DNA of 64,000 nt from Ruditapes philippinarum. Lineage: Eukaryota. A program made the position numbers and the translations under genes. This document shows positions 1 through 64,000 of the stretch, piece after piece; position 1 is the stretch's first letter, and each line of letters begins with the position of its first letter. Location: the NCBI RefSeq assembly GCF_026571515.1, contig NW_026864773.1, forward strand, positions 62,001 through 126,000, read 5' to 3'. Under the pieces are notes generated by a model. The model was not told the DNA's origin. It searched no databases and was given only the letters and a program-made list of their open reading frames with translations.

Positions 1-975
1 TGACAAGTTACAATGGAAACGAACAGTTTTTAACGCTATACGCAAATATCATACACAGCATTGGTCAGAAAGAGTGAATAGCGATGATGATTTTGTACGC
101 TTTAAAACTTTACATACCGATATAAGCCCATCAATATTATGGAGAAATTCCGACTCTCTAAACTCAATAAAACACGCATTATGTACTGCTAAAGTTCTTT
201 TGAGGCAAAACAAAGTGATGTAAAAACATGCAAGAAATGTGGTTCTCAAACAAGTGACCTAAATCTCCATGTAATATCAAAATGTATTTCACTTAAAAAG
301 ACTCGAACAACTTTCCTTAATAGTGTTGAAAAACAATATAGTTGTGAACTCAGTAACTTCCTGAAAGGATGTAACAGCGAGACGTTTTTAAGAACTATCT
401 TAAATCCTCGTGCCTTGGATATATATGTCATAGTTGAATTCTCCAAAAAGACTTCATACAAAGTGCTTGTAAGTTTATATACGATTGTTTAGTTTTTAAT
501 AACTAAACGTTTTATCTAAATAAAAACAAGGACTTCAAATGACAGAAAATATTTAAGCGGTATTGCCTAATTTACATAGCTTATATTTCGTTTCGGTAAG
601 ATGTGTAATACATAGGTTGAATACTGAGGCATTTTAACCATATATAATTACATTGCATTATCAGTATGATAACTCAAATGAAATTTAAATATGAAATATG
701 TATAAAACAATTATATAAATGTGTTTTTATTGTTACGCTTAAATACTTCTTGCTCTAAGATAACCTTTGATATAATGCTAATATAATCATATAGAAATAT
801 AATCATATAGAAGCTTATACATGTATATAAAACCATTTAACTTGAACTTAATTGTTATGTCTCTTTAATAATATATAAATGTACATTTGTCATAATCATG
901 TATCATATGTTTGTATATATATTTCATGTTGTATATGTTGTAATCGCTGAAAAGCGGAAATAAAGAGTATATACA
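1..975 (+). mobile_element. 3' end of a decayed non-LTR retrotransposon (LINE ORF2 C-terminus plus 3' UTR, RTE-X-like)
   Basis: Frame 2 from nt 2 reads DKLQWKRTVFNAIRKY...FVRFKTLH. After one frameshift it continues TCKKCGSQTSDLNLHVISKC, a CxxC-H-C zinc knuckle typical of LINE ORF2 C-termini. Stop at ~492, then an AT-rich UTR ending in AATAAA and a TA-rich tail near 960-975. Confidence 0.6.
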
Positions 976-1200
976 CTATAGGCGCGTCAAAGAAAAATGA
1001 CTCTTGATAACAGTTTACCGTTCTTATTTTATATATGTGATAAATAGAATATTATATTCGTGTAGATTCAATACTAAATTTATTGAACTCGTTGAATAAA
1101 ACAATATTATGCTCGCCAGAGGCTCGCAGAATATGATTTTATTCAACTCGTTCAATAAATTTAGTATTAAACCTACACTCATTCAATATCCTCTATATAT
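975..1200. repeat. Palindromic non-autonomous element (Crypton-like hairpin family); related reverse-orientation pieces at 36700-36890
   Basis: Long imperfect hairpin ~1050-1190 (aatactaaatttattgaactcgttgaataaaa / ttttattcaactcgttcaataaatttagtatt) centred on gctcgccagaggctcgc. The motif ctataggcgcgtcaaa recurs as its reverse complement at ~36750. Confidence 0.6.
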
Positions 1201-2449
1201 ATATTACTTACTTTCCTACTTTTCATTCGTTATGAAATTGAAGGGAAATCCCATTACGCTACAATTTTTCACATATCTTCGACCGTTTCCGTCATTCTTC
1301 AAAAAATGAGTCATAACACGCGGATCAGTATTAGTTATGCGGATCTCCATTCTGAATAAGACGTTTTATTCTAAAGATGCATTATAATCTTACTTATATA
1401 TAACACACATGAAGACTGTTTGTGAAAACAATAAAATGTGCGGATCAGAATTCTATAGTGCATATTTTAAGAACGTTCTAATGTTTGTTTGTAATGCGCC
1501 ATTCGCTCAAAAATTCAATCAAACAAATTGTAAACTGCAGATAGCAGAAATATAGTTTTATACACTTTAACTATATAAATCAAGTAGAGTACACGTTTAA
1601 TGCATAAACATATATGGATGTGCATAATGTTAGTTTAATATATTTTTTATGTTTTTAACAGGTTATTTCATGCTAAATATTTGACGTATCAATTATCTAG
1701 CCTCGTGTGTGACTGGTTTACCAAATATTATATAGGAAATAACAGTGAATCACTGTGTCTCGTGACTCACATCATGCAATCGGTATGTCTATTGGAAACC
1801 GAAACCGGATACGACGTTATCATCAAAATCCATCAATAATTGTTGAGTCATATTACTCGTAGTTATTTTGGTATTTCTTTATCTGTTTTCATAAGTTAAC
1901 TTTAGTATTAAGTAAGTCCTGTATATATGTATCTGGCGTTAACATTTGTATCATTTATCATATAAGCACGGTTACCCTTTCTTAGACATGTTAAAGAGAT
2001 CTTTATTTAACTGTAAATACATTGGACTTTTATCATGTTAACACAATAATCAGTTTTCGGAGTGGTAACTTTCTTTCAAATATTTATGGTGGCTGGTTTA
2101 CGCGGTTCTTTGCCTCAAAATGCAAAGTTGAGAAACACGAAGGGACGACAATAGTACTCATTAGTCTCTTTGTGTTTTCGCTTTTATCGCATTTGTATCT
2201 GATTATTGCAAATAAAATATTGAATTAAAATTTATGCTATATAAAGTTGAACACATAAATAGCTTACAAGAAGTTGAACTAAATGTTGTGCAATACTGCC
2301 AAAGCACCACACGTTATTAATTTATATTCATGCAAATATATATAGAACTTTGAGTGGTAACAAGAACGCTCACGTTACATATATAATTATGTACATGTAC
2401 AACCAGCACTTATATTTATATATTAAGGTATAAATGTCAAACGCATAAT

Positions 2450-3060
2450 CTTTAAACTCACAATAAGCATAACTAATTTGAAAGATTTTTTTTATTTATT
2501 TAACCTTGGAAACATCTATGGCGCAGATTTGTTTGTCATATGACAAAAGGATGATCACATATAGTCCGTTTAAAAATGTAAACATACCTTAAGTATAAAG
2601 TAAAATGTATTCGCGTCTGTAACTTAGATGAGGAATACATAAAACTGAATAACAGTAAGGCAACGTTCATTTTTTATCTTATTTTGGTTATCTATCTGTT
2701 AATTGTTTTTGTCGTTTGAAAACCTATTGCTGATTATTAATGGATGTTTTAATTAGATTTGTATATAACCATGAATGCAGGTGTCAAGAAAAGAAAGAAA
2801 ATAAAACACAAGGTTTATATTAATTTTGTCAATAAGCACATTGTGGCCGATGCAAATAATCTTACATACAAAATCTTTTCTCACAACATCGACCTTCAGG
2901 CGTCAATGAAATATGTTCGTACAGTCACGGATTTATATTACAATGTAATGTGGTACAGTCATGGCCATATTTTACACTATTTCATCAGCGACGACTTTCG
3001 GGTTTATAGGTTTAACTAAATGAATCTTATCTACTAAGTTTGCAAAGTTTGCAAATCCGA
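2450..3060 (-). pseudogene. Decayed family B (Methuselah-like/adhesion) GPCR, TM4-TM7 remnant
   Basis: Minus-strand pieces across stops and frameshifts: LMK*CK..MTVPHYIVI (TM4-like) and YSVFVFLI*VTDANTFYFILKVCFTFLNGLYVIILLSYDKQI (TM6-TM7-like, compare FxxLNxLQGxxIF). Confidence 0.4.
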
Positions 3061-3090
3061 TTTTAAAGTTAAGTGACTTTGTGGTTTAAC

Positions 3091-4600
3091 TTGATGCCGG
3101 CTCGCCACGGCGAGCCGGTATTACGATAGGATTTTACTGAGAAACAACCTAAAACTCCGAAGCTATCCAAAAATTTAATCGAAGCTTGGCTTCCAGCTTT
3201 CTACAAAATTTATCTATCAGGGCTAGGATCCAAAATTATTTAGCCAATCAAATTTTATCTTACATAGCGTCAAAAAACCTTCAATTTTCACGCCATTTTT
3301 AAAAATCAGCAAGTATTGTTTTGAGCGCAAAGATATAATGATGATTAAAATGTTTGTCTTTATGAATTCTTTTCAATAAATCATATTTACACTGACTTCT
3401 GATTTAGCGATTTCACCTGTTTTCTCTGTAGTAAGTTTTCGTTTGGTTAATTAACATAAGTGTACATCTGGTTCTGTGCATTTTTTATTTTTCCTTTGTT
3501 CCGGTCATTTTATCCTTCCGGTATTTAGTGTATGTATTTACTGGCCGGGATCCGGGACACCCGGGATCCGGGATCGTATAAGATATGGAGGAAAAACCTA
3601 ATGAACTATATTTGTGTTGATTGTTGTCGTAATGAAAGGCCATTAAACGTTAATTTTTTTTATTGTAAATAATGAACGTTAAATTAATTTAACTTAGAAT
3701 ATAGATATATTTAGAGCTATTTATTAACAAACTTAAAATGCGGAAATCACAATACTTATAATTATATGCCTAATTAATTGGAAAAATCAAAGACTATTTT
3801 CTTGAATTGGTCAAATCCCGGGATCCCTATATGTTTTAAAACGATCCCAGCTTTTCTGAAAACTATATACTTGAACTGGCCAATCCGTGAGATCTATTTT
3901 CATTTTAATACGATCCCTGCTTTTCTGAAAACTATATTCTTGAACTGGTCAATTCCCGGGATCCCTATATGTTTTAATAGGATCCCGGCTAATCTGAAAA
4001 AAACATCTTCTTAGACTGGTCAATTTCCGGGATCCCTATATTTTTAATAGGATCCCGGCTTTTCTGGCTGAATTGATTGACAACTTGTGTTTACTTTAGG
4101 ACTTGTGCCTCTCATTCCAATACTAAATAACATACATGTATTACAACTTAATTTTGTATAAAGAGACATCTTTATAAAATCTACCTATCTAACATTTTGT
4201 GGTCAAGGTCAACAGGCCATATAGTAAATGTGCATAGACATAAGTTCTTCATTCTATCTGTTTACATGCACCTTCATATATACTCATACTCATCTTGGTT
4301 AAACTGAGAGAACTTTATATGTCACTTTCAGTCAATGTGTTTAAGATTTTGAATTTACTGGCCCGAATTCCAGTTTTGAATTTATTCTACTAAATAATTA
4401 ACAAAATTTTCTTAAATTTACACTGGCCTGAACTTACATACACTGGCCATCGGGCACCTGGCCAGTGTTGACTTCACTTTTATTTTGATGTTCGCTGAAG
4501 TCTCTTCAGCTAACAGAACTGACATTTTTACATTTAAACACACCCCTTGAAAAAAATTACGAAGCGAGTCGCTACTAGCTTTTTCAAAAGCTAACCTTGT
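3091..4600 (+). mobile_element. Non-autonomous Helentron-type element (HINE-like) with internal minisatellite
   Basis: 5' palindrome ccggctcgcc-acg-gcgagccgg at ~3097-3118. The 3' end has gcgagtcg, then the hairpin tagctttt-tc-aaaagcta and cttgt (~4565-4600). An internal tandem array lies at 3793-4066. Confidence 0.55.
3793..4066. repeat. 69-bp tandem repeat, ~4 copies
   Basis: Unit actattttcttgaattggtcaaatcccgggatccctatatgttttaaaacgatcccagcttttctgaaa restarts at 3793, 3862, 3931 and ~4001. Confidence 0.9.
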
Positions 4601-5147
4601 GTAAATAATACAGTAGGTTCCCCTACTGTTAACAAAGTCAATGATGTCATACCACGTGACTTACTCAACGAATTTGATCAGATAAGGCGCAGAGTACCCG
4701 TAATTATATCAGCGTTTTACGGTATATCAATATTCTGAAAAACCCTGAATGGTTTTTGAGAACTTCATTTAAGCCGGGACCAAGGGGAACGGTACACTCA
4801 TTTGTCATAACAAGCGATTTCTAGCAAGTCATATGTTTTTTGTCACTATTTCATAGAAAAATACATGTTAAATCTGATAGATTTACTATGTCCAATGTAT
4901 CGAGTGAATGCAGTAATGTTGAAATGGTACGGAACACAGTGTTATTTCAAAAGATAAAGTACACACGCAAATTCTGTCTCTGAAATAAATCTTAAGTTAA
5001 ATATATAAGAAATAATTTCAATTGTGATTTGAATGATTGTTTTATAGTTATATATTTTATTGATTTAGACGAGAACCCGGGGACCTGTTTTACAAAATAT
5101 CGTTACGCGTAAACGTGCAGGATAATGCAAAAATAAAAGAAAGAACG

Positions 5148-5420
5148 TTTTGAGAATACGTCGAGCACAGTTCGATTTTAAATGTTGCGCAATTATAACA
5201 TGTTAAATGTTACAAGTAATTGTTGAGGAAGTGATATCTATAGGAAATTGAGAAAACGAAAGTAGACATTAAAATCAGGTTTTTTTTTCTAATAAAAACA
5301 GATTGTTTTCTCAAATTCCTACCTATCACTTTTTCAACAATAACTTGTAATATTAACATGTTATAGCCATATATTAATTGCCAACATTTAAATTGAATTA
5401 TGTGCGACGCACTCTCAGAA
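5148..5420. repeat. Fold-back (MITE-like) inverted repeat
   Basis: Arms of ~120 bp, e.g. ataacatgttaaatgttacaagtaattgttg / caacaataacttgtaatattaacatgttat and taggaaattgagaaaac / gttttctcaaattccta. Confidence 0.7.
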
Positions 5421-6894
5421 TTTTAATTTACCACAAGTAATAAATAAGTTGTTAATAAAAAAAACATACCTGAATCGGGTGAAAAATCGGCGTGCTCCGT
5501 ACCCGAAGAGTCACGTGGTATGGCCACATTGAAAATCATATTTAAAAACTAATATGGTTTTATTACACCAAACGACGCCAGAAAGCGTGGCGCTCAAACG
5601 TAATCGTTGTATTTCTAGAAACCAATCGAAAGCGCTCAGAAATTCTGTCTGTCATAATACAATGGAAATAAAATGCTTTGTTTCTAGATATAAGATCTAG
5701 ATAAACTGCGAGATTATTGCTGCATCGTCACAAAATAAATAGATAAATAATTAAATAAATAAATAGATAAATAAAAATAATAATGAATAATAAAATAATA
5801 AAAAATAGTCAACAGAATATAAAAATCTAAGTGTATTAGGAAGCTAACAGGACACATACAGGATATGAAAATCTTCTAGTTGCTCGAATAGCTAACGGCT
5901 CAATGTTTCTCAAGTAAATGATAACATGGCAATTATAGAAAAATAACAATCTACAATATGAACTCATCTTCATCAAAAACGGAAATGACCTGGCAGTATT
6001 TGGCATTTACCACTAGAAGTCTTCATAAATACCAGATGTACAGTGTACATAAAATTCTCAGTGCATGGAACAGAACAGAACAGAACATTCTCTTTATTTG
6101 GAAGACACAGATTTCAGAATATTAAATCCTGCAATAACATGTGTGCAAATTTATAAACAAGATAATTAGCAGTGTAAATGGTCAATAAATAACTGGTAAA
6201 AGAACATACAAACAAACAAAGTAATTATTAAATAAATATTGCTTATGAGCATTTTTAATAGAGATAACTGATATTACATTGTGTTTTATCTTTTTTTATT
6301 CTTTAAATTAATGGTATATTAATTTTTACCAATGTGATTCGATTGAGATAAAAGTTGTCTCTGGATGGAAAAGAAAATCTAAAATGATAACGTTGCTTTG
6401 GGTTAAAGAAAAAAGAAAGAAATTAAAATAGAGGGAAAAAGAGATAGATAAAAATATACATGCGTAGTATGAAATTGACGATTATTGCTCAATAGTCATA
6501 TTAACATTTTTGACACAGTATCGTATTGCGTGAAAAGTATTGAAAAAAATGAATAATACTATTTCAGTAAAGATGGGAATCATTTTCAAGGTATACATGG
6601 AGAGTTCTAATGCTTAAAAAACAATCATTTAAGACAGGGAAAAGAATAGAATTTCCATGAATACAATACTCTAAATGTATGGCAGATGAAGGGAGATAAC
6701 AAAAATAGCTTTACATGACAGATGTAGTTGCATTTACTTCCCTTTAGTAAAAGATAAACTCTTTCAAGTGCTTTTTGACATAATTGAATTAAATATGTTT
6801 TATAATGTATTTTATAGAATAAGTTTTCAGATAGGAGGAAACTAGTGGTCTCCGCCTACTGGAAGTACATAGTAGTAACTAGTTTGTATCGATT

Positions 6895-7145
6895 GTGACT
6901 ATTATGAATACTATACTATACTATTATAAATACTATACATACTATTATAAATACTAAACTATACTATTATGATTACAATGCTATGATATCCTGTGCCATA
7001 TTGTGCCCCGCTGTGCTGCGTTGTACTGTACTGCACTACACTGTAACAGTTATGTTATACTGTACTGAACTGAACTGTACTGTACTGTACTGCACTGCAC
7101 TGTTATGATATAATGTACTGTACTGTACTGTACTGTACTATTATA
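6895..7145. repeat. Degenerate pentanucleotide microsatellite (ACTAT)n grading into (ACTGT)n
   Basis: Directly visible runs such as tactatactatactat and tactgtactgtactgtact. Confidence 0.9.
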
Positions 7146-7539
7146 AATTCCTCATGTTTATATTACCTTAGCATTACTGAAGGAGCAAAGGGTTAACCCT
7201 TTGTTTGATTCAGAGTGAATGTTGTGTCCAATGATTATCTATTTTAAATATTTTTAATGTAGCAACATAACTATAAGAAAATTGCAGAGTCTATGTTTTA
7301 ATTATTGTAATTTTGGTTGTTATGTTACTATACTGCAATACTATCCGATGATGATTTAAAAAAATGTTATTGTATATGATCATGGTATGTTATAACGTGT
7401 TATTATGCTATTGTCCAACAACATTGACCTGGCACTCTTGCATATGACCCTGTAGTCGGTATATTCCGTAAACGTGATATACTTGTAAATCGAAATGAAT
7501 GTAAATATCAATTTCGTTAAAATGGTTCATATTTAACAT

Positions 7540-7618
7540 GCTTATTAGCGTAGTTAGTAACGGAGCTTCACTTGAAGAATGTAGACGTTAACTAGTAGGT
7601 TCGAATCATTTTCAGGGA
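7540..7618 (+). pseudogene. tRNA-derived Pol III unit (degenerate)
   Basis: A-box-like tagcgtagttag, B-box ggttcgaatc (7598-7607), followed by a T tract. The cloverleaf is not intact. Confidence 0.5.
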
Positions 7619-7924
7619 TTTCTTTTTTATTCTAATTTTAAAATTACCATTCTATTTAACTATTGCAAACCTTTTTGTTGTGTATAAGTGTGTCTGTGCG
7701 CGCGTGCATACGTGTGTGCGTGCGTGATATCTGAGTAGTATTTTTTAATTAATAACTGCCTTTATATGCGCTAAAGGATATTCGACTTCATAATAACACA
7801 AAGAGAACCGTTGAAAACTACTGTATTTAAATAAAAAATATAATTGTGTATTCTTAAACCAGGTGTAGTTAAACGATTTCAAATTAATTCTTGCAAGTAA
7901 ATTAAAAAAAATAATATCATAACG

Positions 7925-7997
7925 TGATGTTGGTGAGGAATCGAACCAGAGACCTTCCGATCGGTAGTCCGACATCTATACCAATACACCACACCTC
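7925..7997 (-). pseudogene. tRNA-Arg(ACG)-like derived sequence
   Basis: Minus strand GAGGTGTGGTGTATTGGTATAGATGTCGGACTACCGATCGGAAGGTCTCTGGTTCGATTCCTCACCAACATCA has an A-box (TGGTGTATTGG) and B-box (GGTTCGATTCC). The anticodon arm resembles tRNA-Arg GTCTGACTACGGATCAGAAG, and a T tract follows. Confidence 0.65.
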
Positions 7998-8449
7998 AAT
8001 GACGAGTTTAGTTAGCAAATATATCGATATATTCCAAAAGATACTGGTCAGTGTTTATCAGATGACCTTTGCGAAAGTTAATGAAGTGCCAGGTCAATGT
8101 TGTTGGACAATACAGTTATATTTGTTGGTATTTGTCAACATGATATAGTTGTATATCATTATCCTTTCAGACGACATAAACCTCTAACTACTTATGAAAT
8201 GCTATTTAGATAATACAATAACACTATATGTTTTTTTTTTAATACACATCTAGCAGTTAAACTTCTTAAATGCAAACGAAGCGGTTAGTGGTTTAAATTA
8301 TCAACTACACAACATTTACAATCTTATCATTATAAAGGGTTACGATAAATATGTTAAAAAGGTTAAAATCTAATGCAGTTACTTAAGCGTAAAAAAACAA
8401 GTTATTTTTTAACTCGGTATTAAAAGTGTACTGGAATGTTTTAACAAAA

Positions 8450-11400
8450 ATGGTGATTGAACTGTTTTGTTTTGCTTTAGGACTGTTTTTACTGTATGTT
8501 TTATATAGTAAAAGAAGGAAAGGAAAGGATAAAGCCCTCGTCGGACCAAAAGGTCTCCCTATACTCGGAAACATCTTGGAAATTGATGACGAGAATATGC
8601 ATTTTAAATTTTCAGAATATGCAGAACAATATGGTGAAATATACCAAGTTAAACTACTTTTTGATACATTTGTAGTGTTAAATAGTGAGCGGGTTATTAG
8701 AAAATGTTTCGGAGGTGATAAATATAAGCACGTTTTTAATGATCGATCTGAGTTATTTTACGGGAAACACTTTGCTTGCAATAACAGAGCTTTGAGTTTT
8801 GTGGTTGATGGGACAGGACTGTTTCATAGAACTGCAAGGAAACATGTTATGCAAGCTTTGCATGCCTATGGCAGTGGACTACGGGATTTAGAGAATAACG
8901 TCATGACTGAATTATCTAATCTACATACGAGAATTGAGGATGAGAATTATTTTGAATGTGTTTCCTTAATATTTCAGTCTATCTCAAATGTTCTGTCACT
9001 AATGGTAGGTTCTGTTTGGTTTACAATATGTCTGTTAATTCAAAACAATCGCTATATTATTTAAATGTTTGTCATATGGTAAGACATAATATATAGTCTG
9101 TATGGGCTCTATTGAGATACTAGGCTGCTTACACATTGTCTCCTTTTAGAGATTCTCATTTCTGCAAAGTAACAGTACTCAATAGTCGGTTATATTGAAA
9201 TGCCTTATCATATTGGTATGCATTAATTCAAATTTACTCTGAGCTTAAAGTACAGAAATTATGCAACCTCGTATCTGCAAATATAAAAGCCGTCATTCTT
9301 TAGGGAAAAAAGTCGATGCCATTATAAATCATGATAATTAAAGAAATTAAACAGAACATTATTTCAAAATCGATTATGTCATGTCAAAATGTGATAACTT
9401 CATAAAGGAGAATGCATGACGTTACGCGGCAAAATCGTTAAAAAATACTTAATATTATTTAAAAAGCATGAGCTTAAAAGAAAGTTTCTATTCTACTTTA
9501 ACTCGTGGCTACGTCACTCGTAAAATATTGCATCTTATGTTCACTCATTAAAATATATTTCAATCTTAAAAGCAAAACAAACAAATAAAAGCGAAATCAA
9601 CAAAATTCAAGTTTTTTTTTTACATACAGGATTTATTTTCATCTTAAATGTGATATGAAAATTACCATATTTTTATTTTGACCGCCGCCACTCGTTATAT
9701 ATATTTATTTATTATCTGAAGAAAAAAACAAAGCGAAACAAACAAAAAAGCATGAATTTAATAAATTATTAAAGCAATGCTGTTTCTTATCCAAGTTAAT
9801 ACAACTTAAATCGTTGTAACACATGCAATGCGGAATATATAAACTTTTTTATAGACCTAGAATTCATTAGTGTGGCAGAATATTAAGATCTTACACTTGC
9901 TGCTGGTACAGATCGGATTATCTAGCTTGAGGGTAAATGTTTACGGCGGTAACGAGGCTCTGCCGAATTGTAGCTAAACAGTTACCCTGAGAGCTAGATA
10001 TGCGTGTCTTAATCGACAGCCGTGTTTGATTGTTTTCTTGCATATGACATATTAATCATAATGGTTAAAATATCACGAACATAATTTTCATTTAGCTCTT
10101 TTTGCTAATAGTATCGTACGAATTCACAACTTCATTCATAATGACAAAATGAAGACATTATACGTACATAAATCATTCACAAACGGCGCTCGGGGATGAC
10201 ATCATTTAAAAGCGCACGACTTATCTTAAATAGGTGGGGGGGGGGGGGGATGTAATTCAGGCTTTATCCAAACAGTAGATAATCCTGTCTGATATGAAAT
10301 TAAAATCAGGTTATGCTTGGTACATTTAGTATCTTTGATGAAAAATAACAATCCTTTTGATTTCATATTTTACAGTTGATTGGTGAACCAGTTTTAGACG
10401 ATGAAAAAGAAAAGAACATGTTCTTGGATGAAATACACGTTGAAGATTTCTTTCTGAATTCTTATGTAAACTTCATTATGTCAGTGTTACCATTTGTACG
10501 ATATATCCCTGGAAGGTACAAACAAGAATTCCTAAAGGCGAAGGCTGTTAATGCAAAAATTGTAAAGAAATATTTTCACGATGTCAAGGTTTGCTTTCTT
10601 TCATTTTGTACAGGGTTTAGTAAAATATATACTGTTTGATAGGTTGATGTACACCTATCTATAAATTTTGAAAATTAAACAGAAATTTTGGTATGTGTTA
10701 AAATCTTGTGACAATTTTAATTTATATGACAAATGTTTTTAAATATCTAATTTGTAAATGACATACATCTTGGTAGCAAAAACGGTATATAGGTATACTT
10801 TCATTGACTCTTTTAGAGAATATTTTCCCGATGTTCACATTATGTACAAGTTTAAAATTATTACTTGATGCTGTGCTTGTTTTTTATAACAGAGATCATT
10901 TGTTAGAGGAAAAGTCCGTGGTATCGTTGATGTATTTTTCGAGGAACAGAATCAACAAATAGAAGCTGGAGGGGAGGTTTTCTTTACGGATGATACAATT
11001 ATAGCACAAGTGATTGACATAATAGATGGGGGTGAGCATTATTATGATATTTAATAAAGCGATCATCTTAAGAAATAAACTGTGTTACAGATAATTAGAA
11101 TCTTACACTGGCTGCCGGAAATGACCGGAATATCTAGCTCGAGGGTAACTGTTTACGGTTGTAACAAGGCTCTGCTGAGTTTCCGCTAAACAGGTTACCG
11201 AGAGCTAGATATTTCCGTCTGGACCGACAGCCGGTTTTGGATTCGTATGCTTGCATATTGCGTATCAATTATTTTCAGAATAAAAATTAGAAAAAAAAAT
11301 GATATATATTCTCATTACACACTTTTTTCTCATTGAAGCGTATGATTTAACAGTAAAATGACGTCATCCTAAGAACGCAATTCAGTCATAAAAGGCGCGC

Positions 11401-14165
11401 GGCAATGATGTCATTTAAAGCACGCGACGTGTCTTACATGGGTTTTTCTAGCACCGTCGAAAACGGTAGATAATCCTTTCTGATAAGCGAGAACAATGTA
11501 ATATATGATGCTCAGAATAATACATTGTGTATTTTGCATCGAAATGAAACCTCGTCAATTAGATCTATTCAAACAACTTTTTACAGTGATATAAAGCACA
11601 TTTTTGTTTGACCTATGAAGTGCTAAATACATAGAACTAAACTTGTTTACGTTATTATTTTTGATTTGATGCAGTAACCGTAGAAGTGTAAGATAAGTGT
11701 ACCTGTTTTGTTTCATCTCAAGATGTACACCACAGCTTCCTTTTAACAATTACTTTTTGTAATGAACAAAACGATCTGCACATGTAATTATTGTATTTAA
11801 TCACATGCCGTGTCTACTATTACGTATTATCAAAATCCACGTTTGACAATATATGAATAACACATGACTGATGGGATGAAAGAGGATATTATCAACCAGG
11901 GAACTGGTATATTACCCCGTGGCGCAGACATGTGTTTTATTTTATTATACCAAAAGACCTACAACTACAATATTTGTAAGGTACGCAGTCAAGGGAACAA
12001 ATAGAATACACATCAGGGTACACATAAGTAAGAAATCTTCACCGGGGTAAATCTCCTAGGGTAATATTCAACAGAACACATAATAGGCCTATACTGAATA
12101 TGTAGTTATGCAAAAGTTATGTGCCACAAGGTGATATAAGAAATATTCCCGTTGGAGTATTTATCAGGAGGGTGATATTTAATCAGAACAAATAAAAGGC
12201 TATGGGATTTTTACTTGAAAGGATATATTGAGGTGTAATACATTGTTTTATTTCATCACACGTACCATACAATGAGCGAAGAGGTTTCCATTCTATTACA
12301 TATCTGTTAAGTAACATTAACATTGCTTTATACAAACATGATTTGTAATACAAGATAGATCTTCTCAAAATCAAATATGTTTAATATTTGCTCTTTTGAT
12401 ATCTTAATCCTGCAAGATACTTCTTTATTTGTTACCATTTTATAGGAATCACAACAACTTGGTCGGTTCTTTCAAACACAATGTTGATATTACTGAATTA
12501 TCCACAATATCAGAAGCTGCTCCAGAATGAGTTTGACAGGGAAATTGGAAGACAACGACTTCCGACATTTAAAGACCGAAGTAATTGCCCATTTTTCAAA
12601 GCATTTGAGCTGGAAGTGCATAGATACATTACAGTTGTCCCACTTATGTTGCCTCATAAATGCAAAGAAGACATAGACTTTGAAGGATATGATATTGCAA
12701 TGAACAGTACAGTAAGTTATCGTCAACAAATCTAGCTAAGTATTTGAAAACATAAGTACAAATATGGAACGCCTGGACTGTCTTATGTGTAGAATGACTG
12801 ATATACATGGTTAAATGTCATTCTGTTGAGTCTTGACTTGACTGAATAAAATACAGTCAGCACACAATATAGCACTTCAATAACTGAGCACATTAGAATT
12901 TCCACCCAGCATTTTGTATCTCGGACTCAACAGAAAGACATTTAACCATGTATATCATTCATTATTAACATAAGACAGTCCAGACGTTCCATATACATAT
13001 ATAGCTTTAATTATGTGTGGATGATGTGCATGAATATATCAAAATACACACACGTTTTCGTCTTATATTGAAACATTTGTCAAATTGTCAGCTTTGATTT
13101 GAAGATTGTATAATCACATTCACATCATGTCATTGCAATTACCTACGGGTCATGTTCCCTGCTTCCACCTGAACATTGTTTTGGCGGTCAAGTAGAGCGC
13201 ACGAGATACTATGTCGTGATCACGAGTAAGTAACTCCAGCGCACAGCATAATATATGGCACGATTCAGTCACGCAAGGCCATGACTTAGTAACTCGTGCG
13301 CACCACTTAAGTATCTTGTGTGCACCCCTTAGTACCTCATGGTCACGACATAGTATCTCGTGCCCACCAGTTACTTTACTCCTGAGCGTGACTTGGTTAC
13401 TCGTGGTCACGATATAGTATCTCATGTACGAGATAAATAAAAACTCACAAACGTCATTTCTGTGCCACTGCGAGGTTCACTTTTGTCGCGTTTGGTTAAA
13501 GTTTTCTTGTTCTATCAACATCATTCAAATAGACATTTAATAAAGTTTTTAGAAAAATTTCATTAAAAACATTTTCTTTGTAAGAATACAACAAATTAAA
13601 AGTTATCTTTGTATTGAAAGGTAATTGGGAATAGTTGGTATATCCACCACAACAAGGAGATTTGGGGAGATCCATGGACATTTCGCCCAGAGAGATTCTT
13701 GGACGAACATGGCAACGTGCTGCCTTCTGAACACATATTGCGAAAGAAGTATTATAATAGTTCACTAGATTCAAGCTCATGATCGGCCTATAATATTTAA
13801 ATTATAAGAACAGTTTAAATTAATGATTTTCTGTTTAAAATCTACTGTACCGCTATTTTCTTTACATTGTAAATGAATTTTACTATTTAACGAGATTGAA
13901 AAAGTTATAAGTTGATATATCAATCCTGGATGAAGAAAAAATGATATTGAACTCTTTCTGTTTGTTTCGCTTGATACCTTTTAAAAAGGGGTTGCGCAAG
14001 TCGGGAAAAACCCTTCGCGAAGAACCGTTTTTTCTTTAGCGAAAACCTTTTGCGCGCGGGTTTTTTGGTTTTCCTAAAGAAACATCTCGTGTGATCGGAT
14101 TTCCCGAAAATTTGATTCTTTTTGTTAATAAGACAAAACCCGTTTACAGTCCGAAAAGCGGATAA
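8450..14165 (+). CDS. Cytochrome P450, clan-2-like (CYP17/CYP1/CYP2-like); exons 8450-9004, 10376-10588, 10893-11031, 12446-12711, 13621-13748, ~13970-14165 (last exon corrupted)
   Basis: N-terminal membrane anchor, hinge GPKGLPILGN, I-helix DIIDGGITTTWS, K-helix EVHR and FRPERF. Introns 1-4 are GT-AG with matching phases (0,0,1,0). Exon 5 ends in phase 2 and joins the last-exon remnant N-LIPF..G.R..G.TFAKNR.F. Confidence 0.9.
9880..10300. repeat. Crypton-like palindromic element, copy A (CYP intron 1)
   Basis: Hairpin tatctagcttgagggtaaatgttta...taaacagttaccctgagagctagata, homologous along its length to 11090-11500. Confidence 0.65.
11090..11500. repeat. Crypton-like palindromic element, copy B (CYP intron 3)
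   Basis: Hairpin aatatctagctcgagggtaactgttta...taaacaggttaccgagagctagatatt, with the same downstream motifs (tcatttaaa..gc.cgac, gtagataatcct) as copy A. Confidence 0.65.
12762..12994. mobile_element. MITE with ~70-bp terminal inverted repeats (CYP intron 4)
   Basis: atatggaacgcctggactgtcttatg...atatacatggttaaatgtcattctgttgagtc pairs with gactcaacagaaagacatttaaccatgtatat...cataagacagtccagacgttccatat. Confidence 0.85.
13190..13450. repeat. Repeat built from degenerate ~21-bp units (cgtggtcacgacatagtatct-like)
   Basis: Recurrent gtgcgcac / ggtcacga / atagtatctc motifs in both orientations. Confidence 0.55.
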
Positions 14166-14899
14166 AAATTTTATGCTTACTATTTCTGTCGATGATTTTT
14201 TAAATGTATTCATTTCATAACAAAAATTGGGATTTTTAAAATAATATTTTGATTTAAAATACTATTTTAAATAGAGGTTATTTAGCAAAAAAATTATTTA
14301 TCTTTTTCGGTGACGCTCAAAAAAGCTTTTTTCATTTTAAACTTTAAATCTTTTTAAAGTAAATTTTTGGGTTTTTTGATTCGATTCTGGGATATACAAT
14401 GATACAGGTAACGAAAATCTGATGTGTATAATTTATTGTAAGAAAACTGTTTCATCTAAAATTAATGTTCCTCCTCTGTATGTGTTAGGTTAACTTGTGT
14501 AAGAAATGTAAAATTTAGGTCAATTTTGATGGTCATTTAAAAAAAAGTTTTATTTGTAAAGTTTAATTTGTGTTAAAATATTAATAACGAAACGTAGTTC
14601 AATATTGCCAACATTTTACGACGTGCAATGACATTGATTAAACTGTTACATAAATATGAAATATAGTCGCGCATATTTATTTTGCATGTTAATACATGAC
14701 AACAAATTACCTAGTAAGTCTTTAATTAACAAAGAATGGTTCTTCATATGCATGTAAATTTATCTTAACTAAAGTCTTGTGTACGATTTGATATTTGCCT
14801 TTGTTATACTAGATAAAATATTTGATTGTTAATTACCAAATGTAAGTCGATTGTTAATTTGCAATGTAATAACTTAGTATATACTTACAATTAGTAATA

Positions 14900-17800
14900 T
14901 TCTGGTTCTATAGTCAATTAAAAAGTCATAGCAAACAAAATGTATTCAGGTTATGTCAATATACATTACTAGCAGAATAAATTTTACATAATTTTAATGT
15001 TGTTTTTGTAGTTATCAACAGTCTGTAGTCGTTACCTCACTACGAACTGTGCATATGAATTTGAGCAAAACATCACACATTAAGGCATGTAAAATGTTTT
15101 GTTTATTAATCATCTTATACATATTGAGGCGACATGTAAGCTTTTAAAATCAATTAAAAGCTTAAACAAAACAAAACAAAAACAACAAAAGAAAAAACGA
15201 ATAATTTTAATTTAATTTAATATAAATGATTTATGTCCAATAGGATTGTAGTATATCAAATGAAGCGCGACTGACCAATTTAATTTTGTAAAAAGGTAAT
15301 AATAAACTTTGAACTATACATTAAACATCATTTTTACTTTAATTTCTGCTTGACTTTCCGTGATAACAAATATCCCTTTATTATAATCATAAACATTTTA
15401 TAAAAAAATGAAATATGTATTATAATGAAACAAAATGAATCTTCAACCTTTGATTCAATTCTACCACGCAGAGTTAATAATGCACCGACACGTTTAGCTT
15501 CACCTCAGAAAGTGATACCAAAGAAATCAACCGGTAATTCAAACCGTGTGTGTACATGTAGAAAGAGAATGATTTGCCGCAGGTAAATGTTTATGTTTTT
15601 ACTCCTACATTTTAGAATATTAGTCACTTTTGAAGTATTTAAATTCTTTCATGAAGCTTTCGATTTGGGTTTTTTTTATTTTAGTTTTTTAATTAGATTT
15701 CTTTTCTTTAATTTAAATACAACTTAACCAACCGTGCCTTCAAAGTCTCAAACATCCGCTGTTTATAAAATATCTTTAGTGTCTCGTTTAAGTGAACGGT
15801 CGTTACCCGTAAGTTTTATCTTATTTCCAACTGCAATAAACAACTCCTTATCACATGATTTAAAGACGTTTTGTTATCATTTACCAACCGGAAACATTGT
15901 CTTTGCAACGCAGAAAAAGACAAATAATAAGTTTAAAAAAAAACTTTCGATCAGAACACAACGTTTCCTGATGAAGAAAATCAAATCTTACTATAAATGT
16001 ATGTATTTTGAGAACAATGGTCTGAAGAATTCCCTTTTTTTCAAATTTTTACTTTTTCTTTTAACAATATCGTCATATTTTGTGGTATCTGTCTCTTCTA
16101 TCGATAATAGACAGCGGGAAATAACGATGGCTGCGTAACCATTTTTTAAAAAGCCATTGCCCGCTTTGACTACACGAACGTAAAATAAATAAATGACACT
16201 CGAGGTTTTATTGAAAAATAAGCAAGAACATTTTAACAGTTGGGTAGACACAATCAGAAATATAAATATTCAGTGTNNNNNNNNNNNNNNNNNNNNNNNN
16301 NNNNNNNNNNNNNNNNNNNNNNNNNNNNNNNNNNNNNNNNNNNNNNNNNNNNNNNNNNNNNNNNNNNNNNNNNNNNNNNNNNNNNNNNNNNNNNNNNNNN
16401 NNNNNNNNNNNNNNNNNGCGCAAGCGGTCTCTGTTTGTTCGTCATTTATTCTTGGAAATGTCCGTGTATGTAAACTAAACCACAGAAACAAAACGACGAT
16501 AGCTGCTTTATCTATCTGAAATAATAAAGAATATTTGGAATCATACAATTGCCATCTTTTACGGATTACAAGATATGTAAATTTTGGAAGTAAAATAGAA
16601 GGCTGAACAACATTAGATATAACTTTTGACATTGATCTGATGTACTAGGCCCCTTTTCTTTATTCGTTCGTACAGTCAAATGAAGAGAATACACAAAATG
16701 TGTTTAAGTTAATGAGAAATCAGCATCGAATGGATATTGTAAACGTAAAGCCCTCTTTGCACCTAACATATGAAAACAAGATCTACAAGGAAGGGCGGCG
16801 CAAATGAACGCAAAAAAACCTTATTTGTTATCGCATGAAGGAAATGTTTATACCAAAGGAAAAGGATGTAAAATACTGCAAATTGCACTGGATAATAAAG
16901 GTTATTACAAATGATAAAAATGGTGTCTAATAAATTGGAAAACTTGATCATATCACAACAATTTAAAGTAATAGTCATTACGTCGATGTTAGTGAATTAA
17001 TAAAACGATTTATTCTAAGCTTTAATGTTCAAACATTTTGATATATTGGTCTGTTGTTGTTACCGTATTAGTAATCGAAAACGGTATGATCATATCAATT
17101 GGGCGATTATCATATTCGTTTTTTTCTTGAGAACCCACGGGTGAAAAACCGAAAGATATTTTTTCTTAGATTAGATTAGAAATTTAGTTTTTATAAATAA
17201 TATTTAATGCAATAAGAAAAAACCACTTAAATTCTTTGTTTCCGTATGTTATCCGTTTGATTGAAACTTTACATTTTGGATAGATATATAACATATGACA
17301 AAAGTAATATCAAGGCCATATCATTATATACGATTACAAGAGACCTTTTTTCTTCGTTTTTTGAGGGATACATTATATACAGCCATAGTATCGTTAGTGA
17401 AATGTGTACTACAATTACCTCACGTATACTACAATATATAATTTCATTTCTGCCTGACAACAAAATGACTTTACACAAGATCAGTGCTAACTATGTACCT
17501 TAATCTGAAATAAAAATGCAAATGATGGAGGGAGAGCTGTTCTTTGTATATTGACAAGCCTTACTTTGTACCTTTTCTTCGATAGACATGACTTAAAATA
17601 TGCAAAACAATACTTGTTTTTGTTTCATAACCATTTGATTTTTCTAAGTTAGGCTTATATATTCATAAGCCTATTTCAAAGAATGCCTGAATAATCATGT
17701 CGCAATCGACACGCTATAATTTTTAATCAATATCCAGTTGCTTGCAACAGCGAACCTTTTCTAACGTACTTTAAACACATTTTTAATTCGGAAATGTCTC

Positions 17801-19750
17801 CAAGAGGACTATAGGCGATTTTTTGTAACATACTATCATAAGCAAATATGTTTAGCGGAACAAAATATCAAACATAAAGCTCGGATAAACTATAAAACCT
17901 CAAGTTGACTATATATCTAACGAAATCAGTTTCAACAGTATTGCTTATTGTTTGATAACTTGCTCCATGCAGCAAGATTGTATAACGGTGTCATTAAATC
18001 GTCGGCAGACAATTGTCTGTTGTCGTCGTATGACCAATTGATGATGGTGGCAGATACCTGGCATCCCTGACGGATTGGATATTTGCTGACGGATGGACTA
18101 CAATGACGAGATGAGATATCCAGGTAACAAGTTAAACTTTTCATATTCTTAAGATTTAAAATATCAAACAAAGACATTAAAAAATTCAAACAAATAAATA
18201 TCTATTACAAACCGGTAATTGGGGATCGAAAAAAGGGATTGCTGTCTCATATTTTTACTGACGTCCTTTGCCTTTTTAATAAAACAAAGCGTTTAAATTG
18301 AAAAACAAAATCAACGCAAGGTCATTTTAATGAACGCAACCTACACACGGGCCAGCGGCAAAAGGCCAGGACCCCAAAAATAACAGGACAGGGTACAAGG
18401 CAGAGCATTGACAGGATACTCACTTTAATATTACATAAATGTAGATTATAGTACTCGACATGGAAATCAAATTATGACCAATATAGCGGTTTCCGGACGG
18501 CAACGACATTAGCAATGTCAACAATACTATCGCTGTAACATGGCTTTTTTCTCCTGAAAAAAATCAAGCTAGAATGGCTAGCTACTTCAAGCAAATTTGG
18601 ATGCTCGGAACTGCACAAATGTGATTTTTACTTTAAGAGTAGGGAACGTTTTTTGATATGTATGTGTGTGTCAAAACATAAGAAAATATTTTAATCACAC
18701 AACGAAAGTATTCTAAATTGACACTCTATCATTCTTAATCAGATCACTTCTTTATTTCATATTTGTTTTAAACTTTTTCTATACTTTTCAGTTTTTTTCT
18801 CGCGATGGTCTATGGGCTACAAAGACTTTTTTAACAAGCTCAAACGCATTTAAATTTTGGAAAACTATTGCCCCCATGAATTTTTCAGCACGTCCGGTTA
18901 TGCTTTGTTTCTTGTGTGGATGTCAAAGGGTTCCAAATTTTTTTGTGGTTTACCCAAAAAAGTTTGGTTATAGGGCACGATTAAATTGCGTTTAAGAAAG
19001 CAAATGTCTTTTGTAAATTGGTGTAAAATAAACGTACAGATACGATTTCAAAGCAAAAGACCGGGAAGATATCTTATGTATGACATTTTGGATCATATGG
19101 AAAATATTTAAGAATCAACGATAAAAAAACATTCATGTTCCTTTTCATTGCAACAAACTATAAAGTGTAAATTAATGTTTCTATTACAAACACTTGAGAA
19201 ATGTTCAAAGTACTCCAGTTTTTAATATGTATAAGTCCTTAACATAAAACTGTAAGTCGCGTGGTATTTGGTACATAATTAAAAATTACTATTGTCTTAA
19301 TTGCCGCGGCGTTTAATGAATGAAATATTGGCACAGGATGGACATTCAAAAAGTCTTTTAACATGTGTAATAGAGAATAGTGATACCAAATGGTAAATGT
19401 ATACGTTAAAACACAGACTACTAAAATGTCAATTTGAAAAAGTTGTAGTTGTTGTTGGTCTTAATCCGGATGATATAGCATATAGACCTTTTTTACCATG
19501 CAAAATGTCTTTAGTAACGGAAAAAGCAATTTGCGCATGTGCATTCTGTGTGGTGCAAATTAGCGAATCTTTGTTCAATCATATTTACCCTCACTTGAAT
19601 TTACTGCACTTTAAATATAAGTTCCTACGGAAATACCCCATAATAGTACATTGTAATGGTGTACGAGGCTTTGTAAGAGTCTTGTAATTGTAAATATTAA
19701 TAAATACACTCAAGTTGGATTTCATTTTTTTGTGATAATATTTGAATGAT
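14900..19750 (-). pseudogene. Remnants of two to three decayed family B (Methuselah-like/adhesion) GPCR genes
   Basis: GYAAIVISRC...FFRPLFS (~16000-16150); CQVSATIINWSYDD...DDLMTP..NNKQYC (~17930-18070); ITHVKRLFECP (~19340-19370) followed by TM1-like GVL..FTLYSLL..NMNVFLSLIL. All on the minus strand and heavily disrupted. Confidence 0.4.
16277..16417. other. Assembly gap (141 N)
   Basis: Run of N. Confidence 1.
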
Positions 19751-20574
19751 TCCACAGCAGTACGAGGAAATGCATGGACCTATTTTACGAATTTGTCTTT
19801 GCTTGTGTACTAAAATGCCTGCTAGAAAAATTTAAAACGTTATAATTTTATAATCTATTTTATAACCGTATTTGATACATCAGTTTTCTGTGATTCATGA
19901 TAACTTGGTTTTAGCAATTATTGTTTTGCATTCCCAATAAGCCGAATATTTTTGTCTCACTGTCTGTAAAATGGAACAAGAGGGCTTTTGTGTACGAAAG
20001 AATTGTATAAGACTTGTCTTGGTTCTCATCATTTTCCCTTTTGTAAAAAAAAACTTGTGGATTTTTTTTATTTGTATGTGCATTATATATACTTTTTGGA
20101 ATTGATATTTATTTTTGTTTAGGATCTTAAGCCCCATTTACACAGTCCCGGTTTGCCACGGTTTAGTCCACCGGGATCAACCTAGGTAAACCGGCGTAGG
20201 GTCTTACCGATTCCGTGAAGTACCGGAAAACACCGTGGTAAACATGACGGGAGTTCGCCACGGTTGTATTTAAAAATGATTAATACAACCGGGGCTCACT
20301 GGTACTTACGGGGAGGAAGCTCAGGACCATGTTCTATCTGCTTGGCACCGGGAATCGTCGGTTAACCACCGTTTCTATACCGCATCCATACTGGAAGAAA
20401 TCGTAGTTAACCGGGATACATATGAATGGCAAAGAACCGGTGATGAAACGATGTCACCAAAATAAAAACAGGCAGAGCTACGGTAAAGCCAGTGAAAATT
20501 GTGGCTTGAACCGGTAATGTCCGGAATATACAACGTTGATAGACGGTGGCGTCACGACCTCACGTCGATAACAG

Positions 20575-20990
20575 GGCTGCGTTTCATGGAGAGTCCTAAG
20601 TCTTAAGTTTGTCTTAAGTCAAAAATTGTCACAACTTTGCGTTTCAAAGAAAGTCTTAAAAAAGGTCCTAACTTATGACTCCTAAATTTATGACCAAAAA
20701 AAGTCCTAAGTCTAGGAGTGTTTTAAAGGTATCTTAAGTTTGTCCTAAGTCAAAACCATTCCGAAATCAAACATGGCGGCGTTCATGATACTGTTTCAAA
20801 GAAGGAGGGCCCTGCGCCGGGAGAGAGTTTTCAGGGACAGGTCACAGGCGCTAGACGTCTATACTGACGACGAATTGATTAGCCGTTATAGGTTTCCCAG
20901 GCAATCGATCTTGGAAATCACCGATTCGGTGAAAGGTGATATTGAGAGGCCATCGTTTAAGGGTCATGCTATTCTGCCCATATTCAGGTA
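20575..20990 (+). mobile_element. PIF/Harbinger transposon 5' end with first exon of a HARBI1-like transposase (20773-20987)
   Basis: CAG followed by ggctgcgtttcatggagag and repeated cttaag/cctaag subterminal motifs. ORF MAAF...RRERVFRDRS..LD.YTDDELISRYRFPRQSILEI is a typical Harbinger transposase N-terminus. A 1-nt frameshift precedes ..AHIQ|gtaatt. No later exons or right TIR were found. Confidence 0.85.
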
Positions 20991-21699
20991 ATTAAAACGG
21001 TTTCTTTAATATTATCATACTTAATATTTAGCTATTTATAGCCTTTATCAAATTTTGTAAACGTATGAAATGTAAAACTTTAAGTTACCACCGCTCTTCA
21101 TCGAGGAGAAACGAGCACCTGTTCAAGTTGTTTACAGTCGTTTCCGTTTACAGTAGCGTTACTGAAGATAATAACTTTATTTAACAATTTAAAATCTTTA
21201 AAAAGACTTTAGTTTGTAAAGTTATCTGGATGGTTTATTAACAATATTTTGCCAAGCTTATAAGACAATTATTGCGGAAGGCGCGTTTCAAAATGGACGA
21301 CTTGTCAAGATGTTGGAACTGGAAGAAAAACTCACGTTGTGTACTGCAGTATACTGTAAATAATAACGTAAAAAATTATGAAACATTATATCAACTTCTG
21401 AAAGATGCCTATGGAACTGTTATAGAGGTAAGCTGTATTTGGTTAAATGGTCAAGTCTGCCCTATACTAATTCCCCTCCCCCATCCATATATATGGCACA
21501 AAATCACAATTATTTTTCACCGGGCCACATGACAAGGGATCATACAAGGGTTACACAAGGTTACAGTGGGATACAGTGAATTTCAATCATGTTACAGATA
21601 TTTTTAAAATTAGATTTTGACTTTTTTGTTATTTATTTCACCTAGAGATACTACCCCCATCAACCATTCCACTCCCCCCCTTTCCAATAAAATATATAT

Positions 21700-22045
21700 A
21701 TTTATCCTGCTACTGTCTATATCATCAGCTGGATAAAGCCTTGCCGGATAGACTTATCTATCTCCAGTCATTACGTCATATGATGACGTCACATATTTAG
21801 CAGAAAAACAAAGCTACATGTAGATGCTATTTTATCGGGGAAAAAGAATAATGAAACCATTTAATTATTCTATAAACATGATAAATAGCAGGATAAATCA
21901 AATACATGGTTGATGTCGGGATGGAGAAGGTTTATCCGGTTCGCCGTGAAAGTGAATCTTGGCTCGCTAAAGCTCGCCAAGATACACTTTCTCGCTCACC
22001 GAATAAACCTTCTCCATCCCGAAATCAACCATGTATTTTCTATAT
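21700..22045. repeat. Crypton-like palindromic element
   Basis: Near-perfect hairpin 21901-22037 (aatacatggttgat.tcgggatggagaaggtttat / ataaaccttctccatcccga.atcaaccatgtatt), plus the short inverted pair tttatcctgcta / tagcaggataaa. Confidence 0.7.
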
Positions 22046-22668
22046 TTTCATTTATTATTGTAAAGGTTGTGTTTTGTTTTCATTAAACAATATTTTAATG
22101 TATTTCTTTGGTAGATCTATTCTATCAATGATATATAAGGGTCATTCTATTTTTTATTTATGAATTACGATTTTTTATGTCCCTTTGACCTTCGCTACTA
22201 TTATTTGTCTATATTTTTAAATAAAATAGAAAAAACTGTCAGTACCTATTAAATATACAATGAACCCATGAAAAAATAACAAAAACTCAATAAAACTATA
22301 AAAAAGTTCAAAATATTCACCAACTCCGGATTAGACCTCCTTGATTTCCTGACGTCCCTTTGCGTAGTATCGTAATTATTGTTTTAAATATAACTTTAAA
22401 TGATTGATTTCTATTGGCTATTTTCTCATAAAAGTTTATAAATATGAACAAGTAACTGTTATAAGGTAAGTGAATAGGAATTTTAAATTAAGAAATGTAA
22501 ATTATATTTTTGTAAAAATTGTCCCTGAGAAAAGTTTCCCTTCCGTAACCGTCGTAGTAAAGTGTCCGCATAACAAAATGTACCCGACCAGTGAACTTTT
22601 ACTGTGACGTAATTTACAGTTTTAACGCGCGCAATGTTTATCCTGAAACGTGTTTGAGAGATCCAGCG

Positions 22669-23418
22669 ATGGAAGATGTAAAACTAAGACGTAAGTACCT
22701 GAGTTTTCATACGTATACTTATTCATTTCCGTACTGTATTTACACAGTGTATCTACATTGTAAGTCAATTATGTCTTCCGTTGCCGAATATGTCTCGAGT
22801 TCCTGTACACATATCTGAAGGCGCCATTTTGGTATCACGGGTGATTTATTCGGGACAAGGCAATTACAGACAAATTTTCATTTCCGTAACTTTCATTTCC
22901 ATAACCATTTTGAAAGCCATCTTGGTTACGGTAATGTAATAATGGTTACGGAAATGAGTAAACTGTTGTTTTATATCTATAAAAACATATAATAAGAGTT
23001 TTTTTGTGCACCCCACGAAGTGTGAGGCATAGTTTTATCAATGAAAATTGCTAATTAACATTTTACTATATAATCATACAAAATTTATTAAAATTTTTGC
23101 ATTGATAATGCAGATTTAAAATAAATCTTGTCTTATTATGTTGTGACTATAGATCTATTACGAATTTCAACTGTTTCAGAGAGAATCAAGACACTTGACT
23201 TTTTTGACAAACACTTAGGAAAGCTTCAAGGCCAGTTATCTACACTACTGCAAACAAGAAGGGTTACGTTAGCCTGGGCACAAGCTGTTCGGAAGGTATT
23301 CGAGGAAATTGAACAAGTGGAAGATACCATTTTGCTCATACGTAGAAGGTTAAAGGAAAATGCCACTCACCAATGCAGAAAAACAGAAACGTTGGCGAGA
23401 TCGCCAGAAGCAGAATGA
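22669..23418 (+). CDS. Predicted spliced 86-aa helical ORF upstream of and overlapping the Sola2 transposase (exons 22669-22690, 23180-23418)
   Basis: gcgATGgaa start. MEDVKLR-c|gtaagt ... ctgtttcag|ag joins in frame to RIKTLDFFDKHLGKLQGQLSTLLQTRRVTLAWAQAVRKVFEEIEQVEDTILLIRRRLKE...AE*. Confidence 0.5.
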
Positions 23419-26400
23419 AGACACGTACAGAGAATACCTAAGAAAAGAAAGAGAAAGGTACAAAAGCAAGAAAGAGCGAGGAATTGTTCTACCTATATCA
23501 GAATTGGGCACTCGTGATCAAAGAAATAAACGTCGCCAATGGCGGAGAAATGCCAGAAACAAAAAGGTAAAAGATGTGCAACTCAGAAATGCCATTATGA
23601 ATCAAGTTACGCCACCAACTTCTCCAATGTCACCTGAGAATAACAATCAAAGACAACAGCAACGCAGACAAGCTGGTAGAAAAAAAGTAAGAAAGGACAG
23701 AGCAAGGGCATATAGAGAAATATTCAAGTTACGTTTGGCCTTAAATAGAGCAGAAAGATTAACAGAAAAGTACAAGAAAAGAAATCAAAGGCTACAGAAG
23801 AAACTGCCGAAGCCTAAACTTGATCCTACCAAAGAAACAATCACAAATCGTGAACTGAGAAAAGCCTTGAACTTCTATAATGTAATAGTACAAAATATAA
23901 AAAAGAGATATGATACAACGAAAAGCCCTAGACAAAGAAAGTTCATATCTAGCATAGTTTGTTCCTACGAACTACTAAGGAAGTACCGATTGGGACAGTT
24001 TGCCAAACATACACTAGGAATATCAAAGCACCAAATGAAAACAGGCGATAAAACAAGAAAGAAAACAATTAAATCAACCAGAATTAAAAAGGTAATAACT
24101 GAATTCCTGGAAAGAGACGACAATTCGCGCTTGAAAGCAGATAAGAACGCAACTGTTACGAGATATAAGCAAAAAAAGCAGATCCGACTGTTGACAGATG
24201 ATTTGAAGCATCTTCACGCCAAATTTATATCTGAAGGTGTTCATAGGAAGATTTCATATTCGCTGTTTTGTAGATTACGCCCATTTTGGATTAGATCACC
24301 AACATTCAAAGACAGAGATACATGCTTATGCAAATTACATGAGAACCTGCAGTATAAGCTTGAAAGAGCATATATCGAAAAGATGTATATATCAAAAAGA
24401 ATTCAAGACCTTGCAAAAACTCTTACTTGTAAATTAGACTGTAAAAAATGCATGTATAGGGAGTGTGAAAAATGCAAAAACAAGAGGCTAAACCTAATGA
24501 TAGACGAAGAGAGAAGGGGAAAACAAGTCACATGGAAGATGTGGCAGAATAGAAAAGTAGAATTTATCAAGAAAGGGGAAGTAAAACAAACGACACGAAT
24601 GATAAAAAATACTGAGCAAGGTACCATAGAAACACTTAATGAGGAAATCAACACAGAGATGAACAGAATATGCCGACATATATATAACATCAACAACCAG
24701 TACAAGGCAATTACATATTTAAAGGAAAACCTCCAAGATGACGATGTAATATTTCATGTTGACTTTAGCGAGAATTACAACTGTAAATATGATAAAGAAA
24801 TACAAGCTGATCATTACGGAGCATCGCAACACCAGATAAGCATTCACACAGGAGTCGCATACACCAAAACGGAAACGATTCCGTTTGCCACACTCTCAGA
24901 TAACTTGGAACATGGTCCTAGTGGAATTTGGGCACATATGGAACCTGTTATTAAGTATATGAATACTCGTCATGAGTTTAAGACTTTACATTTTGTATCT
25001 GATGGACCAACGCCTCAGTACAGAAGTAAGTTCAATCTTTATCTTTTTACCACACAAATGTTTGAAAAAGGATATTTGAAAGGAACATGGAACTTCCAAG
25101 AGTCTAGTCATGGAAAGGGGGCAGCAGATGGTGTGGGCGCGGTGGTAAAACGAACTGCGGACAAACGTGTGGAAACAAACGGATCTGATATAACTTGTGC
25201 CGTGGATTTAGCTCACGAACTGAAAGACTTAAACGTTAAAGTATTCATAGTCAAAGGTGAAGAAATTGATAGATTGGCAGAAAAGATCCCAAAGGATTTA
25301 AAAAGTATTCATTTCATCATGAAAGTTCACCAGGTAATAAGACTTTTTGTAACACTTAAAACGAATACACGCTTATATCTAAAATATAAAACCACAACAA
25401 CAATAAAATTTTATTCGCAGACTCAACATTACAGATGCATTTGGTTAACACATTAATAAGTAGAAATATTCTTTTAATAAACGACAGTTTAAAATAAAAG
25501 TAAATAAATACATTAAAAACATACTTTACTTATTAAAGCGCAGATCTTTACAACAACAAAAAATAATATATCATATAAATATTTTGAGCAACGTGTTTTT
25601 CAGGTGTTGGTGAATGAACCAGGAAAATTGCGCTCAAGAGTAGTGTCCTGCTTCTGTAAATACCCAGATGAATGCGACTGTTACATGAATGAGTCTGGTA
25701 CAACATGCTTTCTGGCAGCGGAAAAACATGTAAGTGTAGTGTTATTTTCTGTTATATGATAACTGCTCTCAAAAATTCTCAATCAAGTAATAATAATTGT
25801 ATTGTATTTGCCTTAACCCTGTCCGTCACAATCCACTGTGATATTATTTACATGTATATAGTTAATGATATGTTAATTGTCTTTCAGATAAATAGCAAGT
25901 CGTCAAATGTCAATATTAATACACCACCAGAAGCTGAAAGAAGTGGTCCGTCTGATTCAGGGAGTGGTAATCTAGACAAACAGGAACAGTCACTGCAGTT
26001 AAATTTGAAATAACTGCAAAATAAATATATAAAAGTCATTTTATTCTCTCAGCTAATCACATAATTTGCGTTACATGTATACTGTAAAATTTTATGCAAG
26101 TTAATAATACTTGTAACTTTATATTTTTATTTTCTACATTTTACACTTTCAGCAATCAGCAATCCTCCGACCTCCACTTGATGTCGACGAAACATTAATT
26201 GGACAATACGTGGTGGTACTCTATGATTGACTACCATATCCTGGAGTGGTGAAGGACGTTGATGAAAATGACCTTGAAGTGAAGGTAACTAGATGACATT
26301 TGGATTTGAAAATATTGATCACATGATGACAAATGTGTTGAAAGTTCTGTGTAAAATCACACGTGCAGTAACACATCATTATATAATTTGCAAAAAAAAT

Positions 26401-26705
26401 AATATTATGATGAAAGATTTCTTTAAACTTAGCTACTCTATCTTGATCAATGTTATACTTAATATGTATGTTGTATTCTTTACTTGATAACTGCAATACA
26501 AACCATTTATTCGTCTTTGTTTCAGGTAATGCACAAAGTTGGAGTAAACAGGTTCTACTGGCCAAGCCCATTAGAAGATATATGTTGGTACACAAAAGAA
26601 AATGTCTTAACGATTCTCGAGTCAGAACCAAAAAAACTAACTGGACGTCATTGCCAAATTGATCCCGAAACATGGACATTGATTGTTAAACATTTAGATG
26701 TGTAA
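23360..26705 (+). CDS. Sola2 transposase; exons 23360-25333, 25604-25729, 25888-~25967, ~26153/26160-26284, 26526-26705; one in-frame TGA at 26228-26230
   Basis: Motifs HVDFSENY, FVSDGPTPQYR and WNFQESSHGKGAADGVGAVVKR, with Cys clusters TCLC..H and CMYRECEKC. Later exons give SCFC..C.C and GQYVVVLYD*LPYPG...VMHKVGVNRFYWP..EDICWY. The exon 3/4 boundary is uncertain. Confidence 0.9.
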
Positions 26706-29700
26706 ATGTGAATGCCATTTCACAAACAATAGTTTCATATTGTTGTAAAACAAATTGTTGGATAGTTTCTTGTTACTAGTTGCAACATTTATTTGATTCA
26801 TAGGTATTATATATATAAAAAAAGTTCGTAATGATAGTTCATGTGTGACAGTGTGCTATATAATGGAAGCTGTATATTCGTTACCATTTGTATGGTATCA
26901 TCATAATGATTCGACGGTGATTGCACAGTGTATACCTTTCTAAAAACAGTTCCTATCATAATTCTAGTTTAAATTGTTCTATGTGTAAAATAAAAATACC
27001 ACTTCAGTCCTGCAGAGGAATACTAACACAACTTACTTGTCATTTTTTTAAAGAAGTTTCGTTAAATTGCAATGAAAAAAAAAATATTTGAGAATTTGTA
27101 AAAATAAAATAGAATGACCCATAATTTATTAAATTGTGAAACATGTCATGATAAAATCATCAACAATTTTGTTACTGAAGTTTAGTATTATAATGAATTT
27201 GATTGGTATTAAGCCAATTTGTTACAAGATTAATATTCCTGAAAATCCTACTGGCTGGGGACCACTAAATCCAGACTATCTCCAATTCCGGACTATCCGG
27301 AATATGCCTGATTTTTTTTCTTTGTTCTGTGGTTGTTGTCAACAACCACAGAACAACTTGTTCCATCAGTTGTTGTTTTTTTATCAACAATAAATTCATG
27401 TTTTTCCTGTGATAAAGTATTAAATTTAATTCAACTTTCGCAAGCGGTAATATTTTATGTCAATTACATCAAGAGGGCAATATTTAGCTGAGTTTTGATA
27501 CTTGGTTAATGCTATAATCAATTTCATAGTAAATCCAGTCTCATTGAACCCTCATAATCATGTCAATACACACATGTATTATTTAACAAATAAAACATGG
27601 CCTTGAGGGCAATATGCAAGTTTACGGACTGATTGGTCAGACTGAGGAAGGTATATGGCCCAAAGCGCAGTTTTGATACTTGGTTAATGGTATAATCTTC
27701 TTTTTGTCTTTATTTTTTGTTAATCAAATAAGACAGGCAACACCCCCCCCCACCCCCTTCCCCAATCTTTAATATTTTCACAAACTGTATAAATAAAATT
27801 TATAATCAATTTAAAGACAAATCCTGACTTTTAATCAACATGTAATAAATTTATGTGAAACAAAACAATAAATTCAGTAAAAAGAATAATTAAAAATTAA
27901 TTTACTTCAAAATAAAATATTATACCTCATTTGCATACGCCCTTGTATATTTAATATGATGTCATCATAGAAGGGCATATGCAAATGATGTTGTATATTT
28001 ATATATGTAAATTTTTTAATAGTAATATTTTGATGAAACATTTTAATGTAAGTGATAGTCTGTATGTGTTATAAGCTCAGTTTGCTACTTTTAAGCCATA
28101 ACATCTTGGCTTCTTGTCCTAAGATGAAAGTGTTGATTTGCCTCACAAGCATTGTACTGCTGTGTTTTACAGTCAGTCTTGATTGTAAGATTGTTAACAA
28201 ATAATGTCATACATGCATGCAATATCATTCAAGCAATTAAAATAATTCTGTTCATGACTTTTAACTTGCTTTCTCATATTCTCTTCATGGTACTTTAAAG
28301 CAGTTGAATGATGCCTTTAACATATTGTAAATATTTTCTTTCAGGTCATAAAGGATCTATTGATGATGTCTTTCTTCAATGAATTACTTGACATATAAAA
28401 TGGGGGAAAAGGAACTGTCTATAACAATCTGCAACAAATTAAACAGAAACTGGGACAAGGCAATATAGTTTATCCTTTATCAGTTCTTAACACACTGGAC
28501 TACAGACCACATTTAATTGCATATTATCATTCTATCAAGACAATGCGAAACAAAAAAATAACCTTTATCGCTTTTATTGACTGGAGAAGGAGAAACTCAA
28601 ATCAAAGATGTATACAAAAGAAACAAACAACATACATATGTCAATATTGAATCAATGAAGATGGCAGTTGAAACAAACCATATACATCCATCGTGAATCA
28701 AGGAAGAAACTGGAAACCAACTTGTATACAATGTATATCTTAGAACTGTGAAGAAGAAACTGGAAATAAACCAATAAGTGTTTGTCTTCAATAAACGAAG
28801 AAGAAAGTGGAAAGATATCAATTCAAGTTCATTTTTAATCAACAAGTCAATATACATGATATATACATTTATCTAGTACTACTAACTGCCATCACAAAAG
28901 ATGAGCACAGGGCTATAAAGAAATTGGAACTAAAGCAATGTGCCGTATTTGTTATTAAATGCAGCTGTAAAGGAATATAAGAACACTTTAAGTGCTAGTT
29001 TGGATCATTCTGTTTTGTCGATTATCTTTTAAATGAGAGTAGGAAAAAAAATCAGCTGATACATGTTCAGCTTCAGGTACCTAAACCTTTGTAAACGTTG
29101 TAGGAAAGTTTCTCCAAATTACTCTCCCCCCCCCTTTCCTTGGGGTGGCATCTATGCTGTCTTTTTACCAAATGACTAATGTGAACGTGGTCAAATAGTG
29201 TTATTCTCAGAAACTTGAACCGTAAAACATCGGCACATAGCCTGGGCGTCGCAAGGACATTACGATATAACCCATCGCGTTTCCGTGTCGAATTCGACGA
29301 TAGTCAGGATGGACCTAGTTGGATCTCCACCGGGATCAACCGGGAATACACCGGGTTAAAATCGGCACTTACCGTATATATATCCGGTGCTATATCGGGT
29401 ACTGAACCGGGAATTTACATGGGCGTTGTCGGGGATGTAACTGGATTTTCCATTAAAACACCACGGAACACCGCGGTTTGCCGGCTTAAGACACCGTAGC
29501 GATACAGTGGCCATTACCGGGACAGTGTTAATGGGGCTTAAGTGACCAAATAGTGCTCTACAATTGTAAGTCATTTCAACACGTAACATTTATGATTATA
29601 AACCATAAAATTAGAATATAGATAATTTGGAAAATTCTGTTTAATAAAGTTGTCGGCCATTGGCTAAAGACATGGTTATTCCCATTTCAGTTGTATGCCA

Positions 29701-31199
29701 AGTAATAAATGACTGAAATAAATAACTTAAATATTAATTAATAATAAGTATAAGCAGAAGAGTTTTTGCAAAATGACAATGGAATAAATAAATAAATTAC
29801 AGTTCAGTTTACATTGTAAATAGTTATGAATAACCTTTAAATGAGATTTGAAATCAAAATATTTTTTTTCTATTTCAAATTATAGTATAACAAAAATAAC
29901 TGTTATGATTAAAGGGAGTTAACTTTGCAGTTTTCTTCTATACACATATATATCACTGGTAAGACATTTTGCATTATTAACTGTACGTGTACGTAATAAA
30001 GTAAAAAAATGGACAGACAAGTTAACCATGGTCCATGGTCAAGCGATCAACTATAAATTTCAACATTTTATTGTTTTGGTTATATTAATAATAATCATGT
30101 CTCTTCTTTTTGAATTATTAAAATAGAGAATGAAACAAAATGAACTACTTTTTGATAATATTTAAAGAAATGTTTATTTGTAGATAAATACTGGCTTAAT
30201 TCTCATACGTCTTTCGTTACTAATGAAACCACTAATAAATTGCCATACTCACAACAATGTTTACATTTTGTCAAGTCTGTGCCTAAGTGCCAAACTTCCA
30301 GGATTAATATGTAGTATTTATAAAGCATATAAAATAGTTTATATGGTGATAATTACGTATACTTAAAGGATTGTGATGAGAAATTCTCCTCTATTCACAC
30401 ATACTTACATGTTGTAAAGAAATACCTTTGACAACATTAGCGTGTTTTAATGTACTTGTTATGAGACAAAACAAAATGAACAATTAATGTGTGCAAAAAT
30501 GTATGAAACGGGTCATAGAACGGCCACAGAAAAGGTGATATAAATGATCGATTCCGACACAACCACAATCGAGATGATAATTTAATCTATGGAAGACCGT
30601 ATACGTCAAACTATTTGGTTTATCAGAGTATGTTATCGGTGCGGTAAGAAATTATATCCCACCCGCTGAGACCGAAATATAGTTCCTTTAATTTCTAAAG
30701 TTATTTCTTGTTTAACACGTTACTGTCTTGAATAATATATTTAGATTGACCTAACTGATTTTAGTTAATTTGTAAAAACGTAAAGCCTCAACAGAGCAGC
30801 CCTTTCTTGAGGAAATACAGAAGTTATGAAATAAATGTTGTAAATTATTTTTGCGTTATATTTTTTCATGTTTAATATAAACATGAAATGTGTTTTCAAC
30901 GGAAGCAACATAGAAGGTTGAAACACAAAATTTACTGTACACTGCAATTACCAGTACCGTCCGAAAACAGGCTTCAACATCATTGTCAACTTAGCCTTTT
31001 TGTCCTTTCGGGACCTATGATAGAAACAGAATTGGAATATTTGAAGAAGAAAAACGTGAAATACGAAGTTGTGTAAAGTAATAACAGCAAAGGCGTTCCA
31101 TACAATCTTCCATAATCTGTTTGTATAGCTTAAAATACATACTGTTTGTTAGAATATAAAAGGGAGTAACAGCAAGCGACGGGTCATCATATTGTCAAT

Positions 31200-32255
31200 A
31201 TGTCTTCAGTAAATTACTATTATGTTGGCGATTGTAAACCCAACTATTTTATTGAATGCCAAATAGCGTATTGGGCATGGCGTATATTTCCGGGCATTTT
31301 GCTGTTCTTCGGTACGTGTGGAAACATTATGAATATCATCATTCTCTCAAGAAGTCAGCTTCGAAAATATTCAACTTCAGTGTTTCTTCTAATTCTTGCG
31401 ATAACAGAACTTGTTTTATTATGGATTTCTTTGGTTCCGGACACAACATTAGGTATCACAGGGCGTCGAATTGAGGACGAATTTTTAGTCATATGCAAAT
31501 TGAGATATTGGCTTCTTTTGACATCCGGTTCGTATGCTACGTGGTTACTTGTTTTCTTAACATTAGAAAGGGTACTTTTAACAAAAGCACCAGTATTCTC
31601 TAGAAGGAAAGTAAATCCAAGGAATTGCCTAACTGTATCACTGATTGCTTTGTTGTTAATATCATTGTCGAACTGCCATATGATTTACGGGACGCAATTT
31701 TTCGACGGTCTAAATATTGCAAATACCTCAACAAACAGTTCTTATGACGCCGGTTACATTAACTTACAATATCAATGTTTCTTTGTGTCAGAGGAATATA
31801 TGGCATTTGTTAGACATTTTTGGAGTGTTTTTGTTTTGATTATATATAACGTTTTACCAGCACTCATAATAATTGTCGGGAACGCGAACATTATTGTGGT
31901 TCTATTTCTAAGAAGTCGTGGTTTCACGACAAGGATACACCCGGTTACCAACCCAGCAGAAGCTTCTAGAAGGAAGGCGTCAACTAAATTGTTGGTAATT
32001 TTAAGTGTATTTTACCTCGTCACAACAACCCCGTGGTGCCTTTATATGGTCTTAAGAAGCAAACTGACCGAGTTCGGAGAGGAAGGTGGACTGAGTTTTG
32101 CAAGATGGCAGCTGTTTACTGTGATTGTAAATCTTTTGCTATGGTCAAATTTTTCATTTAATTTCTTCTTCTACTTTATGAGCGGTACTCTTTTCAAACG
32201 AGAATGGAAACGGATCATGGAGAAGGTTGCCGGCCTTTTTAAAAGGCACGACTGA
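31200..32255 (+). CDS. Intronless class A (rhodopsin-like) GPCR, FMRFamide-receptor/GPR139-like peptide or chemosensory receptor type
   Basis: 351-aa ORF with seven hydrophobic segments: TM1 GN, TM2 LAITE, C at the start of TM3, TLER in the DRY position, TM6 TTTP, TM7 NFSFNFFFY and helix 8 SGTLFKRE. Confidence 0.93.
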   Translation: MSSVNYYYVGDCKPNYFIECQIAYWAWRIFPGILLFFGTCGNIMNIIILSRSQLRKYSTSVFLLILAITELVLLWISLVPDTTLGITGRRIEDEFLVICKLRYWLLLTSGSYATWLLVFLTLERVLLTKAPVFSRRKVNPRNCLTVSLIALLLISLSNCHMIYGTQFFDGLNIANTSTNSSYDAGYINLQYQCFFVSEEYMAFVRHFWSVFVLIIYNVLPALIIIVGNANIIVVLFLRSRGFTTRIHPVTNPAEASRRKASTKLLVILSVFYLVTTTPWCLYMVLRSKLTEFGEEGGLSFARWQLFTVIVNLLLWSNFSFNFFFYFMSGTLFKREWKRIMEKVAGLFKRHD

Positions 32256-33914
32256 CTATGACAGATAAAAACTTGTTGTTTTTTTTTTTTTGCAAAAAAT
32301 ATATAATCAAGTCACAGTTACCAAAGAAAGCGACATCCCATTGATACCATAACCTTTGTACAAAACTGAACAACTCACGTCTATAGTTACAATTATTGAC
32401 AAAATGCACGTTAGTCTGATAAATCTCCTCAAAAAGCCCGTCAATTTTCTGTGAAAACTCAAAATAGATACATGAAAAGATGTTCATCTGGCATCATCCG
32501 GCAAGTGTAATTTATTTCAAAGAAGAGTTTTGTTTTTAAATGATAATTGCAAGAAAAAAGATAGGGAGAAAATTCATTTTTTTCCTATAGATAAAGAACG
32601 TATTTTCATCGAGTAGTATAAAAATAAATTATTCATGATTGGCGGTAGCCACGAGAGGAACATGATAATTTTTATTCAATAAGATGAAAATGAAAATCCT
32701 GTATTCATAGATAAAATATTTTGAATTTTCTGTTTATTATATCTACATGTACATTTTTATTATTTTTTGACATTATAAATCAAGATACTTTAAATTGTTT
32801 ATTGGCTGAATTTAGAAGAAATTGGTCCTGCAAGACACATAAAAATACGAAAATTATGTTTCACTGCAGTGAATTTTTACAGTGAAAATACGGAAATGAA
32901 AATAGGCATTTTATTTCATCAATATTTCTAAATAATTCAATAAATAATTAATTTATAAGTATTTATTAAATAACGTTACAGCAGATTTATTGATTTTATA
33001 TAAGTTTTGTAAAGTAAGTTATTGGAATAGCTAAGGTATGGCAAATACATGGAGAATATTTGATTGTTGACTGAATTGTTATATATTACAGTGAGGAGAA
33101 GGATAATTGCAATATTTGGCCTTTTTTCATTTCAATGTGGGATAAAATAAATAGCTAATTTGTTGAACAAGTTAAACACATTTTCTTTCTATTTAATGCC
33201 TAATTATAATCCACTCCTGCCATTGTACCGCGAAAAAAAGACCCAAATAAAGCAGATACCGTCAGCCGTTCCAAGTCCACGCGAAAGCTGCGCAAACAAA
33301 AGTATTTTAAGTTTGTAATTATTATTAACAAATTAATTGCTGCCTTTATAAATCAATACAGTATCTAACAAATTATTCATTAATGGATGGAAAGTATTGC
33401 TATATATTACGTAATAACGTTGCTGCCATTTGTTATTCTGCAGTACAATTATTAGACAAAAAATATGTGGTAAATCGTGTGTTATATACATGTATATATT
33501 CACACTCAACATTCTGAAACTAAGTTTAAATTTGAAGTACACTACTATACAGAACGCAGCAATTGTTTGCCAATCCTTACAGCACACATCAATACTGTCC
33601 AAATTTGCAGCACGCATAGGAAAAAAAGAATTCGCATCACGCAGCATGGAATTTAATAACACATCGGTTTTGAATAAATTTGTGTAACTTTCATATTGTA
33701 CTAAGATTTTATAGATTTACAACACCTTTATTTTATTATAATTCTTGTTGTGAAACAGTGATTTTCATAATATAACTGCTTTCATTTGATTAAGATAAGA
33801 GACAGCAATATTATTTTCTCTTTTACTGGAACTTTTCTGCTACCTAGTTCATCAGTTTCTGCATATATATAAAAATAAAACCGTTGATAGACTGGTTACG
33901 AAATTGATTAATAA

Positions 33915-34118
33915 CGCTTGGTTTTAATATATTCATTAAAACTCAATTGCGAAACAAGATCTTGCAACTTATGTGTATCACTTTCGTGTCCGCATCCTGG
34001 AACCAATCAGTACTGGTGTAATATGAGGAAACATGGCCATGACCCTATTAGGGCTCGAACCTGTGATCCATTAGTTGACAGGCAGACAGACACCTTAACC
34101 AATAGGTCATGGCTCTCC
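33915..34118 (-). mobile_element. tRNA-derived SINE (Meta/MESC-like core)
   Basis: Minus strand has A-box-like tgacctattggttaag, B-box ggttcgagccc and core ccagtactgattggttccaggatgcggac. Confidence 0.7.
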
Positions 34119-36149
34119 GTTTACATGTTTCATTAAGCTTTCATTTGTGTCTGATCTAGCTTTTAATTTGCAGTTACTCATTTAGTGTGTTTCGATCTGT
34201 ATTTATTTTTTGGCGGGTTTTCTTTATAATTCCTCAGCCATTTTTTGCAGTATGTACCACATCATAGTTTCCAGATTAAAGTGCACCTTCATAATCTAAG
34301 CGATCTGTCGGATGGCTGATAAGTGATAGCGTCACAGTTCCTCATATTGACATGTGAACAGCTAGTTGACTTGTTGATCGGGTGGTTTTATTACGTCAAG
34401 GTATTCCTTAAAAAACATAATTATACTTTATAACCAGTAATATAGGTCTACCGTATTCAACCACTGTTGAACAACGTTCACCGGATATAGCCTATCAAAA
34501 CACCTAAAACGAGAATATTTAGGTGTACGTTGAGTTCAACGAAGGTAATGTTTCAGCTTACTTTTTCTCCATCATTACTAAATCGATTTTTCCAAAAAAT
34601 GATCAATACTGCGCGAACGACGTCTCTGACGTCGCACATATTGTTGAGCAGGGGCGATATTGCAAACGTAACATTTTTTTTTAATTCTGTAACTTTAAAA
34701 CTGTTTTATAGATTACTTATATATTTTCAGGTTGTATTCAGAAATAAAAGAACTTTGTTATTATGTATTGTATATAACCGTTGAAAGTATCAAATATAAG
34801 ATATGAAGACAGTCACATTATATATTGAACATCCATCGTATGTCTGGTTTTAGAGGAGATTTTTCTTAAAATTTCTGCCTGCAAATTGAAAAAATTCTAA
34901 CATCGGCCAACAAAACTGTAATAACTACTTCTGAAGACTTATGTTGCGGTCAATATATAGTTTTTTCTGACCCGATAAATCAGACTTTCGCTCTCATTCA
35001 ATATACCATGCAGCGATATATAGACTTGAACAATAAGTTTAAAATTGATAATTAATGCACTGGCTACTATAAATGGTATCAGAATTGCCTATGATTTCAA
35101 AAGAAAGAAAGAAAAAAACGCTTAAAATATATCTATCAATTGTATTAGAATATTAATACAGGTCGTAGACGAGTCAGAAAGTGATAATCGGTTAAATATG
35201 CACGTTTTGGAAGAGATGTTACATCAGTTTAGGGAAGGCAAACTTGAAGTGTGTAGCGTAAACTTTATTGATTTATTTTATTGTTTTATTTTTATTGTTC
35301 GAGTTTTAAAGGGAGTTTTGTTGATTAAATTTGGTTAATTCTAATTGATTGTGTTGATCATAATTGATCAGGGTTCATTAGTTGTAATAAATTGTTGTAT
35401 TTTATTTGGTTGTTGATATATATCTGTTTGGTAAGATATACTTGGTTGATATTGGTTGAGTTGTATGGAGTGATTTTGTCTTGTCAAGTTTATATTAGTT
35501 GATACTTTTTTTGCGGATATGTGCTTGAGTCTTAATTGTTTTTCTGATGCTGATTAGATTTTGCGAAGTTAATATTGTTGGTTGAATGCATATGGTTTGT
35601 ACTGTATCTTCGAGTTGTAAAAAAAATAATTTCGTGTTCTTCATTTTGTGGCAATTTTATTGATTTTATTAAGTTGTTTAAAGCTTAGGCTGTCAGGTGT
35701 CTAGGATGGTTTCGTATATTAAAAGACATATAAGTGAAAAGATATTTGGTATAAGTAGTTGATAAATGATGTGTAAATATTTGGGTATAAATAAAGATCG
35801 GATTTCTTTGTTTTGGGTGTAAATAATAATCATTTTTGTTACCATTTTACATACTGTTAGTCTCTTTGAGAAAGCTTTTCAAGCTTCCTACTCAATCCGT
35901 ACTATTTATTATTTGTCAATTATCTTGTAAATGTAATGTTTATAAATAAAATATTGTTTAAACTAAATGATAATCAGAGTTTGTTGTTTAATTTGTATTT
36001 GAAAAATAAAATGGTAAAAACATCTACACAAATAATGTTAACTAAACAATTACATGCTAGTTTTTCCAATTGAGGATATTTCAATTTTAAGTCAGGCGGT
36101 GCTGCCTAGCCTCAAATATTTTGGAAATTGGTTTTAGTTTATATTACTG

Positions 36150-38330
36150 AATATTTCCTTAGATTAAATAACATCAAGACAGTCATTCTTCTGACAATCT
36201 TACTCTCTGGTATTTCCAATTCACATCTTTTGTCTGGAAATACGACAAAAGGACGCGAGTTTACTAGTATTTATTGTAATAATTCACGTAACTTGTAAAG
36301 GGAAAAAAATAAATGATAAAACAGACAGCTAATGTTGATGACTTAGGAACTATATATTAATTTTGAGTGCGTTGTTGTAGAACAATGCACGGTAGAATAT
36401 AACCAAGAAGGCCAATATGCCATTTGGATGATAAAATAGAGAAAAAAAATAATCCCAAAGAAAGTCCAACACGGCATAATTTAAAATGTTGCAGGCTCGG
36501 TTTGATTGAGCATGTTCATGGAGGGCACTTTTAAGTGCAAACTATCGTCCACGCCTCATAACACTAGCTTAAGCAGAATTAACATTTATCATGAACTGGT
36601 ACAATTTTGAATTTTGAAACACCAGCAAATGTGCTATGTAACCATGTATTATTATGCTACATCGTAAGAAAATTGAATATCTATTTCCATTCTAACATAC
36701 TTATAGAGGATATTGAACAAGTGTAGGTTAAGTGCAAGTGAATCATTTTTTTTGACGCGCCTATAGTTATGAGCATCTTAACATTATGTTGTTGTTTTTT
36801 AATTTAGAGAATACTGAATGAGTGCAAGTTCAATACTGAATTTATTGCACGAGTTCAATTCAATTATATTATGCGAGCCTCTGGCGACGGTGATTAAATG
36901 TTATTGACGTCACGTTATTAAGATATGCTCGGCCGTGTGCAATAACATGTTTTACGGAGTCGCAAAATAGACAACATAATGTTATAAGACAAAGAGAATT
37001 GAGCTACATTGAGCAAATATAAAATTTTCATGACGTCATTAATTTGACATCATATATGACGAAAACTATGAGTAAATATTTTTTTGATGCCGTGCGTGAA
37101 TATATCACGTTTAATGCGCTTAACCGTCCTATCTGTTTGAACTGTGGAATAATGTGCATAAGATTATCCATATTTATTTAGGGCTATGACGAATATCGTG
37201 GAAACTTATATCTTTCAGAAAAAATATATACAGTCTTCGACAGCATTCATTCTAAGTCCTTTGTGAAAAAACGATAATTGTGTCTGTGTACATTATTTTG
37301 CACACGGACTCTTTCACAATATAATCCAATAAACTACAAAACTAAACACAATATCCGAGTCTACTTGCCGATTGTTATTTGGAAAATAAATCGTTAAAGA
37401 AATTATCAAAACGACAAAAAGAACCACTTTTCTCAAGTTTTCGTGCACAATGGAATTGAACAATCATTGTAGATTAACAAAAAATCAAACATCTAATATG
37501 AAGGGAATTACAATTGTTGCTAATGGTGTGTATTGAGTACACGTTTAAAGATATAATGGAATAGAAATAAGATGTTTTAAACAAATTGAACATATCGGGC
37601 GATATTTTACGGCCACAACACGGTACAATCATCGCTGATGTGGCATTTAAAGTGAGAAAACAGGAACCCTTAAAGAACGCCGCAAATGGCAGCATTGTAA
37701 CTTTGAAGGCTCTGTTTAATTGAGTCTGTTCATAGACGGTACCGAAATTGCAATCTGCGACGACGCCATAAGACATGTAAATTAATTTAGATTCAGTACC
37801 ACAATGACTGAACAACTAATGATGAGTTATTTCCTCCTTCTCTGATAAACGTTTACAATATTCGCACCTCTATCTATGTTACGTAAATGTAAAATTATGA
37901 CAAGGTTGAAGATGCAAAGTTGAAAAACGTCATGCTATTCAATATTCAATAATGGTAGCCAAAACATCTGTGAACGTCATTAAACACATTAAACAAATTT
38001 CCTTTCGACGAAAATCGACATTTGATACAATCATTACAGATGACAATGAAATCTGATTGCATAATTTCGCAGAAAAAATTCAATAGGAAGGTCTTTAGCT
38101 CGTATTTTGCAATCTTTATGAAGATAATTATCATATCCCAATAGAACTGACAAAATTATTTGATATTTTTCACTGGGAGATGACCTTTACGGTATTATAA
38201 AACTAGTTTTTGACTTTTACTGGAGCTAGAAAATCTTTCCTCTTAGATGAATATTAAAAATATGACTGGCACATGTAATTTGATACCGCTTCAATACCGC
38301 TTCAATAGTAAACAGTAAAACATATCGTAA
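36150..38330 (-). pseudogene. Decayed family B (Methuselah-like/adhesion) GPCR with Cys-rich ectodomain
   Basis: VVADCNFGTVYEQTQLNRAFKVTMLPFAAFFKGSCFLTLN (~37640-37765) resembles the recalled motif CNxTGxW...RAC...P...FKNxFCxxCN. TM6/TM7-like fragments lie at ~36280-36480. A palindromic element interrupts it at ~36700-37080. Confidence 0.5.
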
Positions 38331-38384
38331 ATTCACTTGAATGAAACAATTGACTGTTTAATAATATCAAGATTTAATGAGCTG

Positions 38385-38415
<31 letters not shown>

Positions 38416-38479
38416 ATTTTGTTGTCGAAAATTATACAACAACATCATAGCTATAACATGACATAATGTATTCAGTTTT

Positions 38480-39350
38480 GCTCCTTTTCATAGAAAAACA
38501 ATTTTCATAAAAGGAACGACCTTTGCCATTAACTGCATTTCTTATGTGCATAGTCTATGTATAACATCAGGAATCTTTTCTGGAGAAATATTATTTGAGT
38601 GAGCTAGCGTTGGTATTTTCATTTTGATCAACTTTTTTTGACATGTATAACAAATATATTCCTTTTCATGTGACTGTTTACCAGACAAACACTTAATTGA
38701 AGAATAACATTCAACTTTCTTGTAGTTATTTCTGTCTACTTGTATGACAGTTCTTCTATACAACATTCGCAAACAACATGTACATATAAATATTGGTCCC
38801 TCTTTTATAAGATTGTGGAAATCCGATATTAAGCTATAATTGTTTCTGATCATTTGTGAACGTTTCTGTTGATGCTTAATTTGCCTCTTTCTTGAATTTC
38901 ATATTTCTCATTTATAGTCATTCTACTGCGTTTCTGTTGCTGCTGTATTCTGGCTTTGTCCTGTTCATATTGTCTCTCTTCTTCTGATAATTTAGAGAGT
39001 TTGAGCTGATGTCGGATTTTGTTTTGTGTTGCTCTTTCCTTTTCTCAGTATCAGACTTTTTGGAGCGTTTCTGCTCATGTTAGATTTTGTCTTTTAATTG
39101 TGTTCCATACCTTTCATTTTCAGTCATTCTTTTACGTTTAAGCTGATGTTGGATTTTGTTTTGTCTTGCTCTTTCTTTTTCTCAGTATCAGACATCTTGC
39201 AGCTTTTCTGCTTATGTTGGATTATGTAGTTTAAGACCTTGTATGAGTGTGGGGGTTGTTTGTTTATTTGTTGTTTGTAATCGTTTAAATAAGACAACTT
39301 ATATACTTCCGACAGACTATCAACAATTTTTTTATTGTAATCGTTCATTA
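38480..39350 (-). mobile_element. Helitron/Helentron RepHel N-terminal fragment (DUF6570-like zinc-binding region)
   Basis: GPIFICTCCLRMLYRRTV...EYICYTCQKKL.KMKIP.LA.SN....IP....L..*E..L.AK.VPFMK, preceded by K/E-rich repeats (SDTEKKKEQ). Confidence 0.8.
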
Positions 39351-39593
39351 GTGTACATCGAGGACAACGATATCAATTTTATTGTGGAATTTTTAATGCT
39401 TTAATATTAACAGGAAGGACGCTATGCCTGCGTGATTAATTAAGAAGCCATTTGAACGATAATCATAAATGATATATAACAATGGGCGGGTTGGCCTTAA
39501 TTCTGGGGGTGGTCTTAAGTAGGGTTACTACAGTACTGTAAATATTTTATTAATTTTCAACTCTACTGACATCCTACAGATACATGCCTTAGT

Positions 39594-40157
39594 CACCGTA
39601 GGGAACGACATTATTTAAGCATACCTAGATAAAGTAAATCTACAAAACGTTAGTCCTTTGTGTTTAAAAACGTTTATAAAAGTAAATGACCAGTTGAACC
39701 TATTTTCCTGTTGGTAAAATGCGTTTGAAAAAATAAACAATGTTACGCATTTAACGAACAGGAAAATAGATTAAACTGGTCATTTACTTTTATAATCGTT
39801 TCCTTTAAAAAAGACTAACGTTTTACAGATTTACTTTTTCTAGGCATGCATACATAATTTCGAAACTGGAGAAAAATGCATTGGTCTCTCGATTCAAATT
39901 TTCAAGCTGTCAAATCTGCATATTTATGAGGCAATATAGCGATAAATCTGCGGTGCAGAGTCTGAAGAAATATATGACTAGATACCGGATTCTGTTCCTT
40001 ACAAGCAAAGCACAAAAACATCGTTTAGAAACTAAACTACTACTAGTATAGACCGGAATAAAAATCTCCTACCTGTCCTCACAACAAATAATCCTCCATC
40101 TTTAAAATTCTATACTGTAACCGGAAAACGCGATACTGTAACATGTTCCCTACGGTG
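39594..40157. mobile_element. Non-autonomous element with CAC...GTG termini and 5-bp TSD (Transib-like)
   Basis: TTAGT|caccgtagggaac ... gttccctacggtg|TTAGT, containing a ~230-bp fold-back (39619-39849). Confidence 0.7.
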
Positions 40158-40399
40158 TTAGTACTTGAACCAGACAAATCTTAGAGGCACATATCCTACA
40201 TAGTAGCATTACATATGCTTTAATATCAGCATTTGCGACAACAATTGTTTTATCTTGCGATAAAATGTGACTTTTGTTGTGGATTATTATCAGCATCAAC
40301 TTGTCTTTTCATTGGTAACACGATCAGAATATAATTATAACAATGCAATTATTAGCATTCTGCTTCTGAGAACTACTTTTTTTTTGCACAGGAATCAAT

Positions 40400-43300
40400 T
40401 CGTTTAATGATATAACTGATGTTCTCATGCAAACCATAAAAAGAGCATAATATTATCTATTCTTTAGTTCTTCACTGTAATAAACAATTGAAAATAAAAA
40501 GAAAAAGATGTACAAGAGAAAAAGAAAATATAAGGGATTATTATATGTTGCCGTTGACGGCTGTCATTTTCAACCTAACTAAAAGAGCAGTTTTGTCCCT
40601 TTAATAACTGCTGTCTCAAGAAATAGCTTGTGACGAAGAGACATCATGGACTGTCATTATCTGTTGCATTTGTTCGAAAATCTTTACACAAAGTGCCCAA
40701 TAAAATGACAGATTAGCTGAGCATGTTGCTGCCACATGTTAATAGAAGGAGTTACACATTTCAAATCACCAGAATAATCATTTCTCGTTAATATATAGTT
40801 CACCTTTACCAACAGAACTAAGGGTGTTTATACTGAAAACTTTATAAAATCAAATGCTTGTTCATCTAAACGGGGCTCTCATTTCATAAAATAACACAAT
40901 ATATACGTTTCTATATAAGGAATAGGTATTTTATTTGCACGAAATTGTTTTTTGATAGAACACAAAGTGCATTAATTAAAGTCTGAAACCATTAATAACT
41001 ATTCAGAAATATAGAGAAAATAGGTAGGATTAATTCACGAGTATTGCTGTTTTCAACTTAACTAAATCTTATTTATTCCTTTGAAAACTGGTAGCATATT
41101 GCATGTGCATCAGCCTGCTTATGTCGGACTTTTAAATATTTTGCTTTAGACTAACGGACACTGTTGAATCACGGCATGGACACTTGTCATTGTCCAATTT
41201 AATGAGTTATATAAACAGGCTTCATCCAATTCCCGTTACGACATAGCCGTTTTGTATTACTAGTGTGGCGTTGAACGCATTTGAAGACTTATTGGGATAA
41301 CCCAATCAATGAATGATACAGCATCATTATCTGCATTGTTTCCCTTAGATCGACAAAATTGAAACTTCTGTTCATTTGCACGATTTTATAAATTTATGAA
41401 GTTGAATATTCTAAACAATGTTATTTACTCCTGCAGCATTGTGTAAATTTATTATACAAAAACTAACAAGAAGTAGCTTTAAAGATAAAAATAAAAAGAT
41501 ACCCGGCCGAGGTGAAACTAAACTTCATTATTATACCCGGCAAAATCCTATAATGTGATTTTAATATAAAGTCTAATTGTCGGATCATGTTCAAGTATTT
41601 TATTTTATTTAAAGTTTGGGACTCGAAGAATTTGAAATGATTTTGAAATATCAATTTAATTTATATTGATATAACGTTTTTATTTCACACCATAGTATAA
41701 TGACCGTCATTTGAGGAAAGACATCTTTGCTAAATAAGCTCTGTCGCAAAAAAGTTTTTATATCATTTCGTATTCCACTGTTACAATAGAATCAATGACA
41801 AATACCAATTTTTGTATGCAATAAAACGGTTCCACCATGTTTAGAATGTAATGGAAAATTTTCTATATTTATTATGTTTAAAAGAACTTCTTTTTATTAC
41901 AAAATTCAATCTGCCAAGAAATTAAACATGTTTATTGACATGACCGTAATGTATTTATTCCATTATGTGTATAGTTACCTGGTTAATTTAGTTATAATAC
42001 ATGTATTGTTATTGCAAAACATAAATAACAATTTATTATATTATAATTTATAAACATTTAATAAGGCCATTATTTGAGGACTTGAATATCTAATATCGTG
42101 AAGACAAAGTTCGTTCATTCAATAAGGAGGAATGCATTAAAACTTAAATTTGTTCTGTACACCGATTTCTTCTATTTTGTTCAGCAAGTGATTGCAGATT
42201 TTTGCAAAAAAAGTAACTCATGCCACTGAGTAGGCCACAGCAGCAACAGAAGTTTAAACAGAAGCAGTACCAACAGTTGCAGGGGCGTCAGCAGCAGAAA
42301 CTCAATATAAGTTTTTGCTTTAGGAAGATAAGCGAGGCGGTTGTAAATGATGATTCTATTCGAACAAAATTAATGACTTTGATTTGCGTTAGTTTGATAA
42401 CAAATACTTTCCATAAAAGAGTCTAGCGACTAGAGATAATCTCTCCATTTATTTTCGTTGTTCGACTATAAATCTATATTAACGTCTGGTTTCCAGAATT
42501 GTTTTATCATTGCACTGTCTAAATATTTCCTAACTGATTTTTGGATTGCCTAGATTAACTGGTTCATGCTCTTCTAGATGTCTACTAGAAACAACTTTAT
42601 TATTTTGTTTGTGACAAGAAATGATATAAATACAATACAGCTTGTGGGCAGTATTTATTAGGATGATTCAATTATTATGCCTTATGTAAAAAGTTATTAT
42701 ATCTATTTAATTTGTTCAAGCATTTAAGTAAATGCACTCTTATTAAGATTAGACAAAGTTAATTATCATCTTTATTATTTTAATCTTAAACGATGGTATA
42801 GGTACATGTAAAGTGTGTACTGATCGTTTTATAATGGAAAAGTTTCATTTGTGCACCCTGTAACTAGATCATTATGTGTCCGTGAGATGTAGTTTCAAAC
42901 AACTATTGCATTTCCTTATCAGCAATCTGTTGAAGAAACTTCATAAAAAATATTGCAGATCACATTTCCCTGCTTTTTTGATAGGTTTTAAATCATATCT
43001 AAATATTTCGGACATACCCAATTTCGTCCTTCATAATCTTATGCAAGCAGATATCTTTTTAGGAAAAAGAGTGTCATCTGATCTTTGACAAGCTAGATAT
43101 TGTTATTGATTTATATTGACTTAATTTTTCGAACGACGTCTGTAATTGAAACGGTCTTGGGTTTTCCTTCGAAAGTACACGGTATTACATCATTTATCAG
43201 AATATCGAATTACATCCTCGGTAATAAATGATCAGTTATTATTTCGAGTGATTGATGTTTCCGTCAAGACATCCAATAGTTTCATTCATTCCCCCAAAAA

Positions 43301-43630
43301 GGTACAATAATTTATATCCATTTTCATGGCATACAGCGAATGCAAACAATCACAAAAGATGTACGGTATCTCAAGAGTTCTTAGTTACGCATAAAATTGT
43401 GTGCCAATAATTGTGTTACACGTCGTAATGTTAATTGAGAGAAAAAAATGTTATCAAATTGTGCACAAATTAAAATGATTATATTTCCATTACATGAAAA
43501 GTTACATTACATGAAGAGCAGACTATGGGGTCATACACGTACAATCTGTATCAGTGATAACATTATCCCGCAAGTTCACATTTTCGTGAGATTTTCCAAA
43601 ACCGTGTACCATTATAATTATAAAATAAAA
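40400..43630 (-). pseudogene. Decayed family B GPCR paralog
   Basis: DNA homology to 45130-46310, 56600-57600 and 61620-62760. Fragments DINYCTF.., FVDLRETM and the TM3-like F..*TSI*FYKVFS. Confidence 0.42.
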
Positions 43631-43655
43631 TAAAAAAGGACAACAAAAATACTAC

Positions 43656-43808
43656 NNNNNNNNNNNNNNNNNNNNNNNNNNNNNNNNNNNNNNNNNNNNN
43701 NNNNNNNNNNNNNNNNNNNNNNNNNNNNNNNNNNNNNNNNNNNNNNNNNNNNNNNNNNNNNNNNNNNNNNNNNNNNNNNNNNNNNNNNNNNNNNNNNNNN
43801 NNNNNNNN
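43656..43808. other. Assembly gap (153 N)
   Basis: Run of N. Confidence 1.
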
Positions 43809-44489
43809 ATTTGCAAAAAGGCTAAAATTGGATGAAATGATAATAAAATGACAACGAAGACTTATACAGGATACGAAATTTACATGTTACATGCTTGTCT
43901 TTTTAAATTTCATAATTCAAAATCTTAATTTTGACACGTGTTTATCTGCATGTGGATCGGTAAAATGTATTTTGTGCTGTTAAGCGGCTTTAATAAATTT
44001 ATATACAGAATATATACATTTTTTTTCATAACTATTAGGTTGAATCTAACTTTTGCATTTTCCGACGATTTTGACACGACTAAATGTTACGATAAGCTAC
44101 GCATGCCGCCATGTTATCTATTACTTTCAGAATAAAAAAAAAAACTGTGAAAATGTGAAAAAAGATGTAAATAATGATTGGTAATTGATAAAAATATAAA
44201 CAAAGCGGGTCACGTCAAATATCCGATTACTTTGCAACACCGAACGCCAATCAATATTATGCAAGGGATTGTGGCTCTTAATAATTTAATTTTAGAGCTG
44301 CTTATGCCTACACTTAAACTTATGATACACTTAAAAGTGCAATGTTTTAAAAAAGTATCATATATATGACAAATAATTGCGAGATTATTATTCATTACAT
44401 GACGAGTATGATCCTTTATTATATATTAAAAGACAAAACATTAAGGGCATAAACAAATTATTATAATGAAAGATGTGCAGGAACAAGTT

Positions 44490-44645
44490 ATCACATTCAT
44501 GTCCAGGATGATACTCAAAGATTCCCGTTATTGCCTGAAATAATGCATGGAAGGGCATCTGATATCTTCGTTTACAAGTTGAGCTGGAAAGTTGCAATTT
44601 GACCTAATACCGGTACTGTGTTGGTGCCACGTAAAACCAAACCAA
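44490..44645 (+). mobile_element. V-SINE-like fragment (paralogous copy at ~51750-51885)
   Basis: gcctgaaataatgcatggaagggca...agctggaaagt...tgaccta...tgtgttggtg..acgtaaaacca matches the recalled bivalve V-SINE body and tail. Confidence 0.6.
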
Positions 44646-47339
44646 AATGAACAGAAAAACAGTGAAATAACTGTTTTCATTGTGGTTCAGATAATGGCAT
44701 TTCTAAGCTATGTACACAAAAACTTTAACGTCTCTTAAAGCGTCTGTGTATTGGTAATTATATCTATTTATTATTTTGGTCGTGGTGGAAGCCATAAGCT
44801 CATTGACACACTCTTTAATCCGCTCCTAAAAACAACCAGTACTTAGCAATGAGTGAAAATATTCTTGATTACTGAAATAATAGCCCCTGACGGATGGGGT
44901 ATTACTCTTTTACTTAAGATAAATTGTCAATTAATTAGTCATACAGCATATATTTGTTGACTCTTTTAAATGAACGATAACTTTAAGTGGATCCGTCTAT
45001 AATGGAATATTTGTAATGCAAAAAAAAAAAATAAATATTTTGAAAGTTTTCAGAGATAACAACAAACCTATAAAGAATTATTTATATATGTCATATATAT
45101 GAATGTTGTTGGCAAGTATGAGATACATCATCAGAAGCAGGGGCAACAGCAGCAGAAGCATTTCATAAGTTTACCTCTCTTTGTTTGCTTTACAAAAATA
45201 AGTGAGGTGGTTGTAAATGAAAATTCTATTTTCTTTGTTAGGCTATAAATTTATATTAACGTCAGTTTCCTATAATTTTATCATGATTGCACTGTATTAT
45301 TACTTCTTAATTTATTTTTGGATTTCCTTGGTTTACCGGTTCACGCTCTTCTAGATGTCTACTTGAAACAATGTTATTATATTTTATGACAAGAAATTAT
45401 ATAGATACAACATAACTTTCTGGCAGTATTTATAAAGATGGTCAAATGATTATGGCTTATGTAAAAAGTTAATATGTCTAGTATTTAATTTGTTATGGCA
45501 TCAAAGTTAATGCTTTCTTAGTACGATTAGACAAAAACAATTACAATATATATATCATTTTAATCTTAGAAGATGACATAGATACCAGTAAAGTGTATAC
45601 CGATCGTGTTCTAATGGAAACGTTTCTTTGCGCACCTGTATTAGATCTTTATGAGTTTTCGTGAAACAACTTCTGCAATTCCTTGTCAGCAATTTGTTGA
45701 AGATATTACATAAAGAAATTGTCCGGTCTCATTTCTCTGTTTTTTGATAGGTCTTTTTAATCATATCTATTTTTTTTGGACATATACAATTTTGTCCTTC
45801 ATTATCTTAGATGCAAGCATGCTACGTTTTACGAGTATCATCTGTTTTTTGACAAGTTGGATATTGTCATTGATTTACATTGACTTAATTTCTAAACTAA
45901 TTTTATAAAATTAATGAAGTGTTCTGGCTATTTTATTTTCGTCAAAAGTACATGGTATTACATCATTTATCAAAGGATCAATATAACATCCTCGATAATG
46001 AATGAGTAGTAATTATTTCGAATGATAAATGTTTCTGTCAAGGCATCCAATACGTACATTCATTTCTAACAAAATGAACAATAATTAATATCCTTTTTCG
46101 TGACATCTGCTGCTAATGCAAACAATCACAAAAGATCTATAACATCTCATGAGGTCTTAGTTACACAAACAATTGTGTGACAATTGTGTGATCCGTTACT
46201 TGTTATTATAGGAAAAATTCAGTTTAAGTGGCAACATTATCCCGCAAGTTCACATTTCCGTGAGGTTTTTCGAGACCGAGCACCGGCATGAGACCGTGTA
46301 CCTGCAAAGAAAATAAAAACCTAAGTCCGAAATAGTACTTGCTAATATTCTAAAATAAGTTGAAATGACTACAAAATGACAACTTTGACCAATTTACAGT
46401 CACATGTTTTTCTTTTTTTTAATTTTATAATTCAACATCTTATATTGAAACATATTTATTAGTTTGTTGCAAGATGGTAGGCTGAATCAGTAAAATGTCC
46501 TTCGTGCCGTTAAACGTCTTAAATATTTTAAATACAGAATAAGTTTTGTCCTTTTTGTATACATTGCTTGCAATGCAATGTATACATAGTTATAGCTGTA
46601 TTTCAGATTTAGTACACCTAACCTGTTTTGATGGACAACATCCACCTTTGAATGAAACCTCGATAAAAGTAGATCCTCATTTTGCAGGATTGTAACATTA
46701 AGATCACTTTTTATTAATATACTGTTTACATAGTGGTCAATAAGCTTTGAAAGTTCAAAACTATGCACTTTCAGTTTAAATAAACATTTTCTAAACATGA
46801 AAGCAAAAAATATGAAAATTTCTATTTCATTCATAAAAGCATTGTGTAAACCTACGCTCACGCATGCGCGTGCAAGAATGAATGAATTACGACAGACTCT
46901 GTAACAAAATATGTCCAACATCCAAAATTAATATTAAATCAATCAAGTAAACCTTATTTACTTTTAAATATAGACTTGCATACTTTTTCTATTTCAAACT
47001 GTTTTAGAAAACGAGCATATACAGATATATATGTCTTTTTTAGTGTTATGTATCATTGTAAGCGTCTGTATAAATGGATTAAAATTTACGTTCTGAAAAC
47101 GTATTGTCATATAATTGCATATAATACAACCCTATCAACGTGGTGGCATCGGAGGAGTATGCAATTATTTGTTTCACACCTGCAGTGTGAAGTATTTCTG
47201 CCACTTTAGTGAAATATATCGTCCAAAAGCCATTTTCGGGAAAGGGAAGATTCGTACTCATTATTATTCGAACTAAGGATTTGTACCCAATATTATTCGA
47301 ATTTAGCCTTCGTAATCGGTATTATTCGAACTGACAATT

Positions 47340-47693
47340 ATGGCAGATACGTTCAGACACCCGGGACATTTACATGTTGAAAATGGTAACATATCACATA
47401 ACTTATATCAAATAGAAGCGCAAATGGAAATTTACTTTACCAGTGTTGACTGCCAGTGGAAATGCTGAGAAAGATGAAAAGATACAAGTAAATATCCTAT
47501 TACACTGTTCTGGACCTAAAGTTATTAATTTACATGGGCAAATGCAGAACATAAACTGAAAGTGAAAAAATTATTTGACAAAATAGAAAGCTATTGCAAT
47601 CCTAGAAAAAATGAAGTGCTAGAATCACACAGATTTTGGGTAACAAATCCAGATGAATATTCATCATTTGACAGTTTTCTTAAAGAGTTTTGA
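47340..47693 (+). mobile_element. Gypsy (Mag-like) LTR retrotransposon gag N-terminal fragment
   Basis: MADTFRHPGHL..ENGNIS.N... / ASGNAEKDEKIQVNILLHCSG / KLFDKIESYCNPRKNEVLESHRFW across frameshifts, with a PBS-like tggtggcatc at 47141. Confidence 0.75.
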
Positions 47694-49589
47694 AAGCATG
47701 TTGAGTCTAGAAATATATTTTGAAATATGTTATTTACAATCAAATCACTCAGTCAGGCTGAGCCACGCTTAACATTTTTTTCCAGAAGAGTGAAATATGA
47801 CACTCAACACAGGTACATCCTAAATATTAAGATTGATGTTTATGATCAGATTTTGCACAAATAGTAATTTAATTTCCCCTGATACTACAAATATGAATTT
47901 ATTTAGAGTCCTGAAGATCTTTTTATGATGAAATCTTTAAGTTAACTGAAAAACCAGGTTTAACTGAATAATTATAAAATTCCTTTCCACAATATCTAGA
48001 AGGTACATAAAGCCAGTCAATAAAAATATTTCTATCCATATTCATCATTCCTGGACCTCCATCCATTTGATGAATTTCTCCAACTGGTAAATTTTTCATC
48101 TTATTATGTTCTGTTTGTTATTATAAAAGATTTTTTATGTTTATATACAGCTAGAATAGTCTGTAATGGCTAAGATAGACAGATAAGAACAAACTATTTA
48201 GTAAACATGAGTTACATCCCTTCAAATGAAAATAAAGATGAAACCCATAAGAAATTGCCATGTCTGACAGACAGCAAAATTATAAAATTCTGCAGGCTCA
48301 GTTTAATAAGGCCCATTAGGAGGTAGTGGTAATAACTGTGGGTCAAAAATGAAATGATATCATTTTCAAGGGACGTTTCTGTTATGATTTACTTTATATA
48401 ATGGGTCATTATCAATGAATGTTTCTTTGACTTCTATGGCCATGTGTAATAGATTATTGACATTGCCAGCCAGATAGCTCAGCTGAGTAAGTCAGTACAG
48501 CCCACATACATGTATAATATTCTGATTCAGGTTTGATTCCGGTCAAACTGCACATTTTTCTCACCCTGTGATATTTTCACCCTGGTACTTTTAGGGTCCA
48601 ATATATGTTAATGATGGTACATAACTGAATCATAAGTCAATTCACTTTGTTTCTTAAGTGTGCCAATGAAAAAGGAAAATTTTCAATATGCTGTGGATTA
48701 TGTCAATGCATAGAACTATGAGACTGAAAATATTTAAGCTGTAGAGCTGCTGTATGGTATTCCAAGGGTTCTGGATTTTTTGGTAGTGCTGAGGTATGGT
48801 ATTCTAAGTGTCTCTGGTTTGAGTTTTAGTCAGGCTGCATTTCATTTTCTCACTCTTTGAAATTGATTAATATTTTCAGCTCATTATTGGCTGGACTGCA
48901 TATATTAATGATTTATTTGTATTAAATCAATATTGTTAAATATTTAGTTATTGTCTATATATGTGAATTTATTTTTGATAAGGCATTGTAACAGTACTAC
49001 TTCTTAATTTGACCTTTTTTGTATTAGGGTAGAAGCCCTTAATTAACTCCTTACCAGTAAGTTTTATTGTACACGATGATGATAGCTTGAAAGGATTTAG
49101 CTAAAAAATATACTACATGAATTATTTTTTTTCCTATTGGATTGTAAAATATTAATTGATTGTCAAAAAACTATATGGAGTTCTCCTCGGTGACATTAAA
49201 CAGTCCCAGCTGGCCATACATGCAGGACCTTGCAGACCATGAGACAGGGTGGTCTGTACCAAGACAAATCCGATATCGAGACATGGTGGACAGGACAGAC
49301 AGTGATGTTCAGATCCCCCACTCAGAAAGGAAGTTACTACACTCAAGGTCCTGGTCTTCAATTACTTCATTTGCTTACTTGGAGAAAAGGTGATGGAAAC
49401 AAAAGTATGGTATCACAAAAAGCACAGATTGTGATAAAAGTCAAACCAAAAAATATAGCATATTAACACACATAAAGTGCATTATGCCGTATAAATTTCA
49501 ATTTAGTGCTTAAATTCTTTCTGATGCACTCAGTAAGCAAACATGATTTACTATCAACAATGTAATTGTCATTTTATTTTTTGAAAATG

Positions 49590-50765
49590 TGTTGGACTGC
49601 TGGTCTGATGCATGTAGATGCTGTGTTGGCATATAGCGATTCCCCTCTTTTGTGTGTGTGTGCATGCATGCATGCATGTGTGTGTGTTTTATACATTATA
49701 TAGTTAACATCTTTTGAAAACACCTTGTCATATTTCAACCAAACTTGACAGGGTTGTTCCATGAGTAAAGGGCTTCCAAAGTTGTTCAAAGACTTAAATG
49801 AGGCCTAGAGCATAGATATTTTGCAAAAGGCATTGTCTGGCAGACATTCACAAGATTTTCACATTATACCCCGGGGGTCAAATTAGCCCTGCACTAGGGT
49901 TCATAGACTTTCCTGATGTATGTAGTTAAAACTTAAAATCTTCTCCTCTGAATTGACAAAGACTAGAGATTAGATATTTGTCATGAAACATTTGGTAGTT
50001 AATCTCTACCAGGATTATTCACGTTACAGCCCAAGGGTCAAAATTAGCCTCACCCCTGGGGTCATGTATTAAGGTTTTCCTTATATGTATATAGCAAAAA
50101 CTTTTTAAAAAATCTTTTTATCAGAAGGTTTAAGGCTTAGAGCTTAGATACTTGGTAAATAATATCACCAGTACGTCCTTTACAAAAGCTGTTCAAATGT
50201 TGCCCCTAGTGAAATAGCACCAGGGTGTCAAAGGTTTTCTTTAAATGTATAAACATGTATAGAAAAAAAAAACATAAAACATATTCTCCTCTGGATTGAC
50301 AAATGCTAGATGTTTGATATTTGGCATGAAACCTTTACTTGTGTAGTAAACCTCTATCACTATTGTTCAAATTAAAGCCCTGGGGTCAAAATGGCCCTGC
50401 CAAGGAGTCTTTTTAGGTTCTCATTATATGGTATGTATAAAGTAAAAAACTTTAAAAAAATCTTGACTGAAGGTACAAGGTTTACCAGGCACCACGGTGT
50501 CTTAGGATTTCCTTAAATGTATAGACATGTATAGAAAAAAAACTTAAACAGTATTCTAGTCTGAATTGACAAAGACTAGAGGTAAGATATTTGGCATGAA
50601 ACATTGTGTAGTCGACCTCTACCAAGATTGTTTTAATTTTAGCCCTGGGATAAAATTTGCCTTGTGGGAGTGTTGGGGGGAGTCATTAATTTTCGTAATG
50701 CACTTGTTGTAAAAATTTAAGAATGTACAAGGCAAGAGCTTAGGGCTTTGATGCCTAAATTTTGT
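49590..50765 (+). mobile_element. HINE-like element with microsatellite and tandem array of ~170-190-bp units
   Basis: (tg)/(tgca) microsatellite at ~49650-49687, then about five diverged units with atcttctcctctga...ctagag...gatatttggcatg...ctctacca...gccc.ggggtcaaa. Confidence 0.7.
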
Positions 50766-52899
50766 CAAGTACAAATGCTTTTATTTTATGGAGTGCATTA
50801 TTTCCAGTGAATGCGTTTTGCATGTTAACAAAAATGTTCACCTAACTTTTAAGTCTTGCTGAATGATTCAATACCACATTTTTGTAGACTACAAACCCGC
50901 ATGTTGGTATTGTTTTTAAAGTAATAGATAAAAGCACTGAAGACTCTATTTTATTATTTCAGCATTGTATACTGCAGATAAAAAACCGGTCTTTGCAGAC
51001 TGATTTCTGTATTGCTCTTCAGTTTCGCAAACCATATAGTCTTGCCTGGAAAAACACAGCACTAGTACGTAGGAACAACACCTCTTTCTTGTCCTATTAA
51101 TATCTTGAGAAGAAATAAGCCTAGATTTGTGTTCTAAATTGACTGTAACCAGAAGATGACTTCTATTGAGTTCAGTACATTAAAATTACATGGTCTTGAT
51201 GTCAAGCAATGTATACCTCAGTGCTTGCAGTGCTTTGATTTTTCTATTAGGCTAAGTCTCACTTTTGCATTTTGTGACGTGTTTTACACGTTGAGTAAAT
51301 TTACCGATGCGCTACGCATGCTGCTATGTTATCTTTGACTATAATAATCAAAAGTATGGACAAAAACATTGAGAAATTCTGAAAAATGAATAAGCGTAGT
51401 AAGATGTAAAATCATTATCGTTAATGAACAAAAATGTGAACGTCAAATCTCCGATAACTTTGCAATACCAAAGGTCAATAAATATTTTGCAAAGGATTGT
51501 GGGTCTTGACAGTAAAAAATATCTATTTTAGAGCTGCTCAGTGCTCTGTAATAAAATTGTCTAGTTATGAGACATTTAAAAGTGCAATCCTTGAATAAAG
51601 TATTATTTACGTTACAAATTATTGCAAGATATAAAACTATTATTCATTACATGACGAGTATGATCATAAATAACATATAAATAGACAAAACATTAAGGAC
51701 AAAAACTAATTTTTCGAATGAAAGAAAGAATTGTACAGGAACAAGATTCGTATGTCCAGGTTGATACTCAAAGATGCAGGTTAGTGCCTGAAAAAATGCA
51801 TGGAAGGGCACCCGAGGACCTCGTCTATCAGTAGAGCTGGGACCAATAAATGTGTAAGTGTGGTGTAAAAACAAACAAACAAAAAAGAACAAGAGCAATA
51901 AAATAACTTGTAGTTCCGAATGTATAATGGCATTTCTAAGGTAGGCACAAAAACGTTAACGCCTCATATAGCTTCTGTGTATTTGCTATTTATACTAATT
52001 CATTAAATTCGGTTGTGTTGGAAGTAATTAAAACTGCTGGGTACTTTAAATGGACGATTAACTTAACATGGATTTGTCTATAATGGAATATCTGTAATAC
52101 AAATATAATTATTTTGATATTTTTTATCGGACATAGCAACACAACTAGAAATGATATATGAATGTTATATATTAATGTATGAGATACATGATCAAATATA
52201 ACATGCATCAATATAGCAGTAATAAAATGTTCCTAATTTTTCTTAATGTTCTTAACAAAATGTTATTTTCATCACACAAATATTCATAATAAATCCCTTA
52301 GAAAATAATTAACGCTTTTTTTCAAGCATTATTACATATTAAGAAAAACGAAATGGTACATTTAATTTGTTGTTGCAAATATTTGAAGTTCTAATGGAAA
52401 AAATGTGCTCATCTTAAACCAGTTCATAATTGAAAACAGCCTGTGTATTATATTTAACATATACAACTAAATTGTTTACAGTTCAAAGAAAATCCTGTGA
52501 GATTTTATGACACGAAATGACTTGAATTTTTGTGTCCAAGACCGCTATTCCATTTGATATACTTATGGAACAAAAGCTTGTGTGTATGTTTTGAAATCAT
52601 TCCGTTTTGAATGTATGCATGATTTACCAACAAATAACCAGTTAATTTATATAACAGTTTGAAATTGTATGTATTTGACGAATAAACTTTAAATACCATT
52701 ATTCAAAAGCTTAATTCGCTTTTGTACTCACATAATTTGTTTAATACATGTTATGATTTTAATGGTTTGATTTGTAAGAATTCTATGCAAACAAGTATAT
52801 TCTTATGAAAAATTGAACAAATCTGCATTTACCGTAAATTTGATTTAAATCGATCGCTACTTACAATATACGTACGTTCATTCACTGTTGCATAAAAAC

Positions 52900-55800
52900 T
52901 CACTACGTTAATAATCCATTGCGAATTTTATGTAAAGACAGAAATAAGGACAATCACAGTTTGATTCTGAGAGCTTTCTAATTCCAGTTTATTTTAGATG
53001 ATATTATCACAACACGACAGGTGAAAGTGTTGAGGAATGCGTACGTTTTGAAGGTTCGTAGTTCATTTCAAGATGAATTCGTACAGAAAGAAATAATGAG
53101 AGGAAAGAAAACTAACAAAGATAATAAACCAAACTTATTTTGTGTTCACATTTTTCTTCAGACTTACTGAAGACCAAAAGCAAACTGATGTCTATTTTAC
53201 ATAGGTTTAAACTATGTTAAGCAATTAGAGTAAACTAATTCCTTTCAACTAAATAAAAGTAAAATGAAGTAATTACTCAATAGAAAACTTTTAACGATAT
53301 TCATTTCCTTGAGAAGTGTTGCAACTAGAGAAATGTATATCAAATGTTTATTGTTGCCCACTGCAGGAGTGATACAATCGTAAGCGTCATGTACTTGATT
53401 AAGCTGTCTTTGAAATATCTAAGGAGTAAAAGTCTTATGTATATGTGACTTTTCTACTGGAGAAATTGATAGCTCTCGTGGGAAATACATCAAACTTTGA
53501 TAAAGACTTTTAAATTAATGCACTCACATTAGAACATATATCATGATAATATATCAATGTGACAGTATAATTGATACTGAAAGTAATCAGCACAATTTTT
53601 GAACGTTAAGTTTTCATTTAAGAGAATATTTAAAAGTAATATATAATTCAAGGAAATTGTCAAGTGTTTTTATGAAGTAAAACCGTTTTAAACGTTGCAA
53701 AATAACAGGAAAGGTAATGAAATATTTGTACAAAAGTAAGCGGGGGTGTTTCGATTGATGTAAAATAATAGCATAAACACTTGATACGTTGCCAATATAT
53801 ATATCGGGTTGCGAAATTGTGTGTTACGTATCTGGTTTCATTCTAAAGTCAAATTACCTTTAACAAAACATTTAGTTTAGCCGTTAAACTTATATGTTCG
53901 CTAGAGTCAACTGATTCAATGATGTTTGACGAGTTTATAGGATTACTCAATCAATGTAAGCTTCAATAATTCACTTCTTTGTTTACATTATGTCATAGGG
54001 TAAATGTATAACTATGTTATTACATGTATGTTTTTGTATACTTAAATGTTTATTTCGTTTCAGATACATAAATAAATAAACGACAAGTCATAATAACATT
54101 ATATTGCAATCAAATGGTAAATCTGAACACCGATTATATAGATAGTAGCTTGTGTAGGCGTAGTGGTAGTCGTAGACCTGTATTAGCTATTGGTAGTCGC
54201 ACACCTGTATTAGCTATTTGCCAATATTTATCCCTCTTACACCTGTAATCTATCTAACGTATTGATTTTCCCTGCACGAGCATATTAACCAATCACATTC
54301 GATCAAGTGATATCCGCCATACTTTGAAAATGTAAACAAGCCATTTTGGGCTGAAACATTAAATATCCATTATGTAGTTATATATAAATATATCTACAGG
54401 AGCGTATCTTTCCATGTTTCCATGACAATAGTAAACCCATTGAAAATCTGTCGACCCATGTTGTAATTATATCCCCGAATGAGTGGCCCGGCGACAATTA
54501 CGTCGGCTGTAACCTCCCTTGAAGCCTACTTGTTACGCAAATGACTTTATAAACAAATGTTTATGCACATTTTAATTAAACGGTACTTACTCCTACACCA
54601 GTGTGTAAATCGGTTACACTTGAATTAAGATAAATTTGACAATCGTTTCATTCAACCTATATTGGACTAGTCAAAAAACGAGTATAATATGTTTTACAAT
54701 TGTGTAGAAGTCCAATTGAGATATTCCTAAACACTTATAAAGTGCGTGTTTTCTTTCTTATCCTGGCATAGAAAACTTCAACAGTTATTTACTAAATACC
54801 ACGCGTTAATCACGACATTGATAAAAAGTTGTGCACCGTGAAACTATAACGGTGATATAATTGTCTTTGACATATACGGAAAATATTTTTAATACTGATA
54901 CATAAGTAAAATTCCAATACCTGAAAATGTGGTTGCAGTATTTTAATAGTCCGAATGGCGAACAGCTATAGTTATTTGATTCAGACGTGTGGTCCTTACA
55001 AATATTTGAAATTATTTTGAGATAGTAATGATGAGACTTTATATTTTACTTATTCATTTTATTGAAGACACCCAAACAATATAACAAAGGTCAGACATAG
55101 CTAACAGACTGAGTCAGACAAGTATTTGAACTAACTAGCCTACATATATTTTACGGCAATATTAGATTCAGATAACAGATAAAGTACTCATAACCTCTAA
55201 TTATGCTGAAAAAGGAAACTGAATGACATTGGTCAATGAATGAAAATCTGATTTAGCTTGTTGCTTTTCATTTAAACTGAAATGACACTTCCTAAAAGTA
55301 TATCAAAATACTGAATCCCCAAAAAATGATATAAGAACGGATATATTGATTACAATAGAATGGGAGAGAATACGATACGCGTTCAATCAATGCTAATCAT
55401 ACAAAACTAAAATATAACTTCCTGCATGTATATCTGCAAAATGCCTTTCAAAAATACTTCATCCAAAGTTAAAAAAAATTATGGGATAAAATAAGCGTCC
55501 AAACAATGCTAACGTACAAAACATTCATGTTCTTTCGGTGAATGATGCATTCGTCAGGTATTTCATGAATTATATACATATTCAGCAAAAGTGAAAAATT
55601 ACATACATATTGCAAAGCATGACAAATTGAAGTGGAAGACAATAGTGAGATAGGTGATAAGCTGTATCGATCATAAATAAAGCGTAACTGAAAAATCATT
55701 GTTACATTCTTTATAAAGTATCGATATTTTCAGCATAACAATGCCTAACAGAGTCTGGAGTAGTATGGACTAATATAAACAACATCAATTCACAACTGCT

Positions 55801-57700
55801 AGTTATTCACTTAAGTTACACAGTTAATAGATAAACCTCAATGTAAGAACATTTCCTACTATTTTCGTAAAATTTTTAAATATCTTTGCTAAATAAGTTT
55901 TGACATAAAGTTATAAATATATAAACACGAAAAATATGTATTTTTCTTGATTTTACAATATGCATAGCGTCAACCAGCTGATGTGTATAATCTACACGCA
56001 ATCATCTATCCATATTTCAGTACAGTTTAAAACTTGCCATATTTCCAGTCTATTTGTTGCCATAGCAACCATGGTCGTCAACATAGGAATCATAGACAAT
56101 ACGTGAATAATTTGTAGACTGCCATCAATCCAAAAATTATACTTTTTTTCAATACTTTTTGCATTAGAACGGGATCCAGTTTTTTTGACGAACTGGCGGA
56201 GGGTTAACCTGAAGTTACCCCGCTTAAACCGGTATGGGACTAACAGTAATTATTATTGAGCGTTTAAAATGTTTTACATATTGTTTAGATAACTTACCAT
56301 ACAATTTATTATCAGAATGTATAGAAATGCCTGAAATCGAAATTGGAAATCTAAAAACATGATACAACAAAAAATTTAAATCAATAAGCTCAAAAAATCT
56401 GATTCCACATTGCAAGCACGTGTAGTACTTTTTTCATTTTGTTATTTACATCTTACTTTAATTTGACCTATCTTGATATGCTGAAGAGATATAAGTGAAT
56501 TTGTTTTGAATGATATTTCTATTCTATTCTATTTCATGACTTTGAAATACCGCTGATTTAATTGCAAAGGGGACACTCGTGCGACTACAGATAATCTTGT
56601 CAATTTATTTTCGGCTATAAATGTATATAAATGTCTAGGTCTTAGACAGTTATCATCAGTGTACTCTTCCGTATTTCTTGATTGGTTAATATTGATCTTT
56701 GTACTGCCTGAATTTCAGGATAACGTTTTTTTTAAACAAGGAAAACAAACTTCAACAACAACAAAAAACAACAAGCAAAAACTGAAACAAAACTCCAAAA
56801 TACAATAGGAAAAACGGCAAAATTAAGAAAACATAAGCAGACAACTCACTCACAAACTAACTGATAGCATTTGGAGACATTTGGAGACACCAGAGTAACA
56901 CGTTGTTTTCTTAAATTTAAAAGTGTAAGTACAAAGCAAATGCAAAACTCAATAAACCACAATAAAAAACAAAACAAAAAAAAACTGTTTTTTAGATAAA
57001 AAGAAAATGCAACCTTCTGGGCGATGTCAACAAGGATGTTTAAATCTGAATATATATAAAGTATATTTTTTTCTATTTTATTTGGTATAGAATAAAATAT
57101 ATTCTATAGAAGATCGGTCAATATCTTATATAGATGGCAATTGCAATGCTATATATTACATAAAATATGACACACCATATTTCCATTTCTCATGATAAGG
57201 CTATAAATTGTGACAACCTTGAAGACAAACAAAGTTTCTTCATTTCTTTCTTGCAAGATGAGATCGTAAACAAGTGCCATCTTATTGTCACACTTATAAT
57301 TAAATGAAATGTTCTTGGTTTTTGGCTCATATAAACACGGTATTAAATAATCATTAATCTGGGTTTTGGATTTAATCCTCGAAAATGAACAAGCAGTAAT
57401 TATTTCGAATGATAAATGTTTCTGTCAAGACCTTCGAATAATACGTTCATTCCTTTCAAACGCACAAAGATACAATGATTAATATCCCTTTCCTTGACAC
57501 ATTCTAGTACAAATAATCAGGAAATGTATCTTACTCAATTACAATTAAAATTGTGTGATATTTGTCATATTATATACGTAACCAACCAGTGTTGAGGTAT
57601 AATATAGAAACTGCTATAAATTGTTGTACAAATTAAAGTAAAGTTGAATATTTTATAACAATATACTTTGACATAGCAAAACGTTATGTATAATGACATT
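52900..57700 (-). pseudogene. Decayed family B GPCR paralog interrupted by repeats
   Basis: TM-like fragments SLIKYMTLTIVSLLQWATINI, LSNYFILLLF, FIIFVSF and YAFLN at 52980-53420. DNA homology of 52950-53620 to 60675-61350, and of 57100-57700 to 62180-62900. Confidence 0.42.
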
Positions 57701-57737
57701 GGTTTTTATTTTTTTGTCATATGATCGTTGAATAATA

Positions 57738-59533
57738 CGAGGGGTGTTCAAATATGAATGCAACTAGGCAAATGCATCGCATACATGATTGTGTAAGCTA
57801 TGAATCGATAAATACATTTTATAATTCAGTTCAGTCTTGCTTAAACAATAACTCTGCACTATCTACTCGTGTATACTAAAGCTTAAAAAGTTTTCAAAGA
57901 CCAAATACGTTCCTATGTTAAGAACCACAGTATACTTGGTATACAGGCGGAAATATGTCGTGTTTATGGGATAAATTAACTTTCTTTTTTTAACCTGTCA
58001 CACGTTAGTGTAAAAAAGATTAAAAAGGGGTGTGGAGTCAGTACAAAATGCACTTCCTGCACACCGACCAAAAGCTGAATTTCGCCAAAAATGATTGAAC
58101 AAGTAAATTAATTGATTTCTACTGATGCAAGATTTACAACTAGTTATATAGATAATGCGTTGGGTCGCTCATACAATTCTCAGACATAATTAAAAAATGA
58201 GAAGGATAAGTGCCAGATGGACACCCCATCTACTTACAAAAGAACAAACAATTTCTCGGATGAGAATGTCTAAACAGTTGTTGAAACAGTTCCCTTAATG
58301 CAACAATCGATCTTTCGCAAATATCATCACAAGCAATGACGTTGGCTCACTTTGAAATTTATTAACCCAAGCGAAAGATACATAACACGATATGGGCAAC
58401 CAAAGGAAGTCAAAGACATTAAATAAAAAAATGCACCATGAGCGCCAAAAAGGTCATGTATGTAATTTTCCTTTCAAATCAGGTTCGTGCTATTCAAATT
58501 ACCGTACCAAAGTTTATCTGCCAAGTTTTACAAATGTGATTTTTTAACATGCAGCTGTAAAGTATGGAACATCTATTCTTGGAATATCATTATGTTCAAA
58601 TATATGGAATAGACTAAGAAACATTTTTAATATAAACGGGTAAATTTTTTTGTTCAGTTAAAATATCATAAGTTTTAGTGTTTTGGAACAGTTGGAAGAC
58701 TGATGTAATAAAATTCATTATTTATCTAATGAAATCCTTTATTTTTCAACAGAAGTTGAAAAATAGACGAAAATATCCTTTTTCGATCCTTTTCTGTTAT
58801 ATCTAAAACTGAGAATTATTATTGAAAAAGAAATTGCAAACATTCAAAACAAGGCTGAGTTCCATCACTAGAAATAACCCCATTCAAAATAATGGTATGT
58901 ACTCTTTACCACAAATATTACATTAACATCGACCTTTTTTTATTTTCAGAAAGACAAAATAATGACATACTCAGTAAAATTTAAGTTAAATAAAACATTC
59001 AGTATAAACAAATTATGATATGATTTGACATAATAATGTGATGATGTTAAATAAATTTAAGTGAAATGTATGTATGTCATAAAGGTAAAAAAAATAACAA
59101 AAGCTTTAGAAAGTCATAAATGAAAGAAATATTTAAAAAATAACGTCGACCAGCAACTTGTCTCCGTGCTGTCAGATTATTGCATTACAATACTTCGTCA
59201 CACAAAGCGGTCAAACAGACTAAGGTTGCCGAGCTTCCTCGCCCTCGTTATTCGCGACATCTTGCCCCTTGTGAATTTTTTCCTGTTTCCAAGGCTCAAA
59301 AACACCATGCTGGAAGGAAATATCAAACGCAAATATTCTCTCGTTTCGGCCATTTTCCAGTGTCCGAACAGTATACCTCGAAACATTTATGAAAATGCAT
59401 TAAAAATTGGATTAAAAGGCTTTGTAAATCACATGGTGGTGATTATTTTAAAGGATAGAGATAATTATTTTGGCACTTTTTGTTGAACTCTTCTGCAATT
59501 GACCCAGTTGCATTCATATTTGAAAATCCCTCG
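57738..59533 (+). mobile_element. Decayed mariner (Tc1/mariner) transposon
   Basis: TA|cgaggggtgttcaaatatgaatgcaactagg ... cccagttgcattcatatttgaaaatccctcg|TA. Transposase remnants RRISARWTPHLLTKEQ, SAKKVM, LHYNTSSHKA and PRYSRHLAPCEFFLFP (WVPHxL and YSPDLAPxD motifs). Confidence 0.93.
58533..59080 (+). mobile_element. L1/Tx1-like LINE 3' fragment inserted in the mariner
   Basis: Splits aagttttac|aaaggtaaa of the transposase. Contains MEHLF.EY..VQ..WNRL and EKEIA...NKAEFH, then AATAAA and an (atgt)n tail. Confidence 0.6.
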
Positions 59534-60649
59534 TATACTGTATCTATACATGTAATGGCAAACGGTAAACATTGTTAAATGAAATGGAATATATAATAAA
59601 TGTTATATGTATTAATTACCAAACTTTTACGTATAATTTTATGCTCCGAATTATGACTCAGTTATGCATGCTTTTTTAGACTTCATTGGAAGATTTTTAG
59701 TTCACAACACATGCCTCATATATGCCTCCTTTCGCTTTGTACTATTGTCAAGTGTTAACACATTGAAAAGGCTATACAATTGTGTGACAATAAGTATATA
59801 GGCTCAATAATTGCCATGCTGAAATATATATACATTATCTTATAAAAAAAAACGCTTTATTTCATAGATTGATTGATGTTTTCATTTTAGGGAATTAATT
59901 TGTATCAGTCGATAAAGGTGGGCGTTGATACGTAACTATACTTTTAAATCATATCATTTGACTCTCTATATTTACTATCAATTTGTCAAAAACTTTTCTT
60001 AGAATTAAAATAAATTTTGAAGGAAACAAGATAATGACATTGTACGCAAGGCAATTATATTCATAGCGCTAACTGTAAGACGGCATTGAAATAAATTGTT
60101 GTTATATTGTATAAATAGTTCACAAACATTAAATGGCTATAAGTCTGTAAGATATGTAGATGATAAAAGAATAAAAATCATCACTTGATAGTAAGAATAT
60201 AACAAGTTTAAAATCATTGCGTTTGCATAAAATGGAAACAAGTTAAAAACAACATATAAATCCCACCTACATAAATGTCAATTTACTTAAATAACTAAGC
60301 TGTTTTCTTAACGCTTTGACTATTTGACAGATGTGTCTACATTTACTAGAAGATCACCTGTCACCGTAACATCCAAACAATAAAAACAAACTCCAACGCA
60401 ATAAAAGATTGCAGTATTATTATACAGTCTTAGAAATATTAGAGAATAAATGTTGTTTTGTAAAACTCGTAGTACTAAGTGTTCATTCCAGATAATAATA
60501 TTTTGAAACGAAAGTTGTCACATTTACACTTAAAATGATTACTGTAATTATATTTAATAGGAAAAAGTAGAAACCTACAATGAAATAAAAGACGATTAAT
60601 AATAGGTATACAAACGTAAATGGGTGTTGGGAAAGGGACAAGAAGGACT

Positions 60650-62900
60650 AAAAGAACTAAAGACAACAGTTACAACAATCACAGTTTGATTCTGACAGCT
60701 TCCTAATTTCAGTTTATTTTTTGATGTAATTATCACGACAAACACGAAATCGTTTCAGGAAGTTATAGTGTTTGATAAAGAAAAGAGAAGAGAAAACCAT
60801 AAACTAATTTCGTTTTAATTTCGTGTTAACATAAAGCTTTGAACCTAAAACAAACCGAAGTACATTTTATATAGGTTCATATGTTGTATAGCAAGTAAGA
60901 GTAGCTTATTCTTTTTCACAGAAACGCAAAATGAGGTCATAATTCAATAGATAACATTAATTTTAACAAGATTTATTTCCTTAAGAATTATTGTCATGGG
61001 AGAAATGAATATAAATTAAATTGCTATTTACTGCTAGTGTGACACCCTCCTCTTAGGATTGATGAAGTTGTCTATAAAAATCAAATGAGAATTAGCTTTA
61101 TGTGTCTGTGACATTTGTCCATGAGGAATGTAACAATACTCTACAATTTACCAATAGAAAATGTACCAAACTCTTATTTTGGCTTAAATGCACTTAACTA
61201 TATATCAGAAATACATTTGTATGATTTATAATGTTATACTAGTATTAGGTTAAGGCTAAATAGATGAAAATATCATATAATAATAAAAACAGTGTAATCA
61301 TAATGGAAGTAATTAGCAACAGATCGTTTCTTAAGTTCTCATTAAAGAACATGCTTATGACGAAATATTAAAATTCATATTCATGTGAAATGTAATTGTC
61401 TTGAAGTAAACGGGTTTCAACTGTGCAATAGGATAGGAAGCACAATGAAATATATGAACAAAAGCTTGATGTACAAACAATGCAAAATACGTGTCAGCGT
61501 CCAATATATTCCAATTTACGTAATTTTCAGTTACGTAAACATGTTTCATATAAATGCCCCATTACCTTCTTACAAAAACGTGAACTTGTATTTTCACAAG
61601 TGTCAACTGATTTAGTGTCCGCTGCATTTAAAGATTTCCTGGGACAACTCAATTAGTTTTTCAACATCATATTCTTCATTGTTTCCCTTAGATCTACAAA
61701 TTCGAAACCTACAGCTAATGCGTTTTTACACCAATAATTCATTATTAGACATTTTGTCAGTCGTTTTTTACAATAAGAATTTGGTATAGAACTTTGGTTG
61801 CCTTGAAGTACCCTTTTCCGCTGATAAGATCACAAAGGCTCTCTATTAAAGACTCTTATACGATTGCATATATTCTTTTATTTATTTTCCATAATAAATT
61901 TATATTAACGTCTGGATCTAAAAAGGTTATCATCACAGCAGTCTTCCTTGTCTCTGTATGGTCAATATTGAATATTGGACCATCCGAATTCCAGGATTAT
62001 ATTTTTGTCTGTTACACATACAAACAAAACATCCCAAAACAAACAACAAACAAAACATACGAAAAACGAAATACTAACACAAAAACAAACAAACAAAGGA
62101 GGCAACGAAAAACAAATTAACAGCAATTACAATTAAGAAAAGAAAAGAAATAGAAAAATCACTTAAATTCAATACATACCATAAGAGATCGGTCAATATC
62201 GTTTATAGATGGAAATAACAATGCTGTACTCTTACAATCACAGACGATAATGTCAACATTTGAAAAGTTGCTACAGTTCGTTTCGAATGAAAATGCATGA
62301 TTGGCACTATTCTTATAAACACGAATTTCGGTTTGCCAAGGTCAATTGAGTTTCCGTAAAATGTATTTTCAAAATGTTACATAAAAGTATGGCAAGACTC
62401 ATTTCTCTTTCCTTTTATGGGCTATTAATTGTATCATATGTGTCACAATAAGTTTTTTTTTCATTTCTCTCTTGCAAAATATTTGATGAAAGCTGAGATC
62501 TTTTGTATGCTTCATAAGTACATGGTATTATTTCATTGATCACAGGTTCCGAATTCAATCCTCGATAACGAATGAGCAGTAATTATTTTGGATGAAAATG
62601 TTTCTTTCAAGACATACGAATAATACGTCCATTCATTCCACATACATACGATACAAAGATTTATATCTTTTCCATGACATCTAATGCTACTGAGAGCGTT
62701 CAAGAAAGGTCTCACTCATATGGTTTAAATACGAATTGTGTGATAATTGTCACAAGAATGTAACTAATTTTTTTTTGAGGTAAAACATATTATTAAATTC
62801 TGTCAATTAGTGTATAGATTAAATTTAACTAAATATACTTTAATATCTTTATGCTTTTATGTATCAAAACGTAACGTGTAATGACAATAGTATATCATTT
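60650..62900 (-). pseudogene. Decayed family B GPCR paralog
   Basis: RCHGKDINLCIVCMWNEWTYY (degenerate Cys-rich N-terminus), FVDLRETM, LSCPRKSLN, YFIVLPIL and ETICC..LHCFYYYMIF. Confidence 0.45.
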
Positions 62901-64000
62901 TATCGCCAGCTATTTGAAGATTAAATTGATTCTGTACATGTGCGATAATTTGTAACGTTAAACAATTTCCGTAATAAACTAAAAGTGCTTATTAGTGTTA
63001 CATCACATGCTTTGTATTACTAGTACCATATATATTATCATGATGGAATTGTTAACATCTATATAGCTACTGTTTGAAATTAAAATACTGCCATATTACA
63101 AATGTGTTATCTGAACGAATTTCCTTATGAGCAAATGGCGCAAACGGTAAAAACTCTACTTAAAGTAAGAGCATAATATTTTATTCCCGAAACAAATAAT
63201 TGTATTTATGTATAACATTATGCGTATTTAATAATACTTACATACAAGGTTATGTCTCTTTCTTGAATCGACAATTTAATCATGGTAACAAAAATGTTAA
63301 TCTTTCATCATTTAAACACAATATGTCATTATTGTTGCTTTATAATTTGTAGATATGCTGTTATGAATAAAAATAATGTTTGTAATGAGCAGTTAATAGT
63401 TCACTGCTATAACTTATCATTTAAGTGAAAAAATAATTGCGTGTTACTAAACCATTTCTCATTATATGACAAGAAGAGAAAATAATGATAATCCTGAGTA
63501 ATCTTTTATAAACACTAAAGGTAAAATATGTGAACGTAAAAAGAAAAAAACGATCAATTTTAGATGTTAGTTTCAAAAATAAGTATAGTGATTCTATATC
63601 AAACAAGCATTCAGATTTTTTTTATATTCTGGTTTGTTTCTATTATCATAAATACGCAATTAACGTAAAGTCTGTATAGTAATGTTTCATAAAGCAGAAG
63701 GTTAAACATGTAAAATGTAAAAAATAATAGTTTTTTTCCTGAGAAAGTGTGAACACCGGAGATTGTAAGGAGCTTAAACTTTGCTGTTTTCTATAAGCAT
63801 TTAGATCGTCTTTTGTGCTCTTATTTAGATTTTAGGTTTTCTGACGAGACATTTCTTAAAGTATTTCTGACGGTTAAGAAAGTAAGAGAGGGGAAAATGT
63901 TGGGTGGCGGAGGCAGGCCTAGTTGGATGGCGACCTCGAACTATAAAAGAGCCCTGATGAGTTCAACAATGTAGTCAATATTTCTAGATTATCATTTCTG

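What the first reader, a model, noticed from the sequence alone, without database searches (positions are those of the whole stretch)
22669..23418. Sola2 transposon appears to encode a second, spliced small protein overlapping the transposase start
Seen in the sequence: an ATG in good context (22669), a 22-nt exon, a canonical GTAAGT donor and a TTTCAG acceptor (23179). These join in frame to give an 86-aa, stop-free, amphipathic helical protein whose last 59 nt overlap the transposase ATG (23360) in another frame. Established: Sola elements are usually described as encoding a single transposase. Inference: this is either an accessory protein or an overlapping uORF that limits transposase translation, i.e. 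a two-ORF arrangement I do not know to be described.
Basis: partly seen in the sequence, partly recalled or inferred. Interest (0 to 1): 0.7.

Follow-up and report, generated by a model that had tools for sequence, protein, structure and literature searches.

The report
Hidden second gene in Sola2 transposons
A branch of jumping genes in this animal genome keeps a small second reading frame that overlaps the start of the jumping-enzyme gene in many distantly related families; it likely makes a small protein, predicted to be two helices, from the same message, and likely keeps the enzyme scarce and in check.

Summary
In a 4,982-bp Sola2 transposon (22139-27120), exon 22669-22690 joined to 23180-23418 gives 86 codons, overlapping the transposase ATG (23360) by 59 nt in another frame. 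Nine families in this genome (transposases about 30-52% identical to the window's) share the layout: a start-bearing mini-exon, an intron, then a ~60-residue core ending at the transposase ATG, never in frame with it. Splice sites picked without regard to frame joined in frame in 9 of 9. Leave-one-out profiles recovered 7 of 9, and pN<pS in 33 of 36 pairs. About 15 homologues occur in public collections. Related Sola2 lineages lack the frame. In-frame Met is absent (0 of 642 residues, 13 expected), which fits ribosomes scanning past the first start to reach the transposase. The product is a predicted helical hairpin with no named family. Not shown: the splice junction in RNA, translation, or any binding to the transposase. 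Accessory genes are known in other DNA transposons, and Fanzor cargo in Sola2, but eight literature searches and three look-ups in this scan's notes found no such overlapping small gene. Verdict: new variant of a known kind.

The parts
22135..22138 (.). left 4-bp target-site duplication (ATAA)
   Evidence: same 4 bases at 27121-27124
22139..22166 (+). left terminal inverted repeat, starts GGG
   Evidence: (I5); same start in 3 sister copies with different flanks
22543..22549 (+). subterminal repeat motif, likely transposase-binding site (inferred)
   Evidence: related copies in intron 1 and at 26879
22605..22611 (+). TGACGT(A) motif, CRE-like (label recalled); likely promoter element
   Evidence: present 22-67 nt before the small-ORF ATG in 9 of 9 families
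22626..22635 (+). GC-rich box, E2F-site-like in most families (label recalled); likely promoter element
   Evidence: pattern matched in 8 of 9 families; the ninth has GGCGGGAA by eye
22634..22657 (+). 7-codon upstream ORF ending 11 nt before the small-ORF ATG; may lie before the transcription start
   Evidence: out-of-frame upstream ATGs within 35 nt occur in 5 of 9 families
22669..22690 (+). exon 1 coding part of the small ORF (22 nt, phase 1); holds an out-of-frame ATG-TAA at 22676
22691..23179 (+). intron 1 (489 nt, GT..AG), predicted; inverted pair of the subterminal motif at 22881-22954
   Evidence: equivalent intron of 365-1046 nt in the other families
23180..23418 (+). exon 2 part of the small ORF: conserved ~60-residue predicted helical hairpin up to 23359, then a tail read in another frame of the transposase start
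23360..25333 (+). Sola2 transposase, first coding exon; acidic catalytic-motif residues D468 (24761), D548 (25001), D590 (25127)
25604..25729 (+). transposase exon
   Evidence: joints in contigs of runs X1 and X2
25888..25998 (+). transposase exon; the following donor is non-canonical in this copy
26153..26284 (+). transposase exon; in-frame stop at 26228 in this copy
26526..26705 (+). last transposase exon
   Evidence: joint in a contig of run X1; stop read from the sequence
27093..27120 (-). right terminal inverted repeat
27121..27124 (.). right 4-bp target-site duplication (ATAA)

Best explanation
A subclade of Sola2 transposons carries a conserved small reading frame that overlaps the transposase start out of frame; both frames likely share one spliced mRNA, the small frame likely gives a predicted two-helix protein in excess, and the transposase is likely made only by ribosomes that skip the first start. 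Shown: the layout, its conservation in nine families, protein-level constraint, start-codon depletion, and absence from related lineages. Inferred: splicing of intron 1, a single mRNA, and leaky scanning (about 70%). Least supported step (about 45%): the hairpin binds the transposase, probably its long predicted N-terminal helices, and damps transpososome assembly. The element would then limit itself twice, by making little enzyme and by making a partner in fixed excess. That the ORF encodes a selected protein is about 90% likely.
For: Layout in 9 families: exon 1 of 22-48 nt starting ATG-G, donor and acceptor phases matched (8 in phase 1; one phase 0 with a phase-0 acceptor), and 172-205 nt from acceptor to transposase ATG. 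Leave-one-out profiles recover 7 of 9 at E<=3.3e-4 among 6,045 peptides; the best hit in ORF-less loci is E>=0.37. Held-out remnants sit just before the transposase start in 7 of 36 loci, none of them in the 20 distant-group loci or in L064, L067, L141-L143. pN<pS in 33 of 36 pairs (means 0.56 and 0.76); identity at codon positions 1/2/3 is 0.37/0.50/0.34; 0 stops in the ORF frame against 1-11 in each other frame. Conserved polar columns: D in 16, K in 17, E/Q in 19 of 19 rows. AlphaFold2 gives a helix hairpin, pLDDT 86. Of 22 profile hits among 1.84 billion representatives, 15 read as family members. In-frame Met before the transposase ATG: 0 of 642 residues, 13.1 expected; out-of-frame ATG: 12 against 18.8+-2.7 (P=0.011), and 10 of the 12 end before the transposase ATG. 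In database homologues, 1 Met in 647 core residues, at that protein's called start. The first ATG has a pyrimidine at -3 in 5 of 9; the transposase ATG has a purine at -3 in 7 of 9. These are the signatures reported for leaky-scanning bicistrons (PMC11291117). The transposase lies at +1 in 3 families and -1 in 6, interspersed on the tree, and in frame in none. Contigs of 4 runs (RNA by guess) bridge the transposase ATG without a joint. ORF-less relatives put the acceptor directly before the transposase ATG, so the small frame lies inside the usual transposase transcript layout.
Against: The window's own first ATG has a strong context (G at -3 and +4), and all 9 have G at +4, which works against leak. 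Several families keep out-of-frame ATGs in exon 2. Two of the nine (L055, L058) are not recovered by leave-one-out (E 7 and 250): L055 links through L056 (31% identity) and database relatives, and L058 may not be homologous. One contig of run X4 (22477-22813) crosses the donor unspliced, then runs into a different flank. One named homologue (Mya arenaria model WAR20394.1) has an in-frame Met in the core. Synonymous sites are saturated, so pN and pS are uncorrected and no proper dN/dS was obtained. The families are related, so counts are not independent. Nothing here bears directly on what the protein does: its fold is generic.
Confidence: 0.58

Rival explanations
1. The small protein is a positive helper rather than a brake, like MURB of maize MuDR or an anti-silencing factor: it aids integration or shields the element from host silencing. 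The translation arrangement is the same.
For: The same conservation data. [quoted passage not shown] The ORF-bearing clade is family-rich in this genome.
Against: Close relatives lack the ORF (L064, L067, L141, L142), so it is not a general requirement for Sola2 transposition. A helper would not need to overlap and block the transposase start.
Confidence: 0.2
2. The two frames are made from different transcripts: a second promoter or alternative acceptor gives a transposase mRNA without the first ATG, and the overlap is only tight packing.
For: Strong first-ATG context in the window. In-frame alternative AG sites exist in 3 of 9 families.
Against: No in-frame alternative acceptor in 6 of 9, including the window, and those found lie in purine-rich sequence. 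The absence of in-frame Met fits scanning through the whole small frame. One promoter-like motif set per element sits before exon 1.
Confidence: 0.1
3. The hairpin is an N-terminal domain of a fusion transposase, joined by programmed frameshifting (as in IS3 OrfAB) or by a cryptic intron in the overlap.
For: The conserved core ends right at the transposase ATG. One of 120 long homologues (WAR20394.1, flagged low quality) and one 298-aa database protein (P0014) carry ORF plus transposase frame. Indels put two decayed sister copies in frame.
Against: The shift would be +1 in 3 families and -1 in 6. The transposase frame is open for only 0-9 nt before its ATG in 4 of 9, and no slippery heptamer is conserved. 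The transposase ATG and its context are conserved in ORF-less relatives too. Contigs of runs X2 and X3 cross the overlap and the stop without a joint. The two database fusions join at different places, as repaired or decayed copies would.
Confidence: 0.07
4. It is only a regulatory overlapping uORF, and the peptide is a by-product.
For: Start-codon depletion and constant overlap. No known family or specific fold.
Against: Amino-acid conservation with saturated synonymous sites, a kept hydrophobic period and conserved surface residues across families are not expected of a peptide-independent uORF.
Confidence: 0.05

Closest known systems
Sola2 DNA transposons (closest rows of the published alignment: Sola2-1_BM, Sola2-1_Hrobusta)
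   Same: Transposase motifs, 4-bp AT-rich TSD, short TIRs (PMC3627910, passages and supplement S10 part 1 of 2)
   Different: A second, conserved, spliced ORF overlaps the transposase start; none of the passages seen mentions one
Sola2-Fanzor1 chimeric elements of amoebozoa
   Same: A Sola2 element with a second protein-coding gene (PMC3627910)
   Different: Fanzor is a large captured nuclease-like gene in a separate region; here the second gene is about 80 aa, upstream, overlapping and unrelated
MuDR mudrA/mudrB; Kolobok KolX and other accessory genes; Harbinger Myb-like partner
   Same: Transposase plus a lineage-specific accessory protein; MURB binds the MURA N-terminus (PMC12973397; PMC9587614; Harbinger recalled)
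   Different: Those accessory genes are separate genes, often downstream or on the other strand (KolobokP; MuDR and Harbinger recalled). Here one transcript and an out-of-frame overlap are inferred, and no homology was found
Bacterial IS3/IS1 orfA-orfB (recalled)
   Same: A short upstream ORF overlaps the transposase frame and its product regulates transposition
   Different: IS3/IS1 fuse the frames by a conserved -1 frameshift; here the offset is +1 or -1, there is no conserved slippery site, and the ORF is spliced
Leaky-scanning bicistronic genes of green algae; ATF4-type overlapping uORF (ATF4 recalled)
   Same: Short first ORF, start-codon depletion before the second ORF, often weak first context (PMC11291117, abstract and section 8)
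   Different: Those are host genes; here the second ORF is a transposase and the first ORF overlaps it

Membership tests
Sola2 | Sola2-type transposase motifs (DFSENY; H-x-G; SDGP..QY.NK; SHGK..DGVG) with three acidic catalytic positions | tested here: met
   Motifs located at D468, D548, D590 and compared by eye with the published alignment; no Sola2 profile could be run
Sola2 | RNase H-like catalytic fold | tested here: inconclusive
   Model pLDDT 77. Foldseek rows are mostly integrases, transposases and RNase H-type proteins, but none reach E<=0.001 (best 0.004)
Sola2 | 4-bp AT-rich target-site duplication | tested here: met
   ATAA/ATAA here (not the strict AWWT); perfect 4-bp duplication in 9 of 12 two-ended copies examined; definition
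Sola2 | Short TIRs with 5'-GRG termini (recalled; Bao 2009 not held) | tested here: met
   GGG here and in 7 of 9 near-group copies (GGG or GAG); GGT in 2; CAC in the 3 distant-group copies
Sola2 | Single protein-coding gene (recalled; exceptions with Fanzor are published) | tested here: not met
   Second conserved ORF. This is the variant feature and does not bar membership, since Fanzor-bearing Sola2 are accepted
IS3/IS1-type frameshift fusion | Fixed -1 offset with conserved slippery heptamer | tested here: not met
   Offset +1 in 3 and -1 in 6; no conserved heptamer; transposase frame closed within 9 nt of its ATG in 4 of 9
Leaky-scanning bicistron | Depletion of ATG before the second ORF | tested here: met
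   0 of 642 in-frame Met; 12 against 18.8 out-of-frame ATG
Leaky-scanning bicistron | Weak context at the first start | tested here: inconclusive
   Pyrimidine at -3 in 5 of 9, but G at +4 in 9 of 9; the window's is strong
Leaky-scanning bicistron | Both ORFs on one mRNA and both translated | tested here: inconclusive
   Contigs bridge exon 2 and the transposase start in 4 runs; no full-length transcript or ribosome data
Termination-reinitiation coupling | Stop close to the second start, with a conserved upstream UGGGA-type motif (recalled) | tested here: not met
   Stop lies 20-130 nt past the transposase ATG; motif in 2 of 9 at unrelated places
MURB-like transposase-binding accessory protein | Physical binding to the transposase | not tested

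The most novel reading that the evidence does not exclude
A eukaryotic cut-and-paste transposon lineage runs an operon-like circuit: one spliced mRNA from a cell-cycle-type promoter encodes a new family of small helical-hairpin proteins that bind and control the transposase, and start-codon choice sets the ratio of regulator to enzyme, so host conditions that change scanning stringency could switch transposition on.
Probability: 0.35. Interest if true: 0.85.

Novelty: new variant of a known kind. Interest (0 to 1): 0.68.

Why it matters
How DNA transposons keep their own transposase low is an open question, and Sola elements have hardly been studied at the bench. A conserved gene hidden by a 22-nt first exon and a frame overlap is missed by ORF-length filters (the bivalve survey PMC10294476 required ORFs over 300 aa) and was merged with the transposase frame in one gene model (WAR20394.1). 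Nine natural variants, plus ORF-less sister lineages as controls, make the translation mechanism and the protein's role directly testable. They also define a new small-protein family, and they matter for anyone trying Sola2 as a gene-transfer tool.

Tried and rejected
RNA for the 22690/23180 junction: 8 runs laid, with no joint listed there. Depth near it was 0-3, no listed contig covers the acceptor, and only 4-5% of the two raw-read runs was read, so this is no evidence either way. The run search listed no holder on record as RNA. Complex prediction of the small protein with the transposase was not available; binding is untested. Naming the small protein: no Pfam hit for the window's protein and only scattered coiled-coil hits for 8 family members; no usable Atlas hit; no Foldseek match at E<=0.001; best VIA Z 9.8, within the generic range for helical hairpins. 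Transposase: no Pfam family for the window's protein and no solved-structure match at E<=0.001. RNA structure in exon 2: z = 0.0, so no sign of an IRES-like or frameshift structure. Word-indexed protein searches found only 2 and 4 hits. The metagenome scan gave 6 loci: one decayed ORF-bearing copy (L140), three ORF-less (L141-L143), two uninformative; no intermediate-distance pair for dN/dS came of it. Sister copies rejected as a selection test. Rows dropped: L124 left out of the tree (66 residues); L061, L062 and L065 unscored, because their transposase match starts only at residues 75, 164 and 283; 3 of 14 loci (L052, L063, L068) gave no intact ORF and are other copies of families with an intact example; 5 of 22 profile hits (long proteins) were not read, and 2 that were read are unrelated. 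The original Sola paper and Yuan & Wessler 2011 are not held, and Repbase entries could not be consulted; a note on this ORF could stand there.

Full report
The element. The finding lies in a 4,982-bp DNA transposon at 22139-27120, with 28-bp imperfect TIRs and a 4-bp TSD, ATAA on both sides. The host is an animal with a 1.4-Gb genome; the closest named transposase homologues come from bivalves. The transposase starts at 23360. Its first exon carries the motifs of the published Sola2 alignment and is closest to the Sola2-1_BM and Hrobusta rows (by eye). Four downstream introns are seen as joints in a contig of run X1, one of them also in X2 (RNA by guess). Five other contigs hold sister copies. 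This copy has a non-canonical third donor and a stop in a late exon, which its sisters lack.

The observation. Exon 22669-22690 and the stretch from 23180 give 86 codons ending at 23418, 59 nt past the transposase ATG and in another frame.

Comparison across families. I fetched 60 stretches around transposase matches in the own genome, chosen from 124 and 34 matches. Nine families have an intact small frame: the window, L050, L051, L053, L055, L056, L058, L059 and L120; their transposases are about 30-52% identical to the window's. Each has a TGACGT-type motif and a GC box shortly before an ATG-G start, an exon of 22-48 nt, an intron of 365-1046 nt, and 172-205 nt of exon 2 before the transposase ATG. 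Splice sites picked without regard to frame joined in frame in 9 of 9 (partly blind). Eleven ORF-less relatives have no comparable open frame, and most place a likely acceptor a few bases before the transposase ATG. On the transposase tree, the ORF-bearing rows fall in one well-supported group of 21 (14 with ORF or remnant, 4 without, 3 unscored), and a core of 14 rows (97/95) holds no ORF-less row; two changes are needed. So the ORF is lineage-specific and dispensable in close relatives.

Is it a protein gene? Leave-one-out profiles recover 7 of 9 cores; L055 and L058 are missed. Synonymous sites are saturated while second codon positions are the most conserved; pN<pS in 33 of 36 pairs; the other two frames are full of stops. 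A profile search of 1.84 billion representatives gave 22 hits; 15 read as members, and most end in a tail that looks like a shifted frame of a transposase start (their DNA was not seen). A Mya arenaria gene model begins with a short M-A-E segment followed by the same domain (E 6e-8), so the ORF occurs in a named bivalve. AlphaFold2 on 19 sequences gives two long helices joined by a short loop (pLDDT 86), with conserved polar columns besides the hydrophobic core. No family or specific fold was found.

How the transposase is reached. The small frame always ends after the transposase ATG (20-130 nt) and is never in its frame (+1 in 3 families, -1 in 6). A ribosome that translates it cannot simply go on to the transposase. 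In-frame Met is absent from 642 residues (13 expected), out-of-frame ATGs are fewer than in synonymous resamples (12 against 18.8, P=0.011), and 10 of the 12 stop before the transposase ATG. This is the pattern reported for leaky-scanning bicistrons (PMC11291117, abstract and section 8). The first-ATG context is mixed and strong in the window; five families have a short out-of-frame ATG just upstream that could carry ribosomes past it. Frameshift fusion, a conserved alternative acceptor and a coupled stop-start motif were tested and not found, and exon 2 has no unusual structure. Contigs of four runs bridge the transposase ATG without a joint. Against this, one contig crosses the donor unspliced, two database proteins and two decayed sisters show fused frames, and the Mya model has an in-frame Met.

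Mechanism. Shown: layout, conservation, constraint and start-codon depletion. Inferred: one mRNA with leaky scanning, giving much small protein and little transposase. Least supported: that the hairpin binds the transposase's predicted N-terminal helices and damps it. The analogies are MURB binding the MURA N-terminus (PMC12973397, passages) and the OrfA products of bacterial IS elements (recalled). A helper role is the main rival.

Novelty. Accessory genes are known in Kolobok (PMC9587614, passages) and MuDR, and Fanzor in Sola2 (PMC3627910, passages). Passages on Sola in PMC4455052, PMC5751038, PMC10294476 and bioRxiv 10.1101/2021.09.26.461848 mention no second ORF. Eight full-text searches (mostly seen as listings only) showed no report of a small overlapping ORF in Sola or in another cut-and-paste transposon; the search for Sola + transposon + uORF returned 0 papers. 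The founding Sola paper and Repbase could not be read, so an existing note there is possible. This scan's notes hold nothing similar. Verdict: real, a new variant of a known kind, interest 0.68.

Noticed in passing
window 25999-26000 and 26228-26230: This copy's third transposase donor is non-canonical and a late exon has an in-frame stop; 2 and 3 sister copies respectively lack these changes. The copy is probably no longer fully autonomous, though the catalytic exon is open.
   Followed up: yes
window 22543, 22881-22954, 26879; same layout in L053, L055, L056, L059, L120: A family-specific short motif recurs before the promoter, often just after the donor, as an inverted pair in mid-intron 1 and near the 3' end. 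Likely transposase-binding sites, which could add transcriptional autoregulation.
   Followed up: partly
window 22605-22635 and equivalents in 9 families: Conserved CRE-like plus E2F-site-like pair (labels recalled) before exon 1 suggests expression tied to proliferating cells.
   Followed up: partly
L070, L071, L089: A distant group of Sola2-like elements with 800-870-aa transposase frames has 5'-CAC termini and perfect 4-bp TSDs ending in AT, unlike the recalled GRG termini.
   Followed up: no
L058 and L066: This family has the same two-exon overlapping layout, but its small protein is not recovered by the profile (E 250) and its transposase branches apart: a very diverged homologue or an independent origin.
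   Followed up: partly
window 26153-26705: The last two transposase exons encode a compact C-terminal region rich in predicted strands and aromatic residues, possibly a small barrel domain (impression from the sequence; not scanned).
   Followed up: no
window 21893-22045: A 48-bp inverted repeat element just left of the transposon, matched by many RNA reads with different flanks: likely an abundant MITE.
   Followed up: no
window 20126-20152 and 29516-29542: A 27-bp, 93% inverted repeat 9.4 kb apart flanks the whole region; the Sola2 copy may be nested in another DNA transposon.
   Followed up: no
window 8393-9064 and 31170-32255: Host genes: a cytochrome P450 exon and a single-frame rhodopsin-family GPCR.
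   Followed up: no
L136 (G000:C4223): An internally deleted sister copy keeps both TIRs, exon 1, the intron and the small-ORF core, but has lost most of the transposase's N-terminal half: a non-autonomous copy that could still make the small protein.
   Followed up: partly
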